In this document: piece after piece, positions 1-64,000 of the stretch
Position numbering within the stretch: the first letter of the stretch is position 1
How the letters are laid out: each line of letters begins with the position of its first letter
From: an uncultured virus (IMG/VR IMGVR_UViG_3300033463_000102)
Taxonomy: Duplodnaviria > Heunggongvirae > Uroviricota > Caudoviricetes
Virus record (IMG/VR): IMGVR_UViG_3300033463_000102
Strand: one strand, 5' to 3'
Length of the DNA stretch: 64,000 nt
Made by a program: the position numbers and the translations under genes
Notes under the pieces: generated by a model
What the model was told of the DNA's origin: nothing
What the model saw: only the letters and a program-made list of their open reading frames with translations
Database searches by the model: none

Positions 1-127
1 CGGAAATGACATTATCTGAGTCAATGATTATTCCTTCGCCTGCTGTATATTCACCAGCAGGGCCAGTGGCACCAGTAGCACCAGCTGGGCCAGTTTCTCC
101 TTGTGGACCCGTAGCACCTGTTGCACC
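1..127. repeat. 127-nt exact direct repeat, copy 1 (copy 2 at 37862-37988)
   Basis: Base-by-base identity up to position 127; diverges at 128 (T) vs 37989 (A); similarity with indels continues to ~660 vs ~38690. Confidence 0.95.
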
Positions 128-1141
128 TGTTTCTCCTGTATCACCCTTCGGGCCAGTAGCACCGACAGGACCTTGCTCGCCTGTGTCACCCTTGGGTCCT
201 TGCGGACCTTCTGGGCCTTGTGGGCCTGTTTCACCCTGTGGACCCGTTGCACCCGTTTGGCCAGTATCGCCAGCAGGGCCAGTAGCACCATTTGCACCTG
301 TTGCCCCAGCTGGGCCAGTTTCTCCTTGAGGTCCTGTCGCTCCTGTAGCACCAGTCGCACCTGTGGCACCGTCACGACCAATCGTGCCGTCTTCACCTTT
401 TGGACCAGTTGCACCCGTGGCACCCATTGGGCCAGTTTCGCCTTGAATGCCTTGTTCACCTTGCGGGCCAGTGTCTCCCTTGGGTCCAGTAGCTCCTGTC
501 GGTCCAGTTGCACCCTGAGGGCCAGTAGCACCCGTTGCACCTGTCTCACCAGTAGGAATGGAATCGGAATCTACTGAAATGACAACCTTCAATTCTCCAT
601 CGGAATCAATTACCATGTTGATTCCGTCACCAGCGACGAACGGAATCGTGAAAGGAACTTCACCCTGAGGGCCTGTGTCTCCCTTGGGACCTGTCTCACC
701 CTGTGGGCCTGTATCACCTTTTGGACCAGGTTCACCTTGCGGGCCAGTATCGCCCTTTGGACCCGTTGAACCCTGAGGACCAGCAGGCATCGAATCCGAA
801 TCAACGGAGATGATACCGTCGCTGTCAATCTTGATACCGTCACCAGCTTGCAACGCTTCGGGAATAACTGAGGGGTCAACGGATATTTCGTCATCTCTGT
901 CGATAACGATGCCCCAACCAGCGCTGTAATCCTTTCCGTCGGCAGAAATATGTCCGTCGGAATCCAGCTGAATCCCCTCTCCAGGAATTAACTTGTCCTG
1001 CTTTCCTTCGAGAGCCTCGCCTACACTCAGGTCGAACTTGTTCGGCTCGTATTCTTGCACCTGCACAGTTCCGTCGGAGCTGACGATGTCAACATCCCAG
1101 CCCGCATAGAGTACGTGATTGTCCTTCTTAATCAAGGCCAT
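1..1141 (-). CDS. Collagen-like tail fibre protein (5' part; continues in frame at 37861-36987 if genome A is circular)
   Basis: Not in the ORF track because it runs off the window; ATG at 1141 gives [17 protein letters not shown]..., AGxGIxIDSD linkers and Gly-X-Y repeats ([12 protein letters not shown]). Confidence 0.85.
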
Positions 1142-1142
1142 C

Positions 1143-1457
1143 CTAGTGCCCTCCATTCTTAATCTTGTTGTCCACCAGAAGTTCCACCAGCGTCTTCACT
1201 TCCGTAATCGTGCTGTTCATGGTCGTCAACTGTTGCCTGAAATCATCATTCAGTATGTTCTGGTGGTTCATATCCTCTTTCATCCTGTTCAATTCCCAAG
1301 AAAGCTTCTGAATCATGTCGTCACGTTCTTTCTTGGTATCCTCCCTGTCCTTCTTGACACTCTGCACTTCCGCATGGCCTTTCAACCATGCAGCGAGAGC
1401 TGCAAGCAATCCGATGATATAGGGAAGCAACTTTCCGATTACTACGGCTGCCGTCAT
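1143..1457 (-). CDS. Small membrane protein, N-terminal TM plus coiled coil (holin- or spanin-like)
   Basis: Hydrophobic N-terminus [21 protein letters not shown] followed by a heptad-rich segment. Confidence 0.55.
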
Positions 1458-3535
1458 CTTATTTCCTCCGCCAAGAATGTTATGTCAGTTGAACCAATGC
1501 CAGACATAGTGAACCTTACGGAACGACCAGGACTTGCCGAGTAGGCAACCTCGACGATGTATGTCCACTGAACACCCGTCTGCAAGAGGTACTGCGGAAC
1601 ACTGCCGACGAACGTGAAATCAGATGAGTTAAGCGTCACAGTCGAGAAATCGGTAGTTCCGTTGTCTGGTGCAGAAGCGCTCGTGGAATTATGGTAGAGC
1701 CTAGTGAATACCTTGTAGCTTCCAGTCCATCCACCAGTTCCAATCTTTACACCGACCTGCATCGTGCCGCCATGTGTTCCCTTCTGGGCAAGCACGAAGC
1801 TAGTCGTTTGGTCTACCTGATTCCACGCATCCGTCGTGATTACACCACCGTGTTCTGCGAATGTCGTGACTGGTGAGGTAGAGCTGTACATTGTCCAGTT
1901 GTCGTCGCTGTCTACTTCACAGAAGTTCTCACTGTTCCAGCCAAGAGTCAACTTACTTTCGAAGACTATACGTTCGTCGAAATCGTGAATCATCACATAA
2001 TACTGAGTGCCACGCCTTGTCACGACATACTTTCCTTGGGCAATGGCACTCTTGATGTCATTGAACAAGGTGCTGTCGTAGGCGGCAATGAAGATTTTGC
2101 CAGACAGCTCGTCTGGGGCATAGGTGCTCCACTCGTCTTCGCTGTTCAGCCTGTATATCTTCTTCTGCCCGCCGTTGCCCAACGCAAAGAAGTAATACTC
2201 GTTCACGTCAGGGTAGACAAAGTAACCGCCATACTGTGCGCCTAGGATTTCCTCTGGACTTTCCTCACGCCTCATGCTGACTATCTTCCCAAAGCTAAGT
2301 GCATTCTCTACTTCCGCATAGGTCGTCGTTCCGTACTCGGCAATGAACAAGTTGCTGTCACCGTCTTCCGCAGAAATTACATTGTCTGAATCTATCGTAA
2401 TATTACGGCCCGCTGTAAGCTTCTTCTGGAAGATACGGTCGGCATCATACTGCGAATAGAACACGTCGTCCTTATCTACAGTGCGTGTCCATGCTATTTC
2501 ACCTTCTGGGCTGTTCGTCAACTGCGGTGTGAACGAGACGATACCAGCGTCGCTGGCGCCTTCCCAGTCAAGCCAGAACTGGTTCTGTGAGAAATTGCGG
2601 AGTTTGAGGTATCCGATAATCCTATTTCCAGTCTCACGGATTTCAAGCTTCTCGATGAAGCCGTTGCCAGTCGCCATGTACGGACTTGCAGCTACAACGT
2701 ATGGCCATGCGACAGTATAGTTTGTTCCAACTGCCCTGATGAGCGTGACCGAGAACGTCACGAAGTCGCCACCGTAGTGCGATGCCGTGAACACTGTCTG
2801 GCCCCTGCCGTAAATGTACTGCCAGGTAAAGTCAAAGACCTTGCAGTAGGTGTAGGAAATGTTGTTCGTTGCGATGAGCTTGTGGCCCGTCTTGGAGATG
2901 ACATCGCCGTTCACGTTGATGCCGTAGCCACCACGATACTTGCCAGAAATTACTCCGTCGGAGTTGATGTCGATAGTCTGCGAACCAGAATACTCAGAGT
3001 TCACGGTGTACGTATTGCTGTCGCTGTCGAAGTCAACGGAAGTATGTTCACCTGCTGACACATGCGTTTCATTACCTATGAGGTCTGGGTTCACACTGAT
3101 GATGACGGCTCCATCGCTGTCATACATGTGGATGGTCTCTTCGTCGCCACGGATTGGCTTCAAGTTGTGAAGGCTGATTTCCCTAGCATCTTGGTCGATG
3201 TTGATGTATTCGTCACCAGGGTAGTAATAGCTGGTGCCACTTCCACCACCGCCCTTTCCAGGCGCCACAGGGTAGATGCTGAACTGCAGCATGCCGCCAG
3301 AGCTGTATGCCTTCAAAGTGTAAAGCTTGGTGTCGTCCACGAACACGCCAAGGGCACGGCCAGCCGAGTCTATTGGAATGTTCCTAGGGTTCATCACCGT
3401 TCCTTCGGGGTCGCTGTAAGTGGCAGCTGGTTCCTGTGACTCGCCTACGAAAACATTAAGAAAGCCTCCCGCAAGGGGTATTCCATTGCGGGAAACAAAC
3501 TGCTTCACGGGGTCAAAAAGATATGCTACTGACAT
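1454..3535 (-). CDS. Tail fibre / receptor-binding protein with N-terminal virion-anchor domain
   Basis: N-terminus YLFDPVKQFVSRNGIPLAGG..NPRNIPIDSAG resembles podophage head-binding domains and the N-terminus of the 39674 ORF; DSD fibre repeats. Confidence 0.75.
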   Translation of the reverse strand: MSVAYLFDPVKQFVSRNGIPLAGGFLNVFVGESQEPAATYSDPEGTVMNPRNIPIDSAGRALGVFVDDTKLYTLKAYSSGGMLQFSIYPVAPGKGGGGSGTSYYYPGDEYINIDQDAREISLHNLKPIRGDEETIHMYDSDGAVIISVNPDLIGNETHVSAGEHTSVDFDSDSNTYTVNSEYSGSQTIDINSDGVISGKYRGGYGINVNGDVISKTGHKLIATNNISYTYCKVFDFTWQYIYGRGQTVFTASHYGGDFVTFSVTLIRAVGTNYTVAWPYVVAASPYMATGNGFIEKLEIRETGNRIIGYLKLRNFSQNQFWLDWEGASDAGIVSFTPQLTNSPEGEIAWTRTVDKDDVFYSQYDADRIFQKKLTAGRNITIDSDNVISAEDGDSNLFIAEYGTTTYAEVENALSFGKIVSMRREESPEEILGAQYGGYFVYPDVNEYYFFALGNGGQKKIYRLNSEDEWSTYAPDELSGKIFIAAYDSTLFNDIKSAIAQGKYVVTRRGTQYYVMIHDFDERIVFESKLTLGWNSENFCEVDSDDNWTMYSSTSPVTTFAEHGGVITTDAWNQVDQTTSFVLAQKGTHGGTMQVGVKIGTGGWTGSYKVFTRLYHNSTSASAPDNGTTDFSTVTLNSSDFTFVGSVPQYLLQTGVQWTYIVEVAYSASPGRSVRFTMSGIGSTDITFLAEEIR

Positions 3536-3549
3536 TGTTTACCTCGTCA

Positions 3550-3560
3550 TAAAAATATGC
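3550..3560 (-). promoter_or_regulatory. Genome A late promoter motif GCATATTTTTA
   Basis: Identical copies at 7723-7733 and 15424-15434; sits between a stop codon and the next RBS. Confidence 0.7.
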
Positions 3561-5932
3561 TAGATGACCTTGGCAACTACACCTTGGTTCCTGTCACCGT
3601 CGCCCTGCTGGACGATGCGGATGTAGTCACCGAACGTGCAAATTGCCAACAGGAAGAAGTCGCCATCGTTTACCAGTTCGTCATGGGCCCTAGGATAGCT
3701 GAACCAGGTCGTCTGGACGAACATGGAGTACGTGACGGAGTTGTACGGGCTGTTGACCCAAGAGTAATACTTCATCATCGTATTAGGTCCACCAATCGGG
3801 CCTATGTTCCACCAGATAGAGGAAGTCGGGTTCATCATGCAACGCTTGTACGAACCAGAATACTTGTAAATCGTACTGTCGTTGTATGATTCCGTCGTGT
3901 AGTTCCTGTTGTCGCTCACGGACACGCCACGCATGTTGTCAGACGGGCACTTGCCCAAGTTGCCTTCATAGGTGATGCTGTGGACGCCTTGGGCCATCTT
4001 GATGAAGGTCCTGTTGTAGTACTGGCCACCACGCTTCTGCCAATAACGCATGCGCAAGCCCTCGTCGTTGCCTAGGAACACGTTGTTAATGATTGTCCAG
4101 CGAAGGATGATGTCATACACATCTTCCTGCCACCAGCCGTCAATCTCGTCAATCCTAGTGAACTCAATAGGGTTCGTGTTGCGGATGATGTTGTTCTCAA
4201 GGTCGATGGAGAAGTAGTAGTTGTCCCCTTCCTTGTAAGGGTACATCTTGATGGTGTTGTTCGTCAAGGTGCTGTCCCAGATGGAAAGGTTCTTCAACGT
4301 GAACGAGTTGTTCTCGCCGAAGCGAACCTTGGTGAACCTGACCACGCTGTGGTTGCTCGTGTTGTCCGTGACATAGTTCAGGCTGGCATTGAAGTAGCCG
4401 CCATCGCAAATGACTTGGCCCTTGCACGTCCAAGTTGAGCCACCGTCAACCTCGCAGTTCGTGAGCCACAGTGCGTAGAATGTAGGGGCAGAGTTGAAGC
4501 TAATCTTGCTGTTCTCGCAAATGAAGTAGTTGCTTACGCTTGCTACAACTGAACCAAGCTCGCTGTTCTTTATTGTCCAAGAAGCGCACGTTACATAGGT
4601 GGTGTTCGCCTTGACGTTCCTGATTTCGATTCCGCCACCTTGCTGGTTATAGCTGAACGAATTGCAGTCCACGTTAAGAACGTCGGTGAATCCGTTAGCA
4701 GAAAGGCTGGCAATGTATCTTCCAGAAAGGTCGCACTTGGTCTGGCCATCAGCCTTGATGGCGTTCACGTATGCAGTCGTGTTCTGGAAGTTAGACAAGA
4801 GAAGCCTGTCGAGAGAAGAACTCCTTGCATGAACCTTGTTGACCCAGTCGATGTTGGCTGGGCTAAGCCACCACTTGTCATGGATTTCCGTGTACGAGAA
4901 ATACACAACGTCAGTATCGTTGAAGAAGCCGCTTCCCTGCAAGTCACATCGGCTGAAATTGATTCTGGCGTTACCGCTGTAAGTAACAGGGAGCCTTCCG
5001 TGGAATTCAATCTCGACATTCGTGAGTGTCACCTGACTTGTCAGGGACGTATTGGTGAAGTAGTTCGTCGCATCCACGACATAGCGCTGGGCATTGCAGG
5101 TAAGGAATGCGAAGACAGTTCTGAACCAGGAGCTATGCACTTCCTTCTGTACGCCATTGAAACTGAAATTGGCAACGTAGTTATCGTTGCTCGGGATGAT
5201 TGCCGTATTGCAGACAAACTCTCCAGTGATGAACTGGGCGCCCTCGTCAAAGTATAGAGACTTGGACGTGTAGTAGGTCTGGTCCGTCTGGTATTGCCCA
5301 GGGATGAAACGGCAAATCCTTGCCGTCGCAATGGCCTTCGTGCTGACAGTATTCGGGAAGTTAAGGAACGGGCTGATGTTCTCCTCATGCTGACCAGGCA
5401 TTACACCGTAGACAGTACAAGGAAGAATCTCGTCTTCCCAAATGAGAATCCATCGGCCAGTGTCACTCACTTCGCTGCCTATGACATAACCGCCGTCAAT
5501 CGTGTTGGTACTGTTTGCGTCCCAGAAGTACATACGGACAGGCGCATCGCCACGCTCGTAGTATCCCACGACAGTCACGGTGCCCATGTTCGGGTCAACG
5601 TTTCTCAGTTCCTCGATAGTGTCAACCTGCGTGTCCGTAGTTCCGTTCTTGCCAACGTCAAGGCCGTCCTCGAACGTGTCGAGGAGTTCAAAGGTTCCGT
5701 CTCCGTTGTTCTTTTCCACCTTTACATCGATGATGCCGCTGTCATAGAAAACAGTGTCGATACGCCCGTCGTTCGTCGTGAGCATCGGGTTTGCGGCAGG
5801 AGAGTATTCCTCACCTGCAAGGGAATAGACAGTGAGCGGCGTCTGGCTGTCGTGGGCGTACAAAGTGATACGCCCAGCGTTCAGCGGGTTGCCGTCGTCA
5901 TCAAGAAATCTACGTTGAAATGCTAGTTTCAT
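3560..5932 (-). CDS. Tailspike-like protein (anchor domain plus beta-helix-like body)
   Basis: FLDDDGNPLNAG..NPMLTTNDG anchor; GYY..GD..YFWD..DGG..GRW motif typical of tailspikes; homologous to 45262-47739. Confidence 0.75.
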   Translation of the reverse strand: MKLAFQRRFLDDDGNPLNAGRITLYAHDSQTPLTVYSLAGEEYSPAANPMLTTNDGRIDTVFYDSGIIDVKVEKNNGDGTFELLDTFEDGLDVGKNGTTDTQVDTIEELRNVDPNMGTVTVVGYYERGDAPVRMYFWDANSTNTIDGGYVIGSEVSDTGRWILIWEDEILPCTVYGVMPGQHEENISPFLNFPNTVSTKAIATARICRFIPGQYQTDQTYYTSKSLYFDEGAQFITGEFVCNTAIIPSNDNYVANFSFNGVQKEVHSSWFRTVFAFLTCNAQRYVVDATNYFTNTSLTSQVTLTNVEIEFHGRLPVTYSGNARINFSRCDLQGSGFFNDTDVVYFSYTEIHDKWWLSPANIDWVNKVHARSSSLDRLLLSNFQNTTAYVNAIKADGQTKCDLSGRYIASLSANGFTDVLNVDCNSFSYNQQGGGIEIRNVKANTTYVTCASWTIKNSELGSVVASVSNYFICENSKISFNSAPTFYALWLTNCEVDGGSTWTCKGQVICDGGYFNASLNYVTDNTSNHSVVRFTKVRFGENNSFTLKNLSIWDSTLTNNTIKMYPYKEGDNYYFSIDLENNIIRNTNPIEFTRIDEIDGWWQEDVYDIILRWTIINNVFLGNDEGLRMRYWQKRGGQYYNRTFIKMAQGVHSITYEGNLGKCPSDNMRGVSVSDNRNYTTESYNDSTIYKYSGSYKRCMMNPTSSIWWNIGPIGGPNTMMKYYSWVNSPYNSVTYSMFVQTTWFSYPRAHDELVNDGDFFLLAICTFGDYIRIVQQGDGDRNQGVVAKVI

Positions 5933-7709
5933 CCTTTACCTCAACCTTTGGAGTCATTGACTGAACGATTGTTGCCGCTGCCTTGGCCTTCTCGGCCTGT
6001 GCCTTGGTCTTGGCCGCATCGAGTTCAACCGCCTGCTTCTCAATATCCATCTGCTGCTTCTCCAAGTCCATTGCGGCCTTGGCTGCCTCGGTGTTGCCGT
6101 CGAGTTCCTTCTGGAAGGCCATTTCCTGCAGCTTCTGCTCATGGCTGAGCTTCATCTTCAAGATTTCACCCTGAATGGTCATCTGGGTGCTGCGTTCGCT
6201 GGACTCGTAAGACTTCACCTGCTGTTGCAGCTGTTCAAGTTCCTTGTTCTTCTGGTCAAGGGCCTGCTTCATCTGCTCGATGGTCTGCATTGCCTGCGGG
6301 TCTTGCTGAGGCTGTGCATGGAGTGCACCATAGACCTGACGGAGAACAGCATTGTCGCTGTTGGATAGCAGCATGCCGTCAAGTACAGCCTGCAACTTAA
6401 TCGGGTCGCTCTGGACGCTCGGGAGAAGTCCCGTTAGCATCTGCAATGCAACCTGACGTTCCATCTGCGATTCTGGGCCCTCGATGATGTCAACGCATAC
6501 GTCCTGTACGCCAAGCATGCCGAGCACGGCTTCCGCAAGCGCCTTGTACGTCGTCTTCATGTTTTCGTAGAAGTGCCTGATGTTCGTGGATTCCGTTTGC
6601 TTGTCAAGCATTGCCTGCGTGGCAGTCATTTCCAAGTTTGCGTCAACCATTCCCTTGGCATCTACGCCAGTGATGGAATGCATGAAATCCAAGTTGCTGC
6701 TGATGATGCCAGTGAGGTCCCCGAACTCTACCGTGTTCTGGATATACGTAGGCGGTTTCAGTTCCGTCTTGCCGTCATCGGCCAGCCTGTTGTAAAGCGC
6801 AAGCGGGTTCCTTGTCTTGCCGAAGTTGCGGTAGCCAGCTTCAAGGCCTTCCATCGCATCCACGGTGCCCATGATGACGGGCTTGGGAGCCACGGCCAGC
6901 CTTTCGCCCAACTGCGAGTAAGCCATGTTTATCAGCTTCTGCACAGGGGTGGCCTTCCTTACAATGCCACGATAGCACGTCTTTTCGCCAACCCAAATCT
7001 TCTCGCCATACACTGGGAACAACGGAATGCGGTCGATTTCCAGAATAGCTGGCTCGGCCACCTGCCTGTCGCCAAGTAGACGGTAGACTGTGCAATGGCC
7101 GTCCTCACGAACGTAATAGGTGACGAAGGGCATGCCCTCGCCACAGCCATGACATGTCACGAGCGGGTCGTCTTCGGTGTCGATTTCGGGGTAGTTGTGC
7201 CTTACCCAGTTCTTGCTCTTGATTTCGACGATGGCGCCTTCGTATGCGTCACCGCCGTCACATGCTGTCGAGTCTGGGTCAAGGTATACCTTTGTGATGT
7301 CTTCGGGCGCATAGATGCACGGCACGATTTCGCCTTCCACCTCTTCGGTGCTCAGTGCGAAAATGCCGAGGCCGTATGCGACCACGCTTTCGAGAACATC
7401 CACGGCAGCCCTTGAATTGTCACGGGTGGCCAGGAAGGAGTCTGAAAGCTGGTCGATTTCTGCGTCGCCAGTGTACCACTGGAATGGCGCCTTGATGTAC
7501 TGGTTGCGTATTGCGTTGATGCTGACGCTAGTCACGTCCACGGTTCTCGGGACGATGGCGGTGCCAATCATGGCCTTGTCGTCATCGTTCCACTGTTCGC
7601 CAGAAAGGAACTCACGGTCTTCACGGATGTGTTGCACCTGAGTATCCCTTGCCTGCGAACAGCGTGTCTCGAAAGCGTTCCAGCGGTCAATAATTTCAAG
7701 TTCGTTCAT
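5910..7709 (-). CDS. Portal protein (P22-like)
   Basis: EDREFLSGEQW, VYLDP, IPLFPVYG, QKLIN motifs; C-terminal coiled-coil barrel; homologous to 43337-45235. Confidence 0.85.
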   Translation of the reverse strand: MNELEIIDRWNAFETRCSQARDTQVQHIREDREFLSGEQWNDDDKAMIGTAIVPRTVDVTSVSINAIRNQYIKAPFQWYTGDAEIDQLSDSFLATRDNSRAAVDVLESVVAYGLGIFALSTEEVEGEIVPCIYAPEDITKVYLDPDSTACDGGDAYEGAIVEIKSKNWVRHNYPEIDTEDDPLVTCHGCGEGMPFVTYYVREDGHCTVYRLLGDRQVAEPAILEIDRIPLFPVYGEKIWVGEKTCYRGIVRKATPVQKLINMAYSQLGERLAVAPKPVIMGTVDAMEGLEAGYRNFGKTRNPLALYNRLADDGKTELKPPTYIQNTVEFGDLTGIISSNLDFMHSITGVDAKGMVDANLEMTATQAMLDKQTESTNIRHFYENMKTTYKALAEAVLGMLGVQDVCVDIIEGPESQMERQVALQMLTGLLPSVQSDPIKLQAVLDGMLLSNSDNAVLRQVYGALHAQPQQDPQAMQTIEQMKQALDQKNKELEQLQQQVKSYESSERSTQMTIQGEILKMKLSHEQKLQEMAFQKELDGNTEAAKAAMDLEKQQMDIEKQAVELDAAKTKAQAEKAKAAATIVQSMTPKVEVKDETSIST

Positions 7710-7722
7710 TATAAACCTCGCT

Positions 7723-7733
7723 TAAAAATATGC
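7723..7733 (-). promoter_or_regulatory. Genome A late promoter motif GCATATTTTTA upstream of portal
   Basis: Exact motif copy directly after the upstream stop codon. Confidence 0.7.
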
Positions 7734-9374
7734 TCACTTGGCCTGTTTCTTGGCCTTCTCGTAGGCGTCGTCGAAGGCTTCCTGTTGCTTCTTGGAAAGC
7801 GACTTGTACCACTTTGTATCCTTGTAGTCGTCACCGCCAGTCACGTTGATGCGACCGCCAGACAACGGCCCGAACGGGTTTACCTTTAATACAGGCTCGA
7901 TACGGCCACCAATTTCTCCAAGGATATCACCAGTCCTAAGACCAGCCTTGTACCACTTGTCGTTGCCGTATGCCTCGGCCATCTTTGACGGGAACGCCTG
8001 TTCAAGCTTAGTGAGGGCATCGCCTTCCCTTAGCTCGCCATTGATAAGCTCCTTTCCGACTGGAAGTTGCCTTGCTGCATTGTACCTGTCACGGTTTATG
8101 AAAAGGTTTGAGAGGTCGTCATAATCTTTGAGAATCCTTTCCTTTTTTACCAGGTCGTTCAAGATACGCCTTGCCTTCTCAGTTCCATACAGTGCTTCAA
8201 GCTGCGGAAGAGCCTTTTCTGCAAGCCTTGCATTAGCTATTTCTGGCAAAGTGTAAGTAGCCGCCTGTGGGCCGCTAAGAATTTGTATTGCCTGCTGGTC
8301 TGCAAGGTTGCCCTCGGTCAACGGCTCTGCTTTTCCCTTCAATGTAGGTCTATTAGGGATTTTAGTTCCCCTCTGCCTACCAAGAAGCATATCAAGTGCA
8401 TTTTCGAACTCTTCACGTTCCATGTATGTCGGGTTGCCACGCCTTGTTGCTCCAGATACGCCACGAGCGAACCTAGTCATTGTCCTTGTAGGCACCTGCT
8501 GTGACAATGCAGCCGCTGTTCCAATCATTCCAGGCCTTGTTGCACCCATCGTAGTTGCCAGTAGAGGCGCCATCAGATTTGGGTCAAGCTCAGCGTCAAG
8601 GAGAGTCTTGCCACCCTGTCTTCCGCCTTCGAGGGCACCTTGCAGCATAGCGCCAGCCACACCACCCCTTACTGGCATTTGTGCCAAGCTGCCAACCTTG
8701 GAAACTGACGGTGCAAAGAACATCGCAGTGTTGATACCAGCATCAAGCGCACCAGCTTTCCACAAGTCGCCTTCGGTTCCACGGCCAGTGCTTATTTGTT
8801 TCCTTGCTTCCTCCATCACGGTGGGCCAAAACAGCTCGCTAAGTATGCCGTTCTCCCTGTTGAACTCTTCGAGAATCTTGCCCCTGTCATAGGCCATCTG
8901 GACATCGCCAACGTCACGCAGGAAGTCATTCTTTCCCTTCTTGGTTGAAACGTCGTATCCAAGCTTCTTTCCTGCATCGAAGAGGTCAACATTGCCCATG
9001 TTGTACCAGTCACGGCCTTCATCGGCAATGCCAAGGATAAGCGGTGCGAGCTTCTGGAAGTCGTCCTGCTTCTTGATGTTGAGAGGATTGTACGTGTCAG
9101 TGTATGCCTTGTTGCCTCCGCTAAGCAAGAAGCTTGCAGCGTCCTCGGCCTTCCAGTTTGAGACAAAGTCTCTCTCAGTGTCCTTCAACTTGCTGAACTT
9201 GAAGTTCTCCTTCAACTTCTTCAAGGCTGTCTTTTTGAGTTCATTACGGATGGCGTCCTTCTTTGTATCGGAGTAGCCGTCCATGTTCATCTTTTCCATA
9301 TGGACCTTGACGGCCTCATCAGCCTTGCGGTGAAGCTCGTCGTCCCAGTCTCCAATAGTCCAAGTCTTAGCCAT
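7734..9374 (-). CDS. Putative internal virion / DNA ejection protein
   Basis: Gly/Ala-rich helical middle; position in the P22-like ejection block; homologous C-terminus with 47739-49343 (RIEPVLKVNP..KWYKSL). Confidence 0.6.
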   Translation of the reverse strand: MAKTWTIGDWDDELHRKADEAVKVHMEKMNMDGYSDTKKDAIRNELKKTALKKLKENFKFSKLKDTERDFVSNWKAEDAASFLLSGGNKAYTDTYNPLNIKKQDDFQKLAPLILGIADEGRDWYNMGNVDLFDAGKKLGYDVSTKKGKNDFLRDVGDVQMAYDRGKILEEFNRENGILSELFWPTVMEEARKQISTGRGTEGDLWKAGALDAGINTAMFFAPSVSKVGSLAQMPVRGGVAGAMLQGALEGGRQGGKTLLDAELDPNLMAPLLATTMGATRPGMIGTAAALSQQVPTRTMTRFARGVSGATRRGNPTYMEREEFENALDMLLGRQRGTKIPNRPTLKGKAEPLTEGNLADQQAIQILSGPQAATYTLPEIANARLAEKALPQLEALYGTEKARRILNDLVKKERILKDYDDLSNLFINRDRYNAARQLPVGKELINGELREGDALTKLEQAFPSKMAEAYGNDKWYKAGLRTGDILGEIGGRIEPVLKVNPFGPLSGGRINVTGGDDYKDTKWYKSLSKKQQEAFDDAYEKAKKQAK

Positions 9375-9376
9375 CG

Positions 9377-10444
9377 TTATTCCTCAATCTTCCACTTGTA
9401 TGCAACCTTGCCGTTCACGATGACTTCCTTGTACTTGCCATCGGAACTGTTCTGAACTGTTGCAGGAATTGACTTGCCATTGACATCAATGGAGTAGCTA
9501 CCAGAAGCATTACCATCCAATGTGGCGGCAGCATTTTTGATTGCATTCCATTGCTTGGTCGCATCGGCAATAGCCTTCTCCTTTGTCACCTGCTTGTAGA
9601 TTTCGTCGAGCAGAGGAACGCCTTCGTCGCCTAGGCTCTTGGCCATCTCGTATGCTTCCTTCTGGTTCTCCTCGCTGTCCCAGTGACCATTGCTGTCACG
9701 GTGCTGCCTGATGAAATCCTTGGTGTCGAACATGGTGACAGTCTTCTTGCTGGCCACGTCGCTCGGCTTTGCCTCGGGCATGCCAGCCTTGCGTGCCTTC
9801 TCGTTGTACTCGGCCAACGCATCTTCGTACATCTGCTTTGCCACAGCCGTCTCCTTGTCGCCACGGGCGTAGGAAAGGTCACGCAATGCGTTGTTAAGCT
9901 TGCTCTTTGCAGTTCTGACGGACGATTCGTTGTCTGCCTGCCTTGCCTTATCCTGTGCCTGCCTGGACTCGACACGGGAACGCCAAACGTTGTACTGGTT
10001 GCTGTCGCCGATGCCTGCACGGTTTGCGGCCACGTTGCGTTCGAGTTCCTCGGATGCCGTGGACTCTTCCTGTTGAAGCTGCTGGTATTCCTGTTTGAGC
10101 TGGGCAATCCTGTCCTCGTTCTCCTTGAACTTTGCCATGAGCTCTTCCTTGCGGGCTTCCCTGTTAGTGTAGTCCATGCCAGTGCCAGTGTTCACCATGC
10201 CTAGGCCAGTCGGGGAACGGAAACCGCCCTGCTGGTTCAATTCTCTTGGCGGGGTGTTCTTTGATACCACACCTGGGGTCACATCGGTGCTCATCTGCAT
10301 GTTCGGCGTATACCCTTGCATGTTAGGCAACGGCCTATATCCGCCCATGTTGGCCTGCTGCCTTTCGGCATACAGGGCTCGCTGCATCTCAGGGCTATTC
10401 TGGTCTGGTTCTCGCCAGTTGAATTTAAAGCTTCTGTCAATCAT
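9377..10444 (-). CDS. Putative ejection protein, coiled coil
   Basis: Position and composition; positional counterpart of 49355-50353. Confidence 0.5.
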   Translation of the reverse strand: MIDRSFKFNWREPDQNSPEMQRALYAERQQANMGGYRPLPNMQGYTPNMQMSTDVTPGVVSKNTPPRELNQQGGFRSPTGLGMVNTGTGMDYTNREARKEELMAKFKENEDRIAQLKQEYQQLQQEESTASEELERNVAANRAGIGDSNQYNVWRSRVESRQAQDKARQADNESSVRTAKSKLNNALRDLSYARGDKETAVAKQMYEDALAEYNEKARKAGMPEAKPSDVASKKTVTMFDTKDFIRQHRDSNGHWDSEENQKEAYEMAKSLGDEGVPLLDEIYKQVTKEKAIADATKQWNAIKNAAATLDGNASGSYSIDVNGKSIPATVQNSSDGKYKEVIVNGKVAYKWKIEE

Positions 10445-10455
10445 CTTGATTCCTC

Positions 10456-10761
10456 TTACTGATTAAAAATACGCCGAGATTTGCACCTTGGGCACGCAGC
10501 CCTCGCCACTCTGGCCAATTGATAAACAAACTTCGCCACGGGTTCCTTGGCGAACGCAGGGACGCAAGGCAACACGCCTGGGTAGTCCCTGATAACCATT
10601 TCCACGGCACGGTCGCCATAGTGAACCTTGCCCTTGTCGTCGCAATACACAGGCACCTCGCTGGCGCCTTCCATTGCCACGCAATTGACGCCGTGTGCCG
10701 ACAGCCATGAGGCCATCAGCTTGCACACGTCGCACTTGTCGTCATAACGTAACATCGACAT
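10456..10761 (-). CDS. DCC/DUF393-like thiol-disulfide oxidoreductase
   Basis: N-terminal YDDKCDVC (DxxCxxC) motif; DDKGKVHYGDRAV segment; extra C-terminal CPRC. Confidence 0.6.
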   Translation of the reverse strand: MSMLRYDDKCDVCKLMASWLSAHGVNCVAMEGASEVPVYCDDKGKVHYGDRAVEMVIRDYPGVLPCVPAFAKEPVAKFVYQLARVARAACPRCKSRRIFNQ

Positions 10762-10762
10762 A

Positions 10763-11410
10763 CTAATACCCTGGCAGGTAGTGCTCTTCTGCCCACTGGC
10801 CGAAACCATTCTTCAATCCTTTTCTGGCAAGTGCCTGACCAATACTCTTTCCGTTCGTTCCGATGAGCTTCTGTACTTCCTTAGCGGCATCACCTGGGGT
10901 TGCACCGCCACGATAGGAGTACCACTTCGTGCCCTTACCAAACCTAATCTGAATCTTGTTATCAGGTGTAATCCTGATGCCAGACACAGCAGAAGATGAG
11001 GGAGTAAAGTTCTTCCTAGGACGGTCATCGTCCCACCATTGGGGTAGGCTTTGCTCGTACTCCTTGCCACGCCTTAGGGCTTCCTTCATCTGTGCAGGGT
11101 TCATGCCTGGGCGAACATAACGACGCAATGCGTTCACGTGTTCGAGAAGGGTCTGCCTAGGAGCATACTCGTCAGCAGTCTGCTGCATCAACATGCGGTT
11201 CATCTGTGCAGGCCCAGGAATGTAGTTCAGGTCATAGTTGAAGTTATGGCCAAGACTCTCAGCCTTGTCGCTACCGTCTTCAACAGAAGGTCCACCACCT
11301 ACACCGCTAAGGAGCGTCATTGCCCCGACACCGCCAGCCGCAGAAGCGCCAGAGCCGAACAGGGCAATCGCAGCCCGTAGCCAATCCTCGAATCCAGGCT
11401 TCTTTGCCAT
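10763..11410 (-). CDS. KTSC-like domain protein
   Basis: SSSAVSGIRI..IQIRF..WYSY..SIG pattern; homolog at 42747-43334. Confidence 0.55.
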   Translation of the reverse strand: MAKKPGFEDWLRAAIALFGSGASAAGGVGAMTLLSGVGGGPSVEDGSDKAESLGHNFNYDLNYIPGPAQMNRMLMQQTADEYAPRQTLLEHVNALRRYVRPGMNPAQMKEALRRGKEYEQSLPQWWDDDRPRKNFTPSSSAVSGIRITPDNKIQIRFGKGTKWYSYRGGATPGDAAKEVQKLIGTNGKSIGQALARKGLKNGFGQWAEEHYLPGY

Positions 11411-11413
11411 ACC

Positions 11414-11746
11414 TTACTGCCTCCAGTTGAATGCCATGCCTACTGCTTCGCCGACACCGTTTCCGCCCATGCCGTCATACTCTTCCCTAATCTTCGCATT
11501 CTCGACTTCGAGCTGCCTGATTTCGGCAAGGATTTCCTGCATGCGTTTCTCACGTGTGCCACGGCCAGTCTTGTATTCGTCGATGAGGCCCTTCATCTCC
11601 TGGTCAGCCTTGTACTTGCGGTAGTTCTTGATGAACGTGCCGATGCCCTGGCCAGCCTTGGAGAACATCTCCCTGTTCCCCTGCATGGCCGAGGTAACGT
11701 CAAGGTTGCGGGCTTGCGGGCCCTGCCAATTAATGTTCAATGCCAT
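11414..11746 (-). CDS. Small putative ejection protein
   Basis: GQGIGTF amphipathic segment plus coiled coil; counterpart 50353-50760. Confidence 0.45.
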   Translation of the reverse strand: MALNINWQGPQARNLDVTSAMQGNREMFSKAGQGIGTFIKNYRKYKADQEMKGLIDEYKTGRGTREKRMQEILAEIRQLEVENAKIREEYDGMGGNGVGEAVGMAFNWRQ

Positions 11747-11757
11747 GTGTCACCCCC

Positions 11758-12558
11758 TTAGAGAATTGCACCGATGATGTCGCCTGCGAAACCGAGGAGT
11801 GCAGCATTGCCGCTCTGGCGCTGCAACTCCGCATTTGCCTTTGCCTGCGTGAGGTCGCTCATTGTAGACAAGTTGGCGTTCCTTGCACTGATTGTGTTGC
11901 TCAAAACGTCGCCTTGGCCACTCATGAGAGCGTCCCTGTCACGGCCATATGCATCCACGGCAGTCTTATAACGGTCCTGCTGGGCATTCCAGTTTTTCCA
12001 CTGTGTGTCCTGATTTGCCTGCCATTCGGCCATTTGCTGCTGTCTATCCTGCATTAGTTTGTTATAAGCCTTCTCCCATTCCTCGCTAGCGAGCGCCTGT
12101 TGCTTGGCTCCGAGGGCATTTGCGTACTCGCTAGACATGACATCGCCGAAGCTTCCACGGATTGCGTCCATGGCCTGCTGGGCACGCTGGTTGGCGAACT
12201 TGTCGTAGAAGTCGTTGATGTTGCCGTTATAGTTGAACTGGTCAGCCTGATAAATGTCACTGTTCAAATACTGGTCAAGCGCATCGTTGTACTTGCCTGC
12301 CCCAGCACCGTAAGTGCTCTGCAACAGGTTGCCATACCTTCCAAGGTCGCCCATGTTCTGTCCGTAGACATTCTCGGCCTCACCCATGAGCGCATCATAG
12401 GAAGCAAGTGCAGCATCGACCTGCTTGGAGTTGCCAAGGCCAAGCAAGTCACCCACGAAGTTACCAGCGGCAATCGGGTTGAGGCCAGTGGCAGCCGTGA
12501 TGGCGTCAAAGGTATCCATGTCGCTCGCCAGGTTTACAGCGTCTCTGTAAGTACCCAT
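11758..12558 (-). CDS. Pilot / DNA transfer (ejection) protein, P22 gp7-like position
   Basis: A/G/N/Q-rich with hydrophobic glycine-rich ends; homologous to 50787-51482. Confidence 0.6.
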   Translation of the reverse strand: MGTYRDAVNLASDMDTFDAITAATGLNPIAAGNFVGDLLGLGNSKQVDAALASYDALMGEAENVYGQNMGDLGRYGNLLQSTYGAGAGKYNDALDQYLNSDIYQADQFNYNGNINDFYDKFANQRAQQAMDAIRGSFGDVMSSEYANALGAKQQALASEEWEKAYNKLMQDRQQQMAEWQANQDTQWKNWNAQQDRYKTAVDAYGRDRDALMSGQGDVLSNTISARNANLSTMSDLTQAKANAELQRQSGNAALLGFAGDIIGAIL

Positions 12559-12559
12559 A

Positions 12560-12697
12560 TTATTTATCCTCCTTCTTGTCTTCGCCTTCGTCCATGTCTA
12601 GCGAGTCCAGGTAATCACCAAGCAGTTCATTGAAGGTCTTCATCCGCTTCACGAGCTCCTTGAATTTGTCTTCATCCTTTTGCGTTTCCCGTTTCAC
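12560..12697 (-). CDS. Small charged protein (45 aa, MKRETQKDEDKF...)
   Basis: GGAGG RBS, GTG start, fills the intergenic gap exactly. Confidence 0.55.
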   Translation of the reverse strand: MKRETQKDEDKFKELVKRMKTFNELLGDYLDSLDMDEGEDKKEDK

Positions 12698-12704
12698 GTG
12701 AAAC
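12691..12704. promoter_or_regulatory. parS-like palindrome GTTTCACGTGAAAC
   Basis: Perfect 14-bp palindrome matching the core of the chromosomal parS consensus. Confidence 0.5.
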
Positions 12705-12709
12705 CTCCA

Positions 12710-13039
12710 TTAAAATAATCTCTGTGCGTCAGAGGCCTTTCCGAATGCAAGGATACGCACAAGGCAAGGCTTAGTGACAGTTAAACTTGTGTCCGTGAGC
12801 TTCACTATGCGTGACTCGCTTCCGCCATTTCCATACGCAATGTCGGCCATGACAGTCATGCCGAACCTGAACGGCATCTGGTATGTCCCTGCATCGCTGA
12901 ACGTCGCAGTGAGGCAAAGGAACATTGGCGTCTTCACAACGTGCCACTCACGGGAATCATATTCGTCCCACATGCCAGCCATGAGACCAGCAATGGCCTC
13001 ATGTGACGAACCACGGTTGATGTTTGCTGAATAAATCAT
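12710..13039 (-). CDS. Small tail-associated protein
   Basis: Directly downstream of the gp10-like gene; counterpart 51492-51791. Confidence 0.5.
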   Translation of the reverse strand: MIYSANINRGSSHEAIAGLMAGMWDEYDSREWHVVKTPMFLCLTATFSDAGTYQMPFRFGMTVMADIAYGNGGSESRIVKLTDTSLTVTKPCLVRILAFGKASDAQRLF

Positions 13040-14640
13040 ATCATGCACCCCGTGCCTACTGCCCTGATGCTGGCAGCGCTAAGAACAAGGTCAGTAGGAT
13101 ACGAATAAGTTAACCTGAGTACACACAAACGATTCCTTCCGCCCAAGTGGAACCTTACACGGTGGCTGTATTCGCCAGCGAGTCCACAGGAAACACTGTG
13201 CTTGTTGCCGAACGTCTCGCCGCCATCCTTGGAAATCTCCAAGGTAAGCTCTGGCTTTATTTCATAGCTTTCCCATGTGCCCACGTTGAGTTCCACTGCA
13301 ACTTCCTGCAAGATAAATGGCTTCAACTCGTCAACGATGACGGAACCCTGACGGTGCCTAATCATAGGCCAGCCTGGGCCATCCACGTTGTCTTCCATCC
13401 AGTAGTCGTTGTCGTGAAGATAAACTCCCGAGTCGCCACAGAATGCGTAGAACTTCTCCTTCCACCATGCGATAGCCTGTACACGCCACTGCATCTCCGT
13501 TCCGTTGTCACGGTCCCTAGACTGTCTCTGGTGCCAGCTCTTGCTGAACATGTCATAGCACCAAGTCTCGTGGATGCCAGGAAGTTGAAGAACATAAAAT
13601 TGATGTTCCCCGACAGAATAACAGAAACCGTATGCGTTCTGCGAACCAGTCTCCAAAAGCTTCTTGTCCAAGAAGTCAGGGCTGATTTTCTCGTAGGTCG
13701 AACCGTTGGCCATCATGACGCCCTTTGCGAAACTCGTGCCTGCACCTACATAGAACAAAGTAGTCTTGTTTACAGCCAAGCTGAAAGGCGCCTCGATACC
13801 GTTCGAAAGGTTCGCCGTATAACTCGTACGCAACCACTGTTCGTATTCGCCCGAACCTCTCTGCCATACTTCCACAGTGCCGCTTCCGAATACGTACAAC
13901 ATGTCACCGACAGCGGCCAGTGCATCAATGTTGTCTGCTGCGGAATAGCTTGAATGGTATTGTGGAACTTGATAGGAATCAAGGAAGACGATGCTTTCAC
14001 TAGGAAGTTCCACCATCTTCACGGTGACACCGTCAGGCTCATACTGCACCTCGCCACCGCTCATGTCGAACACCTTGCGGGTCGGGGTATTCAGGGGGAA
14101 CCTCATGGAGAAATAAAAATAGTTTGTGCCCACGTCGTTTATGACGATTGAACCGTCCACGCACTGTACGAAACTTGGATTGACCTGGCCTTCACCGATT
14201 GCCCTTGCAGGCATCTGAATCTGCAACCAGTATGACTCGGTAAGGTTCCATGCGAACAGGTTCTGCCCATCGGCAATCAACAGGAACGGACGGAGACCGC
14301 CTGTCTCCGCAAAGGATACACGTGCATTGTTGATACTGACACTTCCGATTACGCTCATGCGTCCATCGGGAGTGAAACGCATAACCCTTCCGTTGACAAC
14401 GGCGAACATCTCGGGGGCTCCGCCTATCGCAGTCTCACCAACCGAGCTGACGTAGACACCCTGTACACGGCCCCTGATGCCAGTGGAGCGTTCGAGCTTC
14501 AACCCTGGCAACGAAGCCATGTAGGACTGCCCACCGTTCTCCTCCTGAAACAAATTGCTGCTCCATGAAGAACCCTGGATTGCAGGGAACTTTCCCTTGT
14601 TCGTGGCGCCTATGAGGTCATTGTAAATCTTGAGACCCAT
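13036..14640 (-). CDS. Tail hub / packaged DNA stabilisation protein (P22 gp10-like)
   Basis: Propeller-like; TWCYD..WHQR, ISKDGGETF..GEY..RV..LG motifs; homolog 51800-53410. Confidence 0.85.
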   Translation of the reverse strand: MGLKIYNDLIGATNKGKFPAIQGSSWSSNLFQEENGGQSYMASLPGLKLERSTGIRGRVQGVYVSSVGETAIGGAPEMFAVVNGRVMRFTPDGRMSVIGSVSINNARVSFAETGGLRPFLLIADGQNLFAWNLTESYWLQIQMPARAIGEGQVNPSFVQCVDGSIVINDVGTNYFYFSMRFPLNTPTRKVFDMSGGEVQYEPDGVTVKMVELPSESIVFLDSYQVPQYHSSYSAADNIDALAAVGDMLYVFGSGTVEVWQRGSGEYEQWLRTSYTANLSNGIEAPFSLAVNKTTLFYVGAGTSFAKGVMMANGSTYEKISPDFLDKKLLETGSQNAYGFCYSVGEHQFYVLQLPGIHETWCYDMFSKSWHQRQSRDRDNGTEMQWRVQAIAWWKEKFYAFCGDSGVYLHDNDYWMEDNVDGPGWPMIRHRQGSVIVDELKPFILQEVAVELNVGTWESYEIKPELTLEISKDGGETFGNKHSVSCGLAGEYSHRVRFHLGGRNRLCVLRLTYSYPTDLVLSAASIRAVGTGCMI

Positions 14641-14648
14641 GTGCCCTC

Positions 14649-15398
14649 CTAGAACATCGCATTCGGTGCAAGTGCAGCCGCATAAAGGTCACGGTAATCG
14701 CCAAAGCGTCCACCGTCACGCTGCATCATCCTTGAATTGTAATTCTTCTTCTTGATGGCATTCTTCGCCTTCTCGAACTCAATCTCGAACGACTGCTTGT
14801 AGTCGGCAAGCTTGTAGTAGATGCACAGGTTATAGCAGAGACCTTGCAAGAGCATGTTGTTGTAAAGGTCGCTCAGGTAAATCGTATCCTGCAACGTGTA
14901 AGTCGGGAGCGGCTTATTGTAGAAAATGCGGATAGTGCCAGAAGCACGTCCGTCAAGTTCAAGCTTGCCCACAAGACGCTGCCTGGTAACACCCTCAATC
15001 TCGTAGTCTTCCAGTTCTCTTGAATACGTCCAGTTGTGCGGAATGCCGATGCAGTTCTGCATGGAGATTGTCAGCGGGTCACCGTGCTGCAACGGGATGA
15101 ACCTGTTGCCGAAAGAACGGGCCACGTCGTTGATTGTCTCTGGCGGCATCATGTTGATTGCGTTGCGCTCTGGGTCGCCACCTTCCACGAACCAAGTAAT
15201 ACGGTTGCACGGAACGTCAATGGTGGCGTTCTGCATGACGATGTAATCCTTTGAGTTCAGGTCTGCAATCATGCTGTTGAGCAAGTTAAGGCAAACTACG
15301 GACATGTCTCCTGCCGAGCCATTCCTGACGGATTCACCTGCTTCGACAAGGGAGCACATTTCGCATGCCATTTGCGTTAATTGGTTAACGGAGACCAT
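14649..15398 (-). CDS. Head-tail adaptor (P22 gp4-like)
   Basis: N-terminal helix pattern (CLNLLNSMI) and C-terminal Y..L..NL..YY; homolog 53411-54334. Confidence 0.7.
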   Translation of the reverse strand: MVSVNQLTQMACEMCSLVEAGESVRNGSAGDMSVVCLNLLNSMIADLNSKDYIVMQNATIDVPCNRITWFVEGGDPERNAINMMPPETINDVARSFGNRFIPLQHGDPLTISMQNCIGIPHNWTYSRELEDYEIEGVTRQRLVGKLELDGRASGTIRIFYNKPLPTYTLQDTIYLSDLYNNMLLQGLCYNLCIYYKLADYKQSFEIEFEKAKNAIKKKNYNSRMMQRDGGRFGDYRDLYAAALAPNAMF

Positions 15399-15451
15399 TC
15401 TTTAATTCCTCCTCTTTCGTATTTAAAAATATGCTATGACTTTAGGTAACA

Positions 15452-15483
15452 GAAAAGGCCCCCATGGAATCATAGGGGCCTTT
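15452..15483. terminator. Intrinsic terminator after the coat gene
   Basis: AAAAGGCCCC-ATG..CAT-AGGGGCCTTT hairpin with A/T tails. Confidence 0.75.
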
Positions 15484-15507
15484 GGAGAGAGCCTTTATGG
15501 CTAGTGA

Positions 15508-16761
15508 TTAAGCCTTCTTGTAGTACACAACCACTGCGTCACGAGCAATCGGGAGAGCAGCTGCATACGGAGCGTCGATTCTGACGAGTTCGTTGAGGCA
15601 GCTGGAATCGCCCCACTTGCTCATCTTAACCGTGATGCCGCCGACGGTCTTCACAGAGTTTTCGGAACCTGGGAGGTCCTGGAACTTGTAAGAATCGAAA
15701 ATGACTGCATTTTCAGTTCTCACCTGACCGATGGAGTACTTCGTGGAAGCTTCAAGAATCGGAGTCAGACGGAAGCTAGAAACGCCACCAACAACCCATG
15801 CGTTCGGGTTAGATTCACCCTTCGGCACATAGAGGTTGCCATCAGCGTCTTCCTTCTGCACAGCGATACGGAGCTGCGGAATCTTGGCCTTGTTGGAAGC
15901 ATTGGCCTTGGTCTGGGCGATAACGACCCAGTCTTGGTCAGTTGCGAGACCAGCACGGTCAACAATCTTCACGTTGCCGAGAGAAGCACCGTTGGAGTCG
16001 AGAGCTTCAACCGTGTAGGCGAGGCCCTTGACGATGCCAGCACCAGAGATTTCAGTAATCGGCTCGAAGTAGTCGCCAGAGTCAGCAGGCGTACCAGAGA
16101 TGGTAGCGGCCATGCCGTCAGAGGTCGGCGTGGTGATTTCAGGGAGTTCCTTCAACTCGACCTGGGAAGCACCAGCGTATTCACCGAGGTAGTTCTTACC
16201 ATACAGGTCAGCCTGTGTCTGGGCAGTCACGAAGGTGCTGAGGCCAGAAGCGGCGATTTTGCCTTGGATGGTCGGCTTCATGAAGGAAACGAGGTTACCA
16301 GCAACGGAGATTTCGTCCAAAGCTGCAGAAGCATCAGACAAAGTAGCGAAGCTCGGAGTGCCAACGACAGCCTGGGCTGCTGTGAACACGGTAGCGTCAA
16401 CGATGTCCTTCTGGATGTTTGCGGCAAGAGACTGGCCGTTCGGCACTGCGATTTCGGATTCGAAGTCACCGATGTTCCAATCCTTGTCCCATACACCGAG
16501 TTCGAAAGCCATGTGCTGGTTTTCGGTATGGACAGGCGTTTCCACTTCCTTCAAGGTTTCGGGGTCAGCGCACACACCCTTGCGAACGGTGGCCAACGGG
16601 CTAATATATAAATTATACGTTGTACCAAATTTCTTTCCTTTTAGTTGGTCCTGGGAAAGGCCCGAACGGGACTTGACGAGGTACGGCATGTTGTCTGCAA
16701 CTACGGCAGCAATTCTTTCAACGTGCTTTGCGTTAACAAAGCCATTCTTAACTTCTGGCAT
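15508..16761 (-). CDS. Major capsid protein (P22 coat-like)
   Basis: Highly expressed codon bias; KKFG.T, LGEYAG, RID..Y motifs; AGGAG RBS before ATG 16761; homolog 40342-41655. Confidence 0.85.
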   Translation of the reverse strand: MPEVKNGFVNAKHVERIAAVVADNMPYLVKSRSGLSQDQLKGKKFGTTYNLYISPLATVRKGVCADPETLKEVETPVHTENQHMAFELGVWDKDWNIGDFESEIAVPNGQSLAANIQKDIVDATVFTAAQAVVGTPSFATLSDASAALDEISVAGNLVSFMKPTIQGKIAASGLSTFVTAQTQADLYGKNYLGEYAGASQVELKELPEITTPTSDGMAATISGTPADSGDYFEPITEISGAGIVKGLAYTVEALDSNGASLGNVKIVDRAGLATDQDWVVIAQTKANASNKAKIPQLRIAVQKEDADGNLYVPKGESNPNAWVVGGVSSFRLTPILEASTKYSIGQVRTENAVIFDSYKFQDLPGSENSVKTVGGITVKMSKWGDSSCLNELVRIDAPYAAALPIARDAVVVYYKKA

Positions 16762-16972
16762 AATTATTCTCCTGAATAATTGAAAAATGAAATGTTTTGG
16801 AAATCGCATCGGGAACCTTTCCCGTGCTCAAAGTAGACTTACTGCCCCGAGTGACTGGCCCTTGGCGTCTATGCCTACCGTGCGTCCAGTAGGAGAATAA
16901 ATTCGCAAGATACGGTATGGGTGCCGTTTCACCGAAAGGTCGATGGATAGTCGGCCATCAGCCCTTCAATAG
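16762..16972 (-). promoter_or_regulatory. Long structured 5' leader of the coat gene
   Basis: Late motif variant GCATATTATTG at 16973-16983 followed by ~210 nt with several hairpins. Confidence 0.45.
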
Positions 16973-17040
16973 CAATAATATGCCGTTTCATTTTTAATTA
17001 TGTGCAAAAAGCATATTATTTTAGTATCAGAGGGCATATT

Positions 17041-17220
17041 ATGACGAAAAAAGTTCAATCAAAGAAAGAAGAAAAGGTAGAGGTGGCCGTATTGCCCACC
17101 AATGACACCGTGGAAATCAAGTACAACACTGACATCCTTTTGGAAAAAATTCTGGACGCTTGCCTTCAAATGAAAAAGAGTATCGATGACCTGGGCAAGC
17201 GTTTCGGTGGAGGCTACTGA
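17041..17220 (+). CDS. Hypothetical protein
   Basis: ORF downstream of late motif GCATATTATTT (17011). Confidence 0.5.
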   Translation: MTKKVQSKKEEKVEVAVLPTNDTVEIKYNTDILLEKILDACLQMKKSIDDLGKRFGGGY

Positions 17221-17221
17221 T

Positions 17222-17632
17222 ATGGCGAAACAAAAGGGTCACATACTGAATGAGAAGGAAAAGGCCCAGCTTGCCGAGGCCCGCTCGCATGCGCCAGAGG
17301 ATTGGAATGCGGGAACAAAGGGCCAATTCGCCGACAAGGAGAAGGCAAGGGCAGCTGGAATCAAGAGCGGCATCGTGCAGCGCATGCGTAGGGAAATGCG
17401 TGCCAAGATGTTGCAGGCCGCCATTGACAACGGCATCGAGAAGCTTTTCGGCGAATCGCTCAAAGGCCTAGACCTCGAAGGCATGAAGGTCGTAAGCGAG
17501 GCCATGCGTCTCGTGGGCATCGACTATGCAGCTTCCGATGAAGCCGTCCAGAAAATCAAGGCCGACATCAAGGCCGACCAGAAGGTTGCTGGCAACCTTA
17601 ATATCAACATAAAAGGCTTGGATATTGACTAG
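17222..17632 (+). CDS. terS: Terminase small subunit (probable)
   Basis: Directly upstream of and overlapping TerL; KARAAGIKSG motif; C-terminal beta strand NLNINI. Confidence 0.65.
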   Translation: MAKQKGHILNEKEKAQLAEARSHAPEDWNAGTKGQFADKEKARAAGIKSGIVQRMRREMRAKMLQAAIDNGIEKLFGESLKGLDLEGMKVVSEAMRLVGIDYAASDEAVQKIKADIKADQKVAGNLNINIKGLDID

Positions 17633-18944
17633 GGAAATCGATATAGACCTTAGCGGCCTACTTCCCCACCAACGTAAACTAATACTGAGCAAGGCGAGGA
17701 AGAGCTGCCTCATTTGCGGACGTGGCGCTGGCAAGAGCTACGTGTGTGCGGCCCTTGCCCTTCTTTACCTGCTCAGGGGACGCAATGTACTCATCGGCGG
17801 AACCACGCACGACCAGTTGCACGAAACGCTCTTTGCAGAAATCAAGAACATCGCAATGGACTGGGGCATCTACGAACTAATCACATGGCGTGAAAGCCCG
17901 ATGTCGATGGAGCTCGGTCAGGCCCATGTCTGGTTCGGTTTTTATCAGGCTGTCGAATCCGTCCGTGGTTATTCCCGTGTAGGCCTAATCATTCTCGACG
18001 AGGCTTTTCTTGCACCTGCCAGCATCCTTGCGACCTGGGGCCCGTGTATGCGTAATGCGGGCTGCAAGACTAGGATTGTAGGCGCCACCACGCCAAGACA
18101 GGGCTCGCTCTGGAACATCACCATGAGTGACCCGAAATGCGACTGGGAAATCATTTCTGCGAAGTCCACCGACAACACGCACATCACCGAAGAGGAGATG
18201 GAGCTCATCCTTTCCGAAATCAAGACCGAGGAAATGTACAATCAGGAAATCCTCGGCATCATTTCGACTGACTTGGGCAACGCCGCAATCATCAAGCTCA
18301 AAGACTTCCCCACGCAGCCGTCTGGCATCAAGTCAACCGATACCCGTGTCATCGCAGGCTTCGACGCTGGCGAGGGCGTGGAACGTGACTGCTCCGCATT
18401 CTTCAAGAGGCGTGGCAATGAAGTCATCGAGATGTGGAAACTTAACGGCATCGACCACGAAAGGGCCGTCCAGCTCATCAGGGAATCCAACAAGGAACTG
18501 CCTATCGACAAGCTCTACATGGACGCAGCCTTCTCCGACTACGAATACAACACCCTTAAATACGAAATCAACTGTGAACAGATACATTTCGCCCAGGCCG
18601 CCCCAGAAGGCTACCGTCAAGACTATGCAAACATGAGGGCATACATATGGTTCGGTCTTGCCGACGGCGTGAAGCACGGGCTATACATTGACGGCTTCGA
18701 GCTTTCAGCAGAAATAAAGAGGCAGATGTGTTCTACCACATGGCTCAGGGACAATTCTGGACGCCTGCTTCTTGTGAAGAAGGAAGACCTCAGGGCGGCC
18801 TTGAAGATGTCGCCTGACATCGGTGACGCTGCTGCCCTCACTTACGTGGATAGATACGTTGGTGACGACCCGAAAATCGAGGTGGCCAAGAAGGCAAAGA
18901 TTGCACGCAATGCTGAAAAAGCCCTCGCAATGATGTCGGATTGA
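17625..18944 (+). CDS. terL: Terminase large subunit
   Basis: PHQ adenine motif, Walker A GRGAGKS, Walker B LIILDE, ATTP, RNase H domain GFD..SPDIGDA. Confidence 0.92.
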   Translation: MTREIDIDLSGLLPHQRKLILSKARKSCLICGRGAGKSYVCAALALLYLLRGRNVLIGGTTHDQLHETLFAEIKNIAMDWGIYELITWRESPMSMELGQAHVWFGFYQAVESVRGYSRVGLIILDEAFLAPASILATWGPCMRNAGCKTRIVGATTPRQGSLWNITMSDPKCDWEIISAKSTDNTHITEEEMELILSEIKTEEMYNQEILGIISTDLGNAAIIKLKDFPTQPSGIKSTDTRVIAGFDAGEGVERDCSAFFKRRGNEVIEMWKLNGIDHERAVQLIRESNKELPIDKLYMDAAFSDYEYNTLKYEINCEQIHFAQAAPEGYRQDYANMRAYIWFGLADGVKHGLYIDGFELSAEIKRQMCSTTWLRDNSGRLLLVKKEDLRAALKMSPDIGDAAALTYVDRYVGDDPKIEVAKKAKIARNAEKALAMMSD

Positions 18945-18988
18945 TAAAGTTATAAACTAAGAATATATTTTAAGAGCGAGAGACTTTA

Positions 18989-19408
18989 ATGGCATATATG
19001 CAGAATTTCAACGTAAAGAAAGAATGGGCCTCGGCCCTCAGGGACGCCCTCATACTCAGGCGCAACGGCCAGCTTACCCCAGAAATGGAGAACCAGCTCG
19101 GCACGATGTACTACAACGTCACAAGGTGGGCCATAGCCACGATGGTATCGCAGGGCAAGCTCGACAAGGAAACTGGCCTCAACGAGGATTTCTTCGGGGA
19201 GATGCTCATCAAGGCAATAACTTCGAGCGACAAGGCCAACCTTGAAATGGACCCCGAGGCCATCCTAATCTACATCAAGAACAGCATCATGAACACGATA
19301 AAGATGTATCTACGCAGCAAGGGCCGCCTTAAACGCAAGGGAACCCTAGTTGACCTAACCGAAATTTCACAGACATCCGACCTGTTCGGAAATACCATTA
19401 ACCCTTAA
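18989..19408 (+). CDS. Truncated sigma-factor-like protein (region 2), putative late transcription factor
   Basis: EDFFGEMLIKAI..D..YIKNSIMNTIKMYLR resembles sigma70 region 2; counterpart 39798-40307. Confidence 0.6.
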   Translation: MAYMQNFNVKKEWASALRDALILRRNGQLTPEMENQLGTMYYNVTRWAIATMVSQGKLDKETGLNEDFFGEMLIKAITSSDKANLEMDPEAILIYIKNSIMNTIKMYLRSKGRLKRKGTLVDLTEISQTSDLFGNTINP

Positions 19409-19410
19409 TT

Positions 19411-20427
19411 ATGGAGAGAACCATGGGATATTTAGACCAGATTCATCAAAGAGAAGCAGCAGAAGAACGCCAGGTTGAAACGCCTGCCGTAGAAACCCCA
19501 AAGGTGGAAGAGCCGCCGAAAGTGGAAGAACCGCCAAAGGCCGAGCCGCCCAAGGAAGAGCCCCCTAAAGTCGAGGAGCCTCCTAAGCAGGATGAGCAGC
19601 CCAAGGAAGACACTCCGAAGGTGGACGACACCCAGAAGCCGCACAAGGACCTTTCTGGCTACACCAAGGAAGAGAAGGCCGCCTTTGCCTTCAAGAAGCA
19701 GCTCGCCAAGCGTGAGAGCAAATTTGAAGAGGCCTTGAAGTCCCGTGACGCCGAAATCGAGAACCTCAAAAAGTCCATCGAGGAATTGAAACAGCCCAAG
19801 GAACAGAAGAAGCGCTCCGATTTCGATTCAGATGACGAATTCATCGACTACCTGACACAGCAGGGCGTTGACAAGCGTCTTGCCGAGCGTGACGCAAAGG
19901 CTGCCGAGGAAAAGGCTGCGAAGGACAAGGAAGAGGCAGCGGCCAACGAAGAAAAGGAACGCACTCAGGAAGCCGTTGAGAGTTTCCAGACTGCCATCAC
20001 CGAGGCCTTTGCCGACGAGAAGGACACAGCTACCTTCAAGGCCAACCTTGCCAAGGCAACTAGGAACGGCTTGCCCGAACTTCTCGACAGTGTGCCGCCT
20101 GTGCGTTCCTTCCTGTTGCAGAATGGAACCACTGGCGTCAAGGTGCTCGACAAGATTCTCGCCGACCGTGAAACGTTCGGAAGGGTATTCAAGCCTAACA
20201 CTGACCCAGTTAGCATGCTCATCGAGCTCCATGCCATCGCACATGAAGTCAACACGCCTGCACCTGCCCCTGCACCAGCAGCACCAGAAGTCACCGAGCC
20301 TACCCCGAAGAAGCAGGCCATCGGCAGACCTGGCCAGGGAAGCAACTCTGGCGCCCCAGGTGAACTCCATGGACGTGACCTTATCCTTCACATGCGTAAG
20401 GTTGCACAGGGCGGAAGGCGCATCTAG
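19411..20427 (+). CDS. Capsid scaffolding protein
   Basis: PKVEEP repeats, coiled coil, DFDSDDEFIDY motif, Pro-rich tail; homolog 41677-42663. Confidence 0.75.
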   Translation: MERTMGYLDQIHQREAAEERQVETPAVETPKVEEPPKVEEPPKAEPPKEEPPKVEEPPKQDEQPKEDTPKVDDTQKPHKDLSGYTKEEKAAFAFKKQLAKRESKFEEALKSRDAEIENLKKSIEELKQPKEQKKRSDFDSDDEFIDYLTQQGVDKRLAERDAKAAEEKAAKDKEEAAANEEKERTQEAVESFQTAITEAFADEKDTATFKANLAKATRNGLPELLDSVPPVRSFLLQNGTTGVKVLDKILADRETFGRVFKPNTDPVSMLIELHAIAHEVNTPAPAPAPAAPEVTEPTPKKQAIGRPGQGSNSGAPGELHGRDLILHMRKVAQGGRRI

Positions 20428-20447
20428 TTTAACCAGTAAGTTAATTC

Positions 20448-20479
20448 AGGCTCCCATGCGTAGGCATCGGGGGCCTTTC
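20448..20479 (+). terminator. Terminator after the scaffold gene
   Basis: AGGCTCCC-ATGC..GCAT-CGGGGGCCTTT hairpin. Confidence 0.6.
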
Positions 20480-20800
20480 CTATACCGATTTTCTATCCAC
20501 TATTCAGCCAGAAAGGGGGTTTACCTTTTATAGAAATATTTTTAATGTATGTATACTAATACTATCATTATTTTCTACTACTTTATAGTAGGTATAGAAA
20601 GTATAGAAGTATAGAATAATATAAAATTGCCCTTTCTGATTAAATTTCGCCATTTTTGCCATATACGCCTATATATACAGCCAATGCGGCCCTGGTATAG
20701 CACCTTCCTCAATGAGGCACGCTAGCTTACAGAATGCTTACAGAATGCTTACAAATGGCGCCTTCAAAAATGTAACAAAGAAATTACATTCCTGTAAGAA
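20480..20800. other. AT-rich non-coding region with repeats, candidate replication origin of A
   Basis: TATAGAA x3; GCTTACAGAAT x3 (20725-20756, third imperfect) plus inverted copy 20787-20798; upstream of the helicase operon. Confidence 0.5.
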
Positions 20801-20819
20801 AAATTCTTGTGCTTTCATA

Positions 20820-20848
20820 TTGACTATGCTATAAACAAATAGTATATT
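20820..20848 (+). promoter_or_regulatory. Sigma70-type promoter TTGACT-17-TATATT
   Basis: Consensus-like hexamers with a 17-nt spacer. Confidence 0.65.
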
Positions 20849-20862
20849 TAGAACATGAATCC

Positions 20863-20962
20863 GAGCCGCTACTAGGACCAACAGTTTATACCGCACCGAA
20901 AGTTTGATTTCGTCAGGCGGCCCGTTGTGTAGAGTAGCGGCTCACAACGGGCCGTTCTTTTT
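20863..20962 (+). promoter_or_regulatory. Attenuator-like leader (terminator whose loop pairs with the 5' segment)
   Basis: 14-bp stem 20916-20929/20943-20956 plus U tract; GAGCCGCTACT (20863-20873) complements AGTAGCGGCTC (20933-20943). Confidence 0.7.
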
Positions 20963-20980
20963 AGGCCAAGGACGAAATCA

Positions 20981-21295
20981 ATGAAAACAGAAGAAGAACT
21001 TATTAGATATCTTCACAGCAACGAATTCCTTCTCGACACTATGGTGCATCGTGAGGGTGACAAGTATGTGTATCTTGAACAGATTCCGATGAGCAACTGT
21101 AACACGGTATGGCATCGAACCCCATTAGCTCATTGCAAGCATATAGTTAAGCATGTCGGCACTCTTGATGAAATAGCAACCCTTATTGGTGAAAAGCTAG
21201 GCATCACACACAACAAAAATTTGGAAGCTTTTTTTGATATTAGATACAATCTACAAAACCTTCCTAACGTTATCAATGCCGACGAGGTGAAATAA
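20981..21295 (+). CDS. Hypothetical protein
   Basis: AAGGA RBS; first gene of the replication operon. Confidence 0.65.
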   Translation: MKTEEELIRYLHSNEFLLDTMVHREGDKYVYLEQIPMSNCNTVWHRTPLAHCKHIVKHVGTLDEIATLIGEKLGITHNKNLEAFFDIRYNLQNLPNVINADEVK

Positions 21296-21296
21296 T

Positions 21297-23402
21297 ATGA
21301 TAGACGAAAAAGCATTAAAGGTATTAGAAAGCATTGCCAGAAGATACAGCTACGTTTCAAAAGCCAGGAAGTACAGGAATGCCGTAGACAATACAATAGT
21401 CACGCTCGACAATGCCGTGGCAAGCGTAATGAGCGAATTTGCCCTGCACCATTCAACTGAATACGCTCCATACAGTGAAAGACAGGAAGAACTTTCAGCA
21501 ACAGTCCGTGAATGCATCAAGAATGCAACGAAGGAACGCAAGCAGCGCCAGGTCACCCGTTCCATCGAAGCGACACAGACAGGTGCAATCACTTCAAGCC
21601 TTGGCGGAAAATCAACTACTAACCCAGGCTGGAAGCCATTCATGACTTTCAATATGATAGACCTAGAATGGTGCCATGGCATCATGTATTGCCCTACAAG
21701 CAACACAATCTACGGGACAAGCAGCAAGGGCGCCCTTGAAGTCATCGGTACAGTAGGCGACAACGTCACCATAATAAAGATGGCAAAGAGGCTTTCCTTT
21801 GACCCGCATGAGTACATCAAGAAGCAACTTGAAACCCTCAGGTCAATCTACTTCGTCCTGCAGACATACGAACAAGAAGGCCCAGAAAAGATGCTTTCAG
21901 TAAAGGTATGCGACAACAAGACTCTTACCGAGTATCTCAATATCAAGGAAGGTGACAGGAAACCGCAAACGGTCGAGGAAATCACGACCCGCCTTATCCA
22001 TCACATGCTCAACAATACGTTGCCTGCAAGCGTGTTCACTGGACTGGCCAAGATTGTAGTTTTACATGAACCATTTGAGGACGATGACGGAACAACCCAT
22101 TATTCCATCAAGGACTTCGACTACGACATGGGCAAGCAGGGCTTCCTCACTGGCAAGGCTTACTTTACCAATATCATCGATAACTACATCGAACGCTTGC
22201 CCGTAATCGACCTTCCAGAAGCAATCCGATATGACGGCGAGGAAAATACCAACGCTTTCGGTATCTGGAACCAGGAAGCCTATGACGAGGACATGGAGAC
22301 GTATGACGGCCTTTCCTACAACGACAGCCAAATCATCCGCACATACCTCGACCCGATGACCACGGAACAGAAGACGTTCGTGGTCGCATGGTGGTATGCA
22401 CTCGTGCATTCCCATGAAAAGAAGATGCTTCCCTCGATGCTCCAAATGGACAAGGGTGGCACGTTGAAGAATACGGTTGCCAACATCATCAAGCTCGCCA
22501 TGACAAGATACTATGGCTGCGAATGCCATTACAACCTCAATCAGGATAAGCTTACTGTTGACCAGTATTCGTACGACAGCTTCACACAGAAGTCGCTCGG
22601 CGATGCCGTGTGGTGTCATTATGACGAAGTCGCAACAAAGGGCCCGATGTGGGACAAGTTCAAGTCCATGACTGGCGGCCCTAAGGTTGACGTGTTGGTA
22701 AAGAAGCTTTACAGCAACCCTTACACGCAGAAGTCCAGCGTGGTGTTCTTCTTCGCAAGCAACAGACCTGTGTACATCCAGGACATGGGCGCATTCAGGC
22801 GCCGCCTTGTAATAATCAGCACCAAGGGTGACAACACATACAAGAATATCCCAATCGAGTTCAGGAACAAGATGAACGATGACCGCAACGTGCAGTTCAG
22901 GGAATTCGTACTTCTCATGAAGATTGGAAAGGTAGCCTATGAAAAGCTCGTCAAAACATATGGCGGTTTAGTAGAAGCTGCTTGCTCCTTGAATGACATA
23001 GCCAGTGAACTTGATACATCCAGCCCGTGGGACGAATACTACGAAGGTTTCTACGCATCGCTGTTCGAGGAAAACCAGGTGGAAAGGACCATTTCCAATG
23101 CAGACCTCGTCAAGCTTTTCAGTGCATATAAATCGACACACATCAGTACACTTAACCTTGACGAAAACGGAATGAGAAAGTATTGTTTGAACGCAATGCC
23201 CGAAAACACGAAGAAATCGGTGTGGAACTCAAACGAAAGACGTGGCGTAAGGGGTATGCTCCTGCATGCACCTGTTTATCAACGAACTTCCGACATGGAA
23301 GAGTACATTCCTATTGGTGAACCACTCCGTCCTGGAATGAACCTTGAAACTGGAAATGTGAAGAAAGTTGACCCTATGGATGACGGAGCCCCACTATTTT
23401 AG
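21297..23402 (+). CDS. SF3 (D5-like) helicase with degenerate Walker A
   Basis: DKGGTLKNT, Walker B CHYDE, motif C FFFASN, arginine finger AFRRRL. Confidence 0.75.
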   Translation: MIDEKALKVLESIARRYSYVSKARKYRNAVDNTIVTLDNAVASVMSEFALHHSTEYAPYSERQEELSATVRECIKNATKERKQRQVTRSIEATQTGAITSSLGGKSTTNPGWKPFMTFNMIDLEWCHGIMYCPTSNTIYGTSSKGALEVIGTVGDNVTIIKMAKRLSFDPHEYIKKQLETLRSIYFVLQTYEQEGPEKMLSVKVCDNKTLTEYLNIKEGDRKPQTVEEITTRLIHHMLNNTLPASVFTGLAKIVVLHEPFEDDDGTTHYSIKDFDYDMGKQGFLTGKAYFTNIIDNYIERLPVIDLPEAIRYDGEENTNAFGIWNQEAYDEDMETYDGLSYNDSQIIRTYLDPMTTEQKTFVVAWWYALVHSHEKKMLPSMLQMDKGGTLKNTVANIIKLAMTRYYGCECHYNLNQDKLTVDQYSYDSFTQKSLGDAVWCHYDEVATKGPMWDKFKSMTGGPKVDVLVKKLYSNPYTQKSSVVFFFASNRPVYIQDMGAFRRRLVIISTKGDNTYKNIPIEFRNKMNDDRNVQFREFVLLMKIGKVAYEKLVKTYGGLVEAACSLNDIASELDTSSPWDEYYEGFYASLFEENQVERTISNADLVKLFSAYKSTHISTLNLDENGMRKYCLNAMPENTKKSVWNSNERRGVRGMLLHAPVYQRTSDMEEYIPIGEPLRPGMNLETGNVKKVDPMDDGAPLF

Positions 23403-23410
23403 AGGTAATC

Positions 23411-24250
23411 ATGGACATTCTTATTCGAAAACACTTTTACGACAAGAGCCTGTGGCATTGGTGCCCTAGCTCCGAGAACTGGCTAAGGCTAATCAAGAAG
23501 CCGTTCGTATGTGCAAACAAGGAAGAGGCGCCCCTCGGTATCTACGGGACGCTTGTGGACAACCCTGCCATCAATCCGTTGACATTGCAGCCCCAGTACA
23601 TCGGCGCTAACATCGCAAGCCTGTACTTCCTGCAAATCGACTACGACTCTACACTGTCTGTCGATGAATGGATTGCGGATAACAAGGACCTTTCATACGT
23701 GCTCTACACTAGCCATTCACATGGCTACAAGGGTGACCATGACAGGTTCCGTGTAATCCTTCCGCTCGACAAGCCGCTGGACTGCGACATGCAGGACTTC
23801 TACTTCAAGAAGGCGATGGTTAACGAGTTCGGTTGTGACCCGTCATGTTTCGATAGGGGCCATTGCCAGCTTGTGCCCGTCATCAGGGATGCCAATTCGC
23901 CGTATCGCTGGGCCTACAATAAGGGCACCAAGTATTCCATCGACTGGTCAAAGGTTGAAGCTGAGCGTGAACGTGGCCACAACGAAATCGATTTTCAGCA
24001 TGCGGCAGCACTGTTCAACAAGAAGTATGGCCCACCCGTCAATGAGAAGGAAGAGGAAGAACGCATGCTCCGCTGGGCTGAAAAGGCCTTGGGCGAAATG
24101 CACGAAGGTGAACGAAACCGCACTTCGTTCGAGGTTCTAACTTACCTTAAAAGGCATGGCTTGGACTTCATGTGCATTGACAGGTTGGCCCAGTCTGTGG
24201 AAGCAGACTTCATCGACGAATTCATGCGGATGGGTGCAAGAATAATGTAA
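23411..24250 (+). CDS. Primase-polymerase (AEP/PrimPol-like) with PriCT-like C-terminus
   Basis: LQIDYD, YTSHSH, RFRVILPLD, D.SCFD, EGERN motifs. Confidence 0.8.
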   Translation: MDILIRKHFYDKSLWHWCPSSENWLRLIKKPFVCANKEEAPLGIYGTLVDNPAINPLTLQPQYIGANIASLYFLQIDYDSTLSVDEWIADNKDLSYVLYTSHSHGYKGDHDRFRVILPLDKPLDCDMQDFYFKKAMVNEFGCDPSCFDRGHCQLVPVIRDANSPYRWAYNKGTKYSIDWSKVEAERERGHNEIDFQHAAALFNKKYGPPVNEKEEEERMLRWAEKALGEMHEGERNRTSFEVLTYLKRHGLDFMCIDRLAQSVEADFIDEFMRMGARIM

Positions 24251-24283
24251 AGAAAAAATAACAAGTTTTTAAGCAGAAATCCC

Positions 24284-24312
24284 TTGACATTCGGTGTTTA
24301 ATATTCTAAACT
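24284..24312 (+). promoter_or_regulatory. Sigma70-type promoter TTGACA-17-TAAACT of the SSB/ncRNA operon
   Basis: Same architecture in B at 58247-58275. Confidence 0.75.
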
Positions 24313-24390
24313 ATATATGTAACGAGGCGCACGGGCCTTTCCACCTAAATCCACCGTGCTGGTTTAACTTCAAAAAACAGGAGTCTCATT

Positions 24391-25128
24391 ATGAGCAATG
24401 AAACAACAAATCTCGGTCTTACCCTCGACGCTGAAACCCTCGCTGCTTTCGAAAGCGGTGAAAGCGTTTCCAAGTTCCTTCTTGAAGAAGGTGTCTACGA
24501 CGCTGTCGTGCGTGGCTATGTCATTAAGCCACATGTGTTCGAAGGCGATGACCACGGCCCGAAAATCCAGCTTATCTGGCAGTTGGCAGACGGAGAAGGC
24601 ATGGTTCACACCCTTCTCGGTAAGCGTTGGAAGATGTCGGCAGACGAACGTTCCGTGTTCCGCAAGGAAGTGTCCAAATGGTTCAACAAGACCGATTGGC
24701 CGACAATCGTGGACATCTTGAAGAAAGGTGGTATCCTCGTGGCTGATGCCGAAGGCGCCCACTTCGAAATCGACAAGTTCATCGGAAAGAAGGCCAAGCT
24801 TATGGTCAACCAGGTCACGTCAAAGAAGGGGAAGACCTTCAATGACATCGTCAGCATCTCTCCTGCGTCAAAGACTCCAAAGGCTGTTGCCAATGACGAT
24901 GTGCCAGCATGGATGCTCGAAGGCGCACTCGACTATAAACTTGGCGAAGGCATCGGCATCCGTGCCAAGGAAGAGGGCGAAGCATCTGCCGAACAGCCGA
25001 AGGCAAACACTGCATCTAATGCTGCTCCCCCTGCATTGCCGAAGGGTTCCCCTGCCAAGAAGCAGTTGATGGAACAGGCCGCAGAAGCAAATGCCACTGG
25101 CTTTGCCGATGACGACTTGCCGTTCTGA
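24391..25128 (+). CDS. ssb: Single-stranded DNA-binding protein (probable)
   Basis: OB-fold-like N-terminus, flexible linker, acidic DDDLPF tail; homolog 57440-58165. Confidence 0.75.
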   Translation: MSNETTNLGLTLDAETLAAFESGESVSKFLLEEGVYDAVVRGYVIKPHVFEGDDHGPKIQLIWQLADGEGMVHTLLGKRWKMSADERSVFRKEVSKWFNKTDWPTIVDILKKGGILVADAEGAHFEIDKFIGKKAKLMVNQVTSKKGKTFNDIVSISPASKTPKAVANDDVPAWMLEGALDYKLGEGIGIRAKEEGEASAEQPKANTASNAAPPALPKGSPAKKQLMEQAAEANATGFADDDLPF

Positions 25129-25144
25129 TATACCTAATTAAATA

Positions 25145-25204
25145 CTCGACCGTGCCGACCGAGGATAAATAGACGGCACAGTTGTTATTCATGTTATCCT
25201 ACCT
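25145..25204 (+). ncRNA. H-type pseudoknot plus single-stranded anti-RBS tail
   Basis: P1 CTCG/CGAG, P2 GTGCCG/CGGCAC; covarying homolog at 57235-57295. Confidence 0.75.
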
Positions 25205-25299
25205 AGGGCCTAGTTTGGGCTTGGCTTCGGCGGGGGACTCTATTGGGACCGAAAGGCTTCATAAGGGTATTTTGCTGGGGCGAGTTCAGGCTGGGTCTT
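25205..25299 (+). ncRNA. Long G-U-rich hairpin capped by a GAAA tetraloop
   Basis: AGGGCCTAGTTTGGGCTTG pairs with CGAGTTCAGGCTGGGTCTT; stem extends inward. Confidence 0.7.
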
Positions 25300-25352
25300 G
25301 ATGGGGGCGGTGGTTTTTTCTAGGCTATCATTTACTCCGCCACCCCCTTCAA

Positions 25353-25503
25353 GGCTCAGTTAGCTCAGCTGGTAGAGCACGTTACGTTCCCCGTTCGCCT
25401 TTTTCTCCTAGCTCCCAAATTCTACATGGGATATGGTTGCGATAGAATGGGTTACTTTGGCTTGATAATCCCGATGTCGTGGGTTCGATTCCCACACTGG
25501 GCC
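25353..25503 (+). ncRNA. tRNA-like RNA with a 77-nt structured insertion in the anticodon arm (residual GAT loop)
   Basis: 8-bp acceptor GGCTCAGT/ACTGGGCC, D arm GCTC-AGCTGGTA-GAGC, T arm GTGGG-TTCGATT-CCCAC; homolog at 57301-57430. Confidence 0.85.
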
Positions 25504-25556
25504 CTATTTAATTATTGACAAAGAACAGCATCGCAACAGATGCTTGGGAGTAAAGA

Positions 25557-26074
25557 TGAAAGAAATATATGTAAACCTTGATGTAGAGCGTGGATTTTTC
25601 GGCTTTCCTAAGGCATTCGAGAAGCAACATTTCGATGATAGGCTGTACCGACTTAAGCCAGATAAGTCTGAGTACGGTGATAACTGGGACTCAGTTCAAG
25701 AGGCCTTCGGAGTGGCAGTAGCCATGTTACATAGGGTATGGAATAACCCAAACTGGTTGTCTCTTGTACATAACACTGTAAGAGTACTTATAAGCTTTAA
25801 CAGTGATTATAGCACATGGAAGGTTGACATGGCTCCATATGGAATACGTCTCCAAGAGAAACACCCGAACTTTGACTCTTCCATTGAGAAGGAGGAAAAT
25901 CAGATTTTCGAAAAGTATGGATTTCCAAAAAAAGAGCCTATAAAATATGAGGTATCTTTCAGAGGCCGAACTACAATTATGAATGAAGAGCAGTTCGAGG
26001 CTTTCCATAAGGATATAGTTGCGACATATCCTAGCACTTGGCCAGAAATAGCTGTAGCTACACCTTTGAGGTAG
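25557..26074 (+). CDS. Hypothetical protein
   Basis: GGGAG RBS, AT-rich ORF. Confidence 0.65.
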
Positions 26075-26099
26075 CCTGATAATATCAGATTTACAATAG

Positions 26100-26130
26100 G
26101 AAAGTTCACGGTCTTTCGTGAACTTTTCTT
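26100..26130 (+). terminator. Intrinsic terminator
   Basis: GAAAGTTCACG-GTCTTT-CGTGAACTTTTCTT. Confidence 0.65.
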
Positions 26131-26162
26131 GCTAAAAGAGTATTTTTAGGTAGAGAGGTTAT

Positions 26163-27026
26163 ATGGCACAGAAAATTGTAAGTCCGAAAACGCCTGGAAA
26201 AAGGTATGTGAACTATCTTTTTTCCAGAACATTCCCAGTATGGAAACAGTATAAGATAGATGCACCTGTAATAAAACAGGTGCCACCAAACAGCGCTTGG
26301 ATTATTCATTGGTGGCGCAATACAGAAGAACTAAGCGAGATGGACAAGTATCACCTTGACGTTCTTGTTAGAGCAAAGTCTATGTTTAAGAAAGTCATCG
26401 TGTTTTATTCCAGCATGTATCCACCACCAAAGGAACTGGCTGGCTGCTATATAGTCAGAATTGCTAATGACGTTTCTCGGGGAGAGAACAATAGCTTCAT
26501 AGAAACATTGGCACAATGCCTTCTCGGAAATTGTGACTATGTGTTGAGAACCCATTTTAAGCTGAAAAAGAACTATGATGAAGGCAGAAAAAAGAATGTC
26601 CGTTTTTGGTGCAAGCTCATGTACGATGTATGCTTCGACGTAAGCGGCTTTGATACATCCACATACGGAGCAATAGACTGTCATGACCGTCGCTGGCTTG
26701 ACCCTTACCTGGCTGCGCTTCCTGGAAAATGGCATGACCTTGTTGATTCCACTTACCAGAATCACTATGCTGGCTCATTCATTTGGTATAACTGTAAGCG
26801 CTTCCGTGAATGGGCATCTGCCAACAATGTAACACTTGATGACATAAAGCAGCTCAATGGCGACGAAGTCCAGGGAAAACCTTGGCTATGCGAAGTCTTG
26901 ATTACGGCCATCTTCAAAGAAATAAATGCAAAGTATCACATCGACTTCTCACCATATGTAATCTTTGATTACTTTATACTAAATGGGCGAGATTTCAATT
27001 CCTTAGTCAATGGAGTCAAAAAATGA
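26163..27026 (+). CDS. Putative glycosyltransferase-like protein
   Basis: YVLRTHFK and HYAGSFIWYNC motifs; homolog at 63292-64000 lies in B's GT cluster; late motif variant GAGTATTTTTA at 26138. Confidence 0.5.
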   Translation: MAQKIVSPKTPGKRYVNYLFSRTFPVWKQYKIDAPVIKQVPPNSAWIIHWWRNTEELSEMDKYHLDVLVRAKSMFKKVIVFYSSMYPPPKELAGCYIVRIANDVSRGENNSFIETLAQCLLGNCDYVLRTHFKLKKNYDEGRKKNVRFWCKLMYDVCFDVSGFDTSTYGAIDCHDRRWLDPYLAALPGKWHDLVDSTYQNHYAGSFIWYNCKRFREWASANNVTLDDIKQLNGDEVQGKPWLCEVLITAIFKEINAKYHIDFSPYVIFDYFILNGRDFNSLVNGVKK

Positions 27027-27598
27027 ATATGATTTGTTCAACGCTTAGCGGAATGATGGCAATAAAACACCCAACAAAGGGCGTACTCGTTCGTGAAGAC
27101 GGTATGGTGTTTAACAGAGTAGGAAGAAGTAATAGGTATGCATGGACCAAAGGGTGCAAAGATAAGGACGGATACCCAATAGTCAGAATAAATTATAAAC
27201 GTACGCTAGTTCACCGTCTCGTAGCAGAGACGTTTATTCCTAATACCAACAGCAAACCCACTGTAGACCACATAAATCGGATAAGGGATGATAACAGAGT
27301 TCAGAACCTACGCTGGGCAACATACAAAGAACAGGCCGACAACACTATAAGAGTTATTAATAAAGAAGATTATGGTGTCCGTTCGTGTGAAAATAAGAGT
27401 GAATATTCTAGGAATTATCATCAAGCTAACAGAATAGAACACATTGCTAGAATGAGTGAATACAATAAAGAAAACAAAGACAAGATACTTGCGTATCACA
27501 GAAAATATTATGCAGAACACAAAGATAAGATAATTGCTTATCAAAGAAAATATCGTTCTGAACATAAAGAGAAGGAAAAAGAAAATGATGTTAATTAG
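27023..27598 (+). CDS. HNH homing endonuclease
   Basis: VHRLVAETFIPN..VDHINRIRDDNRVQNLRW. Confidence 0.9.
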   Translation: MNMICSTLSGMMAIKHPTKGVLVREDGMVFNRVGRSNRYAWTKGCKDKDGYPIVRINYKRTLVHRLVAETFIPNTNSKPTVDHINRIRDDNRVQNLRWATYKEQADNTIRVINKEDYGVRSCENKSEYSRNYHQANRIEHIARMSEYNKENKDKILAYHRKYYAEHKDKIIAYQRKYRSEHKEKEKENDVN

Positions 27599-28022
27599 AG
27601 ACACATCAATCGGCAATGCCGTCTTCGGCAAGCTCCTTATCGATGGGGAGAAGGTATGCGATACCTTGGAGAACAGGGAGACCCTGATTCCCCTCGGTGA
27701 ATACAAGCTAACCGTATGCGATAGCCCAAAGTTCGGCAGGGAACTACCCCTAATCCACAATGACTTCGTGGCCGTCAACAGGGGCATTCGCATACACGCT
27801 GGAAACCTGGCCGTCCAGTCGAGCGGATGTGTTCTCGTTGGTTTCGGGAGAGGCGATGGCTGCATAAAGCATTCAAAGGCAGCAGAGGCAGCCGTGACCG
27901 CACTGGCCCGCACTGACAAGAAACTTACCATCATTGGGCAACCACAGGAACAGTATGATGATATGGACTTGTTCGACATGGCACAGCATCAGGTAGCAGC
28001 CGATGCAAGGGGGTGCATATGA
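27585..28022 (+). CDS. DUF5675-like putative endolysin (L,D-transpeptidase-like fold)
   Basis: CDTLE, IP.GEY, SPKFG, GIRIHAGN, SSGCVLVG motifs. Confidence 0.75.
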   Translation: MMLIRDTSIGNAVFGKLLIDGEKVCDTLENRETLIPLGEYKLTVCDSPKFGRELPLIHNDFVAVNRGIRIHAGNLAVQSSGCVLVGFGRGDGCIKHSKAAEAAVTALARTDKKLTIIGQPQEQYDDMDLFDMAQHQVAADARGCI

Positions 28023-28351
28023 TTTCATCACTCACCGACGAAGAACTCATTGCCATAAAGGAGAAAGTCTTCTTGGACGTAAGGCGCATCTGGGGAAGTG
28101 AAATGGCTGACCAGTTGCCAATCACGGAATGCACTAGGTGCCCTGGGCCGAGTCATTTGAAGCGCAAGCAGCGCTGTATCGTTGACATGCTGAACTATGA
28201 GGCCCTATGCCCGTCATGCTGGGCAGAGAAGAGAGAATCTGAATTGATTAATGAAGCCATTCTTAAAAAGCCTCAGATACCGTTCCCTGTTGGCGAATTG
28301 AAGAACGGCTCACTCGTTCCACTAGACTTGGAGGACTTTTGCAGAATATGA
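28019..28351 (+). CDS. Hypothetical Zn-binding protein
   Basis: CTRC and CPSC motifs. Confidence 0.55.
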   Translation: MISSLTDEELIAIKEKVFLDVRRIWGSEMADQLPITECTRCPGPSHLKRKQRCIVDMLNYEALCPSCWAEKRESELINEAILKKPQIPFPVGELKNGSLVPLDLEDFCRI

Positions 28352-28476
28352 AGGATACGAAGCTAATTAAGCAGTGGGCATGGGTCATTACTTTCCTTGG
28401 CATCGCATGTGGTGCGCTCGTGGACATCATGAAGACGGTTGTCGAAATATTGGAGGACAAGGAGCATGAAGTTTAA
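28348..28476 (+). CDS. Small single-TM protein, holin candidate (42 aa)
   Basis: MKDTKLIKQWAWVITFLGIACGALVDI...; GGAGG upstream; close to the endolysin. Confidence 0.45.
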   Translation: MKDTKLIKQWAWVITFLGIACGALVDIMKTVVEILEDKEHEV

Positions 28477-28807
28477 GAAAAGACAACAAAGCAAGGCCCA
28501 ATCGATGAAGACCAAGTTTCGCCGCTCAGCCAAGTGGACGAAATTCAGGCGCCATGTGAAGTCCACGCAAAAAACAGACCCCATTACTGGAAGTCCGTTG
28601 GCACCTACGTGTTCTGTTCATCACCTTGACATGCGGGAGGAGAATTATGAAGACCTTTCTGATGAAACTCACTTCGTGGCTCTTAACTCTCAAAGTCACG
28701 AAACTATTCATTTTTTATGGCAGTCTCATGGAGGCTGGCGCAGTGCAGTGCTTTCTCTTATTCGAATTCTTAAAGCAATGGAGCGAATCAATTCTTCTGT
28801 AGCATAG
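28466..28807 (+). CDS. HNH-type nuclease (packaging-associated style)
   Basis: KWTKFR..DPITG..VHH..FVALN..SH..IH. Confidence 0.65.
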   Translation: MKFKKRQQSKAQSMKTKFRRSAKWTKFRRHVKSTQKTDPITGSPLAPTCSVHHLDMREENYEDLSDETHFVALNSQSHETIHFLWQSHGGWRSAVLSLIRILKAMERINSSVA

Positions 28808-29519
28808 TGGCCACTTCGACACCGAATATTTCCTCGGCTGACATCCCCGCCTTGATTAGCTCACTTACTGTTTTCAGATTGGGCTCGGTGTACCCGATGC
28901 ACCAGTTGAATACAGTGGCGTTCACGGTTCCAATCTTCTGGGCCAGGCGTCTCTGTGATAGCCCAGCACGCTTCATGAATGCGTTGATGCCCGTCTTGAA
29001 CACATCGTCATCCTTCTGTAACGCAGCTTGGTTCATGGCGAGTTCATTGGCGAATTCCTTTTCGAACCTTTTCTGTTCTGACTTCGTCATGTTCCTGTCA
29101 ACATCGAACGTGGTAAGCTTACGTTTCTCCTTGAACCAGTCCACGAACATGTCACGCATGTCGTAGCGCATGGCATCTTCAAGAGTCATGTCAGTTTCGT
29201 CCATGTACCTAAGGCCGCCAAGTTCGTAATACTTGTCGAAAAAGACGGGGCACTCCTCTACCCTCGGGTATGTGAAGCAATGGCAGTGATAGCAATTCCA
29301 CTCTATCGTATGTGCCTCTTCCAGTGCCTGCTTTCTCACTGCCATGTCACGGTCTTCCTGCAAGAGAACCTTTTCTGCAGCAGCCTTTATTTCTTCGTCG
29401 AACGGGACAAGCCTGTTGTCGCCGTAGTCGTCCATTGCCTTTTCCAGGCTCTTCTTGAAAGCCTTGACGAGCGCTACCAGCGCCTTGTCGTAGCACACTT
29501 CGGTAAAAAACACTTTCAT
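28788..29519 (-). CDS. Protein with C-terminal XRE-family HTH
   Basis: GLSQRRLAQKIG..TVFNW..EP..LIKAGMSAEEIFG; similar to 61112-61504 and 61507-61707. Confidence 0.8.
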   Translation of the reverse strand: MKVFFTEVCYDKALVALVKAFKKSLEKAMDDYGDNRLVPFDEEIKAAAEKVLLQEDRDMAVRKQALEEAHTIEWNCYHCHCFTYPRVEECPVFFDKYYELGGLRYMDETDMTLEDAMRYDMRDMFVDWFKEKRKLTTFDVDRNMTKSEQKRFEKEFANELAMNQAALQKDDDVFKTGINAFMKRAGLSQRRLAQKIGTVNATVFNWCIGYTEPNLKTVSELIKAGMSAEEIFGVEVATMLQKN

Positions 29520-29531
29520 ACTCTCTCCTTG

Positions 29532-29693
29532 CGGAAAGTGGCCCCATTGCTGAGGCCACTTAGTTCTATGGTAGTAACATGGTAAACTTCGTGGCAGGCG
29601 CCCCATGAGTGATGAGTAAGAACCGAATGAGGGAGGGCGCCTGCCGTTTAATTTCTTGTACACTAATATAGTTTATAACATGAGGAGTGTCAA
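29532..29693 (-). promoter_or_regulatory. Promoter TTGACA-17-TATATT and structured leader or sRNA upstream of the HTH gene
   Basis: 11-bp stem GGCAGGCGCCC/GGGCGCCTGCC, then AAGTGGCCTCA-GCAA-TGGGGCCACTT hairpin. Confidence 0.55.
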
Positions 29694-29732
29694 TAGGTCG
29701 CCTAAAAATAATATGTTAAAAAATATTTACAA

Positions 29733-30161
29733 TCAGGCGGCTATCTCCATCTTTCCCAAGTCGGCAATGTTGTTCTCGTCACTGCCGAAGTGTGAGCGGC
29801 CAAAGGTGTCCACTGCCCAGCACACGGTAGATGCATGGAACCTGTTGTAGCCTGCGTCACGCAATAGGCCCCTCAGGAGGTCATCTGCGTAAGCCTTACA
29901 CATTTCCCTGCTTGCATAGAGCCAGTCATGGAGCATGTAGGCGACGTTAAGCAACGGTACGTCGTCGTCCCATGATGGCATGAACCATCGGAATATGACT
30001 GGGACGGACCCGCCGTCGCATTCAAAGCCAGGATACAAGGTGAATATATACTTGATTCCCATTTCGTCGGCGACAGTCACATGGAGTTCCTTATCCAATA
30101 CATAGAAAGGACCTTCCTTGTGATACACTGGCTTGTCGAAATGTTGAATGTAAAAATGCAT
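29733..30161 (-). CDS. DUF1353 family protein
   Basis: GFECDGGSVP..AYMLHDWLY..AD motifs. Confidence 0.75.
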   Translation of the reverse strand: MHFYIQHFDKPVYHKEGPFYVLDKELHVTVADEMGIKYIFTLYPGFECDGGSVPVIFRWFMPSWDDDVPLLNVAYMLHDWLYASREMCKAYADDLLRGLLRDAGYNRFHASTVCWAVDTFGRSHFGSDENNIADLGKMEIAA

Positions 30162-30163
30162 AA

Positions 30164-30808
30164 TTAAACCACAGGTTGGACATAGCGGAAAACATGGCCA
30201 CTCTTGACCCTGACATCGGCATGGACATCAATTCCTTTCTCCTTGCATTTCACTGCGAAGAACAGGTCTTCACCGAGGACGCTATGTTTTTCGTCTTCGT
30301 AGTTAATCCATTTGAAATACGGGTAGCCGAGCTTCTTGAAGACATCAGTCTTGATAAGGGCACAGCCAAGGCCGCCACCATGAACCTTTATCTTGGTGGC
30401 ACCTTCTGCTGCCATCTTCTCGATTTCCTGTGCAGTGTATTCTGATTCCAGAGGGAAGCTAAAATACTCCGTCCCGTCAAGCTTATAGAGGCGGCAGATG
30501 TTGGTGTTTCCCTTGTATGTGCCATCGGTAGTCCGATGTGCATAGAAGCTCAGGCAAACATCAACAGGATTTTCAAGCATCAGTTTAAGTGCATTGCTCG
30601 GGATAACATTGTCAGCATCGACCATAAGGACGTAGTCGGCATTTATGGCCATGGCTTCCTCGGCAATCCTGTTGCGGGCCGATGCGCAGTCATATCCACG
30701 AATGAAATCGAAAAGACACCAGTGACCACATCGGTCAAGGCCGTAAATAGAACGGAAAGTTTCAGGACAGATGGTGTCAGAACAAGGAATAGCAATAAGA
30801 ATTTTCAT
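30164..30808 (-). CDS. Glycosyltransferase (GT-A fold, GT2-like)
   Basis: ARN, LMVDAD (DxD), GLGCALIK, GEDLFF, GH motifs; late motif variant GAATATTTTTA at 30829-30839. Confidence 0.85.
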   Translation of the reverse strand: MKILIAIPCSDTICPETFRSIYGLDRCGHWCLFDFIRGYDCASARNRIAEEAMAINADYVLMVDADNVIPSNALKLMLENPVDVCLSFYAHRTTDGTYKGNTNICRLYKLDGTEYFSFPLESEYTAQEIEKMAAEGATKIKVHGGGLGCALIKTDVFKKLGYPYFKWINYEDEKHSVLGEDLFFAVKCKEKGIDVHADVRVKSGHVFRYVQPVV

Positions 30809-30849
30809 AATAAGCCCTCTCTTTGATTTAAAAATATTCCTATTGGCAT

Positions 30850-31512
30850 CTAGTAGTTTGCATCTTTTGGTTTATCCGAGTACACTTTAATGCGCCCATG
30901 ATATACTTTGAGCCCCTTGAATGCAGCCCATGGACTGAAAAGTTTTTCCGTACAGTACGCAAAGTATCTCGTGGTTCCCGCTGGCTGCTTCAAGTTGAAC
31001 ACGAGGTCGAATGCCATGTTGCAGTATTCGTCGGCTACGTCTTCCCTTGCGATGAACATGTTGCACCAGCTATGTTCATTCGGGTAGTGCGTACAAATCC
31101 AGTTCCAGTAAAAGTCGCCGAATCCGTTCCACTGGTCGTTCATCCTCTCGATGTGGTGAAGATATCCGTTGCGTGGCTGGCAGTAGTTGTCCATGGTGCC
31201 AGGGAAGAATACGTAGTTGTTGGTCAGGATTACGTCGTGGTCTTGAAGGATGTCCTCGATTTCGGACGGTTCCAGAAGGTGATGGTTAGTCCTGTCCCAT
31301 ATCGCCCTGCGGTAATGCTCCAAGCCTTTGTACCCTACGTTATGCTCGTTTTTCCATAAGTAGTATAAGCCTGTCAGTTCATTAAGCCTATAATTCTCGG
31401 AGTCGATATTGTCGCCCTCGTGAGGCTCGTCAACTATGAAGGGGGTGCGGCCATGTTCTGGTGCAACGTCAAATACGTTTTTCGACATGCCCACTGCGTA
31501 AATCTTGCCCAT
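30850..31512 (-). CDS. DUF4422-like glycosyltransferase
   Basis: GDNI..N..NELTGLYYLWKN..GLEHYRR, NMFI, R...EKL motifs. Confidence 0.8.
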   Translation of the reverse strand: MGKIYAVGMSKNVFDVAPEHGRTPFIVDEPHEGDNIDSENYRLNELTGLYYLWKNEHNVGYKGLEHYRRAIWDRTNHHLLEPSEIEDILQDHDVILTNNYVFFPGTMDNYCQPRNGYLHHIERMNDQWNGFGDFYWNWICTHYPNEHSWCNMFIAREDVADEYCNMAFDLVFNLKQPAGTTRYFAYCTEKLFSPWAAFKGLKVYHGRIKVYSDKPKDANY

Positions 31513-31521
31513 AAGGCTCTC

Positions 31522-31593
31522 CTATTTTCTTGGCGGAAGAAGCCACCACGCTGCTAACGTGATGGCCACCGCAAACCATACTAACCCAAACAT
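31522..31593 (-). CDS. 23-aa hydrophobic peptide MFGLVWFAVAITLAAWWLLPPRK
   Basis: Fills the intergenic gap; single TM with a basic tail. Confidence 0.35.
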   Translation of the reverse strand: MFGLVWFAVAITLAAWWLLPPRK

Positions 31594-31601
31594 ATATTTT
31601 T

Positions 31602-31928
31602 TTAAACCGTACTTCCAACCTTTCCTACTTCGATTGCCGTAAACGAAACCTTGACGGCTCCATTGTCCTGCCAGATAGCAATCTTGCAATCGCTGGTTGG
31701 GCCTATCTGGGCAATTCCGTTATAGATGATGGCCTTGTGCGATGCAGGGTTGAATATCGTCGATGCATTGCCACCGAACCTAGTGGAAGGCGTGTAGTAG
31801 GCATTCTCGGATATGTATTCGGCCTGATTAGTAGTAATCGAGTTGTCGAGGCCGATGACGGTCAGCAGGCCTGCGAAGCCTGTCAACACCGCTATCACTG
31901 CCGCAACGAATTCTGGATTGTCTACCAT
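31602..31928 (-). CDS. N-terminal TM protein with a beta-rich C-terminus
   Basis: GGAGG RBS; FVAAVIAVLTGFAGLLTVIG. Confidence 0.55.
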   Translation of the reverse strand: MVDNPEFVAAVIAVLTGFAGLLTVIGLDNSITTNQAEYISENAYYTPSTRFGGNASTIFNPASHKAIIYNGIAQIGPTSDCKIAIWQDNGAVKVSFTAIEVGKVGSTV

Positions 31929-31937
31929 TGTTGCCTC

Positions 31938-33581
31938 CTATGGATTTATCGAAGTGAGTACATATTTTTCATCGATGTAGTAATTATCCCCATCCGTCCA
32001 TACTTGGTCAGGTGTAAAGTCAATACCGATATTTATTGGATACCATGTAGAACCAAGAACGAATTGACCAGTTGGGTTAAGAAGAGTTGTTCCTAGATAA
32101 TATGTATTGCCTTCATAATTCCATACTAGATATCCACGTAAATCTGGAACTCCTCCCCATTCCTTCTCTGACCAATTCATAGTAGTTAGGTCAAGTGAAA
32201 GTTGTGTATTGTTTGAGGGGTCCGAGTAGTAAACATGGGTTCCATCGTTCCATATAAACCTACCTTCGAAGGCCTCATCAGGTGGCGGGAACCCAGTCAT
32301 TGGCCTTTCTGTCCATGTAGACGTACTTGGGTCTAGGACATAATCACCATAGCATATATTAGTAGGGTCTCTCCATAGATTATGTTTGTATATATGATAG
32401 TCTGAAGGCAAGCCATACCATGTTTTTGCCCTCCATTGGGATGCACTCTTATCGAACACATACTGCTTCGCACTCGTACCGTAAGACCAATACACATTTG
32501 TCCCTTCATACCATACATTGTGACCACTAAGCTGTGTTCCGTTAAATGTCTTCCTGAACCATGTAGACGTGCTTTTGTCTAGGACAAGATGTACATATTC
32601 CATTGCAGATATTTCTGCAGAATAGTACACGTGTTCGCCGTCTGTCCATACGTCATCGCCATGGAGTACATCCATGCCGTTCCAGTATTTTACGTCCCAT
32701 GAAAGGGAATTATTCGGATTGAATTCATACTGTTCGTATGCATAGGAATAGTAACACTTCGTGCCGTCACTCCATACGTTACGTCCGTCTATCCTGGATG
32801 CACCAGAACCATGGAACGTGACCGATGTCCATCCAGTATGGCTGCTATTTAGCTTGTATGAATGGTTATAATAATAGTCATCACCACATTTCCATATATT
32901 CTTTGCCGACGGGTTTATACCTCCCCAGCTCTTTGTAACCCACGTAGATGTACTCTTGTTAAGAACATACTGATAGTTGTTCTCTGAATAGAATATATCG
33001 GTCCCGTCAGTCCACACGTAGTCACCCATAATAGATGAAAATCCAGACCATGTCTTTGTACTCCATGTTGATGTAGCTTTGTCTAGCACGTATTGCTGTG
33101 CTCCAAGTGAGAAGTAAACATTGTCTCCGTCAGACCATATAAACTTAGCAGATAGCGTCAGTTGAGGTATACCATACCACTGTTTAGTATACCATGTCGA
33201 TGTTGCCTTGTCCAAGACAAGCTGGTTTCCGTTTACACCATCTGACATATAAAAGTTCTCACCGTCAGTCCATATAGAACTACCGACAGGTTGATTTATT
33301 CGGCCAGTTGAAGGATTTTCGTTATATACAGTCCACTCCTTGTCTATCCAAGTATTAGTGGAAAGGTCTAATACTTTCTGCCTATCGACTCCTGGATAGG
33401 TCCCAATACCTGAATAGTAAATATGTTCTCCGTCACTCCATATAGCGGACTTATTAATAAAGGCAAGCCCACGCCATGTCTTGTTTTGCACGGAAAATGG
33501 TATAGTGAAATTGTACACTCCCATAAGTTTTTGGTTATAGGAGAGGGCAATACTTCTGTTGTTTCCAATTACACAGTCCAT
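31938..33581 (-). CDS. Trp-rich repeat protein, probable beta-propeller receptor-binding protein
   Basis: About 12 repeats of [IV]WxDGxxxYYS...QYVLDKxTSTWxxKxWxG. Confidence 0.7.
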   Translation of the reverse strand: MDCVIGNNRSIALSYNQKLMGVYNFTIPFSVQNKTWRGLAFINKSAIWSDGEHIYYSGIGTYPGVDRQKVLDLSTNTWIDKEWTVYNENPSTGRINQPVGSSIWTDGENFYMSDGVNGNQLVLDKATSTWYTKQWYGIPQLTLSAKFIWSDGDNVYFSLGAQQYVLDKATSTWSTKTWSGFSSIMGDYVWTDGTDIFYSENNYQYVLNKSTSTWVTKSWGGINPSAKNIWKCGDDYYYNHSYKLNSSHTGWTSVTFHGSGASRIDGRNVWSDGTKCYYSYAYEQYEFNPNNSLSWDVKYWNGMDVLHGDDVWTDGEHVYYSAEISAMEYVHLVLDKSTSTWFRKTFNGTQLSGHNVWYEGTNVYWSYGTSAKQYVFDKSASQWRAKTWYGLPSDYHIYKHNLWRDPTNICYGDYVLDPSTSTWTERPMTGFPPPDEAFEGRFIWNDGTHVYYSDPSNNTQLSLDLTTMNWSEKEWGGVPDLRGYLVWNYEGNTYYLGTTLLNPTGQFVLGSTWYPINIGIDFTPDQVWTDGDNYYIDEKYVLTSINP

Positions 33582-33601
33582 ACAATTATATTCCCCTTAC
33601 G

Positions 33602-34102
33602 TTATACGTTAATGGTGTAGGTCTTGTCGTTGCTGTTCGTTCCTGACGTATAGCCCAAATCGGTTTCAACGCCGTCCTTTACTCCTGCAACGTGGATGGT
33701 GACAGTCATGCTTCCGCCGCCATACCAAAGTCCAGTATGAACCTGAACCTTCGTGACTGGGTCATCAGACGTGAAGTTGATATCAAATGCTGTTCCATAG
33801 AGAGAGTTGCCGTTGTTGTTCGACCAGTCTATTGCAGAAGCGACATCAGATGAACTAATTTCACCCCAACTTCCGTTGTATAGCCAAATCGAGGTGACCT
33901 GCGAGGTGGTTGCCTGCACATCGTTTATCTTCAATCCAGCCATGTTGAAGTTGTCGTTAGAGCTCCAAGTGACATGCACTTTATACGAATCGTATCCCCC
34001 GCTCGGCAATTGGAACACGAGGGTAGAACCAACATAGGCCTGTGCTATCTTGGTACTACCAACGTAGAGCTCGCCGATTTTCTGATTGCCGACATTGAAC
34101 AT
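33602..34102 (-). CDS. Tail fibre-associated protein
   Basis: IGELYVGSTKIAQAYVGSTLVF N-terminal motif common in fibre-tip proteins. Confidence 0.6.
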   Translation of the reverse strand: MFNVGNQKIGELYVGSTKIAQAYVGSTLVFQLPSGGYDSYKVHVTWSSNDNFNMAGLKINDVQATTSQVTSIWLYNGSWGEISSSDVASAIDWSNNNGNSLYGTAFDINFTSDDPVTKVQVHTGLWYGGGSMTVTIHVAGVKDGVETDLGYTSGTNSNDKTYTINV

Positions 34103-34103
34103 A

Positions 34104-35760
<1,657 letters not shown>

Positions 35761-35761
<1 letters not shown>

Positions 35762-36375
35762 CAGTCCCCCGTATATATGATATAGTTCAAAGTTATGAAC
35801 GGTTGCATATTTGAATGGCTTTCACCAATTCCGTTACTCTCGGTATTAAACCCGCTGCAGTCATCTATTCCACCACTCATTGTGCAATTTGACTGTCCAT
35901 GATTGGCTATACTTGGAGGGACACTAACAGTAGCATCTTTATTAGTATTGCCGTAATATCCATTGTATCCACCAGAATGTACATATGAACTATCTCCAAA
36001 ATCACTCTTAATATAAGTAAATGCTGGTTGCTGTGTAACGGTGTGTGTCATAACTGGCGTCGTCGCAGTTATGTTATTTGAGTGACCATGTTGGGCTATA
36101 CTATGGTAATGCGACGGTATTTCTTGGGAAGTTAACTGATGGTCTTCCTCTCCTCCAACGCTTGAGACTGGATATGATTCCGAAGACCCAATTATAACCT
36201 TGCCTTTTAAGTCAGGTATGTTGAATGTCGTAGCTCCATCACCAGAGCCATAGGTTACTCCTATTGTGTCAAATAATGCTGAATAGGACGTACGAGATAT
36301 TGCCGACCCATCACAAATAAGCCATCCAGCAGGAGCGTAATTTCCAGCAAACATTACTATGGTTCCTACGTTCAT
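35761..36375 (-). CDS. Tail collar domain fibre protein 2
   Basis: Same collar motif; HSNMQPF. Confidence 0.85.
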
Positions 36376-36983
36376 ACTTCCCCCGTTAAAATTATATAGT
36401 TGACAGATATGTAAGGCTGCATATTATTATGGGCCAAACCGTTTCCATAAGTTCCACTGCTGAATGAATTACATTTTGTAACTGACCCACTCATGTTGCA
36501 ATTAACAGAGGCATGGTCTGCTACTAAAAGGTCCTGTGTACGTGTAGCATACTCGTCTGTTGCTGAATTTCTATAAGTAGAGCTTCCGTTGGCTAGCGCA
36601 CTATAATTAAACCCATTGTATTTGAATCCAGGGAAATTTACGTTATGCGCAAAAGAAGGAGTTTTCATTTGTATGTCATTTTCGTGACCATGCTGTGGTA
36701 CAACATGCAAGTGAGCTGGCAACTGGTCAGCCGTAAGAGTCACGGTTTCCGAGCCACCAGTGGAAGCCAGGGCATGGTTGTTGGAAACACCTATTACGAC
36801 ACGGCCAGAAAGGTCTGGGATGTTGAACGTGGTTTCTCCATTGCCTGCTCCATAGGTTGTACCGATTACGGCAAAGAGTTCCGCATACGTTATACGTGAC
36901 ACAGCAGAGCCGTCACATAATAGACAACCCTGTGGTGCGACCGTACCTGCGAACGGCATTACAATTCCTGCTGGATTAGACAT
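36372..36983 (-). CDS. Tail collar domain fibre protein 1
   Basis: Same collar motif; HNNMQPY. Confidence 0.85.
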   Translation of the reverse strand: MSNPAGIVMPFAGTVAPQGCLLCDGSAVSRITYAELFAVIGTTYGAGNGETTFNIPDLSGRVVIGVSNNHALASTGGSETVTLTADQLPAHLHVVPQHGHENDIQMKTPSFAHNVNFPGFKYNGFNYSALANGSSTYRNSATDEYATRTQDLLVADHASVNCNMSGSVTKCNSFSSGTYGNGLAHNNMQPYISVNYIILTGEV

Positions 36984-36986
36984 ACG

Positions 36987-39785
<2,799 letters not shown>

Positions 39786-39797
39786 TCAGGAGACCCA

Positions 39798-40307
39798 ATG
39801 GAACTTTTGAAATGGAAACCAGTTAAACGCAAACGCACAAACAAGCTCAAATACAACGACCCGGAATACGTCAGGGGCTACGACCTTGACATGGAAGACT
39901 TCACGGCACTCGTGGTGAAGTACAACGACAAGACGCTGAACTACATCGAGGAATGCAGGCTAGGCGACTACGTGATGACAATGATGAACATTGTCCTTGA
40001 AAACCCGAAGATAAACCCCAGCACAAAGGACGAGCTAGGCCCCATCACTGACGACATGTTCATGTCCGGGTGGAACTCGCTCCACTACATAAAGGACGGC
40101 AAGAAGCCGTACAGCTATGTCTACCGCTGCATGTACACGGCTGCCTGCAAGTACTACACGAACCTCATCAAGGAACGCAACAAGAAAGAGGCGATTGACG
40201 AGTGGGTGACCGAGGCATACCTAGAATACAGGGAATCAATCAGGAGCGGAAAGGTCGGGGAAGACGAAGAAACCCCAGACGCCGAAGCATCTGGGGTTGA
40301 GGATTAG
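39798..40307 (+). CDS. T4 gp55-like late sigma factor (region 2 only)
   Basis: LGDYVMTMMNIVL..DDMFMSGWNSLHY..KPYSYVYRCMYTA..KER aligns by eye with the gp55 region-2 pattern. Confidence 0.65.
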   Translation: MELLKWKPVKRKRTNKLKYNDPEYVRGYDLDMEDFTALVVKYNDKTLNYIEECRLGDYVMTMMNIVLENPKINPSTKDELGPITDDMFMSGWNSLHYIKDGKKPYSYVYRCMYTAACKYYTNLIKERNKKEAIDEWVTEAYLEYRESIRSGKVGEDEETPDAEASGVED

Positions 40308-40341
40308 GTGACGGTCAACTAGCCGTCACTGGCTGTTTTTC
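40308..40341. terminator. Terminator between the convergent sigma and coat genes
   Basis: GTGACGG-TCAACTAG-CCGTCAC hairpin with a T run. Confidence 0.5.
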
Positions 40342-41655
40342 TTACTGTACAACCTTTACCTTGTTGACATCAGCGTCCTTGACGAGCACGAGTGCTACGC
40401 CACGAGGTTCCACAATGCCTGCCATGACCGTAGAGGTCCAGCGGGTAACGTTGGAGCCCTTGATGGTGTCAATGGCCCTGTTCTGGAACACGACAACGCC
40501 TTCATTGTCTGCCCTTTCGGTGTCAGCGTTGGAAGCGTCGATTTCGTCCAACATTTCGAACTCTTCCGTGCCATCGAGTCTCACAATACCAGTAAAGTAC
40601 TTACCAGCTTCGAGGCCCTGAACAGCGCCAGTTCTGGATGCTACAGTGTTGAACTTCGTGATAGCTGCAGACTTCGTTGCGCCGAATGCCTTGCCGTCGG
40701 AATCGCAGATGACCTTGTTGCCTTCGCCAGTCCAGTCTTCGGCAGAGAGGGCCTTCACGACCATCACGCCGTTTTCCGTTCCGTCTTCCACTGCAATGAA
40801 TGCACGGAGGGAAGCAGTGCGGTCACCGACCAAGTCAGCGGCGTATGCACCGTCAATCCAAACAACGGAACCCTTCGGGAACTTCTGGGACATGCCAGCG
40901 AACGTGAGGGTTGCCAAGCCATCTTCGAGGCCAGATTCTGCATAGGTCACGCCAGTGATGTTGGCGTAGTCGCCTGCGAGAGCGGAACTGATGATGACGA
41001 GCGGGAGGAACTGGTTAGTACGAACTTCCGTTTCGCCAATCTTGCCGATGAGGCCCTTGGAGAAAATCGGGTCGGCAGAAGTCGGCTTGAATGCATCACC
41101 CGTGTTGCTCAACTTGGAGTTAATCATCGGATGGATGAACATGTACTGGCTTTCATCGCTGATGGAAGTGAGTGTGTTCGTTGCGTCCGTAAGCGGGCCA
41201 TAGCCGATGCCTGCGAATGCAAGGTTCTGGTTACCGAAGTCACCATCATAAGTGGTAACAACTTCGCCGTCAACAATCTTGCCCTTGAAGCCGTTGATGG
41301 TATCGTTAACGACACCGTTGATGAGCTTCTTGCCCTGCGGGATAGCCACTTCCTTATCCCAGTTCACGTCAGTGACCTTTTCGATAAGGTTGGTAGCAAT
41401 CATAACGTTGCCGACGTTGAGGGTCTTGCTGACCTTCTTTTCAACGAGGCTGGACGGGCCCTTGCCAGAAAGGTCGATACCACGCTGGTATTCACCTGCG
41501 TCACGGATGACGAACTCGAACGTCTTTCCGTTTCTCTTGTTCTTAAGCTGGTCCTTGAAATACTTCTTGGAACCGACAGTGAGGTAGCCAGCAGATTCAG
41601 CCGCACGGAGGGCTACGAGCTCGGTCTTGCGGGAGGTTTTAAATTCGTTTGCCAT
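40342..41655 (-). CDS. Major capsid protein (P22 coat-like)
   Basis: MANEF start, KRNGKT, GLIGKIG motifs; follows the scaffold gene. Confidence 0.85.
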   Translation of the reverse strand: MANEFKTSRKTELVALRAAESAGYLTVGSKKYFKDQLKNKRNGKTFEFVIRDAGEYQRGIDLSGKGPSSLVEKKVSKTLNVGNVMIATNLIEKVTDVNWDKEVAIPQGKKLINGVVNDTINGFKGKIVDGEVVTTYDGDFGNQNLAFAGIGYGPLTDATNTLTSISDESQYMFIHPMINSKLSNTGDAFKPTSADPIFSKGLIGKIGETEVRTNQFLPLVIISSALAGDYANITGVTYAESGLEDGLATLTFAGMSQKFPKGSVVWIDGAYAADLVGDRTASLRAFIAVEDGTENGVMVVKALSAEDWTGEGNKVICDSDGKAFGATKSAAITKFNTVASRTGAVQGLEAGKYFTGIVRLDGTEEFEMLDEIDASNADTERADNEGVVVFQNRAIDTIKGSNVTRWTSTVMAGIVEPRGVALVLVKDADVNKVKVVQ

Positions 41656-41676
41656 AATGCAACTCCATTATTAAAG

Positions 41677-42663
41677 TTAGCCATGTTTGTGCTTCAACAG
41701 GTAATCATTCCAATAGTTCCTGTCATGCACTGGTTCAGTTGGTTTCGCCTGTGCCGTCACCTGCTTGCCAATGACTGGAATAGCGGTTTTCGGTTGAGGC
41801 TGTTCTTGCTCAGGTTGTTTAACGTCCTCTTTCTTTTCCTCGGTCTTGCCAGAGAGCAATTCCTTCGTGAAGACGTGCAAGTTGTGGCGAAGTTCATACG
41901 GGTCCTTGTCACGGAATACGTAGGCAAGAGACTTGTTGTTCGTCATCAGCTCACGGAGAACAATCGGATACTTTTCCACGCCGTTAAGGTAGTCAAGTAC
42001 AACGCCATACGGGTCATGCTCTTTCAATGCTTCGTAGAATTCACGGCCTCTTGTGCTGATGAGTTCTTCATATTCAGCTCGGTCGTTTTCATCTGGGAAG
42101 CAAAGACTTACCTTTCTTTCGGTTTCCTTCGCATTTTCCTCGGCCTCTGACTGCTCGATAAACCTTTTCTGTCTTTCAATCTCGTCTCTCTTATGTTGTT
42201 CGTCAAGACGGTAAGACGTGTAGGCTTCTACGTCATTGTTAAAGTCTTCGGGTTTGAGGCCCTTGACCTTGGCCAGTTCCGCTTCGAGTTCCTTGACCTT
42301 TGCCTGTGCTTCCTGACGCTTGCGCTTCTCGATAGCAAAGGAATGGGCGATTCGCTCATCACGGGTGTATTTCTTTGAAGGGGGAAGACGTTTTTCTTTC
42401 TTGTCCTCTGACGGGGTTTCTTCCTTCGGCTTGTCCTCGGCAGGCTTCTCTTCCTTGGGCTTGTCTTCCTTGGGCTCTTCGGCTTTGGGCTTGTCGTCCT
42501 TCTGCTCTTCGGCCTTCGGCTGTTCTTGCTTCGGTTCTTCCTGCTTCGGGGCTTCTTCGGCTCCCGTTGTAGACGGTTTCTCGACGGACGGTTCCTCGGG
42601 CTTCGGAGTTTCCCTGGCCATCTTCTCATCGACCATCTTTTGTGCCTGTTCAGTACTAATCAT
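41677..42663 (-). CDS. Capsid scaffolding protein
   Basis: PKxEE repeats, KPEDF..EAY motif, IPVIGK tail; directly upstream of coat. Confidence 0.8.
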   Translation of the reverse strand: MISTEQAQKMVDEKMARETPKPEEPSVEKPSTTGAEEAPKQEEPKQEQPKAEEQKDDKPKAEEPKEDKPKEEKPAEDKPKEETPSEDKKEKRLPPSKKYTRDERIAHSFAIEKRKRQEAQAKVKELEAELAKVKGLKPEDFNNDVEAYTSYRLDEQHKRDEIERQKRFIEQSEAEENAKETERKVSLCFPDENDRAEYEELISTRGREFYEALKEHDPYGVVLDYLNGVEKYPIVLRELMTNNKSLAYVFRDKDPYELRHNLHVFTKELLSGKTEEKKEDVKQPEQEQPQPKTAIPVIGKQVTAQAKPTEPVHDRNYWNDYLLKHKHG

Positions 42664-42746
42664 AGGTTGGCATCCTTCATATAATGGCTTAGTTGATTTC
42701 CGAAAGAGTACGTGCCATTTACGCACTCCATACTAAAATAAGTAGT

Positions 42747-43334
42747 CTACAGTCTTACAGATACTTTGTTGCCAGAGCTTTTAAGCATCTTGTCACTAAA
42801 TGTCCTAAGCTGCGCTGGCGTAGATTTCTTGCCGCCCTTGAACTGGTAGTAGACTCCACCCGTCTTCGAATTGGTCATTCTCCTTGCTCCGTTCTGGGCT
42901 CCCCATGAGTTCAGATAGTGTCTTCCGATGGAATCAGCAGTCAGCAATTCTTCCACTCTCTTTGCAGTTTCAGCAGTCGTTCCTGCACACGGATAGAAAT
43001 ATGCCTTCTCTGGCTTGCTCCTGAAAAACAGGAACACGCCGCCAGCACTCGGGATTGCCTTCTCGAAGCAAGTGGAGCTCAGGTGAAGCGGTTTCCTAGG
43101 CTCCGTATCTTCGTTCCAGTATTCAGGGTGCTTGTCCTTGTCACGCAATTCGGCAGAGGCAGCCCTGCGAGCCGCAAGGCTGTTCTTGTAGATTGTGCCG
43201 ACAAGCGACTGGTACTTTGCAAAAACCTTGTCACGCATCGCCTCGGTCTGCCTCTGGGCAGCCCTGCGATTGCGAATGGTCGATGCGTTCATCCCCGGCT
43301 TGTCAGCCTGTTGTATGTTAAATCGAATGGCCAT
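42747..43334 (-). CDS. KTSC-like domain protein
   Basis: LSSTC..F..YFY..ADSIGRHYLN; homolog of 10763-11410. Confidence 0.55.
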   Translation of the reverse strand: MAIRFNIQQADKPGMNASTIRNRRAAQRQTEAMRDKVFAKYQSLVGTIYKNSLAARRAASAELRDKDKHPEYWNEDTEPRKPLHLSSTCFEKAIPSAGGVFLFFRSKPEKAYFYPCAGTTAETAKRVEELLTADSIGRHYLNSWGAQNGARRMTNSKTGGVYYQFKGGKKSTPAQLRTFSDKMLKSSGNKVSVRL

Positions 43335-43336
43335 GA

Positions 43337-45235
43337 TTAGCCTCCGTATGCTGCATCAACTCCGTCACTGACTCCCTGCTGGTAGCCAGACTCTTCCGCC
43401 TTGTTCAACGCATCTTGCGTCTTCTGGGCTTCGAGCATTACCTTGTCTGTATCGTTCTGTGCCTGTGCCTGGTTCTTCTCGGCCTCTACCATCAGCTTCT
43501 GCGTTGCAAGCTGCAGGTTGGCTCCGTTCACCTCGCCGTTCTGCTGGAGCTTGGCCGTTTCAAGGGCCATCTTGTCCTGCTCGGCAATGGCAAACTTCTG
43601 CCAATCAAGGATACGTTGTTCACGGTTCTCCATCATGCTGATTTCGGCAGTGTCGAGCTGTTTCTGCAATTCGCCGTTGGCCTGAATCTGGCCGTCAAGC
43701 TGGAACTGCAATTCCTCGATGATTGCCTTCATCTGTTCGAGCTGGTGGACGGCAAGCGGGTCCATGTCCGCATTCTCGATGAACTGGACATCCTTCGGCA
43801 GGTTGGCCACGATGTTGCGGCTCAAATCCTTGCCCACGTCGTCTTCCAACGTATCTGCAAAGAACTTGGCGATGATAGGCTTCAATTCGTCCGGGCAGAC
43901 GCTGGCAAGCGCTGTCAATTCCTGACGTGCCTTCATCTGCCTCGTAATGACGCTCGGGCCGTTCTCCAAGGTGAAACGCAGGTCTTCACCGCCGTTCAAA
44001 AGTTCGATGAAGATTCTGGACAGGAGGTTGCATGCGGCAAAGGCATTGTTGTAATAGCTTGCCGTGTTGGCTTCCTTGCTCGTCTGCTGACGGAGAATTT
44101 CCGTTGCCGTGCGTTCAGGGGTTCCCTGCGGAATGCCCGTGAGCGGCACACCAACAACGTCTTCCATAAGGGTACGGGTGGTCGTAATGACGGACTGCAG
44201 GTCACCAGTCTGGAACTGCTCAATCAAGGGCTTCGGTTCATGCTCGCCATTCCACGTGACCACACAGGCGTCGTCATTGTCGGCATTCTGGTAGCTGCGT
44301 TCACAGCCGTCAAGTGCGCTTACGTGAATCATGTAGTTGGCCTTGACGCTCCTTCCACAACGCTCGATAAGCGTAGAGTAGGCAGTGTTGGCGCCAAGTT
44401 CCAAGTTCAGCGTCTGCTGGATAATGCCGTTGTAGTTGATGTCGTTCTGCTTGTCATAGATTTCGTTTCCGGCCAAGCGGACGATAGGTATGTACTTTAT
44501 CGGCAATACGGCTTCCTGAACAACCTTGTCGCCACAAATCTTGTAGAAGTGGACACCGTCGTTTTCCTTGACATAATATGACACGACTGGAATCTGGTCG
44601 CTCGGGCAGCTCCATTGTTCGGAAGTGCCGAAGTTGAGTGCCGCAGCGCTCCTAGGATAGTCGAAGGGGGCCACGTCGTCTCCATATACCCGTCTTGCCT
44701 TCTTCAAGGAAATGTAGTTGACCACGGCGCCTTCCTCGGCATCCTCACCGTTCACGGTGACGATGCTCGGGTCAATGGCCACGGACTGCAAGTGCTTTAC
44801 GCTTTCAAGGATAATCCTCGGCTCGCCCGTCATCTGGTCGATGTCGGTGGAAACCACAAGGAAGCCATAGCCAGTAAGCACGGCCTTGCGGAATGCGTCG
44901 AGCAATGCCGTCTTTACATCGTTCTCGGCTTCAAGCTGGTCGATTGCGTCCTGCAATTCCTCGTATCCGTCTTCCTTGTTCTTCAACTCCGTATGCCACG
45001 GAGAGGCTGACATGGGCGATGCGATGGCGTTGCATATGACGTTCCAGTTGTTCAGGGAAAGGCATGCACGCTTCTTTCCTGGCCGATAGAGCTTCCTGAA
45101 ATCGTCGTCCCAGAACTCGCCAGAATACCTGCGCAAGTCCTTGGTTGCACGGTTGAGTGTTGATGCGAACCTCTTGCTACTACGGCTGAGGAAGTCGCTG
45201 CATTGATTGATGATGTCTAGTGAATCTTTTTCCAT
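43337..45235 (-). CDS. Portal protein (P22-like)
   Basis: DLRRYSGEFW, VAIDP, IPIVRLAG motifs; coiled-coil C-terminus. Confidence 0.85.
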   Translation of the reverse strand: MEKDSLDIINQCSDFLSRSSKRFASTLNRATKDLRRYSGEFWDDDFRKLYRPGKKRACLSLNNWNVICNAIASPMSASPWHTELKNKEDGYEELQDAIDQLEAENDVKTALLDAFRKAVLTGYGFLVVSTDIDQMTGEPRIILESVKHLQSVAIDPSIVTVNGEDAEEGAVVNYISLKKARRVYGDDVAPFDYPRSAAALNFGTSEQWSCPSDQIPVVSYYVKENDGVHFYKICGDKVVQEAVLPIKYIPIVRLAGNEIYDKQNDINYNGIIQQTLNLELGANTAYSTLIERCGRSVKANYMIHVSALDGCERSYQNADNDDACVVTWNGEHEPKPLIEQFQTGDLQSVITTTRTLMEDVVGVPLTGIPQGTPERTATEILRQQTSKEANTASYYNNAFAACNLLSRIFIELLNGGEDLRFTLENGPSVITRQMKARQELTALASVCPDELKPIIAKFFADTLEDDVGKDLSRNIVANLPKDVQFIENADMDPLAVHQLEQMKAIIEELQFQLDGQIQANGELQKQLDTAEISMMENREQRILDWQKFAIAEQDKMALETAKLQQNGEVNGANLQLATQKLMVEAEKNQAQAQNDTDKVMLEAQKTQDALNKAEESGYQQGVSDGVDAAYGG

Positions 45236-45261
45236 GTTTAATCCTCAGTAATAATAAGTAG

Positions 45262-47739
45262 CTACGAAAGGTGGTATCTGTAACGGCACTGGGCGGCGAA
45301 GCCGAACTTGCTCGGCTCGTCATATGCCGCATACAGCACTTGGTCTAGCGAAGAGTGCCAATCGTCGATGTCGTCGTTGTCGCAATACCTGATGCCCGAA
45401 TAGTGGAACTTGATTGGCCTGAACGAGTTGGCGTAGGCCACTGTCGTATCGCTCGTCACGCTTGCGTTCAACAGGACGCTCTCGATGTGGAACGTGTTCG
45501 TATAGAACGGCCAATCGGAAAATCCGTCTGGTCTAATGAAGCACGTAATGTCTGCCTCGATGATGACGCTCTGCACCCTCTTCAAGTAAGGAAGACGGAA
45601 CAGGTTGCCAATGGGCAGGGCCACGTCATGGAAGTTCACAATCCAGTAGTCGTCCCAAGAAACGTCACGGGACGGCGTTGTTCTTCCGTCATGCACGACC
45701 CATACGCCAGTGGTGTCTGTGGTGCCGTCCACGTTGGCACAGTACCTGCCATAGTCCGTATACGGTTCGTTTCCGTAAGGACGCAGCTGTGAGTAGGGCA
45801 TCGTCAGGATGATGTCCTCGTTCTCCACAGGGCAGCCACCGTAGTTGTTCTTGTACTCGAACTTACGGCTTACTGCACCGTCGTATGTAATGCCCTGCCA
45901 CCTGCTGTCGTCCACGAAGTTGTGGTCGGAGAAGTTGCCTTCCCAGTGACCCATCGGGCTCACAGGGGAGCTTTCATAGTTGACGCCAGTCTGCGGAGAC
46001 AGGTAGAGCTTTGCCGTGCCCGTCACGGTATTCTTTGCGAACAGGCCACGGTAAACATAGCCTGGGTAGTCCGTTCCGCCAATTGACAGCGTGATGTACT
46101 CTGGGAACTGGTAGATGTCCGCATTCACTTCGCATCCGATGTACTCGAAGTCAGTGAAGTTGTCCTGACGGGTGTTGATGCGGCAATGGCGATACTTCGG
46201 GTAGACACCTGGAGTATAGAAGTTAGCCTGCACGTCTACGTTGTCCAAAAGCAGAGAGCTTAGAATCTGTATGTGGTATCTGCTGTCCATCGTGACTGAA
46301 CCACGCCTCCACTGTACCATGTCCAGCACTACGCTGTCCGTATTGGTGAAGCTAAGCCAGCAGTCGATGATGTTGAGGCTGTATGCACTGCCAGTCAGCA
46401 ATACCGTGCCGCTGATGTTGTGCAGCTCGGCATTGCCAGAAATTGTCACGTTAGTGAACGCACCGTTCTCGGCGATGCAGTTGGCCAGCAATGTCTGGTT
46501 GGAGACAGTCTGTTCGCCAAGGTCGCCATAGTTGGCCTCGTTCTGCTTGTTCTTCAAGATGATATACGTGTTGGCGTCCTTGCAGTTCTGCAACAGAATC
46601 TGGCAACCGTATAGCTGCAAGTTGGACCAGTCGTAGTCATCGGCGAACCAGTCAGTCTTGATGGTCAGGTTCTGCAAGACAATCCTGCGTGTAATCTTCT
46701 CGTTGCACACAACGTCACAGTCGGTCAGCTGCGATTCTGCGGCAGGCGATGTTTCAATCTCGACAGTGATGCCATCGAGGTTCACGGGCGCCCAGTCGGA
46801 GTCGATGATGTAGTTGACCGTGTTGCTGCCATAGCTGCCAAAGTGCCAGCTGTGACGCACGGACTTGGAGTTCACCTGAGTGTTGGCATTGACAAAGTAA
46901 GGATTGCCTCCCCACTCGCCAGAGAACCTGTTGCCGCTTCCCTTGTCCACAAACTTCGTATCGTTGGAAACGTCGATTGTGTTGCGGCTGTTGTATGCAA
47001 CGCTCGTATAAATGAAGTACGGATAGGACTGGGAACCGTTGAAGTATGGCTTGATGGAATGGGTATTGCAGTAGCTGATGAGCTGGCCAATCCTTGTGGA
47101 CTGGTTCACCTCGGAGTCAACGGAGTCCTGCGGGAACACACCGAAGTGCCTTGAATCGCAGTGCTCTGTTGGCTGCACTAGAATCCATCTTCCAGTCAGT
47201 ACACCGTCTGGCTGAATCACTGAACCGTTGTCGTCAGCAAGAGTGGACTCGCCATCCCATACGTAGGTGACGGGCTCGCAGTCGCCGCATTCGTAGTAGC
47301 CGTTCAAGGTTATTACTTTGTATCCATCCACCTCTGGCACCTCTTCGACCACGAGCGAACGGAGCGAATCCATTGTGGAAACGCCTGTCGCAGCCGTGCC
47401 TTCGATGCTCCTTGTGTCGATGGACATGCTTTCGACCGTGTACTGCAAAGACCACTTGCTTTCGTCACTTGTGTCGATACCAGCGGCCTCTTCCTCCGCA
47501 AGCGTACCAGTGCCCACATACTTGTATATGTAAGCAATGACTTCGGAATCCACGAACACCTGATTCTTCGTGCGTCCGAGAATGTCAGTCACCTGAGGGT
47601 TGGCAAGGGCAACCATGTCGCCGTCATAGATGTTGGCGACAGTAGTGCCGTCCTTTATCATGAATTGCAGACAGCCGCAAAGGACATTGCCTTCACGGTC
47701 GTAGTATCTGTCTCTGTTGTCAAAGTTACGGAATGACAT
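45262..47739 (-). CDS. Tailspike-like protein
   Basis: Anchor domain, GYYECGD..YVWD..DDNG..GRW motif; homolog of 3560-5932. Confidence 0.75.
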   Translation of the reverse strand: MSFRNFDNRDRYYDREGNVLCGCLQFMIKDGTTVANIYDGDMVALANPQVTDILGRTKNQVFVDSEVIAYIYKYVGTGTLAEEEAAGIDTSDESKWSLQYTVESMSIDTRSIEGTAATGVSTMDSLRSLVVEEVPEVDGYKVITLNGYYECGDCEPVTYVWDGESTLADDNGSVIQPDGVLTGRWILVQPTEHCDSRHFGVFPQDSVDSEVNQSTRIGQLISYCNTHSIKPYFNGSQSYPYFIYTSVAYNSRNTIDVSNDTKFVDKGSGNRFSGEWGGNPYFVNANTQVNSKSVRHSWHFGSYGSNTVNYIIDSDWAPVNLDGITVEIETSPAAESQLTDCDVVCNEKITRRIVLQNLTIKTDWFADDYDWSNLQLYGCQILLQNCKDANTYIILKNKQNEANYGDLGEQTVSNQTLLANCIAENGAFTNVTISGNAELHNISGTVLLTGSAYSLNIIDCWLSFTNTDSVVLDMVQWRRGSVTMDSRYHIQILSSLLLDNVDVQANFYTPGVYPKYRHCRINTRQDNFTDFEYIGCEVNADIYQFPEYITLSIGGTDYPGYVYRGLFAKNTVTGTAKLYLSPQTGVNYESSPVSPMGHWEGNFSDHNFVDDSRWQGITYDGAVSRKFEYKNNYGGCPVENEDIILTMPYSQLRPYGNEPYTDYGRYCANVDGTTDTTGVWVVHDGRTTPSRDVSWDDYWIVNFHDVALPIGNLFRLPYLKRVQSVIIEADITCFIRPDGFSDWPFYTNTFHIESVLLNASVTSDTTVAYANSFRPIKFHYSGIRYCDNDDIDDWHSSLDQVLYAAYDEPSKFGFAAQCRYRYHLS

Positions 47740-49343
47740 TATTCTTCTCCTTTAAGCGCCTTCTCGATTGCGTTCTTTTTATCCTTTGGCAGGCTCTTGT
47801 ACCATTCGGTCTCACGGAACTTTTTTAGCTTCTGGTCGTATTCGCTAATCTGCAACGGATTAACCTTTATATTAGGCTCTAACCTTGTACCGATGAAACC
47901 GAGAGACTTACCGCCGAGAAGGCCAAGATTGTAAGCAGCCTTGCTCTTGTTGGATGCGCCCATTGCCAAATCCTTTTCGTACTTGGCAGGGAAAGCCTGC
48001 TTCATGTTGCCCAATGCGGTGGAAACCTCGTCATACTGTTTCGGCGTTGCCGTTTCCAGCCAACCCTTTACCTTGTACATTGAAGGCTTGTCATACACAT
48101 TCTTTATGATTTGGTCTGCAGTTATGGTAGGGTCTATCGGGGCAGATTTCTTTGTTCCAGAAGGGAATTCACCAATTACGTCAGTTACTTTGTTGAAGTT
48201 TGTGATGCCCACAGGTGCTGCCTTGCCGTCCGCTCCCTTCAATCCAAGAATCTGCAACTTTTCGGCAGCATCCTTCCATGCCTTTGCATTTTCGACCTCG
48301 GACGTGGTAAGTGCGGTCATCTTCTTTCCCCTAGCTCCCTGCTTTGCCGCCTGTGCAGTTGCACTAAAGTTTTCCCTTGCCGCCTTGGACTGGTTCCTTG
48401 CAGTTACAAGTAGCTGTTTCAATGCGTTCCTTTCTACCGTGACAGGGTCATCGGCGCCACGCAATCCTCTTGCAATACCTCTTGCCAACGGTTTTGCTTC
48501 AAGGGCGCCTCCACGTCCAGCATAGCTCTGTACACCTATACCTAGCATAGGCACTGTGGCAGCTCCCATCCCAGCACCGACTATTGCTAGCGGTTCAGCT
48601 TCCCTTCCACTTGCAATGTTGGCAACCTGCCTACCAGTTTCAAGGCTGGCATCTACAAGGCCAGCTGCTACTGGGTTGGCTGCAATAACCTTTGAATAAG
48701 GTGCAGCAGCCATGCCAGCACCAGTGAGGAAGTCAACACCTAGTGCACCATATACCTTGGAGTCATCAAAATCACCAGTAAGCGATTGCCGCATAGCTTC
48801 ACTATACAATGACGGGTATGCCAGATAGCCTAGCTTGTTGTACCACTCGGAATCGTCCATGGTCTCTTGGACGGCCTTTGCACGGTTGTAGTTTACATCA
48901 TGCTGACCTAGTATATCAAAGAACTCCTTTCGGCTTTCCTTGTTCGTCGGGTCGTACCCTAGTTCCGACATCTTCAAGTCAAGCTCCTTGTTCGGCATGT
49001 TGTACCACTTTCCGTCCACTACGAGGTCTTGGAACTTATTAAACTGCTCCTGCTTCGCCTGTACACGGGGCGAGTACTTCCTGTCCCCAAGATACCACAT
49101 CTTGAACCAGTCATCATCCTTCGAACTGGCCAACTCGGCAGCCATCTTCTCGTCAAACTTGTCCTTAGGGTATTCCTTCTGAACGACGGGCCAAATCTGG
49201 TCAGTCAGATATTCGATAGCCTCTTCCCTATCCTTAGGCAATTTGCTGGCCAGTGAAGCATTGACCTGCGGTATAACAGTATATGCCTGCTCGGCTGCCT
49301 TTCTTGCCTTGGCGTAAGTATCTACGTTGTATGAAAAAGCCAT
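47739..49343 (-). CDS. Putative ejection protein
   Basis: Homolog of 7734-9374. Confidence 0.6.
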   Translation of the reverse strand: MAFSYNVDTYAKARKAAEQAYTVIPQVNASLASKLPKDREEAIEYLTDQIWPVVQKEYPKDKFDEKMAAELASSKDDDWFKMWYLGDRKYSPRVQAKQEQFNKFQDLVVDGKWYNMPNKELDLKMSELGYDPTNKESRKEFFDILGQHDVNYNRAKAVQETMDDSEWYNKLGYLAYPSLYSEAMRQSLTGDFDDSKVYGALGVDFLTGAGMAAAPYSKVIAANPVAAGLVDASLETGRQVANIASGREAEPLAIVGAGMGAATVPMLGIGVQSYAGRGGALEAKPLARGIARGLRGADDPVTVERNALKQLLVTARNQSKAARENFSATAQAAKQGARGKKMTALTTSEVENAKAWKDAAEKLQILGLKGADGKAAPVGITNFNKVTDVIGEFPSGTKKSAPIDPTITADQIIKNVYDKPSMYKVKGWLETATPKQYDEVSTALGNMKQAFPAKYEKDLAMGASNKSKAAYNLGLLGGKSLGFIGTRLEPNIKVNPLQISEYDQKLKKFRETEWYKSLPKDKKNAIEKALKGEE

Positions 49344-49354
49344 AGCTACCTCTA

Positions 49355-50353
49355 TTACTTAACTTCGTGCCACTTGCCACCATAGAAGATTTGAGGCTCG
49401 TCGTTTACGAACTGGTAGTTGAAGTTGTACTTAGTTCCGTCTTTGTCAACGAACTGCACTTGTTTTTCACCCTTTGAATTGGCGGCAAGAACCTGACCTT
49501 TCTTTACCTTTGGGCCAGCCTTTGCTTTTGCCGCCGCACTTTTTGCATTCTTTCGTATGGTCTCTGCCGATTTCCTTGCTTTAACGACCTCATCTCCCTT
49601 ATAGCCCTGCACATTTTTGAACTTTTCAACATTGGCCGCTGCCGATTCGATTGCATCTGGGTTCTTGGATGCTATGGCCGCATTGAGTTCGCCCATTGCA
49701 GCTTCCATTGCCACTGGTCCTTCAAGCTTATTGATTTTGTCATCTATGGCAGCATAGACATCCGACATGTCGGCACCCTGCTCTGCAAGAAAATCTGCCT
49801 TAACCCTTGCAGCTTTAAGCTCGTCAATTGTAGAACTTTCCTTCTTTACGGTTTCGTTTACCTTTTTCTGGAAATCCTGAGCCATCTTGTAGAGAGTTGC
49901 CTCATTCTTGTCTTCCTGTTGTACCGATTCGTTAGCGGGGGCATTCTTATAGCCCTTTTTAGCACCACGTTCAGCATGGAAGTTGTAGTTGGCTACGGCA
50001 TCTTCAAGGTCCTTTTGAGTGGCCTTTCCTTCCTTTGCCTTCTGGCGAACGTCATTCAGGTCGCTTCTGGCATTTGTCATGTCCTTACGCCACTGAATTT
50101 CATTCTCCTCGTCAACCTGCTCCTTTCCAGCCTTTGCCATCTTCTCGGCACTTTCCCTGCTGAGCTTGTTCTGGATGGCCGCATTCAGTGCATTCTGATA
50201 TGCATCGAGGCCACTGCGGTCACCGTCAACGATGTAGTCGAAACGGGCAGCCCTGTACTCTGGGCTGTTCCTTTGCGGTGTTCCCTCATTGCGTGCTGCG
50301 ATACGCTGCTGTACTGCGGCGATATCTGCGTCGATTTCTGCTATGCTTCTCAT
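49355..50353 (-). CDS. Putative ejection protein, coiled coil
   Basis: Position; Ala/Lys-rich helices. Confidence 0.5.
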   Translation of the reverse strand: MRSIAEIDADIAAVQQRIAARNEGTPQRNSPEYRAARFDYIVDGDRSGLDAYQNALNAAIQNKLSRESAEKMAKAGKEQVDEENEIQWRKDMTNARSDLNDVRQKAKEGKATQKDLEDAVANYNFHAERGAKKGYKNAPANESVQQEDKNEATLYKMAQDFQKKVNETVKKESSTIDELKAARVKADFLAEQGADMSDVYAAIDDKINKLEGPVAMEAAMGELNAAIASKNPDAIESAAANVEKFKNVQGYKGDEVVKARKSAETIRKNAKSAAAKAKAGPKVKKGQVLAANSKGEKQVQFVDKDGTKYNFNYQFVNDEPQIFYGGKWHEVK

Positions 50354-50760
50354 TAGTACAACCCCCTCTTCCTCAATACTTCGGTGTAGTTAGGAACAAC
50401 GTAAGACGATGCAGGAGTGTAGCCCTGCATAGCCTGTGCATAGGTGTTAGAAACGCTAGGCCCATTGATGGTGCTCGGCATCATCAAGCTTGCCCTTTCG
50501 TCTCGCAGTTCTTGGTCATTCTCCTGCTGTGCTTGGATAACCTCTTCCCTTTCCTTCTGCAAAGCTGCTAGCTTGGCCTCGTCGTCTCCCCACGTTTCGT
50601 ATGTGCGGCCAAGCGCCTTGGCGAAGTTGCCGATGGCCTGTGCATTCTGGTTCCTGCGTTGAGCTTCACGGTCAATGTATGCCTGACGCCTAGCCAATGC
50701 AGCTTCGATTGCAGGCGCCAGCTGCTGTGCCAAATTGTCTCTTTGATAAATTCCAGCCAT
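50353..50760 (-). CDS. Small putative ejection protein
   Basis: AQAIGNF segment; position. Confidence 0.45.
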   Translation of the reverse strand: MAGIYQRDNLAQQLAPAIEAALARRQAYIDREAQRRNQNAQAIGNFAKALGRTYETWGDDEAKLAALQKEREEVIQAQQENDQELRDERASLMMPSTINGPSVSNTYAQAMQGYTPASSYVVPNYTEVLRKRGLY

Positions 50761-50786
50761 GATTTACCTCACGGGATAAATAAGTA

Positions 50787-51482
50787 TTAGTACAAGCCTG
50801 CCATGGCCTGTGCATAGGTGGCGTTCGTTGCAATCTTATCTTGCTGTGCTTTCAGCCTGTCGGACTGTGCAGAATCCATAGCTGCATAGTAGTCGTTGGC
50901 AAGGTTACCTTGCAACGTAAGCTTCGTGTTGGTGGCCTCACGCAACTGGTTCAGCTTGTTCTGCATGGCTGCCGAATAGTCGCTGTACTTCTTGTAGGCG
51001 AAGTCACGGTCGTCACGATAGTCTTCCTGTGCAGTCTTGTAGAGTTCCAAGTCCTTGTCGGCAACGGCCTGTGCGATGGCTTCGGCTGCACCAGAGCCAC
51101 GTCCAAGGCCTGCACCAGCAGCGCTGTGCTGTACACCTGCAACCTCGTTTGCGATAATCTTGTCACGCATCGGGTTGATGAAGTCATTGGCCGTCTTGTT
51201 GTAGCTGAACTCAGTCGGGTTGTAGACAAAGTCTTCTGGGTTATATCCAGCGATTGCATCCTTGTAAGACAGGGCATCCTCTGCCTTGCCCAACGAACCA
51301 CGGTTCTCGTAGTACTTGTCGATGTCTTGGAGAATCTTCGTGTACTCGGCATTAGATGCAGTTTGGTCGCCCGCCAACCTATTGAGAGCGTCCTTACGGG
51401 CCTCACGGTCAGCGGAAGAGTTGTACATGTTGCTGATGAGGCTAGCCGCAGCAATACCACCAGCGATAAGAGCAGGAATCAT
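50787..51482 (-). CDS. Pilot / DNA transfer protein
   Basis: MIPALIAGGIAAAS N-terminus, AAGAGLGRGSG motif. Confidence 0.65.
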   Translation of the reverse strand: MIPALIAGGIAAASLISNMYNSSADREARKDALNRLAGDQTASNAEYTKILQDIDKYYENRGSLGKAEDALSYKDAIAGYNPEDFVYNPTEFSYNKTANDFINPMRDKIIANEVAGVQHSAAGAGLGRGSGAAEAIAQAVADKDLELYKTAQEDYRDDRDFAYKKYSDYSAAMQNKLNQLREATNTKLTLQGNLANDYYAAMDSAQSDRLKAQQDKIATNATYAQAMAGLY

Positions 51483-51491
51483 AGTTGCCTC

Positions 51492-51791
51492 CTAGTTGTC
51501 CTTGACCAGTTTAAGGGTTCCCTGTGCACACTCGCTGGCCCCGAGGTCAAGGTTTAATATTGAATTCGTTACGTTGATGACGTTCCCTTCGTTTGTCAGT
51601 AGGAAGCCGTCGTACACTTCTGGGAGCTGGTAGTTCGATACCTTGGCTCCCCTGTTGGCCACCACAAGCAGCAGGTTCTTGAATACGGTTACGCTGCCCC
51701 AGCCTTCGCCAAGGTAGCCGTACTTGCCTTTCAGCGCCTCGATGTTCGGGTTCTCCTGCGAGTATCTTATGAGTTTCATTTCGTTTGTCAT
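51492..51791 (-). CDS. Small tail-associated protein
   Basis: GGAGG RBS; counterpart of 12710-13039. Confidence 0.5.
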   Translation of the reverse strand: MTNEMKLIRYSQENPNIEALKGKYGYLGEGWGSVTVFKNLLLVVANRGAKVSNYQLPEVYDGFLLTNEGNVINVTNSILNLDLGASECAQGTLKLVKDN

Positions 51792-51799
51792 AATCCCTC

Positions 51800-53410
51800 C
51801 TAGAACCAAGCCGCTGGTGACCATGCCACCTTCATGTTCTCTATGGCGAACGGAACTTCCTCGGTCGTGCTTATTTCAATCGTGAAGAACTTGCCATAGC
51901 CAAGATGCCACATCGTTGTCTGCCACTTATAGTCGCCAACCTTGCCTAGGAAGTAGTCCTCGTAGTCCGAGAAGTTGCCACCGTCCCAAGTGTAGCGCAC
52001 GGACACCCTAGGGTTCAGCTCGCCGTCCACAGGCTGCGTCAATGCGCCGTCAATGAGGTTGGCAAAGCGTGTGCTGTGCTGTCCGTTGTTGCAGATAAGT
52101 TCAATGCTGTCGATGAAGAACGGCTGGTCGTTCGATGTCAGCACACCGCCCCTGCGTAGTTTCAGAATCTTGCGTCCGTCATGCTCGTGGAAAACGTGTT
52201 CGTCCATGTAGCACAAAGTATTGCCAGCAGCCACCATTGTTCTGTTGTATGCAAACGTAGCATGAGAATAACGCCAGAACGTTAGGTTGTTCGATGCGTC
52301 GTAGCTTGCACGCCTGTGCCACTTGTTCTCGGTCACGTCATACACGTATGTCATCTTGCTGTCCTCGAAAGTCAGCGAGTAGAACACATGACGATGTTCC
52401 TGCCAGATGCTCGAATAGGCGTTCTCTGGATGCACCATCTGGGCCAGTTCACGCTCCACGTCTCCCGTGGATACACGTGTCAACTGCGTATCGTTAATCA
52501 TGAACACGGCGTTCTCACCAATGTCGGAAGAGCCCAGCCAGATTGTCGTGTGGCCAAGCATGCACAACGAATTGACGGCCTTTATGCCTATGTTTCCCGC
52601 AGCGTTGTCAGGTGAGCTGAACGGGTTGTTCTTGTCGTCGTTGAAGGAGAACACCTGCCAGCTCCTCGGGCCAAAGGTCATCAGCTTACTGCCATTGCTG
52701 CAGAGTGCAGACGTGATATCTTGGCACCACTCACTGAAAGTTATGAATCCAATGTTGTTCGTTGTAGACAAACGCCAGATGTCGTAATCAATCTCATTTG
52801 CATCAGTAAGCGTTTCAAACGGATACTGTATGCTCGTATAGAACGCATCGGTTCCATCGTCATTACATACAAGGTAACCATACAGGTAGGCCACGTGCGT
52901 CGGCTTGATGTGCTGAGAATCGTCAAGCGGCTTCAACGGCAACTCGATTGTACGGAAGTCAGTACGCTGCGATGCAATAGGAATTGTCGTATCGACCGCA
53001 TACATGCTGAATCCGTCAACGATAACAAGGTGCGGGTGGGCTGAATTGTAGCCACCAGTTTCCACCATGCGGCATTCTGTGCTCGTGCTCTCGATAGTCG
53101 CAATGACATGCTTCGTTCCGTCCTTGTCGAACAGGTAAAGCTTATGGCCAAAGACACCGTACAAGGCAGGCTCGTTGCCAGTCTCGTCACGGCCTCTGGA
53201 CACCCTGTATAGACCACGGCATACCCCGTCAAGTTCCTCTGCAAAGGAAACTTCTCCATCTACGGAGCGCATCAACAACTGGGTGCTGTGCTCGTTCAGG
53301 TCCTGCGTTTCAGGGTACATGTTTACACTATCGCCAAGGCCTACCTTGACGATATTGGAGCGGGACAATCCCCCAGCCACGTTCTGAACTAGAAGAACCC
53401 TGTTTCCCAT
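51800..53410 (-). CDS. Tail hub / DNA stabilisation protein (P22 gp10-like)
   Basis: TYVYD..WHRR, WDGGNFS..GKVGDY..W..LG motifs. Confidence 0.85.
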   Translation of the reverse strand: MGNRVLLVQNVAGGLSRSNIVKVGLGDSVNMYPETQDLNEHSTQLLMRSVDGEVSFAEELDGVCRGLYRVSRGRDETGNEPALYGVFGHKLYLFDKDGTKHVIATIESTSTECRMVETGGYNSAHPHLVIVDGFSMYAVDTTIPIASQRTDFRTIELPLKPLDDSQHIKPTHVAYLYGYLVCNDDGTDAFYTSIQYPFETLTDANEIDYDIWRLSTTNNIGFITFSEWCQDITSALCSNGSKLMTFGPRSWQVFSFNDDKNNPFSSPDNAAGNIGIKAVNSLCMLGHTTIWLGSSDIGENAVFMINDTQLTRVSTGDVERELAQMVHPENAYSSIWQEHRHVFYSLTFEDSKMTYVYDVTENKWHRRASYDASNNLTFWRYSHATFAYNRTMVAAGNTLCYMDEHVFHEHDGRKILKLRRGGVLTSNDQPFFIDSIELICNNGQHSTRFANLIDGALTQPVDGELNPRVSVRYTWDGGNFSDYEDYFLGKVGDYKWQTTMWHLGYGKFFTIEISTTEEVPFAIENMKVAWSPAAWF

Positions 53411-54334
53411 TTAGAACCCCCACATTCTGCCGCCAACTACGCCCCAGTAAGAACTACGGTCATCGTAGCCGTCACCACGCAATACCTGCTTGGCATCGGC
53501 CTTTGGCGTCTTTACGTTGTTCAGCATTCCTTCCAGCTCGGTGGCCAAGCGTGCAACCTGTGCATCGTCCATCCTAGGATAGGCCACCGCCAACTTATAC
53601 GTAAGGGCCACGGTGAGCAGCTCCGTATAAGCGTCGGGTATTCTCAAATCTGTATCCAAGTCAAACTCGATGGCCCTGTTGTAGTCAAGGCGGAGCTTTA
53701 CGTTCTGCGCAACAAGATAGGGCTTGACCTCGATAATCCATTCTCCCTGCGACAAGTCGTTGAAAGTCCAAATCAAGTCAGTGTTGCAATATGAATCAAA
53801 GTCTGCATAAGGCTCGAAGTGCATTTCCAGCATTCCGCAAGGCTGACCCCTGTTGATTGCCAAGGTATTCAGCTTGGAAACTCCGTCAAGGTGAACATGG
53901 TATGCGTTTACGTAATTAAGAATCTGCTGATACCTCGGGTCAAACCCGTCCACTTCGATTGGTTCCCAGTGATATGCCCCCATAGTCTCCACGACTCCGT
54001 AGACTTGCTGGGGATTGGTCCTGATGACCGCCCAAGCATTGTTCTGCTTCTCTTCCACAGACGGGACATATCTGGTCATTTCCGCCATATCATTGAAGAC
54101 GTAATTGTATTCACCGAGCATGGTATCGTGCTGTCCATAAATATGTATAACCTTCCTTGCCGGAAGGTCAAGCTTCTGCTGGGTGAACGAAAGGAAATTG
54201 TCATTGTTGTACTTGCTGACAATCCCTTTAAGCAAATTGAAAGAGCTCTGTACCAAGTCACCTGGAGCAGGTTGCCGCCTCGGCACGACATTTGCTCGGC
54301 TAAGAGCCTCTGTAATAATGGAGCGGACTTCCAT
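53411..54334 (-). CDS. Head-tail adaptor (P22 gp4-like, with internal insertion)
   Basis: IITEAL..ANV, IPDAY.ELL..LTYKLA..Y motifs. Confidence 0.7.
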   Translation of the reverse strand: MEVRSIITEALSRANVVPRRQPAPGDLVQSSFNLLKGIVSKYNNDNFLSFTQQKLDLPARKVIHIYGQHDTMLGEYNYVFNDMAEMTRYVPSVEEKQNNAWAVIRTNPQQVYGVVETMGAYHWEPIEVDGFDPRYQQILNYVNAYHVHLDGVSKLNTLAINRGQPCGMLEMHFEPYADFDSYCNTDLIWTFNDLSQGEWIIEVKPYLVAQNVKLRLDYNRAIEFDLDTDLRIPDAYTELLTVALTYKLAVAYPRMDDAQVARLATELEGMLNNVKTPKADAKQVLRGDGYDDRSSYWGVVGGRMWGF

Positions 54335-54384
54335 GGATAAGCCCTCATGTTTGATTGTTAAACGTTTACATTTATAATAAGTAG

Positions 54385-55719
54385 TTACAGGCCCGCATAG
54401 TACCTGTCCAAGACGCTCCTTGCCTTCTCTGCGGAATACCCACCGTCTGGCTTTGCACCGCCATGGTTCTTCGCATAGACGGCCAGTGCGACGGCATCAG
54501 CCAAGTCAGGGGAGTGCCCCAGAATCTTCTTTGCGAGTTCCTTCGGCAACAGCGAACGCTGGCCCCTCTTGTTGATTTCCACCTGCATGGCAAGGATTTC
54601 ATTCTTCACCTCGTCGCAGACCCAGAAGCCATTCCTGATTTCCTTTGCCAGCTCCAAGTACATTTCCGTCCTTGCATTGGGGTAGTCGTTCTCGTTATAG
54701 GCCTTCTGGGCAAAGTTGATGGAAGTCATCTTCATGTCCTTCGTCTCGGCAAGGTCCATGGCCCCCTGACCATAGCCGCCAGTGCCGTCGCCATAGGCGC
54801 CTATGGGCTTGAAGCTCCGCCACAGTTCGGCAATCTGCTCCACCTTCTGGTTCGTGTTCAGGTCAGGCGCCTTCTTCCAGTCAATCATGCCCGTCTCGTC
54901 GATGATTACAGCCGTGTTCTCGTCAGCGCCAAGGCCAGCGAAGTCGGCCCCAAGCCAATACCCCTTGCGGTGCGGATTCACCAGCTTGGCCGCAATGAAG
55001 TCGGAACGCATTACAATCTGGGATGCGATGTCGAAGTCGAAGATTTCGCCAAGCACCTGCTGACGGTATATGTTCGACCCCTCGATATAACGGTCTTTCA
55101 GGCCCTGCTTGAACTTCTCGGAAGTGAACGGGTTGTCCAGTGCAGTCGCATGGATTACTGAATCGGGGTGGTTCTTGCACAGGGAGCTGAACCAGTTCTC
55201 TGCGGACATGGACTGCGGGGAACTGATTAGCCTAGTCATCGGCTCGTATCGGCCACCACGCATACGGTCAGAAGCATACTGGTATGCCTCTTCCACGATG
55301 TAGGCGCTCTCGTCCATCGCAAGGATATCTATTTCGGAAAGGCCGAGCATGCCGCTCGGGTTTTCACTTGAATACCCGAACATCACCGAGCCGTTCGAAA
55401 GCATGAACTCCTGGTCGGACTTGTTGTACTCGTAGCCCAGCTTGAACATTCCGCACACGGCCTGCATTTCACGGATAAGAACACGCTTCAAAGCCTTGTG
55501 GGTCTGTGCGATGCCTATGCAACGGCAAGAGGGTTTCTTGGCCATCTGCATTATCAGCCAGATAGCCAATGCCCTGGACTTGCCTGCTGAAATGCCAGTA
55601 CATGCAATCCTGAGGTCGTCATTGAAACCGTCAAGGATAAACTTGCGCTGCCACTCGGACAGCTGCAACTTAATTGCCGCCGACGATTTCGAATTCGAGC
55701 TTGATTTCCTTGCTGCCAT
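54385..55719 (-). CDS. terL: Terminase large subunit
   Basis: WQ, Walker A GISAGKS, Walker B LAMDE, SSP, DNPF, GADFA, SPDLADA. Confidence 0.92.
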   Translation of the reverse strand: MAARKSSSNSKSSAAIKLQLSEWQRKFILDGFNDDLRIACTGISAGKSRALAIWLIMQMAKKPSCRCIGIAQTHKALKRVLIREMQAVCGMFKLGYEYNKSDQEFMLSNGSVMFGYSSENPSGMLGLSEIDILAMDESAYIVEEAYQYASDRMRGGRYEPMTRLISSPQSMSAENWFSSLCKNHPDSVIHATALDNPFTSEKFKQGLKDRYIEGSNIYRQQVLGEIFDFDIASQIVMRSDFIAAKLVNPHRKGYWLGADFAGLGADENTAVIIDETGMIDWKKAPDLNTNQKVEQIAELWRSFKPIGAYGDGTGGYGQGAMDLAETKDMKMTSINFAQKAYNENDYPNARTEMYLELAKEIRNGFWVCDEVKNEILAMQVEINKRGQRSLLPKELAKKILGHSPDLADAVALAVYAKNHGGAKPDGGYSAEKARSVLDRYYAGL

Positions 55720-56167
55720 TCTTTGCCTCCGTCGGTTCTGCCGAAGTAGAGGCCTTCACACTCAATCCCTTGTTCTTCTGGGCCCACCTTTCGCTATCCC
55801 TGCGTTCAAGAATCTGCAGGTATCTGAGGGCCCTCTTGTTGTCAGGGTTAAGCAACAGTTCCTTTGTCAGAAGCTGTCGCAACAGGAGCACTTTCTCCTC
55901 ATAGTAGACAGCAGGAACCTTGTCGATGATAGTTCCTGCGGGAGCCCAGTGGAAAGCCACCTTGGCCCAATCAGAAACATTGTCGCATGACAGAAGTGCA
56001 ATGGTCAACTCTACGTTCGACTGGGGACAAACTAGACGATTAGCGCCTTCCGTGATAGTAGTGGAAAGCGTGACGTGCTTATAATTCATTTCAAGCCAAC
56101 TCGTTAGAGTCGAGCCTGGATGTTCGGTGGCGAGTTGTGCCGCCTTCTTTTTTCCCAATCTTTTCAT
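55670..56167 (-). CDS. terS: Terminase small subunit (probable)
   Basis: Overlaps the TerL start; ILERR..W motif; late motif 6 nt upstream of the ATG. Confidence 0.55.
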   Translation of the reverse strand: MKRLGKKKAAQLATEHPGSTLTSWLEMNYKHVTLSTTITEGANRLVCPQSNVELTIALLSCDNVSDWAKVAFHWAPAGTIIDKVPAVYYEEKVLLLRQLLTKELLLNPDNKRALRYLQILERRDSERWAQKNKGLSVKASTSAEPTEAKNGSKEIKLEFEIVGGN

Positions 56168-56182
56168 ACTATAAATAAGTAG

Positions 56183-56205
56183 AGCCGCCCATCGTGGGCG
56201 GCCTT
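56183..56205 (-). terminator. Hairpin GCCGCCCA-TCG-TGGGCGGC
   Basis: 8-bp GC stem between the early and late blocks. Confidence 0.5.
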
Positions 56206-56207
56206 GC

Positions 56208-56414
56208 TTACCGAGCCTTGCGCTGTCTTGCGTACATCGTATCGAAAGGGTTTCCGTTCGGATTCTTTCGGGGGATTTCCTCGACAACCCTTGGTGGGTC
56301 ATCAGTAACCTGCATTGCCGACTCGGGCGCCTTGTCAATCTGGTCAGGCGGAGTCTGCAAGTCCAAAGGGTCGGTTTTCTTTACTGTCTTTTTCTTGGTC
56401 GGTTGCTTAATCAT
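56208..56414 (-). CDS. Small basic hypothetical protein
   Basis: AGGAG RBS. Confidence 0.5.
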   Translation of the reverse strand: MIKQPTKKKTVKKTDPLDLQTPPDQIDKAPESAMQVTDDPPRVVEEIPRKNPNGNPFDTMYARQRKAR

Positions 56415-56589
56415 GGCTTTCTCCTTGTGGAATTTTGCCTGCTGCGGCATCTAACTCACAGCACACACATTTCTGAGATGTTATTGACGACTTGTCGAGA
56501 TAATATAACCCTACGCAAAGAATAAGGGCTAGCATAATTACGATACCCCAAAGAGCTGCTGCAATCGATTCATTGGATTCCGTTTTCAT
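56407..56589 (-). CDS. Small single-TM protein
   Basis: ALWGIVIMLALILCVGLYYL. Confidence 0.5.
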   Translation of the reverse strand: MKTESNESIAAALWGIVIMLALILCVGLYYLDKSSITSQKCVCCELDAAAGKIPQGESHD

Positions 56590-57010
56590 CGTCGTCCTCC
56601 ACATATGCAGTAACCGAAATGACTTTCTTAAATTCCAGCTCATTTCCCGCCTGCCGTATTAGCTTTAATACAGTCGGCTGGACAAGGTGAGTATGAAGTT
56701 CATCCAAGTCCTTGGTCGCAAAATTCATTTCTCCGATTTGGATGTTGTAGACGTGATTTTCTCCATTCTTAGTCTTTACCGTCATGACTACCTTAAACGG
56801 ACCATCTATATCGCATTGCTTTTTGTTCAGGTATTCCGTCATTGCTTCTGCGGGAGCCTCGCAATAGTAAGTCGTGGTAAGCTCCTGCCCTTCAAGAGGA
56901 ACTCTAGTACACCAAGACTTATAGCCTTCATGATGCTTGGGATTCTCCGCAACCAGCAAATTAGGGGCCCACCAAAAAGCCTTATCTACTGTAATTTCTG
57001 ATGATTTCAT
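56570..57010 (-). CDS. Hypothetical protein
   Basis: AGGAG RBS; positional counterpart of 25557-26074. Confidence 0.6.
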   Translation of the reverse strand: MKSSEITVDKAFWWAPNLLVAENPKHHEGYKSWCTRVPLEGQELTTTYYCEAPAEAMTEYLNKKQCDIDGPFKVVMTVKTKNGENHVYNIQIGEMNFATKDLDELHTHLVQPTVLKLIRQAGNELEFKKVISVTAYVEDDDENGIQ

Positions 57011-57024
57011 AACTACTCCTATCT

Positions 57025-57056
57025 GGAAAGAAAGCCCACGGGTTCCCCCGTGGGCC
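57025..57056 (-). terminator. Intrinsic terminator closing B's ncRNA cluster
   Basis: GCCCACGGG-GGAA-CCCGTGGGC-TTTCTTT. Confidence 0.75.
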
Positions 57057-57087
57057 CTTGATGAGTTAGCTTGACTTTTTAGAGTAA

Positions 57088-57230
57088 CAACCCGCATGGG
57101 CCTAGTTTATCCTTTTTTTCCTTCCATGCAAGTTGTTGACCCTAGTGGACAGATGGGTGAAACTGATAGCACACATTTGTTGAAGAAAACCCCATCTGCC
57201 CGCTAGGGCCCAGCCCGAAGGCTGAACCCA
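57088..57230 (-). ncRNA. Three tandem hairpins (UUCG hairpin, GCTATCA-loop hairpin, purine/GGA-loop hairpin)
   Basis: GGGTTCAGCC-TTCG-GGCTGGGCCC; GGGCAGATGGG/CCCATCTGTCC; CAACTTGCATGG/CCATGCGGGTTG. Confidence 0.65.
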
Positions 57231-57234
57231 CAAC

Positions 57235-57295
57235 AGGTAGGTTAACATGAACAATAAGTAGCCTGTCTATTTTAAGCCAGTCAGGCAAGTTGGCT
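57235..57295 (-). ncRNA. H-type pseudoknot plus anti-RBS tail
   Basis: P1 AGCCA/TGGCT, P2 GCCTG/CAGGC, loop AAATAGA shared with A. Confidence 0.75.
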
Positions 57296-57300
57296 GTTAG

Positions 57301-57430
57301 GTGTGATGGCAGGGTTCGAACCTACAACATCGGGATTACAAATCCTAAGTAACCCGCCCTGTCGCAACCATTTCAGGAGAAAAGGCGGACGGGTAACATT
57401 CCGTGCTCTACCAGTTGAGCTACATCACAC
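57301..57430 (-). ncRNA. tRNA-like RNA with a 56-nt structured insertion in the anticodon arm (residual TGT loop)
   Basis: 8-bp acceptor GTGTGATG/CATCACAC, D arm GCTC-AACTGGTA-GAGC, T arm GTAGG-TTCGAAC-CCTGC. Confidence 0.85.
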
Positions 57431-57439
57431 TTTTAATAA

Positions 57440-58165
57440 CTAGAACGGGAGGTCCGAGTCTTCGAAGCTAGTAGCACTCGTTGCTGCAGCCTGTTCCATC
57501 AATTGCTTCTTGGCAGTGGAGCCCTTCGGCAATGCCGGGGGAGCAGTCTTTGCCTTCTGCTGTTCTTCGGCAGGTTCGGAAGACTCTTCCTTTGCACGGA
57601 TGCCGATGCCATCAGCCAACTTATAGTCAAGGGCTTCTGAAAGCATCCATTCAGGAATATCGTCGATACCGACTTCCTTTGCAGTCTTTGAAGCAGGAGA
57701 GATGCTTACGATGTCATTGAAGGTCTTTCCTTTCTTGGAAGTGACCTGATTGACCATAAGGCGACCCTTCTTGCCGATGAACTTGCTGACATCGAAATGG
57801 GCACCGTTTTCGTCAGTGACGAGAAGTCCGCCCTTTTTCAGGATATCAACGATGGTCGGCCAATCCGTCTTGTTGAACCACTTGGAAATTTCCTTGCGGA
57901 ACACCGAGCGTTCATCAGCACAAATCTTCCAGCGCTTGCCGAGAAGACTATGCACGAGGCCTTCGCTGTCTGCGAGCTGCCAAATGAGCTGGATTTTCGG
58001 GCCATGGTCATCGCCTTCGAACACATGGGGCTTGATGACATAGCCACGGACGACTGCATCATAGACTCCTTCTTCGAGCAGGAACTTGGATGTGGTTTCC
58101 CCGCTTTCGAATGCTGCGAGTTCTTCTTCATTGAGGTCTAGTCCGAGATTGATTTCGTTACTCAT
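57440..58165 (-). CDS. ssb: Single-stranded DNA-binding protein (probable)
   Basis: Close homolog of 24391-25128; DSDLPF tail. Confidence 0.75.
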   Translation of the reverse strand: MSNEINLGLDLNEEELAAFESGETTSKFLLEEGVYDAVVRGYVIKPHVFEGDDHGPKIQLIWQLADSEGLVHSLLGKRWKICADERSVFRKEISKWFNKTDWPTIVDILKKGGLLVTDENGAHFDVSKFIGKKGRLMVNQVTSKKGKTFNDIVSISPASKTAKEVGIDDIPEWMLSEALDYKLADGIGIRAKEESSEPAEEQQKAKTAPPALPKGSTAKKQLMEQAAATSATSFEDSDLPF

Positions 58166-58246
58166 ATTATTACTCCTATTGAGATTGTTAGCACCAGCAC
58201 GGTGGATTTCTGTGACGGGACGTGCCCCTTTCAAGTCTGTACCTAT

Positions 58247-58275
58247 AGTTTAGCATTTTTATCTTCGACTGTCAA
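58247..58275 (-). promoter_or_regulatory. Sigma70-type promoter TTGACA-17-TAAACT
   Basis: Conserved with 24284-24312. Confidence 0.75.
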
Positions 58276-58308
58276 GAGTTTTTTATAAAAAAGCATGTTA
58301 TTTTTTCT

Positions 58309-59148
58309 TTACATTAGTCTTGCAGCCATTCGCATGAATTCGTCTATGAAATCTGCCTCTACAGATTGAGCCAACCTTTCCACGCACATGAAGTCAAGTC
58401 CATGCCTTTTCAGGTAGGTAAGGATTTCGAACGATGTCCTGTTGCGTTCACCCTCGTGCATTTCACCGAGAGCCTTTTCGGCCCATCGGAGCATCCTTTC
58501 TTCCTCTTCCTTTTCTGTGACAGGATTGCCGTATTTCTTGTTGAACTCGGCGGCGGCATGCTGGAAGTCGATTTCATTGTGGCCCCGTTCACGCTCGGCT
58601 TCAACCTTGTTCCAGTCAATTGAATATTTTGTCCCCTTGTTGTAGGCCCAACGATACGGCGACTTGGGTTCCCTTATGATGGGAATGAGCTGACAGTGGC
58701 CACGGTCGAAACAGGAAGGGTCACAGCCCCATTCGTTGACCATCGCCTTCTTGAAGTAGTAGTCCTGCAAGTCACAGTCCAACGGCTTGTCGAGCGGAAG
58801 GATTACACGGAAGCGGTCATGGTCTCCCTTGTAGGTATGGCTATGGCTCGTGTACAACGCATAGGACAGGCCCTTGTGGTCTGCTATCCATTCATCGACA
58901 GAGCACGAGGAATCATAGTCTATCTGCAAGAAGTAAAGGCTTGCAAGGTTTGCCCCGATATACTGGGCCTGCATAGTCACTGGATTGAGCACAGGATTGG
59001 CCACGAGCGTTCCGTAGATGCCAAGGGGAGCCTCTTCCTTGTTCGGGCATACAAATGGCTTCTTGATGAGTTCAAGCCACTTCTCTGCCGTAGGGCGCCA
59101 GTGCCACAGGCTTTTATCATAGAAGTGTTTTCTGATGAGGATATCCAT
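58309..59148 (-). CDS. Primase-polymerase (AEP/PrimPol-like)
   Basis: Close homolog of 23411-24250, both 279 aa. Confidence 0.8.
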   Translation of the reverse strand: MDILIRKHFYDKSLWHWRPTAEKWLELIKKPFVCPNKEEAPLGIYGTLVANPVLNPVTMQAQYIGANLASLYFLQIDYDSSCSVDEWIADHKGLSYALYTSHSHTYKGDHDRFRVILPLDKPLDCDLQDYYFKKAMVNEWGCDPSCFDRGHCQLIPIIREPKSPYRWAYNKGTKYSIDWNKVEAERERGHNEIDFQHAAAEFNKKYGNPVTEKEEEERMLRWAEKALGEMHEGERNRTSFEILTYLKRHGLDFMCVERLAQSVEADFIDEFMRMAARLM

Positions 59149-59156
59149 GTTGCCTC

Positions 59157-60653
59157 CTAGAATAGCACAGACGTATCGCTGCTTTCAATAGTTGAGTCTT
59201 TCATCATCCGTTCAGAAACGGGAGCATCGTCGGTGTCAAAATCTACATAAATTTTCCCGTTCGGACCAGTGCAGTCAGGAAGGATATGCTGAACATCACG
59301 GGCGAAGTATTGCAGTGCCTTGCCCTTGTTTCCAGTTTCCTTGCACCAGTTCGAGTAGAAACGGAAAGCACTTTCGAGCTTTGTCTTGCCGATGCGGAGG
59401 TTGACAGCATCGGCCCACATTTTCGTCGTAGTCTTCGTCGGGTAATAGCTTGCCTGAATTGCCTGAACTTGCTTGCCAACTTCCGTATCAGGGTCGAAGT
59501 AGCCATCATCCGAGTCTTCGTCAATGGACTTCCAGAAGTATATGGAATTGTCCAAGTACTTGTTGATTTCATCAAAAGACTTCGGGCGTGTTCCAGTGCA
59601 GTTGAAGTCGAAGAAGCGGCGCATGGTGGTTTCGTCGTAGATGACATCGTAGAGGTGTTCATTAGCCGAGCTGATGCAGCTGAATGTAATCCTACGCTTT
59701 GCCTGTTCCTGAGTTCCGTAAACACGGGCATCCATCTTGTCGCCCGTGATGATGGATTTGAGGATTGCCTTCTGGTCAGCAGTAAGGCGCCCACCGCTAG
59801 TCTCTGATTCCACGTTCACGGCCATTTCATCGAAGATTAGGATGAAGTTTTCCGTGAGGCGCTTGATTTCCTTGGTATCATCGAAAAGCTTGGAAATGCT
59901 TGTCGTAGACGTAAAGTCCGTGAATGGAGATGAAATCTTGTTGAGGGCAGTTGTCTTGCCTATTCCAGCAGCGCCAAAGAAGTTCAGCCAGATGTGGTAC
60001 TTTACAGGCCTGTCATTCATCTTGCGCTTCACCTGCCATGCCCAGTGCTTCATAAGAGTGGAAAAGATTTCATAGCTTTCAGTAGGCTTAAAGTATTCAT
60101 AGATTGCTTTTAGCCAGCGTTCGCCGATAGCTTCACAGCGGGCATCGTATCTTACATTGTTAGATACAATGGCAAGGCCATCCTGATACCCATGCATGGC
60201 CATGGTCTGCAAGGTGCTCTTGATGGCATCAGCTGTATAATGGCCCGCCCCGTTATAGATGTCGCTCATGATGGCGACCCTGAGGTTATCTAGGTCTTTG
60301 TAGGTGGCAACGCCCAATGCTGTGTACTTGATTTCCTTCCATGCGGGGCTGATGTACCAGTCCCTTGAATGGTCCTTTAACCATTTGGTAATGAATTCCT
60401 TTGGTGACGGCTGGTCTTCTTCATCTTCGTTGGATGGCCACTTCCTTTTCTGTTCATCCTTTACAAACTTTTCGATGTCTTCTAATTCAAGGGGAGCCCA
60501 TGTTCCAGTACCTTCACGGAACCTTTTAAGTTTCATCCACTCTGTCCAGATAGTATCTACATCTGTCTTTCGTCTTCCTTTATCACGAAGTCCACCATTT
60601 TTCTGGACTTCATAGTTCTCCCCGAACCATTGTTTGAAGTGTTCATTAGTCAT
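59157..60653 (-). CDS. VapE/VirE-like SF3 helicase
   Basis: Walker A GAAGIGKT, Walker B ILIFDE, LKSIIT..R.YG, SAN, D.T.RRF. Confidence 0.8.
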   Translation of the reverse strand: MTNEHFKQWFGENYEVQKNGGLRDKGRRKTDVDTIWTEWMKLKRFREGTGTWAPLELEDIEKFVKDEQKRKWPSNEDEEDQPSPKEFITKWLKDHSRDWYISPAWKEIKYTALGVATYKDLDNLRVAIMSDIYNGAGHYTADAIKSTLQTMAMHGYQDGLAIVSNNVRYDARCEAIGERWLKAIYEYFKPTESYEIFSTLMKHWAWQVKRKMNDRPVKYHIWLNFFGAAGIGKTTALNKISSPFTDFTSTTSISKLFDDTKEIKRLTENFILIFDEMAVNVESETSGGRLTADQKAILKSIITGDKMDARVYGTQEQAKRRITFSCISSANEHLYDVIYDETTMRRFFDFNCTGTRPKSFDEINKYLDNSIYFWKSIDEDSDDGYFDPDTEVGKQVQAIQASYYPTKTTTKMWADAVNLRIGKTKLESAFRFYSNWCKETGNKGKALQYFARDVQHILPDCTGPNGKIYVDFDTDDAPVSERMMKDSTIESSDTSVLF

Positions 60654-60666
60654 TTCTACGTACCTT

Positions 60667-60776
60667 AAAAATAAAACCCGTGTCGTCCTTGTTTAAAGTT
60701 AGCAGCTTTGGGCACGGACGACACGGGTCTACGGTAGTAGAAAACTCTTTATGCCCAGGTGCTGCTAGAACCTTTA
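60667..60776 (-). promoter_or_regulatory. Attenuator-like leader (terminator whose loop pairs with the 5' segment)
   Basis: 13-bp stem 60716-60728/60676-60688 plus U tract; loop complements 60751-60776. Confidence 0.7.
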
Positions 60777-60934
60777 CATATTGTTTATACATCATTAATA
60801 TATATTTTTTTTCTGAGTTCTGCAAGGCCAAGTGAAAATATTTTTCTCTTTCCATAGCCAGTCAATGGGGTAGTCTTTAACTACCTCATCCCTTTTCTGT
60901 GTCCAAAAATTCTCTCCTTATATTCTTTAATTTA

Positions 60935-60997
60935 ACGTATATATATATCAAAATGCCGTTTTTGAGCGAATTTCGAGGTTTTGATATATATATACGT
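60935..60997. repeat. Perfect 19-bp inverted repeat with (TA)n core, candidate origin of B
   Basis: ACGTATATATATATCAAAA / TTTTGATATATATATACGT with a 25-nt spacer; outer imperfect arms. Confidence 0.75.
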
Positions 60998-61050
60998 ACT
61001 TTTAAAGAATATATAGGGGAATTTTTTTTCACCTTTTTTATAAAAGGTAC

Positions 61051-61079
61051 TTGACAAGTGTAAACACTTTTGATATATT
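61051..61079 (+). promoter_or_regulatory. Promoter TTGACA-17-TATATT with palindromic operator AAGTG-TAAA-CACTT
   Basis: Upstream of the tandem HTH genes. Confidence 0.7.
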
Positions 61080-61111
61080 TATGGCATCAACACAAACACA
61101 AGAGGTAAACA

Positions 61112-61504
61112 ATGAACAATAAGGAAAACACATCCATCACAGAACTCCCTTTCCAGACTGGTCTCAAGAAGTTCCTGAACCGCAAGGGTCTCACCCAGAA
61201 AGCACTGGCCGACAAGATTTACGTCTCGTCATGCACGGTATCACAGTGGACTCGTGGCAGCTATGACCCTAGCGTGACAGTCTCCCTGCTCATTCTGGAA
61301 GGCATGACGCTCGAAGAAATCTTCGGTGCGGACGTGATGGACAAGATTCTTGAAAACGAGAAGGAAAGCACCAACGCAATCCTTCGCCACATCAACGCAC
61401 AGTCCTCGCCCAAGAAGGAAGAACCCAAGAAGGAAACGAGGGCCGAGAAACAGAAAGCTGGCTTCATGAGCCGTCTGACCATGCTGTTCAGCGCAAAGAG
61501 GTAA
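61112..61504 (+). CDS. XRE-family HTH regulator
   Basis: GLTQKALADKI..TVSQW..G..P..GMTLEEIFG. Confidence 0.85.
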   Translation: MNNKENTSITELPFQTGLKKFLNRKGLTQKALADKIYVSSCTVSQWTRGSYDPSVTVSLLILEGMTLEEIFGADVMDKILENEKESTNAILRHINAQSSPKKEEPKKETRAEKQKAGFMSRLTMLFSAKR

Positions 61505-61506
61505 TA

Positions 61507-61707
61507 ATGAAGAGAACACAGTTCCAAGAAGGCCTGATGGCCTTTATGAAAAGAAAAGATTACACACAGCAGGAGCTTGCCGATAACATAGGTGTCACAC
61601 GCACGTCAGTGAACTACTGGGTCAATGGACGGCATGAGCCTATGCTCCGTGACATAAACAAGCTGATAGAGGCAGGCATGAGCATTGAGGAAATCTTCGG
61701 AAAGTAA
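61507..61707 (+). CDS. XRE-family HTH regulator (Cro-like)
   Basis: TQQELADNIGV..SVNYW.NG..EP. Confidence 0.85.
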   Translation: MKRTQFQEGLMAFMKRKDYTQQELADNIGVTRTSVNYWVNGRHEPMLRDINKLIEAGMSIEEIFGK

Positions 61708-61738
61708 AAAACAGGGTCGTCCTTTCGGGCGGCCCTTC
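61706..61738. terminator. Bidirectional terminator
   Basis: AGGGTCGTCC-TTTC-GGGCGGCCCT between convergent genes. Confidence 0.65.
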
Positions 61739-61755
61739 AACCTTTTGTACATAGG

Positions 61756-62400
61756 CTACAAGACATTCTGGACATAGCGGAAGACGTGCCCGCTTTTGAC
61801 CCTGACATCGGCATGAACAGGAATTCCCTTTTCCTTGCACTTGCATGCAAAGAACAGGTCTTCCCCGAGCACGCTGTGCTTCTCGTCCTCGTAGTTCACC
61901 CACTTGAAGTAAGGGTAGCCTAGCTTCTTGAACACGTCCGTCTTGATTAGGGCGCACCCTAGGCCGCCACCGTGAACCCTTATCTTCGTGGCACCGTCTG
62001 TAACCATCTTCTCGATTTCCTGTGCGGTGTACTCGGATTCAAGAGGAAAGCTGAAATACTCGCTGCCGTCGAGCTTGTAGAGCTTACAGATGTTCGTATT
62101 GCCCTTGTAGGAGCCGTCAGTGGTCCTATGGGCATAGAAGGACAGGCAAACGTCCACAGGGTTCTCCAGCATCAGTTTGAGGGCATTGCTGGGGATGACG
62201 TTGTCGGCATCCACCATTAGCACGTAGTCGGCATTTATGGCCATAGCTTCCTCGGCAATCCTGTTTCTGGCCGAGGCGCAGTCGTAGCCCCTTACGAAGT
62301 CGAACAGGCACCAGTGGCCGCATCTGTCGAGGCCATAGATTGAACGGAAGGTTTCTGGACAGATAGTGTCCGAACATGGAATCGCAATCAGTATCTTCAT
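61756..62400 (-). CDS. Glycosyltransferase (GT-A fold)
   Basis: Differs from 30164-30808 at about 13 of 214 residues by manual count. Confidence 0.85.
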   Translation of the reverse strand: MKILIAIPCSDTICPETFRSIYGLDRCGHWCLFDFVRGYDCASARNRIAEEAMAINADYVLMVDADNVIPSNALKLMLENPVDVCLSFYAHRTTDGSYKGNTNICKLYKLDGSEYFSFPLESEYTAQEIEKMVTDGATKIRVHGGGLGCALIKTDVFKKLGYPYFKWVNYEDEKHSVLGEDLFFACKCKEKGIPVHADVRVKSGHVFRYVQNVL

Positions 62401-62409
62401 ATTTACCTC

Positions 62410-63072
62410 TTAGTAATTGGCGTCCTTCGGCTTGTCTGAGTAAACGTGGACCCTGCCACTATACACTTTAAGGCCATTGAATGCTGCCCACGGACTCCAC
62501 AATTTTTCACAGCAGTAGCCGAAGAAACGCTTGGAATCCTTGGGCGCCTCTATATGTGCACACAGGTTGAACAGCATGGCACAGTATTCATCAACAATAT
62601 ATTCACGTCCAATGAACATGTTTGTCCAAGAAAATTCAGACGGGTAATGCGTCTTCATGTAGCGCTTGTAGAAGTCCCCGAAGCCGTTGTTGAACCTGTT
62701 CATCTTTTCGATATGGCCAATCTTGCTGTCCACGGGCATGCAGTATCGGTCCATTGTTCCGCCAAAGAAGACGTAGTTGTTCGTCAATATCACGTCGTAG
62801 TCTTTCAGGATAGCCTCGATTTCGTCAGGCTCCAAGAGGTGTGTCCCAGTCCTGTCCCAGATGGCCCTGCGGTAGTGTTCCAGCCCCTTGTATGAAACTC
62901 CGTGGACATTCTTCCAAAGGTAGTATAGCCCAGTTATTTCGTTGTACAGCGGGTTCAGCTCATCTATGTTGTCGCCTTCGTGCGGTTCGTCCACAAGGAA
63001 CTTCGTGCGGCCATGTTCAGGGGCGACATCGAACTTGTTCTTGGCCATGCCTACTGAATAAATTACCCCCAT
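62410..63072 (-). CDS. DUF4422-like glycosyltransferase
   Basis: Homolog of 30850-31512; GLEHYRR motif. Confidence 0.8.
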   Translation of the reverse strand: MGVIYSVGMAKNKFDVAPEHGRTKFLVDEPHEGDNIDELNPLYNEITGLYYLWKNVHGVSYKGLEHYRRAIWDRTGTHLLEPDEIEAILKDYDVILTNNYVFFGGTMDRYCMPVDSKIGHIEKMNRFNNGFGDFYKRYMKTHYPSEFSWTNMFIGREYIVDEYCAMLFNLCAHIEAPKDSKRFFGYCCEKLWSPWAAFNGLKVYSGRVHVYSDKPKDANY

Positions 63073-63290
63073 TCTCCAAGCCTCTCCAAGGCAGCATTGA
63101 GCAATGCCTTCTTGCAGTCCCTGCATATACAGCGGACTTCGTGGTTGCACTTGATTGCCGTTACTTCTATTGCGGCGGTAAGGTACTCGCCAGCAATCGT
63201 AGTGTCGGCATATACCTTGGTGGATTCGTCACTGACGGGCCTGTTGCACAGGTCGCAGATTATTTCTTCCGTGGTGATGATTCTTTTCAT
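63063..63290 (-). CDS. Small Zn-finger protein
   Basis: CDLC..CRDC. Confidence 0.6.
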   Translation of the reverse strand: MKRIITTEEIICDLCNRPVSDESTKVYADTTIAGEYLTAAIEVTAIKCNHEVRCICRDCKKALLNAALERLGEWG

Positions 63291-63291
63291 G

Positions 63292-64000
63292 CTATGCCTC
63301 CTTGAGCTTTCCTACGTATGGCTTGCCGTCCTTCATCGGGCGACCATTCAAAATCCACCAGTCGTACATGTAGTACGGCGAGAAGTCTATCTGCATCGGT
63401 GCGTTTATCTGTTCAAGCATGGCCGTAAGCAAGACCTCGCAATGCCATGGCTTTCCCGGCACGTCGTTGCCGTTAATCTTGATGAAGTCTTCCCACGTCA
63501 CCTGATTCTCTGCGCACCACTCACGGAAGCGCTTGCAGTTTATCCAGTAGAATGACCCGCAGTAATGGTTCTGGTAGTCCGTGCTAACAAGGTCGCCAAC
63601 ACGGCCAGGAATGGCCGCAAGGTAAGGGTCTAACCAATGTCGCTCAGTGCAGTCCACTGCCCCGTAAGTGATGCTGTCGAAGCCGTCGATGTCGAACATG
63701 TAGTCGTACATGAGGGCGTTCCAGAAGAGTATATTCTTCATGCGGAAAACGTCGTAATGACTTTTCTTTCCTTTGAAATGGATACGGGCCACCCAGTCGC
63801 AGTCTCCCTTCAAGGCCTGCCCTATGGTTTCAAGGAAGCTTATTTCCTCGCCCCTTGTGGTATCGTTCTTGATTCTTACCACGGTTATGCCGTCAAGGCC
63901 TTCGGGTATAGGAAGTTCGCTTGCATAAAACAGGATGACACGCCTGAACATCGACTTGGCCTTGCGCAGCACGTAGAGGTGTACCTGCTCGGTGGCCGTC
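63292..64000 (-). CDS. Putative glycosyltransferase-like protein (5' end beyond the window)
   Basis: Homolog of 26163-27026 (YGA.DC..WLDPYLAA.PG, YQNHY.GSF.W.NCKRFREW). Confidence 0.5.
   Translation of the reverse strand, partial: TATEQVHLYVLRKAKSMFRRVILFYASELPIPEGLDGITVVRIKNDTTRGEEISFLETIGQALKGDCDWVARIHFKGKKSHYDVFRMKNILFWNALMYDYMFDIDGFDSITYGAVDCTERHWLDPYLAAIPGRVGDLVSTDYQNHYCGSFYWINCKRFREWCAENQVTWEDFIKINGNDVPGKPWHCEVLLTAMLEQINAPMQIDFSPYYMYDWWILNGRPMKDGKPYVGKLKEA

What the first reader, a model, noticed from the sequence alone, without database searches (positions are those of the whole stretch)
25129..25503. Modular ncRNA cluster downstream of SSB, conserved in both phages with shuffled order
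Seen: A order is SSB, pseudoknot plus tail, tetraloop hairpin, GCTATCA-loop hairpin, tRNA-like RNA. B order (57025-57430,-) is SSB, tRNA-like RNA, pseudoknot plus tail, UUCG hairpin, GCTATCA-loop hairpin, GGA-loop hairpin, terminator. Stems are replaced in sequence while loop and tail sequences persist. Both follow a conserved TTGACA-17-TAAACT promoter upstream of SSB. Inference: an early polycistronic small-RNA battery, possibly cut apart at the tRNA-like element, in which several modules display pyrimidine-rich anti-RBS sequences for host takeover or anti-defence.
Basis: partly seen in the sequence, partly recalled or inferred. Interest (0 to 1): 0.88.

Follow-up and report, generated by a model that had tools for sequence, protein, structure and literature searches.

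The report
Phage tRNA carrying a Y-RNA-like arm
Behind an early replication gene, two related phages encode a conserved set of folded small RNAs whose centrepiece is a complete tRNA with an extra arm like the part of bacterial Y RNAs thought to hold the Ro60 protein, a layout not described before.

Summary
Both phages in the window, and 8 further distinct relatives, carry a gene-free cluster of folded RNAs after the same ORF, with the module order shuffled (tRNA last in 3, first in 7) and strong compensatory changes. The "tRNA-like RNA" (25354-25503 +; 57429-57301 -) is a complete tRNA (Ile-GAU in A, Thr-UGU in B) interrupted between positions 28 and 29 of the anticodon stem by a conserved 53-89-nt arm. 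The same arm sits at the same site in tRNA-Asn, -Cys, -Thr(GGU) and a Pro-like tRNA of unrelated phages, and in circularly permuted, YrlA-style RNAs directly upstream of Ro60 (TROVE) genes. TROVE was found in 6 of 8 records holding the arm, against 3 of 121 Bacteroidales genomes. A model built only from TROVE-linked copies finds both window copies. My best reading (0.55) is a Y-RNA-like tRNA chimera whose arm binds Ro60; the window phages have no Ro60 gene, so it would be the host's. Binding is inferred, not shown. Metatranscriptome contigs hold the unspliced form, and no spliced form was seen. An intron remains a rival. The anti-RBS idea finds no support. The pseudoknot and hairpins are real, but their function is open.

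The parts
24284..24312 (+). Promoter-like site TTGACA-17-TAAACT upstream of the ORF in phage A
   Evidence: 10 of 12 consensus matches; a consensus match only
24391..25128 (+).
   Evidence: No Pfam, PHROG or PDB family; weak NCBIfam rep_init_NGO0469, 31.6 bits against a cut-off of 75
25145..25179 (+). H-type pseudoknot in A (S1 CUCG/CGAG; S2 GUGCC/GGCAC; A-rich loop 3)
   Evidence: R2, 45.3 bits. Covariation of S1 and S2 was measured on the B-type alignment
25180..25204 (+). Conserved single-stranded tail (UUCAUGUUA..CUACCU)
25208..25296 (+). Long G.U-rich hairpin specific to A-type phages
   Evidence: invariant in 3 sequences, so there is no covariation test
25297..25353 (+). Hairpin H2 of A with a large U-rich loop
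   Evidence: the stem differs between A, L014 and L021 yet stays mostly paired
25354..25503 (+). Complete tRNA-Ile(GAU), positions 1-73, carrying the arm
25382..25458 (+). 77-nt Y-RNA-like arm inserted between tRNA positions 28 and 29 (P1, conserved internal loop, P2, extra inner hairpin)
   Evidence: R1, 75 bits; R3, 29.4 bits, E 8.4e-5
58247..58275 (-). Promoter-like site TTGACA-17-TAAACT upstream of the ORF in phage B
57440..58165 (-). Upstream ORF of phage B, 241 aa, ends ...DSDLPF
57301..57429 (-). Complete tRNA-Thr(UGU), positions 1-73, carrying the arm
   Evidence: (Rfam tRNA, 42.7 bits with a 67-nt insertion)
57346..57401 (-). 56-nt Y-RNA-like arm between tRNA positions 28 and 29
   Evidence: 73.3 bits; R3, 43.4 bits, E 1.8e-8
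57261..57295 (-). H-type pseudoknot in B
   Evidence: S1: 3 of 5 pairs change on both sides; S2: 5 of 5
57235..57260 (-). Conserved tail in B
57203..57234 (-). Hairpin H1 (UUCG loop, two invariant U.G pairs)
57140..57202 (-). Hairpin H2 (11-bp stem, about 32-nt U-rich loop) plus the CCACUAGGG trailer
   Evidence: 7 of 11 pairs change on both sides
57082..57139 (-). Hairpin H3 with GGA-rich loop holding GGAUAAACUAGG (present in B, L006, L016, L020 only)
   Evidence: read by eye; not tested with a tool
57027..57057 (-). Terminator-like GC hairpin plus U-rich run before the next ORF
   Evidence: by eye; not reported by the scan

Best explanation
The cluster is a co-transcribed set of structured small RNAs made from the early promoter together with the upstream ORF. 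Its key member is not a mere tRNA look-alike. It is a whole tRNA with a 7-bp acceptor stem, D arm, T arm and a canonical 7-nt anticodon loop (GAU in A, UGU in B). Its anticodon stem is opened on the 5' side, between positions 28 and 29, by a side arm. The arm consists of a 7-8-bp helix (P1), a conserved asymmetric internal loop (GCC-UUUUUCU on one strand, UUGCGAUAG on the other), and a short helix (P2) with a variable cap.

The arm is the same module that forms the terminal stem of circularly permuted, YrlA-like Y RNAs encoded just upstream of Ro60 (TROVE) genes in other phages. It also occurs, non-permuted, in tRNAs of giant phages whose tRNA arrays hold a Ro60 gene. I therefore read the window RNAs as Y-RNA-like tRNA chimeras. 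The tRNA ends would be trimmed by the tRNA-processing enzymes, the arm would be kept, and the arm would bind a Ro60 protein. Because these 32-kb phages have no Ro60 gene, that protein would be the host's. The RNA would then tether or gate Ro60, and possibly its nuclease partner PNPase, during infection.

Shown: the anatomy, the covariation, the homology of the arm to Ro60-linked copies, and the presence of the unspliced form in RNA libraries. Inferred: Ro60 binding, retention of the arm in the working RNA, and the downstream effect. The pseudoknot with tail and hairpins H1-H3 are companion RNAs of this phage group, with no assigned function.
For: (1) tRNA. Removing the arm in silico gives an ARAGORN tRNA in 10 of 10 versions (9 Ile-GAT, 1 Thr-TGT). 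The split anticodon stem covaries: pair 27-43 is C-G in 6 and G-C in 4, and pair 30-40 is G-C in 9 and U-A in 1.

(2) Arm family. The same arm at the same site occurs in tRNA-Asn(GTT), tRNA-Cys(GCA) and a Pro-like tRNA of a 175-kb phage contig, in tRNA-Cys of a 419-kb phage, and in tRNA-Thr(GGT) of a 33-kb phage. A 19-nt degenerate pattern of the arm gave 12 loci in IMG/VR, and all 12 are family members.

(3) Permuted relatives. L088, L096 and L092 have the arm's two strands at the RNA ends, enclosing an anticodon hairpin, T arm, closed acceptor hairpin and D arm. They give the best Rfam hits to YrlA, at 26.4, 26.6 and 21.2 bits. The L088 units end immediately upstream of a Ro60 gene on the same strand (PDB 9L5Y, E 3e-31).

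(4) Ro60 linkage. TROVE is present in 6 of 8 records searched that hold the arm, against 2 of 14 control genomes and 3 of 121 Bacteroidales genomes.

(5) Homology test. Model R3, built only from 8 copies in TROVE-bearing records, finds window B (43.4 bits, E 1.8e-8), window A (29.4 bits, E 8.4e-5) and the arm in each of the 9 other small-phage loci searched, with no other hit in 98,362 bases.

(6) Motif. The conserved strand (UGCGAUAG, GGCGAUAG or UGCGAAAG) resembles the GNCGAAN0-1G word of the presumed Rsr site of YrlA. It lies on the strand that leads into the T arm, as in YrlA (PMC4201824, section 5 and passages; 'CGAA motif' in PMC12135203, passages).

(7) RNA libraries. Contigs of two runs of one study cover the cluster of a ~95% relative and run on into the arm. 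One 151-nt contig fits a whole arm-bearing tRNA with adapter abutting position 73. No joint across the arm was seen.
Against: No Ro60/TROVE gene was found in the window (66 ORFs scanned), nor in the two complete small relatives G008 and G009. The host is unknown, so a partner protein is not in evidence for these phages.

The Rfam YrlA model scores only 16.9 bits on A and 18 bits on the B-type record, against a gathering score of 69. That model also gives weak hits in 13 of 14 control genomes, so those scores carry little weight.

Only 2 of 10 small-phage versions have an exact CGAA; the others have CGAU, CGAC or CGCA.

The 6 TROVE-positive records are not 6 independent lineages. G002 and G004 hold the same array, and G005 and G010 are similar, so there are about 4 lineages.

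The RNA evidence is from contigs only. DNA carry-over is possible, and a 73-76-nt spliced tRNA would probably not be assembled or found.

The well-kept anticodon loops and the covarying split stem are also what an intron-containing working tRNA would show.
Confidence: 0.55

Rival explanations
1. The arm is a new kind of small tRNA intron or intervening sequence. It would be cut out, by host nucleases or by itself, and the exons rejoined or left nicked, giving a working tRNA-Ile or tRNA-Thr for phage translation.
For: Precise in-silico removal restores a canonical tRNA in 10 of 10 versions. The split anticodon stem covaries. The same element sits at one fixed site in at least 5 tRNA types, as mobile introns do. 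An HNH endonuclease gene lies 1.5 kb downstream in A. The linkers on both sides of P1 are A/U-rich and single-stranded.
Against: No joint across the arm appears in RNA-library contigs, while the unspliced form is present (contigs only). The same module forms the RNA termini in permuted relatives beside Ro60 genes, where it cannot be an intron. At 53-89 nt it is far too short for group I or II introns, and no intron or ribozyme family matched in Rfam. By eye I found no bulge-helix-bulge motif at the junctions. No RNA ligase was found in the window. RtcB is in only 2 of 5 linked phages and lies far from the arrays. The giant phage already has arm-less tRNA-Asn, -Cys, -Ile, -Thr and -Pro.
Confidence: 0.2
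2. The tRNA is a processing and stability scaffold that displays the arm to some factor other than Ro60. That factor could be another RNA-binding protein, a nuclease such as PNPase directly, or a tRNA-targeting defence enzyme for which the intact anticodon loop is bait.
For: The small phages carry the RNA without Ro60. Anticodons differ between close relatives: Ile versus Thr at the same locus, and Arg versus Phe in L088 versus L096 (my reading). That pattern suits bait for anticodon-specific enzymes. The phage Ro60 paper reports that its Yrl RNAs bind PNPase on their own (PMC12135203, passages). Earlier notes of this scan list other phages with Y-like RNAs and no Ro60.
Against: Nothing here points to a specific alternative partner. 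The linkage with TROVE (6 of 8 records) is the only partner signal found.
Confidence: 0.15
3. One reading: a battery of small RNAs whose pyrimidine-rich loops and tails pair with ribosome-binding sites of host or phage mRNAs.
For: The U/C-rich words are conserved: UUUUCUCC in the arm, CUACCU in the tail, UUUUCUU in the H2 loop. Genes of these phages carry GGAG-type sites before their start codons (by eye).
Against: No complementary site was found in the window other than the tails themselves, and GGAGAAAA is not enriched. The arm's U/C-rich word is also kept in phages linked by one record title to a Bacteroidaceae MAG, and Bacteroidota, from my recall, make little use of Shine-Dalgarno pairing. 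That word is one strand of a protein-site-like internal loop rather than a free loop. Host targets could not be searched because the host is unknown.
Confidence: 0.07

Closest known systems
YrlA, the bacterial Y RNA-like RNA (Rfam RF02553; Chen et al. 2014, PMC4201824; Wang et al. 2018, bioRxiv 10.1101/312249)
   Same: Both have a tRNA-like core with T arm, D arm and acceptor helix, joined through the anticodon-stem position to a helix with a conserved internal loop. That loop carries a GNCGAA-like word on the strand leading into the T arm. Both are found in phages, and relatives of the window RNA lie within about 0.1-4 kb of a Ro60 gene on the same strand.
   Different: [quoted passage not shown] The window RNAs have normal tRNA ends, a complete anticodon stem-loop with a real anticodon, and the Y-like stem as a closed side arm forming a three-way junction. 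They score far below the Rfam threshold, and no Ro60 gene lies nearby.
[quoted passage not shown]
   Same: The end product has a free tRNA-like acceptor end as well as a Ro60-binding stem, which is the same overall topology as the window RNA.
   Different: It is a two-piece RNA made by cutting a permuted precursor. The window RNA is a single chain with the Y-like stem closed, and it has an anticodon arm.
Thermus phage phiLo Ro60 with Yrl1 and Yrl2 (PMC12135203, abstract and passages)
   Same: This is a phage-encoded Y-like RNA system. The RNAs lie upstream of the phage Ro60 gene, have a CGAA motif in an internal bulge, and are proposed to hijack host PNPase. The Ro60 next to L088 matches its structure (9L5Y, E 3e-31).
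   Different: Those Yrl RNAs are stem-bulge-stem RNAs formed by the 5' and 3' ends. No complete tRNA is described, and that phage carries its own Ro60.
tRNA introns (bacterial group I introns in anticodon loops, PMC3984707 abstract; archaeal bulge-helix-bulge introns at non-canonical sites, recalled)
   Same: Both are an intervening sequence in a tRNA gene whose removal would restore a canonical tRNA, and the site is fixed across several tRNA types.
   Different: The arm is 53-89 nt and sits in the 5' strand of the anticodon stem. It has no group I features or Rfam hit, and no bulge-helix-bulge motif by eye. The hosts look bacterial by their promoters and ribosome-binding sites. The unspliced form is present in RNA libraries, and the module also occurs as RNA termini.

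Membership tests
tRNA (RF00005) | Score at or above Rfam's gathering threshold (29 bits) | tested here: met
   B scores 42.7 bits with a 67-nt insertion in the anticodon arm. A is not reported by Rfam, and ARAGORN finds nothing in the native window.
tRNA (RF00005) | Cloverleaf helices kept by compensatory change; 7-nt anticodon loop with U33 and a purine at 37 | tested here: met
   acceptor 6 of 7, T stem 3 of 5 and anticodon stem 3 of 5 pairs change on both sides, and 95.9% of cells are paired. Loops are UUGAUAA, UUUGUAA or CUGAUAA. ARAGORN calls a tRNA in 10 of 10 after in-silico removal of the arm.
tRNA (RF00005) | Aminoacylation and use in translation | not testable with these tools
   The discriminator is C73 in all 10 small-phage versions, and CCA is not encoded.
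YrlA / bacterial Y RNA (RF02553) | Score at or above Rfam's gathering threshold (69 bits) | tested here: not met
   Window A scores 16.9 bits. The B-type record G008 scores 18 bits, and that match includes the ORF's 3' end. Permuted relatives score 21-35 bits. The model gives weak hits in 13 of 14 control genomes.
YrlA / bacterial Y RNA (RF02553) | tRNA-like T arm, D arm and acceptor helix | tested here: met
YrlA / bacterial Y RNA (RF02553) | Ro60-binding stem formed by the RNA's 5' and 3' ends; closed acceptor; no anticodon loop | tested here: not met
   The window RNAs have the ends at the acceptor stem, the Y-like stem closed by P2, and a full anticodon hairpin. Relatives L088, L096, L092 and L107 do have the ends in the stem, but they also keep an anticodon hairpin.
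YrlA / bacterial Y RNA (RF02553) | GNCGAAN0-1G (CGAA) word on the strand 5' of the T arm, in a bulged helix | tested here: inconclusive
   The word is on the right strand and in a bulged setting. Exact CGAA occurs in only 2 of 10 small-phage versions (L006, L020). A has UGCGAUAG and B has UGCGACAG.
YrlA / bacterial Y RNA (RF02553) | Encoded within about 4 kb of a Ro60 (TROVE) gene on the same strand | tested here: not met
   No TROVE in 66 window ORFs or in G008 and G009. The feature is met for homologous arms in 6 of 8 records searched.
YrlA / bacterial Y RNA (RF02553) | Binds Ro60/Rsr | not testable with these tools
   No RNA-protein test is available here.
Group I tRNA intron | Group I core (P3-P9), insertion in the anticodon loop, Rfam Intron_gpI match | tested here: not met
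   The insert is 53-89 nt between positions 28 and 29. No intron family matched at E up to 5.
Archaeal-type tRNA intron | Bulge-helix-bulge motif at both junctions | not tested
   Inspected by eye only; no 3-4-3 motif was seen, and no tool was run.
tmRNA | tRNA-like domain plus tag reading frame and pseudoknots | tested here: not met
   ARAGORN finds no tmRNA. Only an 18-nt T-arm match to Rfam tmRNA was found.

The most novel reading that the evidence does not exclude
These RNAs are a new class of Y RNA, 'Y-tRNAs'. They would be complete, end-processed and possibly chargeable tRNAs with real anticodons that carry a Ro60-binding arm. Phages, including small ones with no Ro60 of their own, would use them to couple the host Ro60/PNPase RNA-surveillance machine to tRNA-handling machinery (ribosome, synthetases, or anticodon nucleases of host defence). 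They would also be the non-permuted form from which the permuted YrlA-type Y RNAs arose.
Probability: 0.3. Interest if true: 0.85.

Novelty: new variant of a known kind. Interest (0 to 1): 0.68.

Why it matters
In every bacterial Y RNA described in the papers I could read, the RNA ends form the Ro60-binding stem, and the YrlA type that was solved lacks an anticodon loop and a free acceptor end. What their tRNA-like half is for is an open question. Here the same kind of stem sits as a side arm on otherwise ordinary tRNAs with real anticodons. This occurs in several unrelated phages, and in small phages that bring no Ro60 of their own.

If the arm binds Ro60, three things follow. It would link Ro60 directly to authentic tRNA function. 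It would give a natural series (whole tRNA with arm, permuted tRNA with anticodon hairpin, YrlA without one) bearing on the origin of Y RNAs from tRNA. And it would offer a simple system to test what a phage gains by engaging the host's Ro60.

If instead the arm is spliced out, it would be a new kind of bacterial tRNA intron. Either outcome is testable with one northern blot and one binding assay.

Tried and rejected
- Known RNA families. At gathering thresholds Rfam found only the tRNA of B in the window. Permissive scans of both regions gave only chance-level miRNA-type hits for the hairpins, and nothing for the pseudoknot.
- Small peptide. An ORF can be read from the AUG in the tail in A, B, L007 and L008. 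The frame is not kept in L006 (stop after 13 codons, read by eye), so I rejected a peptide.
- Opposite-strand gene. The complement of the tail looks like an RBS plus AUG, but the frame is 58 codons in A and 4 in B (by eye). Rejected.
- Internal targets for the tail or arm words: none found.
- Cultured phages. blastn of 1.4 kb of region A against 50,697 phage records gave no match.
- Host. Relatives of the upstream ORF were not found in 185,579 species genomes. The window's own assembly is not held. The host stays unknown.
- Arm in bacterial chromosomes. Model R1 hit 1 of 151 Bacteroidaceae-family genomes, and that was the MAG whose contig end holds the giant-phage tRNA array. The pattern scan of species genomes gave 1 real locus out of 8.
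- Companion modules elsewhere. Model R2 (pseudoknot-H1-H2) hit only this phage group and nothing beside TROVE genes.
- RtcB as a splicing ligase. It is present in 2 of 5 TROVE-bearing phage records, far from the arrays, and is not in the window.
- RNA data. X21 and X22 covered only part of the ORF. No run with raw reads was available, so RNA ends, strand and a spliced form could not be tested.
- K-turn, T-loop, tetraloop-receptor and self-cleaving ribozyme cores were compared by eye with the internal loop. None fitted across the variants (recalled motifs, no tool).
- Two reviews on bacterial Y RNAs (PMC10870794, PMC6047535) are not held. They and the supplements of Chen et al. 2014 might describe phage RNAs of this layout.
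Full report
**What the window is.** The 64-kb window holds two related phage genomes of about 32 kb each. Each has terminase, P22-type portal, major head, head-closure and collagen-like tail-fibre genes, plus a primase/helicase module. The finding lies after a 245-aa ORF in phage A (24391-25128, +) and after its 79%-identical counterpart in phage B (58165-57440, -). It has no Pfam, PHROG or PDB family. It has one sub-threshold NCBIfam hit to a phage replication-initiation family (31.6 bits, cut-off 75). Its acidic ...DDDLPF end is like an SSB tip, so the label is unproven. A TTGACA-17-TAAACT promoter-like site precedes the ORF in both phages (24284-24312 +; 58275-58247 -). No terminator-like site on the sense strand separates the ORF from the RNAs.

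**The observation.** I collected relatives through the ORF. There were 6 loci in IMG/VR and 10 in metagenome contigs. One of the latter, L023, is a 34-residue partial match without the cluster. After removing identical copies (L003-5 and L015 equal B; L018 and L019 equal L007; L022 equals L008), 10 distinct versions remain: A, B, L006, L007, L008, L014, L016, L017, L020 and L021. All 10 hold a pseudoknot followed by a conserved tail, and a tRNA-like element. The tRNA-like element comes last in 3 (A, L014, L021) and directly after the ORF in 7. So the modular, shuffled layout is real.

On 7 B-type sequences, the pseudoknot (two 5-bp stems and an A-rich third loop), hairpin H1 and hairpin H2 are 97.9% paired, against 33-55% when partners are slid. 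Of 34 pairs, 18 change on both sides, and 0 of 500 shuffles reach the observed covariation. Several G.U pairs are invariant, so the folds exist only on the ORF's strand. The part of A between tail and tRNA folds into a long G.U-rich hairpin plus H2, but it is invariant in the three A-type sequences and so untested. The GCTATCA loop word is shared by A and B only. Model R2 of pseudoknot-H1-H2 finds A, L014 and L021 at 43-45 bits and nothing outside this phage group. Rfam has no family for any of these modules.

**The tRNA-like element is a whole tRNA with an insert.** Rfam's tRNA model matches B at 42.7 bits with 67 nt in place of the anticodon arm. ARAGORN sees nothing in the native window. 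Reading the sequences shows a 7-bp acceptor stem, D arm, T arm, a 5-nt variable region and a canonical 7-nt anticodon loop. Of the 5' strand of the anticodon stem, only two nucleotides follow the D arm. The other three lie 53-89 nt downstream, right before the loop.

Removing the intervening stretch between positions 28 and 29 in a script gives an ARAGORN tRNA in 10 of 10 versions: 9 Ile-GAT, and B Thr-TGT. ARAGORN's own intron option on the native sequences gave inconsistent answers. It made 9 of 10 calls, but only 2 had the GAT anticodon. On the alignment of the 10, the tRNA helices and the insert's main helix P1 are 95.9% paired, against 29-47% slid, and 15 of 29 pairs change on both sides. 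The split stem itself covaries: pair 27-43 is C-G in 6 and G-C in 4, and pair 30-40 is G-C in 9 and U-A in 1.

The insert is a hairpin-like arm. It has P1 (7-8 bp), a conserved asymmetric internal loop (GCC-UUUUUCU on the 5' side, UUGCGAUAG on the 3' side, with a possible 2-bp GC/GC step and a 4-nt purine bulge), a 2-4-bp P2, and a variable cap. A, L014, L016 and L021 add an inner hairpin. The arm is flanked by A/U-rich linkers, and the 3' linker is always UACUU.

**The same arm elsewhere.** A pattern made of arm words alone gave 50 IMG/VR loci. By inspection, 42 are chance: 38 from one coding region of a common phage, plus L034/L045, L057 and L075. Five are the known phage group. Three are new: L065 and L071, with two arm-bearing tRNAs each, and L055. 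A second, 19-nt degenerate pattern of the arm's 3' half gave 12 loci, all of them family members.

- In a 175-kb phage contig with an array of 35 ordinary tRNAs, three further tRNAs carry the arm: Asn-GTT, Cys-GCA and a Pro-like one with loop AAUGGGA.
- The same array ends a contig of a MAG whose record title names a Bacteroidaceae bacterium.
- A 419-kb phage has at least four copies.
- A complete 33-kb phage has a tRNA-Thr(GGT) with the arm and a perfect split stem.

So one arm family sits at one site in at least five kinds of tRNA. It is rare. It was in 1 of 151 Bacteroidaceae-family genomes with model R1, and that one is the MAG just mentioned. An exact pattern scan of the 185,579 species genomes gave 8 loci, of which 1 is real.

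**Link to Y RNAs and Ro60.** Three of the 12 pattern loci (L088, L096, L092) have the arm's two strands far apart, at the two ends of an RNA. That RNA runs, in order: arm 3' strand, UUACUU, an anticodon hairpin, T arm, an acceptor helix closed by a loop, D arm, arm 5' strand. That is the circularly permuted tRNA layout of YrlA, the bacterial Y RNA that partners the Ro60 protein Rsr. Rfam's YrlA model gives its best, though sub-threshold, scores there: 26.4, 26.6 and 21.2 bits full-length, against a gathering score of 69.

I then searched for TROVE, the Ro60 domain, in every held record that carries the arm. It is present in 6 of 8:
- the 175-kb phage, where the gene lies inside the tRNA array about 0.45 kb downstream of the Pro-like arm-tRNA on the same strand;
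- the MAG contig with the same array;
- the 419-kb phage;
- the three phages with permuted RNAs, where the RNAs end immediately upstream of the gene on the same strand.

It is absent from the two complete small phages, G008 (B-type) and G009 (the L089 phage). Two records, those of L016 and L021, are not held. The protein next to L088 is a real Ro60: TROVE plus VWA domains, E 3e-31 to the Thermus phage Ro60 structures 9L5Y/9KOP and 5e-7 to D. radiodurans Rsr. The background is low: TROVE is in 2 of 14 control genomes and in 3 of 121 Bacteroidales genomes. The six positives represent about four independent lineages, because two pairs are near-copies.

One of the three Bacteroidales TROVE loci (L107) again has, about 650 nt upstream on the same strand, a permuted tRNA-like RNA. 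It has an anticodon hairpin, an A-rich linker after the D arm and a CCGCC-plus-U-rich 3' strand. This is the same three-way layout.

**Is the window's arm the same thing?** Model R3 was built from only the 8 copies that lie in TROVE-bearing records. It finds window B at 43.4 bits (E 1.8e-8), window A at 29.4 bits (E 8.4e-5), and the arm in each of the 9 other small-phage loci searched. There is no other hit in 98,362 bases.

The literature I could read gives these features for YrlA:
- a GNCGAAN0-1G word in the presumed Rsr site;
- conservation of the 5' strand only;
- location within 4 kb of Ro60 on the same strand in 254 bacteria and 22 phages;
- cleavage by RNase P with CCA addition in M. 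smegmatis;
- a second Y RNA processed from the same precursor (PMC4201824: section 5 and passages).

[quoted passage not shown] A phage Ro60 binds two upstream Yrl RNAs with a CGAA motif and forms a complex with host PNPase (PMC12135203, abstract and passages).

The window's conserved strand (UGCGAUAG in A, UGCGACAG in B, UGCGAAAG in L006 and L020) is close to that word and lies on the equivalent strand, but it is exact in only 2 of 10. The YrlA model itself scores only 16.9 bits on A. In that alignment it pairs the arm's 5' strand with an upstream GGGGCGAG word rather than with the arm's own 3' strand. The model also gives weak hits in 13 of 14 control genomes, largely because adjacent tRNAs mimic it. 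I therefore give those scores little weight.

**RNA evidence.** Of 24 runs that hold part of region B, 5 are RNA libraries, all kept as contigs. I laid four of them. Two runs of one study (X19, X20) have contigs of a ~95% relative that cover 57031-57351, which spans the terminator side, H3, H2, H1, tail, pseudoknot and the tRNA's 3' part. They run on for 63-77 letters that contain the arm's two conserved words. One 151-letter contig consists of sequencing adapter, then 51 letters from tRNA position 73 inward, then 77 more letters. That is the length of a whole arm-bearing tRNA. No joint across the arm was reported. This shows that the unspliced form is in RNA libraries, and it hints at a 3' end at position 73. 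It cannot exclude DNA carry-over or a short spliced tRNA that was not assembled. X21 and X22 covered only the ORF.

**Reading.** By homology and gene linkage in relatives, the arm is a Ro60-binding module. The window's phages have no Ro60, RtcB or RNA ligase gene (66 ORFs), so they would have to use a host Ro60.

The permuted relatives are the main argument against a simple intron, since there the module forms the RNA's termini. The intron reading still fits the perfectly kept tRNA features and cannot be excluded without end-mapped RNA data. The anti-RBS idea is not supported. The pseudoknot-tail-H1-H2(-H3) RNAs are real, but I cannot assign them. A role like that of YrlB, the second Y RNA made from one precursor, is only an analogy.

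Earlier notes of this scan list permuted YrlA-like RNAs in phages without Ro60. That fits the idea that phages can deploy such RNAs against host proteins, but I did not check those notes.

**Novelty.** I found no description of a non-permuted, anticodon-bearing tRNA with a Y-like arm. The full-text searches were made, plus the passages read in three Y-RNA papers. Two reviews and the supplements of Chen et al. 2014 could not be seen. I rate it a new variant of a known kind.

Noticed in passing
window 1-64000: The window is two related ~32-kb phage genomes laid end to end. Structural genes run on the - strand in both, while the replication module is on + in A and on - in B. Neither holds an ordinary tRNA. 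I did not examine whether this is a tandem prophage pair or an assembly join.
   Followed up: no
window 57082-57139 (-); L006, L016, L020: Hairpin H3 is present in only 4 of 7 B-type versions. Its stem differs between versions but stays complementary, and its loop keeps two or three GGA words and GGAUAAACUAGG. The TAAACUA part equals the -10 region of the early promoter, so it may be an internal promoter, a GGA-loop (CsrA-site-like) hairpin, or both.
   Followed up: partly
window 25277-25297 (+): In A-type phages, a GGGGCGAG word upstream of H2 could pair with the UCGCC of the arm's 5' strand. The Rfam YrlA model used this alternative pairing. It may be an alternative fold or a remnant of rearrangement.
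   Followed up: no
L085 (G002:18500-30000) and L086: A giant-phage tRNA array has 35 ordinary tRNAs, 3 arm-bearing tRNAs and a Ro60 gene inside the array. It also includes unusually long tRNA calls (Asp 84 nt, Cys 86 nt). RtcB lies 40 kb away, next to a lone tRNA hit.
   Followed up: partly
L088 and L096 (reverse strand), upstream of the Ro60 gene: At least three tandem Y-like units precede the Ro60 gene. Homologous units carry different anticodon-loop triplets in the two phages (CCG versus GAA). In L088 one acceptor hairpin loop encodes CCA at the place where RNase P cleavage would leave a CCA end.
   Followed up: partly
window 27023-27598 (+): A free-standing HNH endonuclease gene lies 1.5 kb downstream of the cluster in A only (Pfam HNH_3, 4.3e-10).
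   Followed up: no
window 25016-25192 (-): A 58-codon ORF on the opposite strand starts at the complement of the tail (AGGUAGG..AUG) in A. The same frame is 4 codons long in B, so it is probably not a gene.
   Followed up: partly
L089 (33-kb phage with direct terminal repeats): The arm-bearing tRNA-Thr(GGT) of this otherwise different phage is preceded by TAAACTATATGT, the same -10-like word as the window's early promoters.
   Followed up: no

Follow-up and report, generated by a model that had tools for sequence, protein, structure and literature searches.

A covarying pseudoknot RNA with a tail complementary to a translation start, adjoining tRNA genes in related uncultured phages

Two look-alike stretches lie far apart within a window of 64,000 nucleotides (the whole stretch of phage DNA that was analysed). 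They raise the question of whether such sites specify a folded RNA, from which strand it would be read, and what a phage would gain from a tail that spells the complement of a translation start. The initial annotation had proposed an H-type pseudoknot at both sites, and the letters at site A and at site B (minus strand, 57295-57261) are exactly as written there. The 15-mer common to both tails occurs three times in the window at up to two mismatches, where 0.32 occurrences are expected and none of 100 shuffles gives three; the third occurrence, at 32251, has two mismatches and lacks a pseudoknot.

Two pseudoknots and their relatives

The elements and the genes that precede them are as follows.

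25145..25179 (+): copy A H-type pseudoknot (site sequence; covariation of both helices over 10 variants)
25145-25148 with 25160-25163 (+): copy A helix S1
25149-25151 (+): copy A loop L1
25152-25157 with 25174-25179 (+): copy A helix S2
25158-25159 (+): copy A AC linker
25164-25173 (+): copy A A-rich loop L3, 10 nt
57261..57295 (-): copy B H-type pseudoknot (site sequence; covariation)
24391..25128 (+): upstream gene of copy A; its 245-aa product ends in an acidic tip of the SSB type (sequence)
57440..58165 (-): upstream gene of copy B, homologue of 24391-25128 (sequence)

The window holds two related phage genomes head to head, A (~1-29.7 kb) and B (~29.7-64 kb). An IMG/VR record nearly identical to B has one and the same gene at its two ends, so B would be about 36 kb long and is probably complete. 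The gene orders of the two phages differ: in A the replication genes are preceded by the terminase gene and the structural genes are divergent, and in B the terminase gene comes shortly after the RNA. Both phages carry the element in a non-coding gap of ~430 nt that ends the replication genes (helicase, primase). Metagenome DNA from bovine gut covers the B stretch best, possibly from its own source samples.

The protein encoded upstream of the element matched no PHROG or Pfam family, and a search of species-genome proteins returned no relative. An Atlas match to DUF669 is a lead only, the AlphaFold model was unusable (pLDDT 38.6) and a PDB profile search gave only an irrelevant match. We take the protein to be SSB-like from its C-terminal motif, together with the DUF669 lead.

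Relatives of the element were sought with this upstream protein. The search of IMG/VR gave three new variants (L123, L124, L125), and the same query against metagenome contigs gave five more (L132, L134, L135, L138, L139); the remaining matches were identical to B, L124 or L125, apart from one unrelated partial match (L141). All eight further variants sit beside relatives of the upstream gene and come from related uncultured phages. Thus 10 distinct variants were available from this small group of uncultured phages of the cattle gut, three in the gene order of A (A, L132, L139) and seven in that of B. Among GenBank phages nothing matched the 1,251-bp region. In IMG/VR, a search with the tail pattern found the element at 4 of 119 loci among the matches listed, all four identical to B and the others due to chance, and a search with the pattern of the P2 and P3 helices described below returned only the same six records, without new family members. 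A covariance model gave 10 matches at E < 1e-12 and nothing else credible in 148,466 bases, which corresponds to one copy per phage.

Helix counts were made on a MAFFT alignment of all 10 variants. Standard pairs fill 93.6% of the S1 and S2 cells compared with 69.5% in shuffles, where cells count related sequences and not events (about three types of S1 and seven of S2) and where rows A and B, from which the structure was derived, are hence not independent tests. When the pairing partner was slid by one to three columns, 22-42% of cells paired. In S1 (columns 8-12 with 24-28), 92% of cells are paired and four of the five pairs have changed on both sides; in S2 (columns 16-21 with 38-43), the values are 95% and six of six. 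The compensatory change that the initial annotation had seen between A and B therefore extends over the 10 variants, with two-sided changes in 10 of 11 pairs against a shuffled mean of 6.1, and no shuffle out of 500 equalled the observed pairing or covariation score. The linker and loop are kept throughout: AC is invariant, AAAU and GA of L3 are invariant or nearly so, and the loops are better conserved than the stems. Both look-alike stretches are real, covarying RNA pseudoknots.

The topology is that of an H-type fold, since the 3′ strand of S2 pairs within the loop of S1 and the two helices cross. Over the alignment, L1 has 3-4 nt to cross an S2 of 5-6 bp, the junction has 2 nt, and L3 has 9-10 nt to cross an S1 of 4-5 bp. 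We take these lengths to be adequate to span the helices, so that S1 and S2 probably form simultaneously.

Read on the strand of the surrounding genes, four cells of the pseudoknot helices are G-U. On the opposite strand such cells would be A-C mismatches, and the RNA is therefore placed on the gene strand. These same G-U pairs, together with the compensatory changes, favour a folded single strand over a signal that acts at the level of DNA (a promoter, an origin or a packaging site). The position of the element between gene modules would suit a DNA signal, and to our eye the loop and tail loosely resemble a -35 and an extended -10, yet we regard this explanation as very unlikely. The promoter reading was examined on its own and rejected: by our count the spacing between the hexamers ranges from 15 to at least 20, the second hexamer lacks an A at its second position, and consensus scans find no promoter there.

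A compact pseudoknot could also belong to a ToxI-like type III antitoxin or to a mimic of one, as the initial annotation had offered as an alternative. This suggestion did not hold up and we give it hardly any credence. Tandem Repeats Finder reports no rows at either copy, each phage has one copy, the neighbouring gene changes among the variants, and searches of PADLOC, Pfam and PHROGs give no family for the proteins encoded next to it.

A larger RNA in contact with a tRNA gene

Downstream of the pseudoknot and its tail, further structure leads up to the tRNA gene in A and to a terminator-like hairpin in B.

25205..25353 (+): copy A 3′ domain (minimum-free-energy fold; same layout in L132 and L139)
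~25206-25298 (+): copy A long hairpin (fold)
~25297-25353 (+): copy A P3, flush with the first base of the tRNA gene (fold)
57027..57234 (-): copy B 3′ domain (sequence and fold; P2 and P3 covary)
57229-57206 (-): copy B P2, with a UUCG loop
~57208-57140 (-): copy B P3 plus CTAG extension
~57138-57085 (-): copy B P4
57057-57034 (-): copy B G+C-rich hairpin, followed by a T run at 57033-57027 (read from sequence and fold)
25354..25503 (+): tRNA gene beside copy A, anticodon GAU by our reading, with a structured insertion of ~75 nt (sequence, alignment)
57301..57430 (-): tRNA gene beside copy B, anticodon UGU by our reading, with a 56-nt insertion in the anticodon stem (Rfam and alignment)

In the seven B-type variants, 98.2% of the P2 and P3 cells pair, 10 of 24 pairs have changed on both sides and none of 500 shuffles scores as high. 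By a count from the pair table, 35 of the 163 P2 and P3 cells are G-U, and five of the seven variants carry a UUCG loop on P2 when the gene strand is read. Because P2 and P3 covary, the pseudoknot is the 5′ domain of a larger gene-strand RNA, which we put at about 210 nt in the A type to about 280 nt in B; covariation was counted for the B type only, and the A-type 3′ domain rests on single-sequence folds. The P4 hairpin (57085-57138, minus strand) is found in only four of the seven B-type variants (B, L123, L134, L138). The self-complementary CTAG motif found on the flanks of P3 recurs a third time within its conserved loop, so that it may form a tertiary or alternative pairing.

At gathering score, the sole match in Rfam 15 was a tRNA and nothing was returned for the pseudoknot RNA; of two scans with E up to 10, one gave only noise over the pseudoknot (best 13.9 bits, E ≥ 5.4) and the other nothing over it. 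The structured RNA appears to be previously undescribed, in that it has neither an Rfam family nor a match in GenBank phages, the literature consulted being that on known comparison systems. A weak hint of expression comes from RNA-library contigs of relatives 85-99% alike (two runs of one study), which cover 57059-57351 and 57031-57247, that is, from the 3′ half of the tRNA to just before the last hairpin; their strand, ends and level are not readable and DNA carry-over is uncontrolled. One of these contigs stops on adapter sequence exactly at the 3′ end of the tRNA, 57301.

What lies 3′ of the RNA differs between variants. A G+C-rich hairpin and T run follow the RNA in B, L134, L123 and L138 and follow the tRNA in L132 and L139, although the last hairpin of copy B is absent from the list of a consensus terminator scan. 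In L124, L125 and L135 the ribosome site of the next gene comes directly after P3. This arrangement raises the alternative that the element is a cis-acting leader or riboswitch-like sensor, in which a ligand or factor would steer terminator read-through or translation of the next gene through alternative pairing of P2 and P3, with their flanking CTAG motifs. Such a leader would account for the terminator-like hairpin in four of the seven B-type variants and the ribosome site in the other three, for its place where the replication genes give way to those behind them, and, as read from the folds, for the bases closing P2 that can extend P3 instead. Known ligand-binding pseudoknots are likewise small, with conserved loops and an A-rich L3. 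However, the gene downstream of the element is inconsistent, with three unrelated families among the variants, and in the A type the tRNA gene and a terminator separate the RNA from the next gene. Moreover, no Rfam riboswitch family was matched even at E up to 10, and no promoter-like site precedes the element in B. Taken together, we consider a cis leader unlikely.

The most constant neighbour of the RNA is a tRNA gene, which it adjoins within 0-5 nt in all 10 variants. The A order is gene, pseudoknot RNA, tRNA, and the last base of P3 directly precedes position 1 of the tRNA. In the B order (gene, tRNA, pseudoknot RNA), the pseudoknot begins 3-5 nt past the discriminator (5 nt in copy B). 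That the contact is kept although the order is swapped suggests that tRNA trimming sets one end of the RNA.

These tRNA genes are themselves unusual. The tRNA of copy B matches the Rfam tRNA model with 42.7 bits and has 67 nt where the model has 11; the tRNA of copy A has no Rfam match at gathering score, and ARAGORN called a tRNA in none of the 10 variants. The cloverleaf is nevertheless borne out by the alignment, in which all seven acceptor pairs vary on both sides and the T arm covaries; the D arm does not vary. Nine variants have the anticodon GAU and one has UGU. The anticodon stem is not an uninterrupted helix of 5 bp, because in all 10 variants an insertion of ~50-87 nt splits its 5′ strand, by our reading between pairs 28 and 29, and the anticodon hairpin has 3 bp with a 7-nt loop. 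The insertion has a covarying 7-bp stem of its own and conserved loop motifs. It would be either an intron, unusually placed for a tRNA and of a kind new to bacteria and phages, or an additional arm that the mature tRNA retains.

Phage A also carries an HNH homing-endonuclease gene at 27023-27598 on the plus strand (PHROG 959, E 7.9e-23). Its position relative to the RNA-tRNA module differs between A and L139, where it comes just after the tRNA gene, which suggests that it is a mobile insertion near the module.

The tail and what it may pair with

The segment between the pseudoknot and the 3′ domain is the part of the RNA that resembles an inverted translation start.

25180..25204 (+): copy A tail, complement of SD (AGGTAG), 6 nt, ATG AAT AAC AAC (sequence; unpaired probability)
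57235..57260 (-): copy B tail, complement of SD, 6 nt, ATG AAC AAT AAG (sequence; unpaired probability)
61086..61504 (+): gene for an XRE-type HTH regulator of 130 aa with its start region, candidate target in phage B (Pfam HTH_3, tail match)

That the tail is antisense to a ribosome site and AUG, as first described for A and B, proved to be general: all 10 variants contain the complement of AGGWAG, 4-10 nt, ATG and AAY, and indels within the tail account for the change in spacing between the anti-SD and the anti-AUG. In nine of the 10 variants the tail is predicted to be more open than the remainder (mean unpaired probability 0.53 compared with 0.36; for copy A, 0.70 compared with 0.29 elsewhere in the RNA).

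The same letters could instead function on the opposite strand, where AGGWAG, 4-10 nt and ATGAAY would be a working ribosome site on an antisense transcript and the gene-strand RNA would be its cis-antisense partner. Retention of the SD, a workable spacing, ATG and AAY in 10 of 10 variants despite indels would be expected of such a site, and elsewhere in IMG/VR the 15-mer, among the matches listed and judged from its flanks, mostly resembles ordinary gene starts on the opposite strand. However, the open reading frames that begin at this ATG run for 58, 62, 8, 4, 10, 41, 33, 2, 17 and 34-36 codons, and beyond Met-Asn nothing is conserved except what the pseudoknot imposes. No promoter-like site was found on the opposite strand in either copy. 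The scatter in length and the lack of a promoter-like site exclude a conserved small protein, so that the genuine small open reading frame named at the outset as the finding that would overturn an RNA interpretation is not there. Furthermore, all the structure evidence is specific to the gene strand, and the element is oriented like the surrounding genes in 10 of 10 variants. A functional opposite strand therefore appears quite improbable.

We tentatively favour a reading in which the element is a processed phage small RNA whose pseudoknot caps the 5′ end and whose open tail masks a translation start, although we would not yet put it at even odds. According to this model, the RNA and its neighbouring tRNA gene would be the last part of the replication operon to be transcribed, from the gene strand, and the RNA would probably be freed by the enzymes that trim tRNAs, RNase P where the tRNA lies downstream and RNase Z where it lies upstream. 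The pseudoknot would cap the 5′ end of the RNA, and the next 25-33 nt, which are antisense to a Shine-Dalgarno element, a start codon and the codons just after it, would remain open in vivo. Paired to the start site of an mRNA, this open tail would then deny ribosomes access to it. The change in spacing from 4 to 10 nt within the tail speaks against the processed-RNA reading, as a true ribosome site on the opposite strand would tolerate it. The conserved loops also weigh against this reading, since they point to a bound ligand or protein and a simple 5′ cap has no need of them.

These loops are the main unexplained feature of the element, and they keep alive both the ligand-sensing leader considered above and a further alternative, in which the pseudoknot is an operator for a phage protein. 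Most simply this protein would be the upstream SSB-like one, landing on the pseudoknot and spreading along the U-rich tail, with the likeness to an inverted start being secondary. An operator would explain why AC, AAAU and GA stay (nearly) invariant while the stems vary and why the element is always in the same operon, downstream of a gene with an SSB-type tip; T4 gp32 offers a precedent, with a 5′ pseudoknot followed by unstructured A+U-rich RNA in the account given of it (PMC3014915). Against this, the element is located 3′ of the gene, with the tRNA gene intervening in the B type, and the gene-strand tail has no ribosome site to cover. The upstream protein matches no SSB family, and the complementarity to SD, AUG and AAY in 10 of 10 variants is left unexplained. 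We hold an operator to be unlikely.

A target was sought for the small RNA that we favour. The initial annotation had supposed that one target beginning AUG AAU AAU would fit both copies. Such a target suits A and B only, as the tails of the other variants diverge beyond wobble after AUG-AAY, and this divergence fits a target that coevolves with each phage better than a single host target. A search of species genomes was unproductive: the exact 23-mer pattern has no match in one genome each of 185,579 species, which leaves room for a partly complementary host target. Within the window, the 23-mer at up to three mismatches finds only the two elements themselves, the tail of A matches nothing above chance, and an ungapped scan gives best non-self scores of 33-34 compared with a shuffled-tail mean of 32.8. 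The start of the upstream gene was considered as a target and rejected, with a mean duplex energy of -14.13 kcal/mol for cognate and -15.14 kcal/mol for non-cognate pairs.

The leading candidate is found in phage B itself, and is proposed from sequence matching with less confidence than the mechanism. The gene at 61112-61504 encodes an XRE-type regulator (Pfam HTH_3, E 6.7e-08); its transcription and that of the operon containing the RNA diverge. When its start is aligned with the complement of the B tail, 23 of 27 columns agree, among them an uninterrupted run of 12 bases that begins at the ATG, and with a score of 32 it is the best non-self match in the window and likewise in G001, a near-identical record. 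The chance level of this match is about 1 in 30 (about the 97th percentile): the same score is reached by one of 38 real start regions used as queries and by at least one of 60 shuffled queries. The predicted duplex of -24.5 kcal/mol ranks second among 242 start-like windows (mean -11.95, s.d. 3.37), one other start-like window pairing better with the B tail at -25.3.

Comparison between phages lends this candidate little help. In the one other phage compared over the switch region (G003), the match of the divergent HTH start to that phage's own tail is not above background. Of 16 database relatives of the HTH protein, six start with M-N-T and ten with M-K, so that MNNK is the start of none. 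In IMG/VR the gene occurs only in B-like records, and phage A has no such HTH gene in the window, its genome being cut at the window's left end.

The surroundings of the HTH gene have features of their own. Between this gene and the replication operon of B, the interval 60660-61110 has the appearance of the phage's genetic switch: it contains inverted repeats that are long and AT-rich and, ahead of the HTH gene, a -35/-10 pair close to consensus that reads as a strong promoter. A second gene, 28788-29518 on the minus strand (~243 aa), shares 44% identity, in its C-terminal part, with the HTH domain encoded at 61112; it has a promoter-like site of its own and is located at the junction of the two genomes.

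A bolder form of the small-RNA model joins these elements. Here, tRNA-trimming enzymes of the host would excise the RNA from the replication operon, and the RNA would silence the phage's own XRE-type switch by covering the ribosome site and the first four codons, and the invariant loops would be a sensor or a protein dock that times exposure of the tail. We think this unlikely as it stands. If true, the lysis-lysogeny decision would be governed by a new kind of trans-acting riboregulator, one that is built together with an insertion-bearing tRNA.

Comparison with known systems

Understood phage regulatory RNAs are few and come from a handful of model phages. Among them, the closest in proposed action is c4 of phages P1 and P7, which the passages on it in PMC8546580 present as a phage-encoded trans-acting RNA that represses synthesis of the regulatory protein Ant; the title of a reference given there describes it as a processed 77-base RNA. 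RNase P is named as cutting non-tRNA precursors that include the precursor of the c4 antisense RNA (in the relevant part of PMC11143913). Like c4, the RNA described here is in an operon, touches a substrate of RNase P or RNase Z and has a tail antisense to a translation start. It differs in that a complete tRNA gene, distinct from the RNA, would supply the processing signal and in that the target is a candidate only. Rfam holds a C4 family, and scans at E up to 10 gave no match to it for the pseudoknot RNA; to our knowledge c4 has no H-type pseudoknot. The RNA is thus likened to c4 in its action and is not a member of the c4 family.

Three groups of pseudoknotted RNAs bear a structural likeness. 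The preQ1-I, SAM-II and guanidine-III aptamers are small H-type pseudoknots with an A-rich third loop and with loops more conserved than stems. The present pseudoknot shares their size (33-35 nt), two short helices, A-rich third loop and conserved loops; in contrast to them, it has no Rfam riboswitch match and no consistent next gene, and it is followed by an anti-SD and not by an SD. ToxI is likewise small and pseudoknotted and belongs to the arms race between phages and their hosts; it consists of 36-nt repeats in tandem, next to the gene for an endoribonuclease toxin. The order of RNA, terminator-like hairpin and gene for a ~146-aa protein in B and L134 recalls the layout of toxI, terminator and toxN, but neither tandem repeats nor a toxin gene of the ToxN, AbiQ or CptN type is present at these copies. 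In T4, gp32 binds a pseudoknot in its own leader and from there assembles along unstructured A+U-rich RNA until the ribosome site is covered, according to the description in PMC3014915. As far as that description goes, the two phage elements are alike in placing a pseudoknot beside an unstructured A/U-rich stretch in association with an SSB gene, which here is putative. They differ in that the T4 element is 5′ of the gene and its tail is the ribosome site itself, whereas here the element is 3′ of the gene and its tail is the complement.

Finally, tRNA end-processing can define an end of a non-coding RNA that is joined to a tRNA. The present RNA resembles such tRNA-precursor small RNAs in being directly joined to a tRNA, and departs from them in that its two subgroups have the tRNA on opposite sides of the RNA without loss of the contact, and in that the tRNA has an insertion. 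If the model is true, it would provide a testable example of a phage using tRNA processing to shut off translation of a chosen gene, which may be that of its own switch regulator. What the comparisons bring out is a compact RNA family with strong comparative support, in which a pseudoknot with conserved loops, an exposed anti-start and a fixed contact with a tRNA are combined in an unusual architecture.

Follow-up and report, generated by a model that had tools for sequence, protein, structure and literature searches.

tRNA-shaped, Y-RNA-like genes in an uncultured phage: probable permuted relatives of YrlA with a Ro60-type arm in the anticodon stem

Introduction

Bacterial Y RNAs are "inside-out" tRNA mimics, and both their origin and their effector function are debated as open questions. 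The window analysed in this study, a stretch of 64,000 nucleotides from an uncultured tailed virus (Caudoviricetes; IMG/VR record IMGVR_UViG_3300033463_000102), contains two elements, A and B, in which a tRNA-like frame is interrupted by an insert within the anticodon stem. The question raised by this locus is what kind of RNA such an interrupted frame encodes. An initial annotation, made from the letters of the sequence, had regarded it as a tRNA scaffold presenting an antisense loop to a host mRNA, with an anticodon-nuclease decoy and a very small intron as alternatives. Here, the structure of the two elements, their relatives and their genomic surroundings were examined, and the arm inserted in the anticodon stem was compared with that of known Y RNAs.

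Results

Structure of elements A and B

The features of both elements are collected in Table 1. The sequence at the two sites was as the initial annotation had described it with respect to the arms, the insertion point and the insert sizes (77 and 56 nt). Both elements have a 7-bp acceptor stem that is extended by a G:C pair between positions -1 and 73, a D arm and a T arm, and their D and T loops are of the bacterial type. In both, the insert follows C27-G28 and thus separates position 28 from position 29 in the anticodon stem. The anticodon stem of B has 5 bp without a mismatch and that of A has one C.T mismatch at 31:39; the loops are 7 nt long, with U33 and a purine at position 37. CCA is not encoded in either element, and C73 is followed by CTA. 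The extra hairpin TCCCA/TGGGA described for A was also present. When each sequence was folded singly by minimum free energy, the frame was recovered with z values of -1.23 for A and -2.73 for B; these folding energies are not striking, and hence the support for the structure is comparative.

Table 1. Positions of the features in the window and assignment of family members by anticodon loop.
Feature	Position	Strand	Remark
Element A	25353..25503	+	tRNA-shaped Y-RNA-like gene, positions -1 to 73; Ile-type GAT loop
A, 5' part	25354..25381	+	acceptor 5' strand, positions 8-9, D arm, 26 and 27-28
A, acceptor 5' strand	25354-25360	+	
A, D arm	25363-25378	+	
A, anticodon-stem pairs 27-28	25380-25381	+	CG
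A, insert	25382..25458	+	77 nt; Ro60-binding-type arm; layout as in rsr-adjacent YrlA RNAs
A, insert linker	25382-25389	+	
A, insert P1 5' strand	25390-25396	+	CCCGTTC
A, insert internal-loop strand	25397-25406	+	GCCTTTTTCT
A, insert P2	25407-25408	+	CC
A, insert cap	25409-25434	+	with extra hairpin
A, insert P2	25435-25436	+	GG
A, insert Ro60-type motif strand	25437-25444	+	TTGCGATA
A, insert P1 3' strand	25445-25451	+	GAATGGG
A, insert 3' end	25452-25458	+	TTACTT+T
A, 3' part	25459..25503	+	anticodon hairpin, 42-43 (CG), variable loop, T arm, acceptor, C73
A, anticodon hairpin	25459-25471	+	GGC-TTGATAA-TCC; C31.T39 mismatch
A, T arm	25479-25495	+	
A, acceptor 3' strand	25496-25502	+	followed by C73
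Element B	57301..57430	-	tRNA-shaped Y-RNA-like gene; Thr-type TGT anticodon loop
B, insert	57346..57401	-	56 nt
B, insert linker	57394-57401	-	
B, insert P1	57387-57393	-	CCCGTCC
B, insert internal-loop strand	57378-57386	-	GCCTTTTCT
B, insert P2	57376-57377	-	CC
B, insert cap	57370-57375	-	TGAAAT
B, insert P2	57368-57369	-	GG
B, insert motif strand	57360-57367	-	TTGCGACA
B, insert P1	57353-57359	-	GGGCGGG
B, insert 3' end	57346-57352	-	TTACTT+A
B, 3' part	57301..57345	-	anticodon hairpin, 42-43 (CG), variable loop, T arm, acceptor, C73
B, anticodon hairpin	57333-57345	-	GGA-TTTGTAA-TCC
B, T arm	57309-57325	-	
B, acceptor 3' strand	57302-57308	-	
SSB-like gene	24391..25128	+	directly upstream of A; C-terminal ...DDDLPF
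SSB-like homologue	57440-58234	-	directly upstream of B
Ile-GAT members			A, its relatives L067 and L068, also L028, L058
Thr-TGT members			B, L065
Thr-GGT member			L011
Asn-GTT members			L014, L030, L045, L050, L057
Cys-GCA members			L030, L045, L050, L057

The 74-nt core that had been reported to remain without the insert was reproduced: ARAGORN called the insert-free A as tRNA-Ile(gat) and the insert-free B as tRNA-Thr(tgt). With the insert in place, the elements were missed by standard annotation, as had been stated. ARAGORN found 0 tRNA genes in the whole window, and the Rfam tRNA model (RF00005) detected B only, which reached the threshold with 42.7 bits by skipping a 67-nt insertion; in A the T arm alone was matched, below the threshold. 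A collection of isolated phages gave matches to the tRNA halves only (1 record for A and 51 for B), and the insert was uncovered in all of them.

Relatives of A and B

Relatives were gathered by pattern scans of viral, metagenome and genome collections. Most members were obtained with patterns demanding GCGANAG...GGGTTACTT, so that the conservation of this block is partly by construction; TTACTT was kept also in members collected by other routes, namely L011 (found via its 5' half), degenerate copies (via Rfam and the covariance model) and cellular loci (via TROVE). Four pattern hits (L008, L015, L017 and L019) fell in coding DNA and were discarded as fortuitous.

A covariance model, R1, was built from 15 members, a check that the initial annotation had proposed. 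In the window R1 found A (136 bits) and B (135 bits) only. In all, it found 23 insert-bearing members from 15 sources (the window and 14 loci) with E values up to 1e-10, and ordinary tRNAs scored 50 bits or less. The same insert was present at the same site in tRNA frames with differing anticodon loops (Table 1). In the family alignment (A4), which was fitted to our own structure, 93.5% of 703 cells were paired, compared with 78.8% in shuffles, and both-sided changes were observed at 21 pairs, which was equalled in 0 of 500 shuffles; in controls with slid partners the pairing fell to 31-50%. The D stem and the T stem were each 100% paired and the acceptor was 93% paired with all of its pairs covarying, and covariation was also observed in the D stem and in the 27-28/42-43 pairs. 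The covarying insert stem noted earlier from A and B (CCCGTTC/GAATGGG and CCCGTCC/GGGCGGG) was real, being 94% paired in the 23 members with compensatory changes at 4 of 7 pairs. The 8-bp acceptor stem claimed at the same time holds for A and B but not for the family: the eighth pair, -1:73, is formed in only 13 of 22 members and is accordingly no family feature.

The family was found to be a mosaic. L011 and L014 have the same acceptor and different anticodons, and in one phage near-identical inserts (93%) are carried on two different tRNA bodies. Between B and the member B2, identity was 91% in the insert and 100% in the anticodon hairpin but 31% in the acceptor, a pattern opposite to the one predicted from aminoacylation identity. 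As judged from these sequence comparisons, the constraint is on the arm and the anticodon hairpin, and not on the acceptor.

Two further observations were made on individual members. On a 2.7-kb metagenome contig, two members are arranged in tandem (L053:284-408 and L053:488-610, minus strand); after removal of the insert in silico, ARAGORN assigned the anticodon tca (UGA-reading type) to the second, and by eye the anticodon loop of the first is shortened to 5 nt. Very often the letters after position 73 are CTAA, not CCA, as in the window (25504-25507 and 57297-57300) and in L030, L045, L046 and L058, and this could be a shared 3'-processing signal.

Architecture of the insert

Member by member, the insert was laid out in one order: P1, an internal loop, a CC(C)/GG(G) helix, a cap, UUACUU and the anticodon hairpin. 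P1 is a 7-bp stem of CCYGUYC with GRRYGGG, the internal loop has GCYUUUU(U)CU on its 5' side and UKGCGAYA on its 3' side, and the closing CC/GG helix has 2-3 bp. The cap varies freely and is GCAA, ACAA, GAAA, UGAAAU or, in A, a whole extra hairpin. After P1, an invariant UUACUU plus 0-1 nt leads into the anticodon hairpin. RNAalifold, run without an imposed structure, also paired CC with GG, the C-G pairs being formed in 21 and 19 of the 23 sequences. Another inner pairing, GCC/GGU, was 87.5% paired with no compensatory change and was superseded by CC/GG.

The two loop segments that the initial annotation had described as conserved are indeed conserved, but they are not free, since their CC and GG pair with each other and the remainder forms the two sides of the internal loop. 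The second of these segments, ATGGTTGCGA, comprises the GG of the closing helix and then the GCGA motif strand; it holds the G(N)CGA-type motif that is the mark of the Ro60-binding strand in bacterial Y RNAs. In members F, D2 and H, pyrimidine-rich sequence of another kind stands in place of the GCCTTTTTCTCC run. Small ribozyme, K-turn and C/D-box readings of the insert were rejected, as no Rfam match was obtained and paired GA motifs were absent on inspection.

Correspondence with YrlA-type Y RNAs

The initial annotation did not recognise the element as a described family. The arm, however, proved to be homologous to the long stem of YrlA-type Y RNAs adjoining Ro60 genes, and the parts of the insert match the Ro60-binding stem of YrlA in Paenibacillus, GC-rich phages, Bacteroidaceae and jumbo phages. 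Against the Rfam YrlA model (RF02553), A gave a weak match of 12.8 bits (E 7.2) in which its D arm and the 5' half of its insert were aligned with the D arm and the 3' strand of YrlA. This score is below the gathering score of 69 bits, and B gave no match to the model, a result that would be expected if the strands are permuted.

A conserved Y RNA motif, GNCGAAN0-1G, lies on the 5' strand and is related to the Ro60 contact site, according to Chen et al. (2014; PMC4201824). The motif in A and B (UUGCGAYAG) and in the other members (GGCGAYAG) is one position off this published form, and the same variant, GGCGACAG, occurs in the rsr-adjacent YrlA of Paenibacillus. The gene order at the latter locus is a WYL regulator, YrlA (an Rfam full-model match, 34 bits), Rsr (TROVE and Ro60 vWA) and RlaP. 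The Paenibacillus YrlA has the standard topology, and its 5' strand is the G(N)CGAYAG-N3-GGG-UUACUU block, read in order as the terminal helix ...GG, CGACAG, GAAGGG and UUACUU. Its 3' strand consists of CCUUUCC, GACUCCUUUU and the CC... of the terminal helix, and mirrors CCCGUUC-GCCUUUUUCU-CC of the insert. At the level of sequence, the Paenibacillus YrlA corresponds in every part to the insert of A and B, except that its terminal helix is open instead of capped. The same locus (L051:5311-6108, plus strand; L051:1993-3321, minus strand), with rsr, an RlaP-family nucleotidyltransferase and a divergent WYL/WCX regulator, is an RNA-repair-type operon, with no rtcB in the stretch examined.

Modules bearing the block were also observed in GC-rich phage contigs, where TROVE ORFs (65 and 57 bits) follow directly downstream. 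They gave sub-threshold scores of 26-39 bits with Rfam YrlA and are ordered as T arm, local closed hairpin and D arm, which is the permuted YrlA topology. A script parse of 10 loci of YrlA topology yielded 11 modules from 8 loci, and none from L070 and L071. In all 11 modules, the 7-mer before UUACUU pairs at 6-7 of 7 positions with the 7-mer past the module's own D arm, with covariation, and a pyrimidine-rich loop strand of ~10 nt and then the terminal helix follow. For 6 of the 8 parsed loci, an adjoining TROVE gene was demonstrated; TROVE at L043 and L044 was read by eye in the downstream sequence, and L056 lay outside the check. The closed-acceptor Y RNA modules carry 7-nt anticodon-like loops (CGT, CCG, TTT, TGT and TGG), and hence the anticodon hairpin belongs to this Y RNA subclass. 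Furthermore, two cellular rsr loci of Bacteroidaceae, which were found through TROVE and thus independently of the DNA patterns, have YrlA-like RNAs upstream (35.5 and 34 bits) with the arrangement UGCCGUAG-stem-UUACUU.

Ro60 genes and genomic context

In the jumbo phages G006 and G007, open-acceptor members are located in tRNA arrays less than 4 kb from a phage TROVE gene on the same strand. Phage records of 419 kb and 174 kb with Asn- and Cys-type members have a same-strand TROVE protein gene 3-4 kb downstream, and on contig G010 a member is also within ~4 kb of a same-strand Ro60 (TROVE) gene. Immediately upstream of the jumbo-phage TROVE gene there are two degenerate copies in which the anticodon loop is degenerate or missing, and the same array with its TROVE gene was observed on a Bacteroidaceae MAG contig. 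Weak R1 matches (~26-27 bits) between two degenerate copies upstream of the Ro60 gene (L047:615-737 and L046:612-734, plus strand), which on L047 occupies 934-2280, suggest a longer array of Y-like modules. Separately, in the tRNA array of the jumbo phages, an unusually long tRNA-Cys(gca) call of 86 nt was obtained at L045:3831-3916 and L050:5160-5245 (plus strand) besides the interrupted Cys-type copy.

Among the 65 ORFs of the window, compared with PHROGs (all 65) and with Pfam (60 of 65), there was no TROVE protein, RNA ligase or splicing endonuclease, and no TROVE was found in G001, G008 or the complete 33-kb G009. Ro60 was present in 3 of 121 genomes of one bacterial family sampled, one of the three being a phage-bearing contig; with Ro60 being rare in the sampled family, a host partner is not assured. 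The host search gave no match for the window terminase in 401 Bacteroidales genomes and likewise none in 50,697 phage records.

In two related rumen phages, A and B have equivalent locations, immediately 3' of SSB-like and primase-like genes, and the genes downstream are unrelated. By tblastn, the two SSB-like genes are 75-79% identical and the primase-like genes further upstream 87%. The gene upstream of A is regarded as SSB-like on account of its C-terminal tail; it had no Pfam or PHROG match. The two parts of the window, 1-31000 and 31000-64000, have paired P22-like portals, large terminases and Hc3-like connectors, and the primase-like genes (87% identical) and glycosyltransferase/DUF4422 pairs are doubled as well. 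This gives the impression that the window consists of two related phage genomes lying next to each other, or that two have been joined in it.

Directly upstream of A, a GC-rich inverted repeat, GGGGGCGGTGG ... CCGCCACCCCC, was seen at 25298-25347 on the plus strand (10 of 11 pairs by eye). A part of this flank, CTAGGC..ATC..TTTACTC, is conserved in the A-like L067 and L068 and could serve as a promoter or in processing. Sigma-70 promoter and terminator scans at both loci gave nothing above shuffles. Positions 56000-59000 were compared with bovine-gut data from three metatranscriptome runs and one DNA run; the RNA contigs came from 90-95% relatives, and none of them extended over 57313-57413.

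Discussion

On the evidence above, A and B are probably phage-encoded Y RNAs in true tRNA topology, with a Ro60-type arm in the anticodon stem. Their sequences are best read as those of a circularly permuted relative of YrlA. The view of the initial annotation that the element is not an ordinary decoding tRNA gene is upheld to this extent, as a tRNA frame with what appears to be a conserved functional arm. A tRNA-like body, with an acceptor, a D arm, a T arm and an intact anticodon hairpin, would thus bear a hairpin version of the stem by which YrlA binds Ro60 (Rsr). By analogy with the YrlA of Mycobacterium smegmatis, the ends of the transcript may be matured as in a tRNA, with RNase P cleavage, 3' trimming and the addition of CCA. 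The arm would be retained and would bind Ro60. The Ro60 partner is expected to be the phage's own protein in jumbo phages and the host Ro60 for the small phages of the window. The tRNA-like half, with its isoacceptor-type anticodon loop, would be the effector end, which could tether or gate the Ro60-exonuclease machinery or alternatively compete for tRNA-binding enzymes, for example anticodon nucleases.

A further-reaching version of this proposal, which we put forward as a doubtful but conceivable one, is that the elements are the un-permuted counterpart of YrlA, arisen from tRNA genes with a Ro60-binding hairpin captured in the anticodon stem, and that their copies serve as isoacceptor-specific baits tethered to Ro60. 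Tandem duplication and truncation would then have led from such tRNA genes to YrlA, or in the opposite direction. The baits, being chargeable or CCA-ended, might intercept or report an anticodon-nuclease attack on Ile, Thr, Asn and Cys tRNAs, and might be used even by phages bringing no Ro60 of their own.

Among the other explanations, the one preferred by the initial annotation, a tRNA scaffold displaying an anti-Shine-Dalgarno antisense loop against the ribosome-binding region of a host mRNA, has become very improbable. The pyrimidine-rich run UUUUUCUCC is conserved in A, B, C, D, E and G, and its GCYUUUUUCU part is predicted to be unpaired; however, CUCC has its CC paired to GG in 19-21 of 23 members, as RNAalifold found independently, and the second loop segment is the Ro60-motif strand. 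With CUCC base-paired and ATGGTTGCGA carrying a Ro60-type motif, the antisense model is not supported. In addition, GCCTTTTTCTCC is not universal, the loop sequence being different in F, D2 and H, an equivalent pyrimidine-rich strand is found in rsr-adjacent YrlA RNAs, and the sole match in the window to the proposed target sequence is the element itself. The two alternatives offered along with it, the intron and the decoy, are possible secondary readings. As an intron, the insert would be small and of a new kind, and joining of the halves would give a functional tRNA-Ile from A and tRNA-Thr from B. Removal of the insert in silico indeed gave stable ARAGORN calls of normal length (Ile, Thr, Asn and Cys) in 16 of 23 members, the others being 5'-truncated (1) or unstable or degenerate (6). 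The anticodon loops keep U33 and purine 37 and are 100% conserved between close relatives, the occurrence of inserts with 93% identity in two tRNA bodies of one phage is mobile-intron-like, and in the jumbo-phage stretches examined the sole Asn call of ARAGORN overlaps the interrupted gene. We nevertheless regard this explanation as quite unlikely, because the insert is homologous to Y RNA stems, which are not introns, no Rfam intron or ribozyme family was matched at E up to 10, and the ORFs of the window lack an RNA ligase and a splicing endonuclease. The same anticodon-like hairpins are present on closed-acceptor Y RNAs, several of which were shown to lie beside rsr, and the copies nearest to phage rsr have no usable anticodon loop. 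The acceptor stems, normally the home of identity elements, drift, as the 31% identity of B and B2 illustrates. To our knowledge, moreover, 28/29 in the anticodon stem is not an intron site in bacteria, and we know of no bacterial mechanism for such an insert.

The remaining explanation dispenses with Ro60: the anticodon hairpin on its tRNA body would soak up or block an anticodon nuclease or another tRNA-targeting defence, and the arm would merely bar entry into translation or stabilise the RNA. The strict conservation of isoacceptor-type anticodon loops on drifting acceptors would suit such a decoy, as would the small phages without Ro60 and the rarity of Ro60 in the sampled bacterial family, and Hughes et al. 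(2020; PMC7790460) raise the possibility that YrlA's tRNA-like domain is a competitive inhibitor of an anticodon nuclease. It leaves unexplained, however, the exact Y RNA layout with UUACUU and GCGAYA invariant across phyla and the clustering of members at phage rsr genes, and no nuclease or defence context was identified. We therefore consider a decoy acting without Ro60 unlikely.

If A and B are Y RNAs in true tRNA topology, as proposed above, a natural right-way-round form would directly bridge tRNAs and Y RNAs in evolution. The combination of a free acceptor, an intact isoacceptor-type anticodon hairpin and an arm on a side branch points to a functional importance of the anticodon end. That small phages without Ro60 carry such RNAs would imply a manipulation of host Ro60 or of host tRNA-directed enzymes. 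Because they are missed by ARAGORN and fall under the Rfam YrlA cut-off, RNAs of this kind are probably under-annotated in phage tRNA arrays. A survey of jumbo phages reports TROVE proteins with a tRNA-like partner (PMC7824862). In a 2026 preprint on tRNA mimics, YrlA is mentioned in passing only, and for a paper on a phage Ro60 structure (PMC12135203) the search terms matched in the reference list only. A full-text literature search found no Y RNA in tRNA topology; reviews were incompletely covered by it and may describe related topologies.

Finally, the elements are compared with known systems. Like intron-containing tRNA genes (bacterial group I in the anticodon loop, archaeal bulge-helix-bulge at non-canonical sites), A and B have a structured insert, the removal of which restores a cloverleaf. 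The insert is, however, far smaller than a group I intron, at 56-77 nt, and is located in the stem at 28/29 instead of in the anticodon loop; a bulge-helix-bulge (3-nt bulges and a 4-bp helix) was not seen by eye at the junctions. With YrlA (RF02553; PMC4201824), A and B share a D arm, T arm and acceptor-type helix of tRNA-like form. They also share a long stem that starts from the anticodon-stem position and has a 7-bp helix and an asymmetric internal loop, in which a motif of the G(N)CGA type faces a pyrimidine-rich strand, and they have UUACUU beside the tRNA-like core. They differ from YrlA in scoring far under the Rfam cut-off, in the lack of a Ro60 gene in the phages of the window, and in having an intact anticodon hairpin of 3 bp and 7 nt that branches beside the arm. 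Furthermore, YrlA ends in the long stem and its acceptor hairpin is closed, whereas A and B combine an acceptor that is open with a long stem closed off by a cap. The nearest precedent for an open acceptor is the Ro60-bound YrlA of M. smegmatis, which, according to Chen et al. (2014; PMC4201824), ends up with free, CCA-tailed acceptor ends. There the open tRNA-like acceptor is produced by cleavage of the closed hairpin, leaving two pieces of RNA; in A and B the gene itself specifies the open acceptor, and the RNA would remain undivided.
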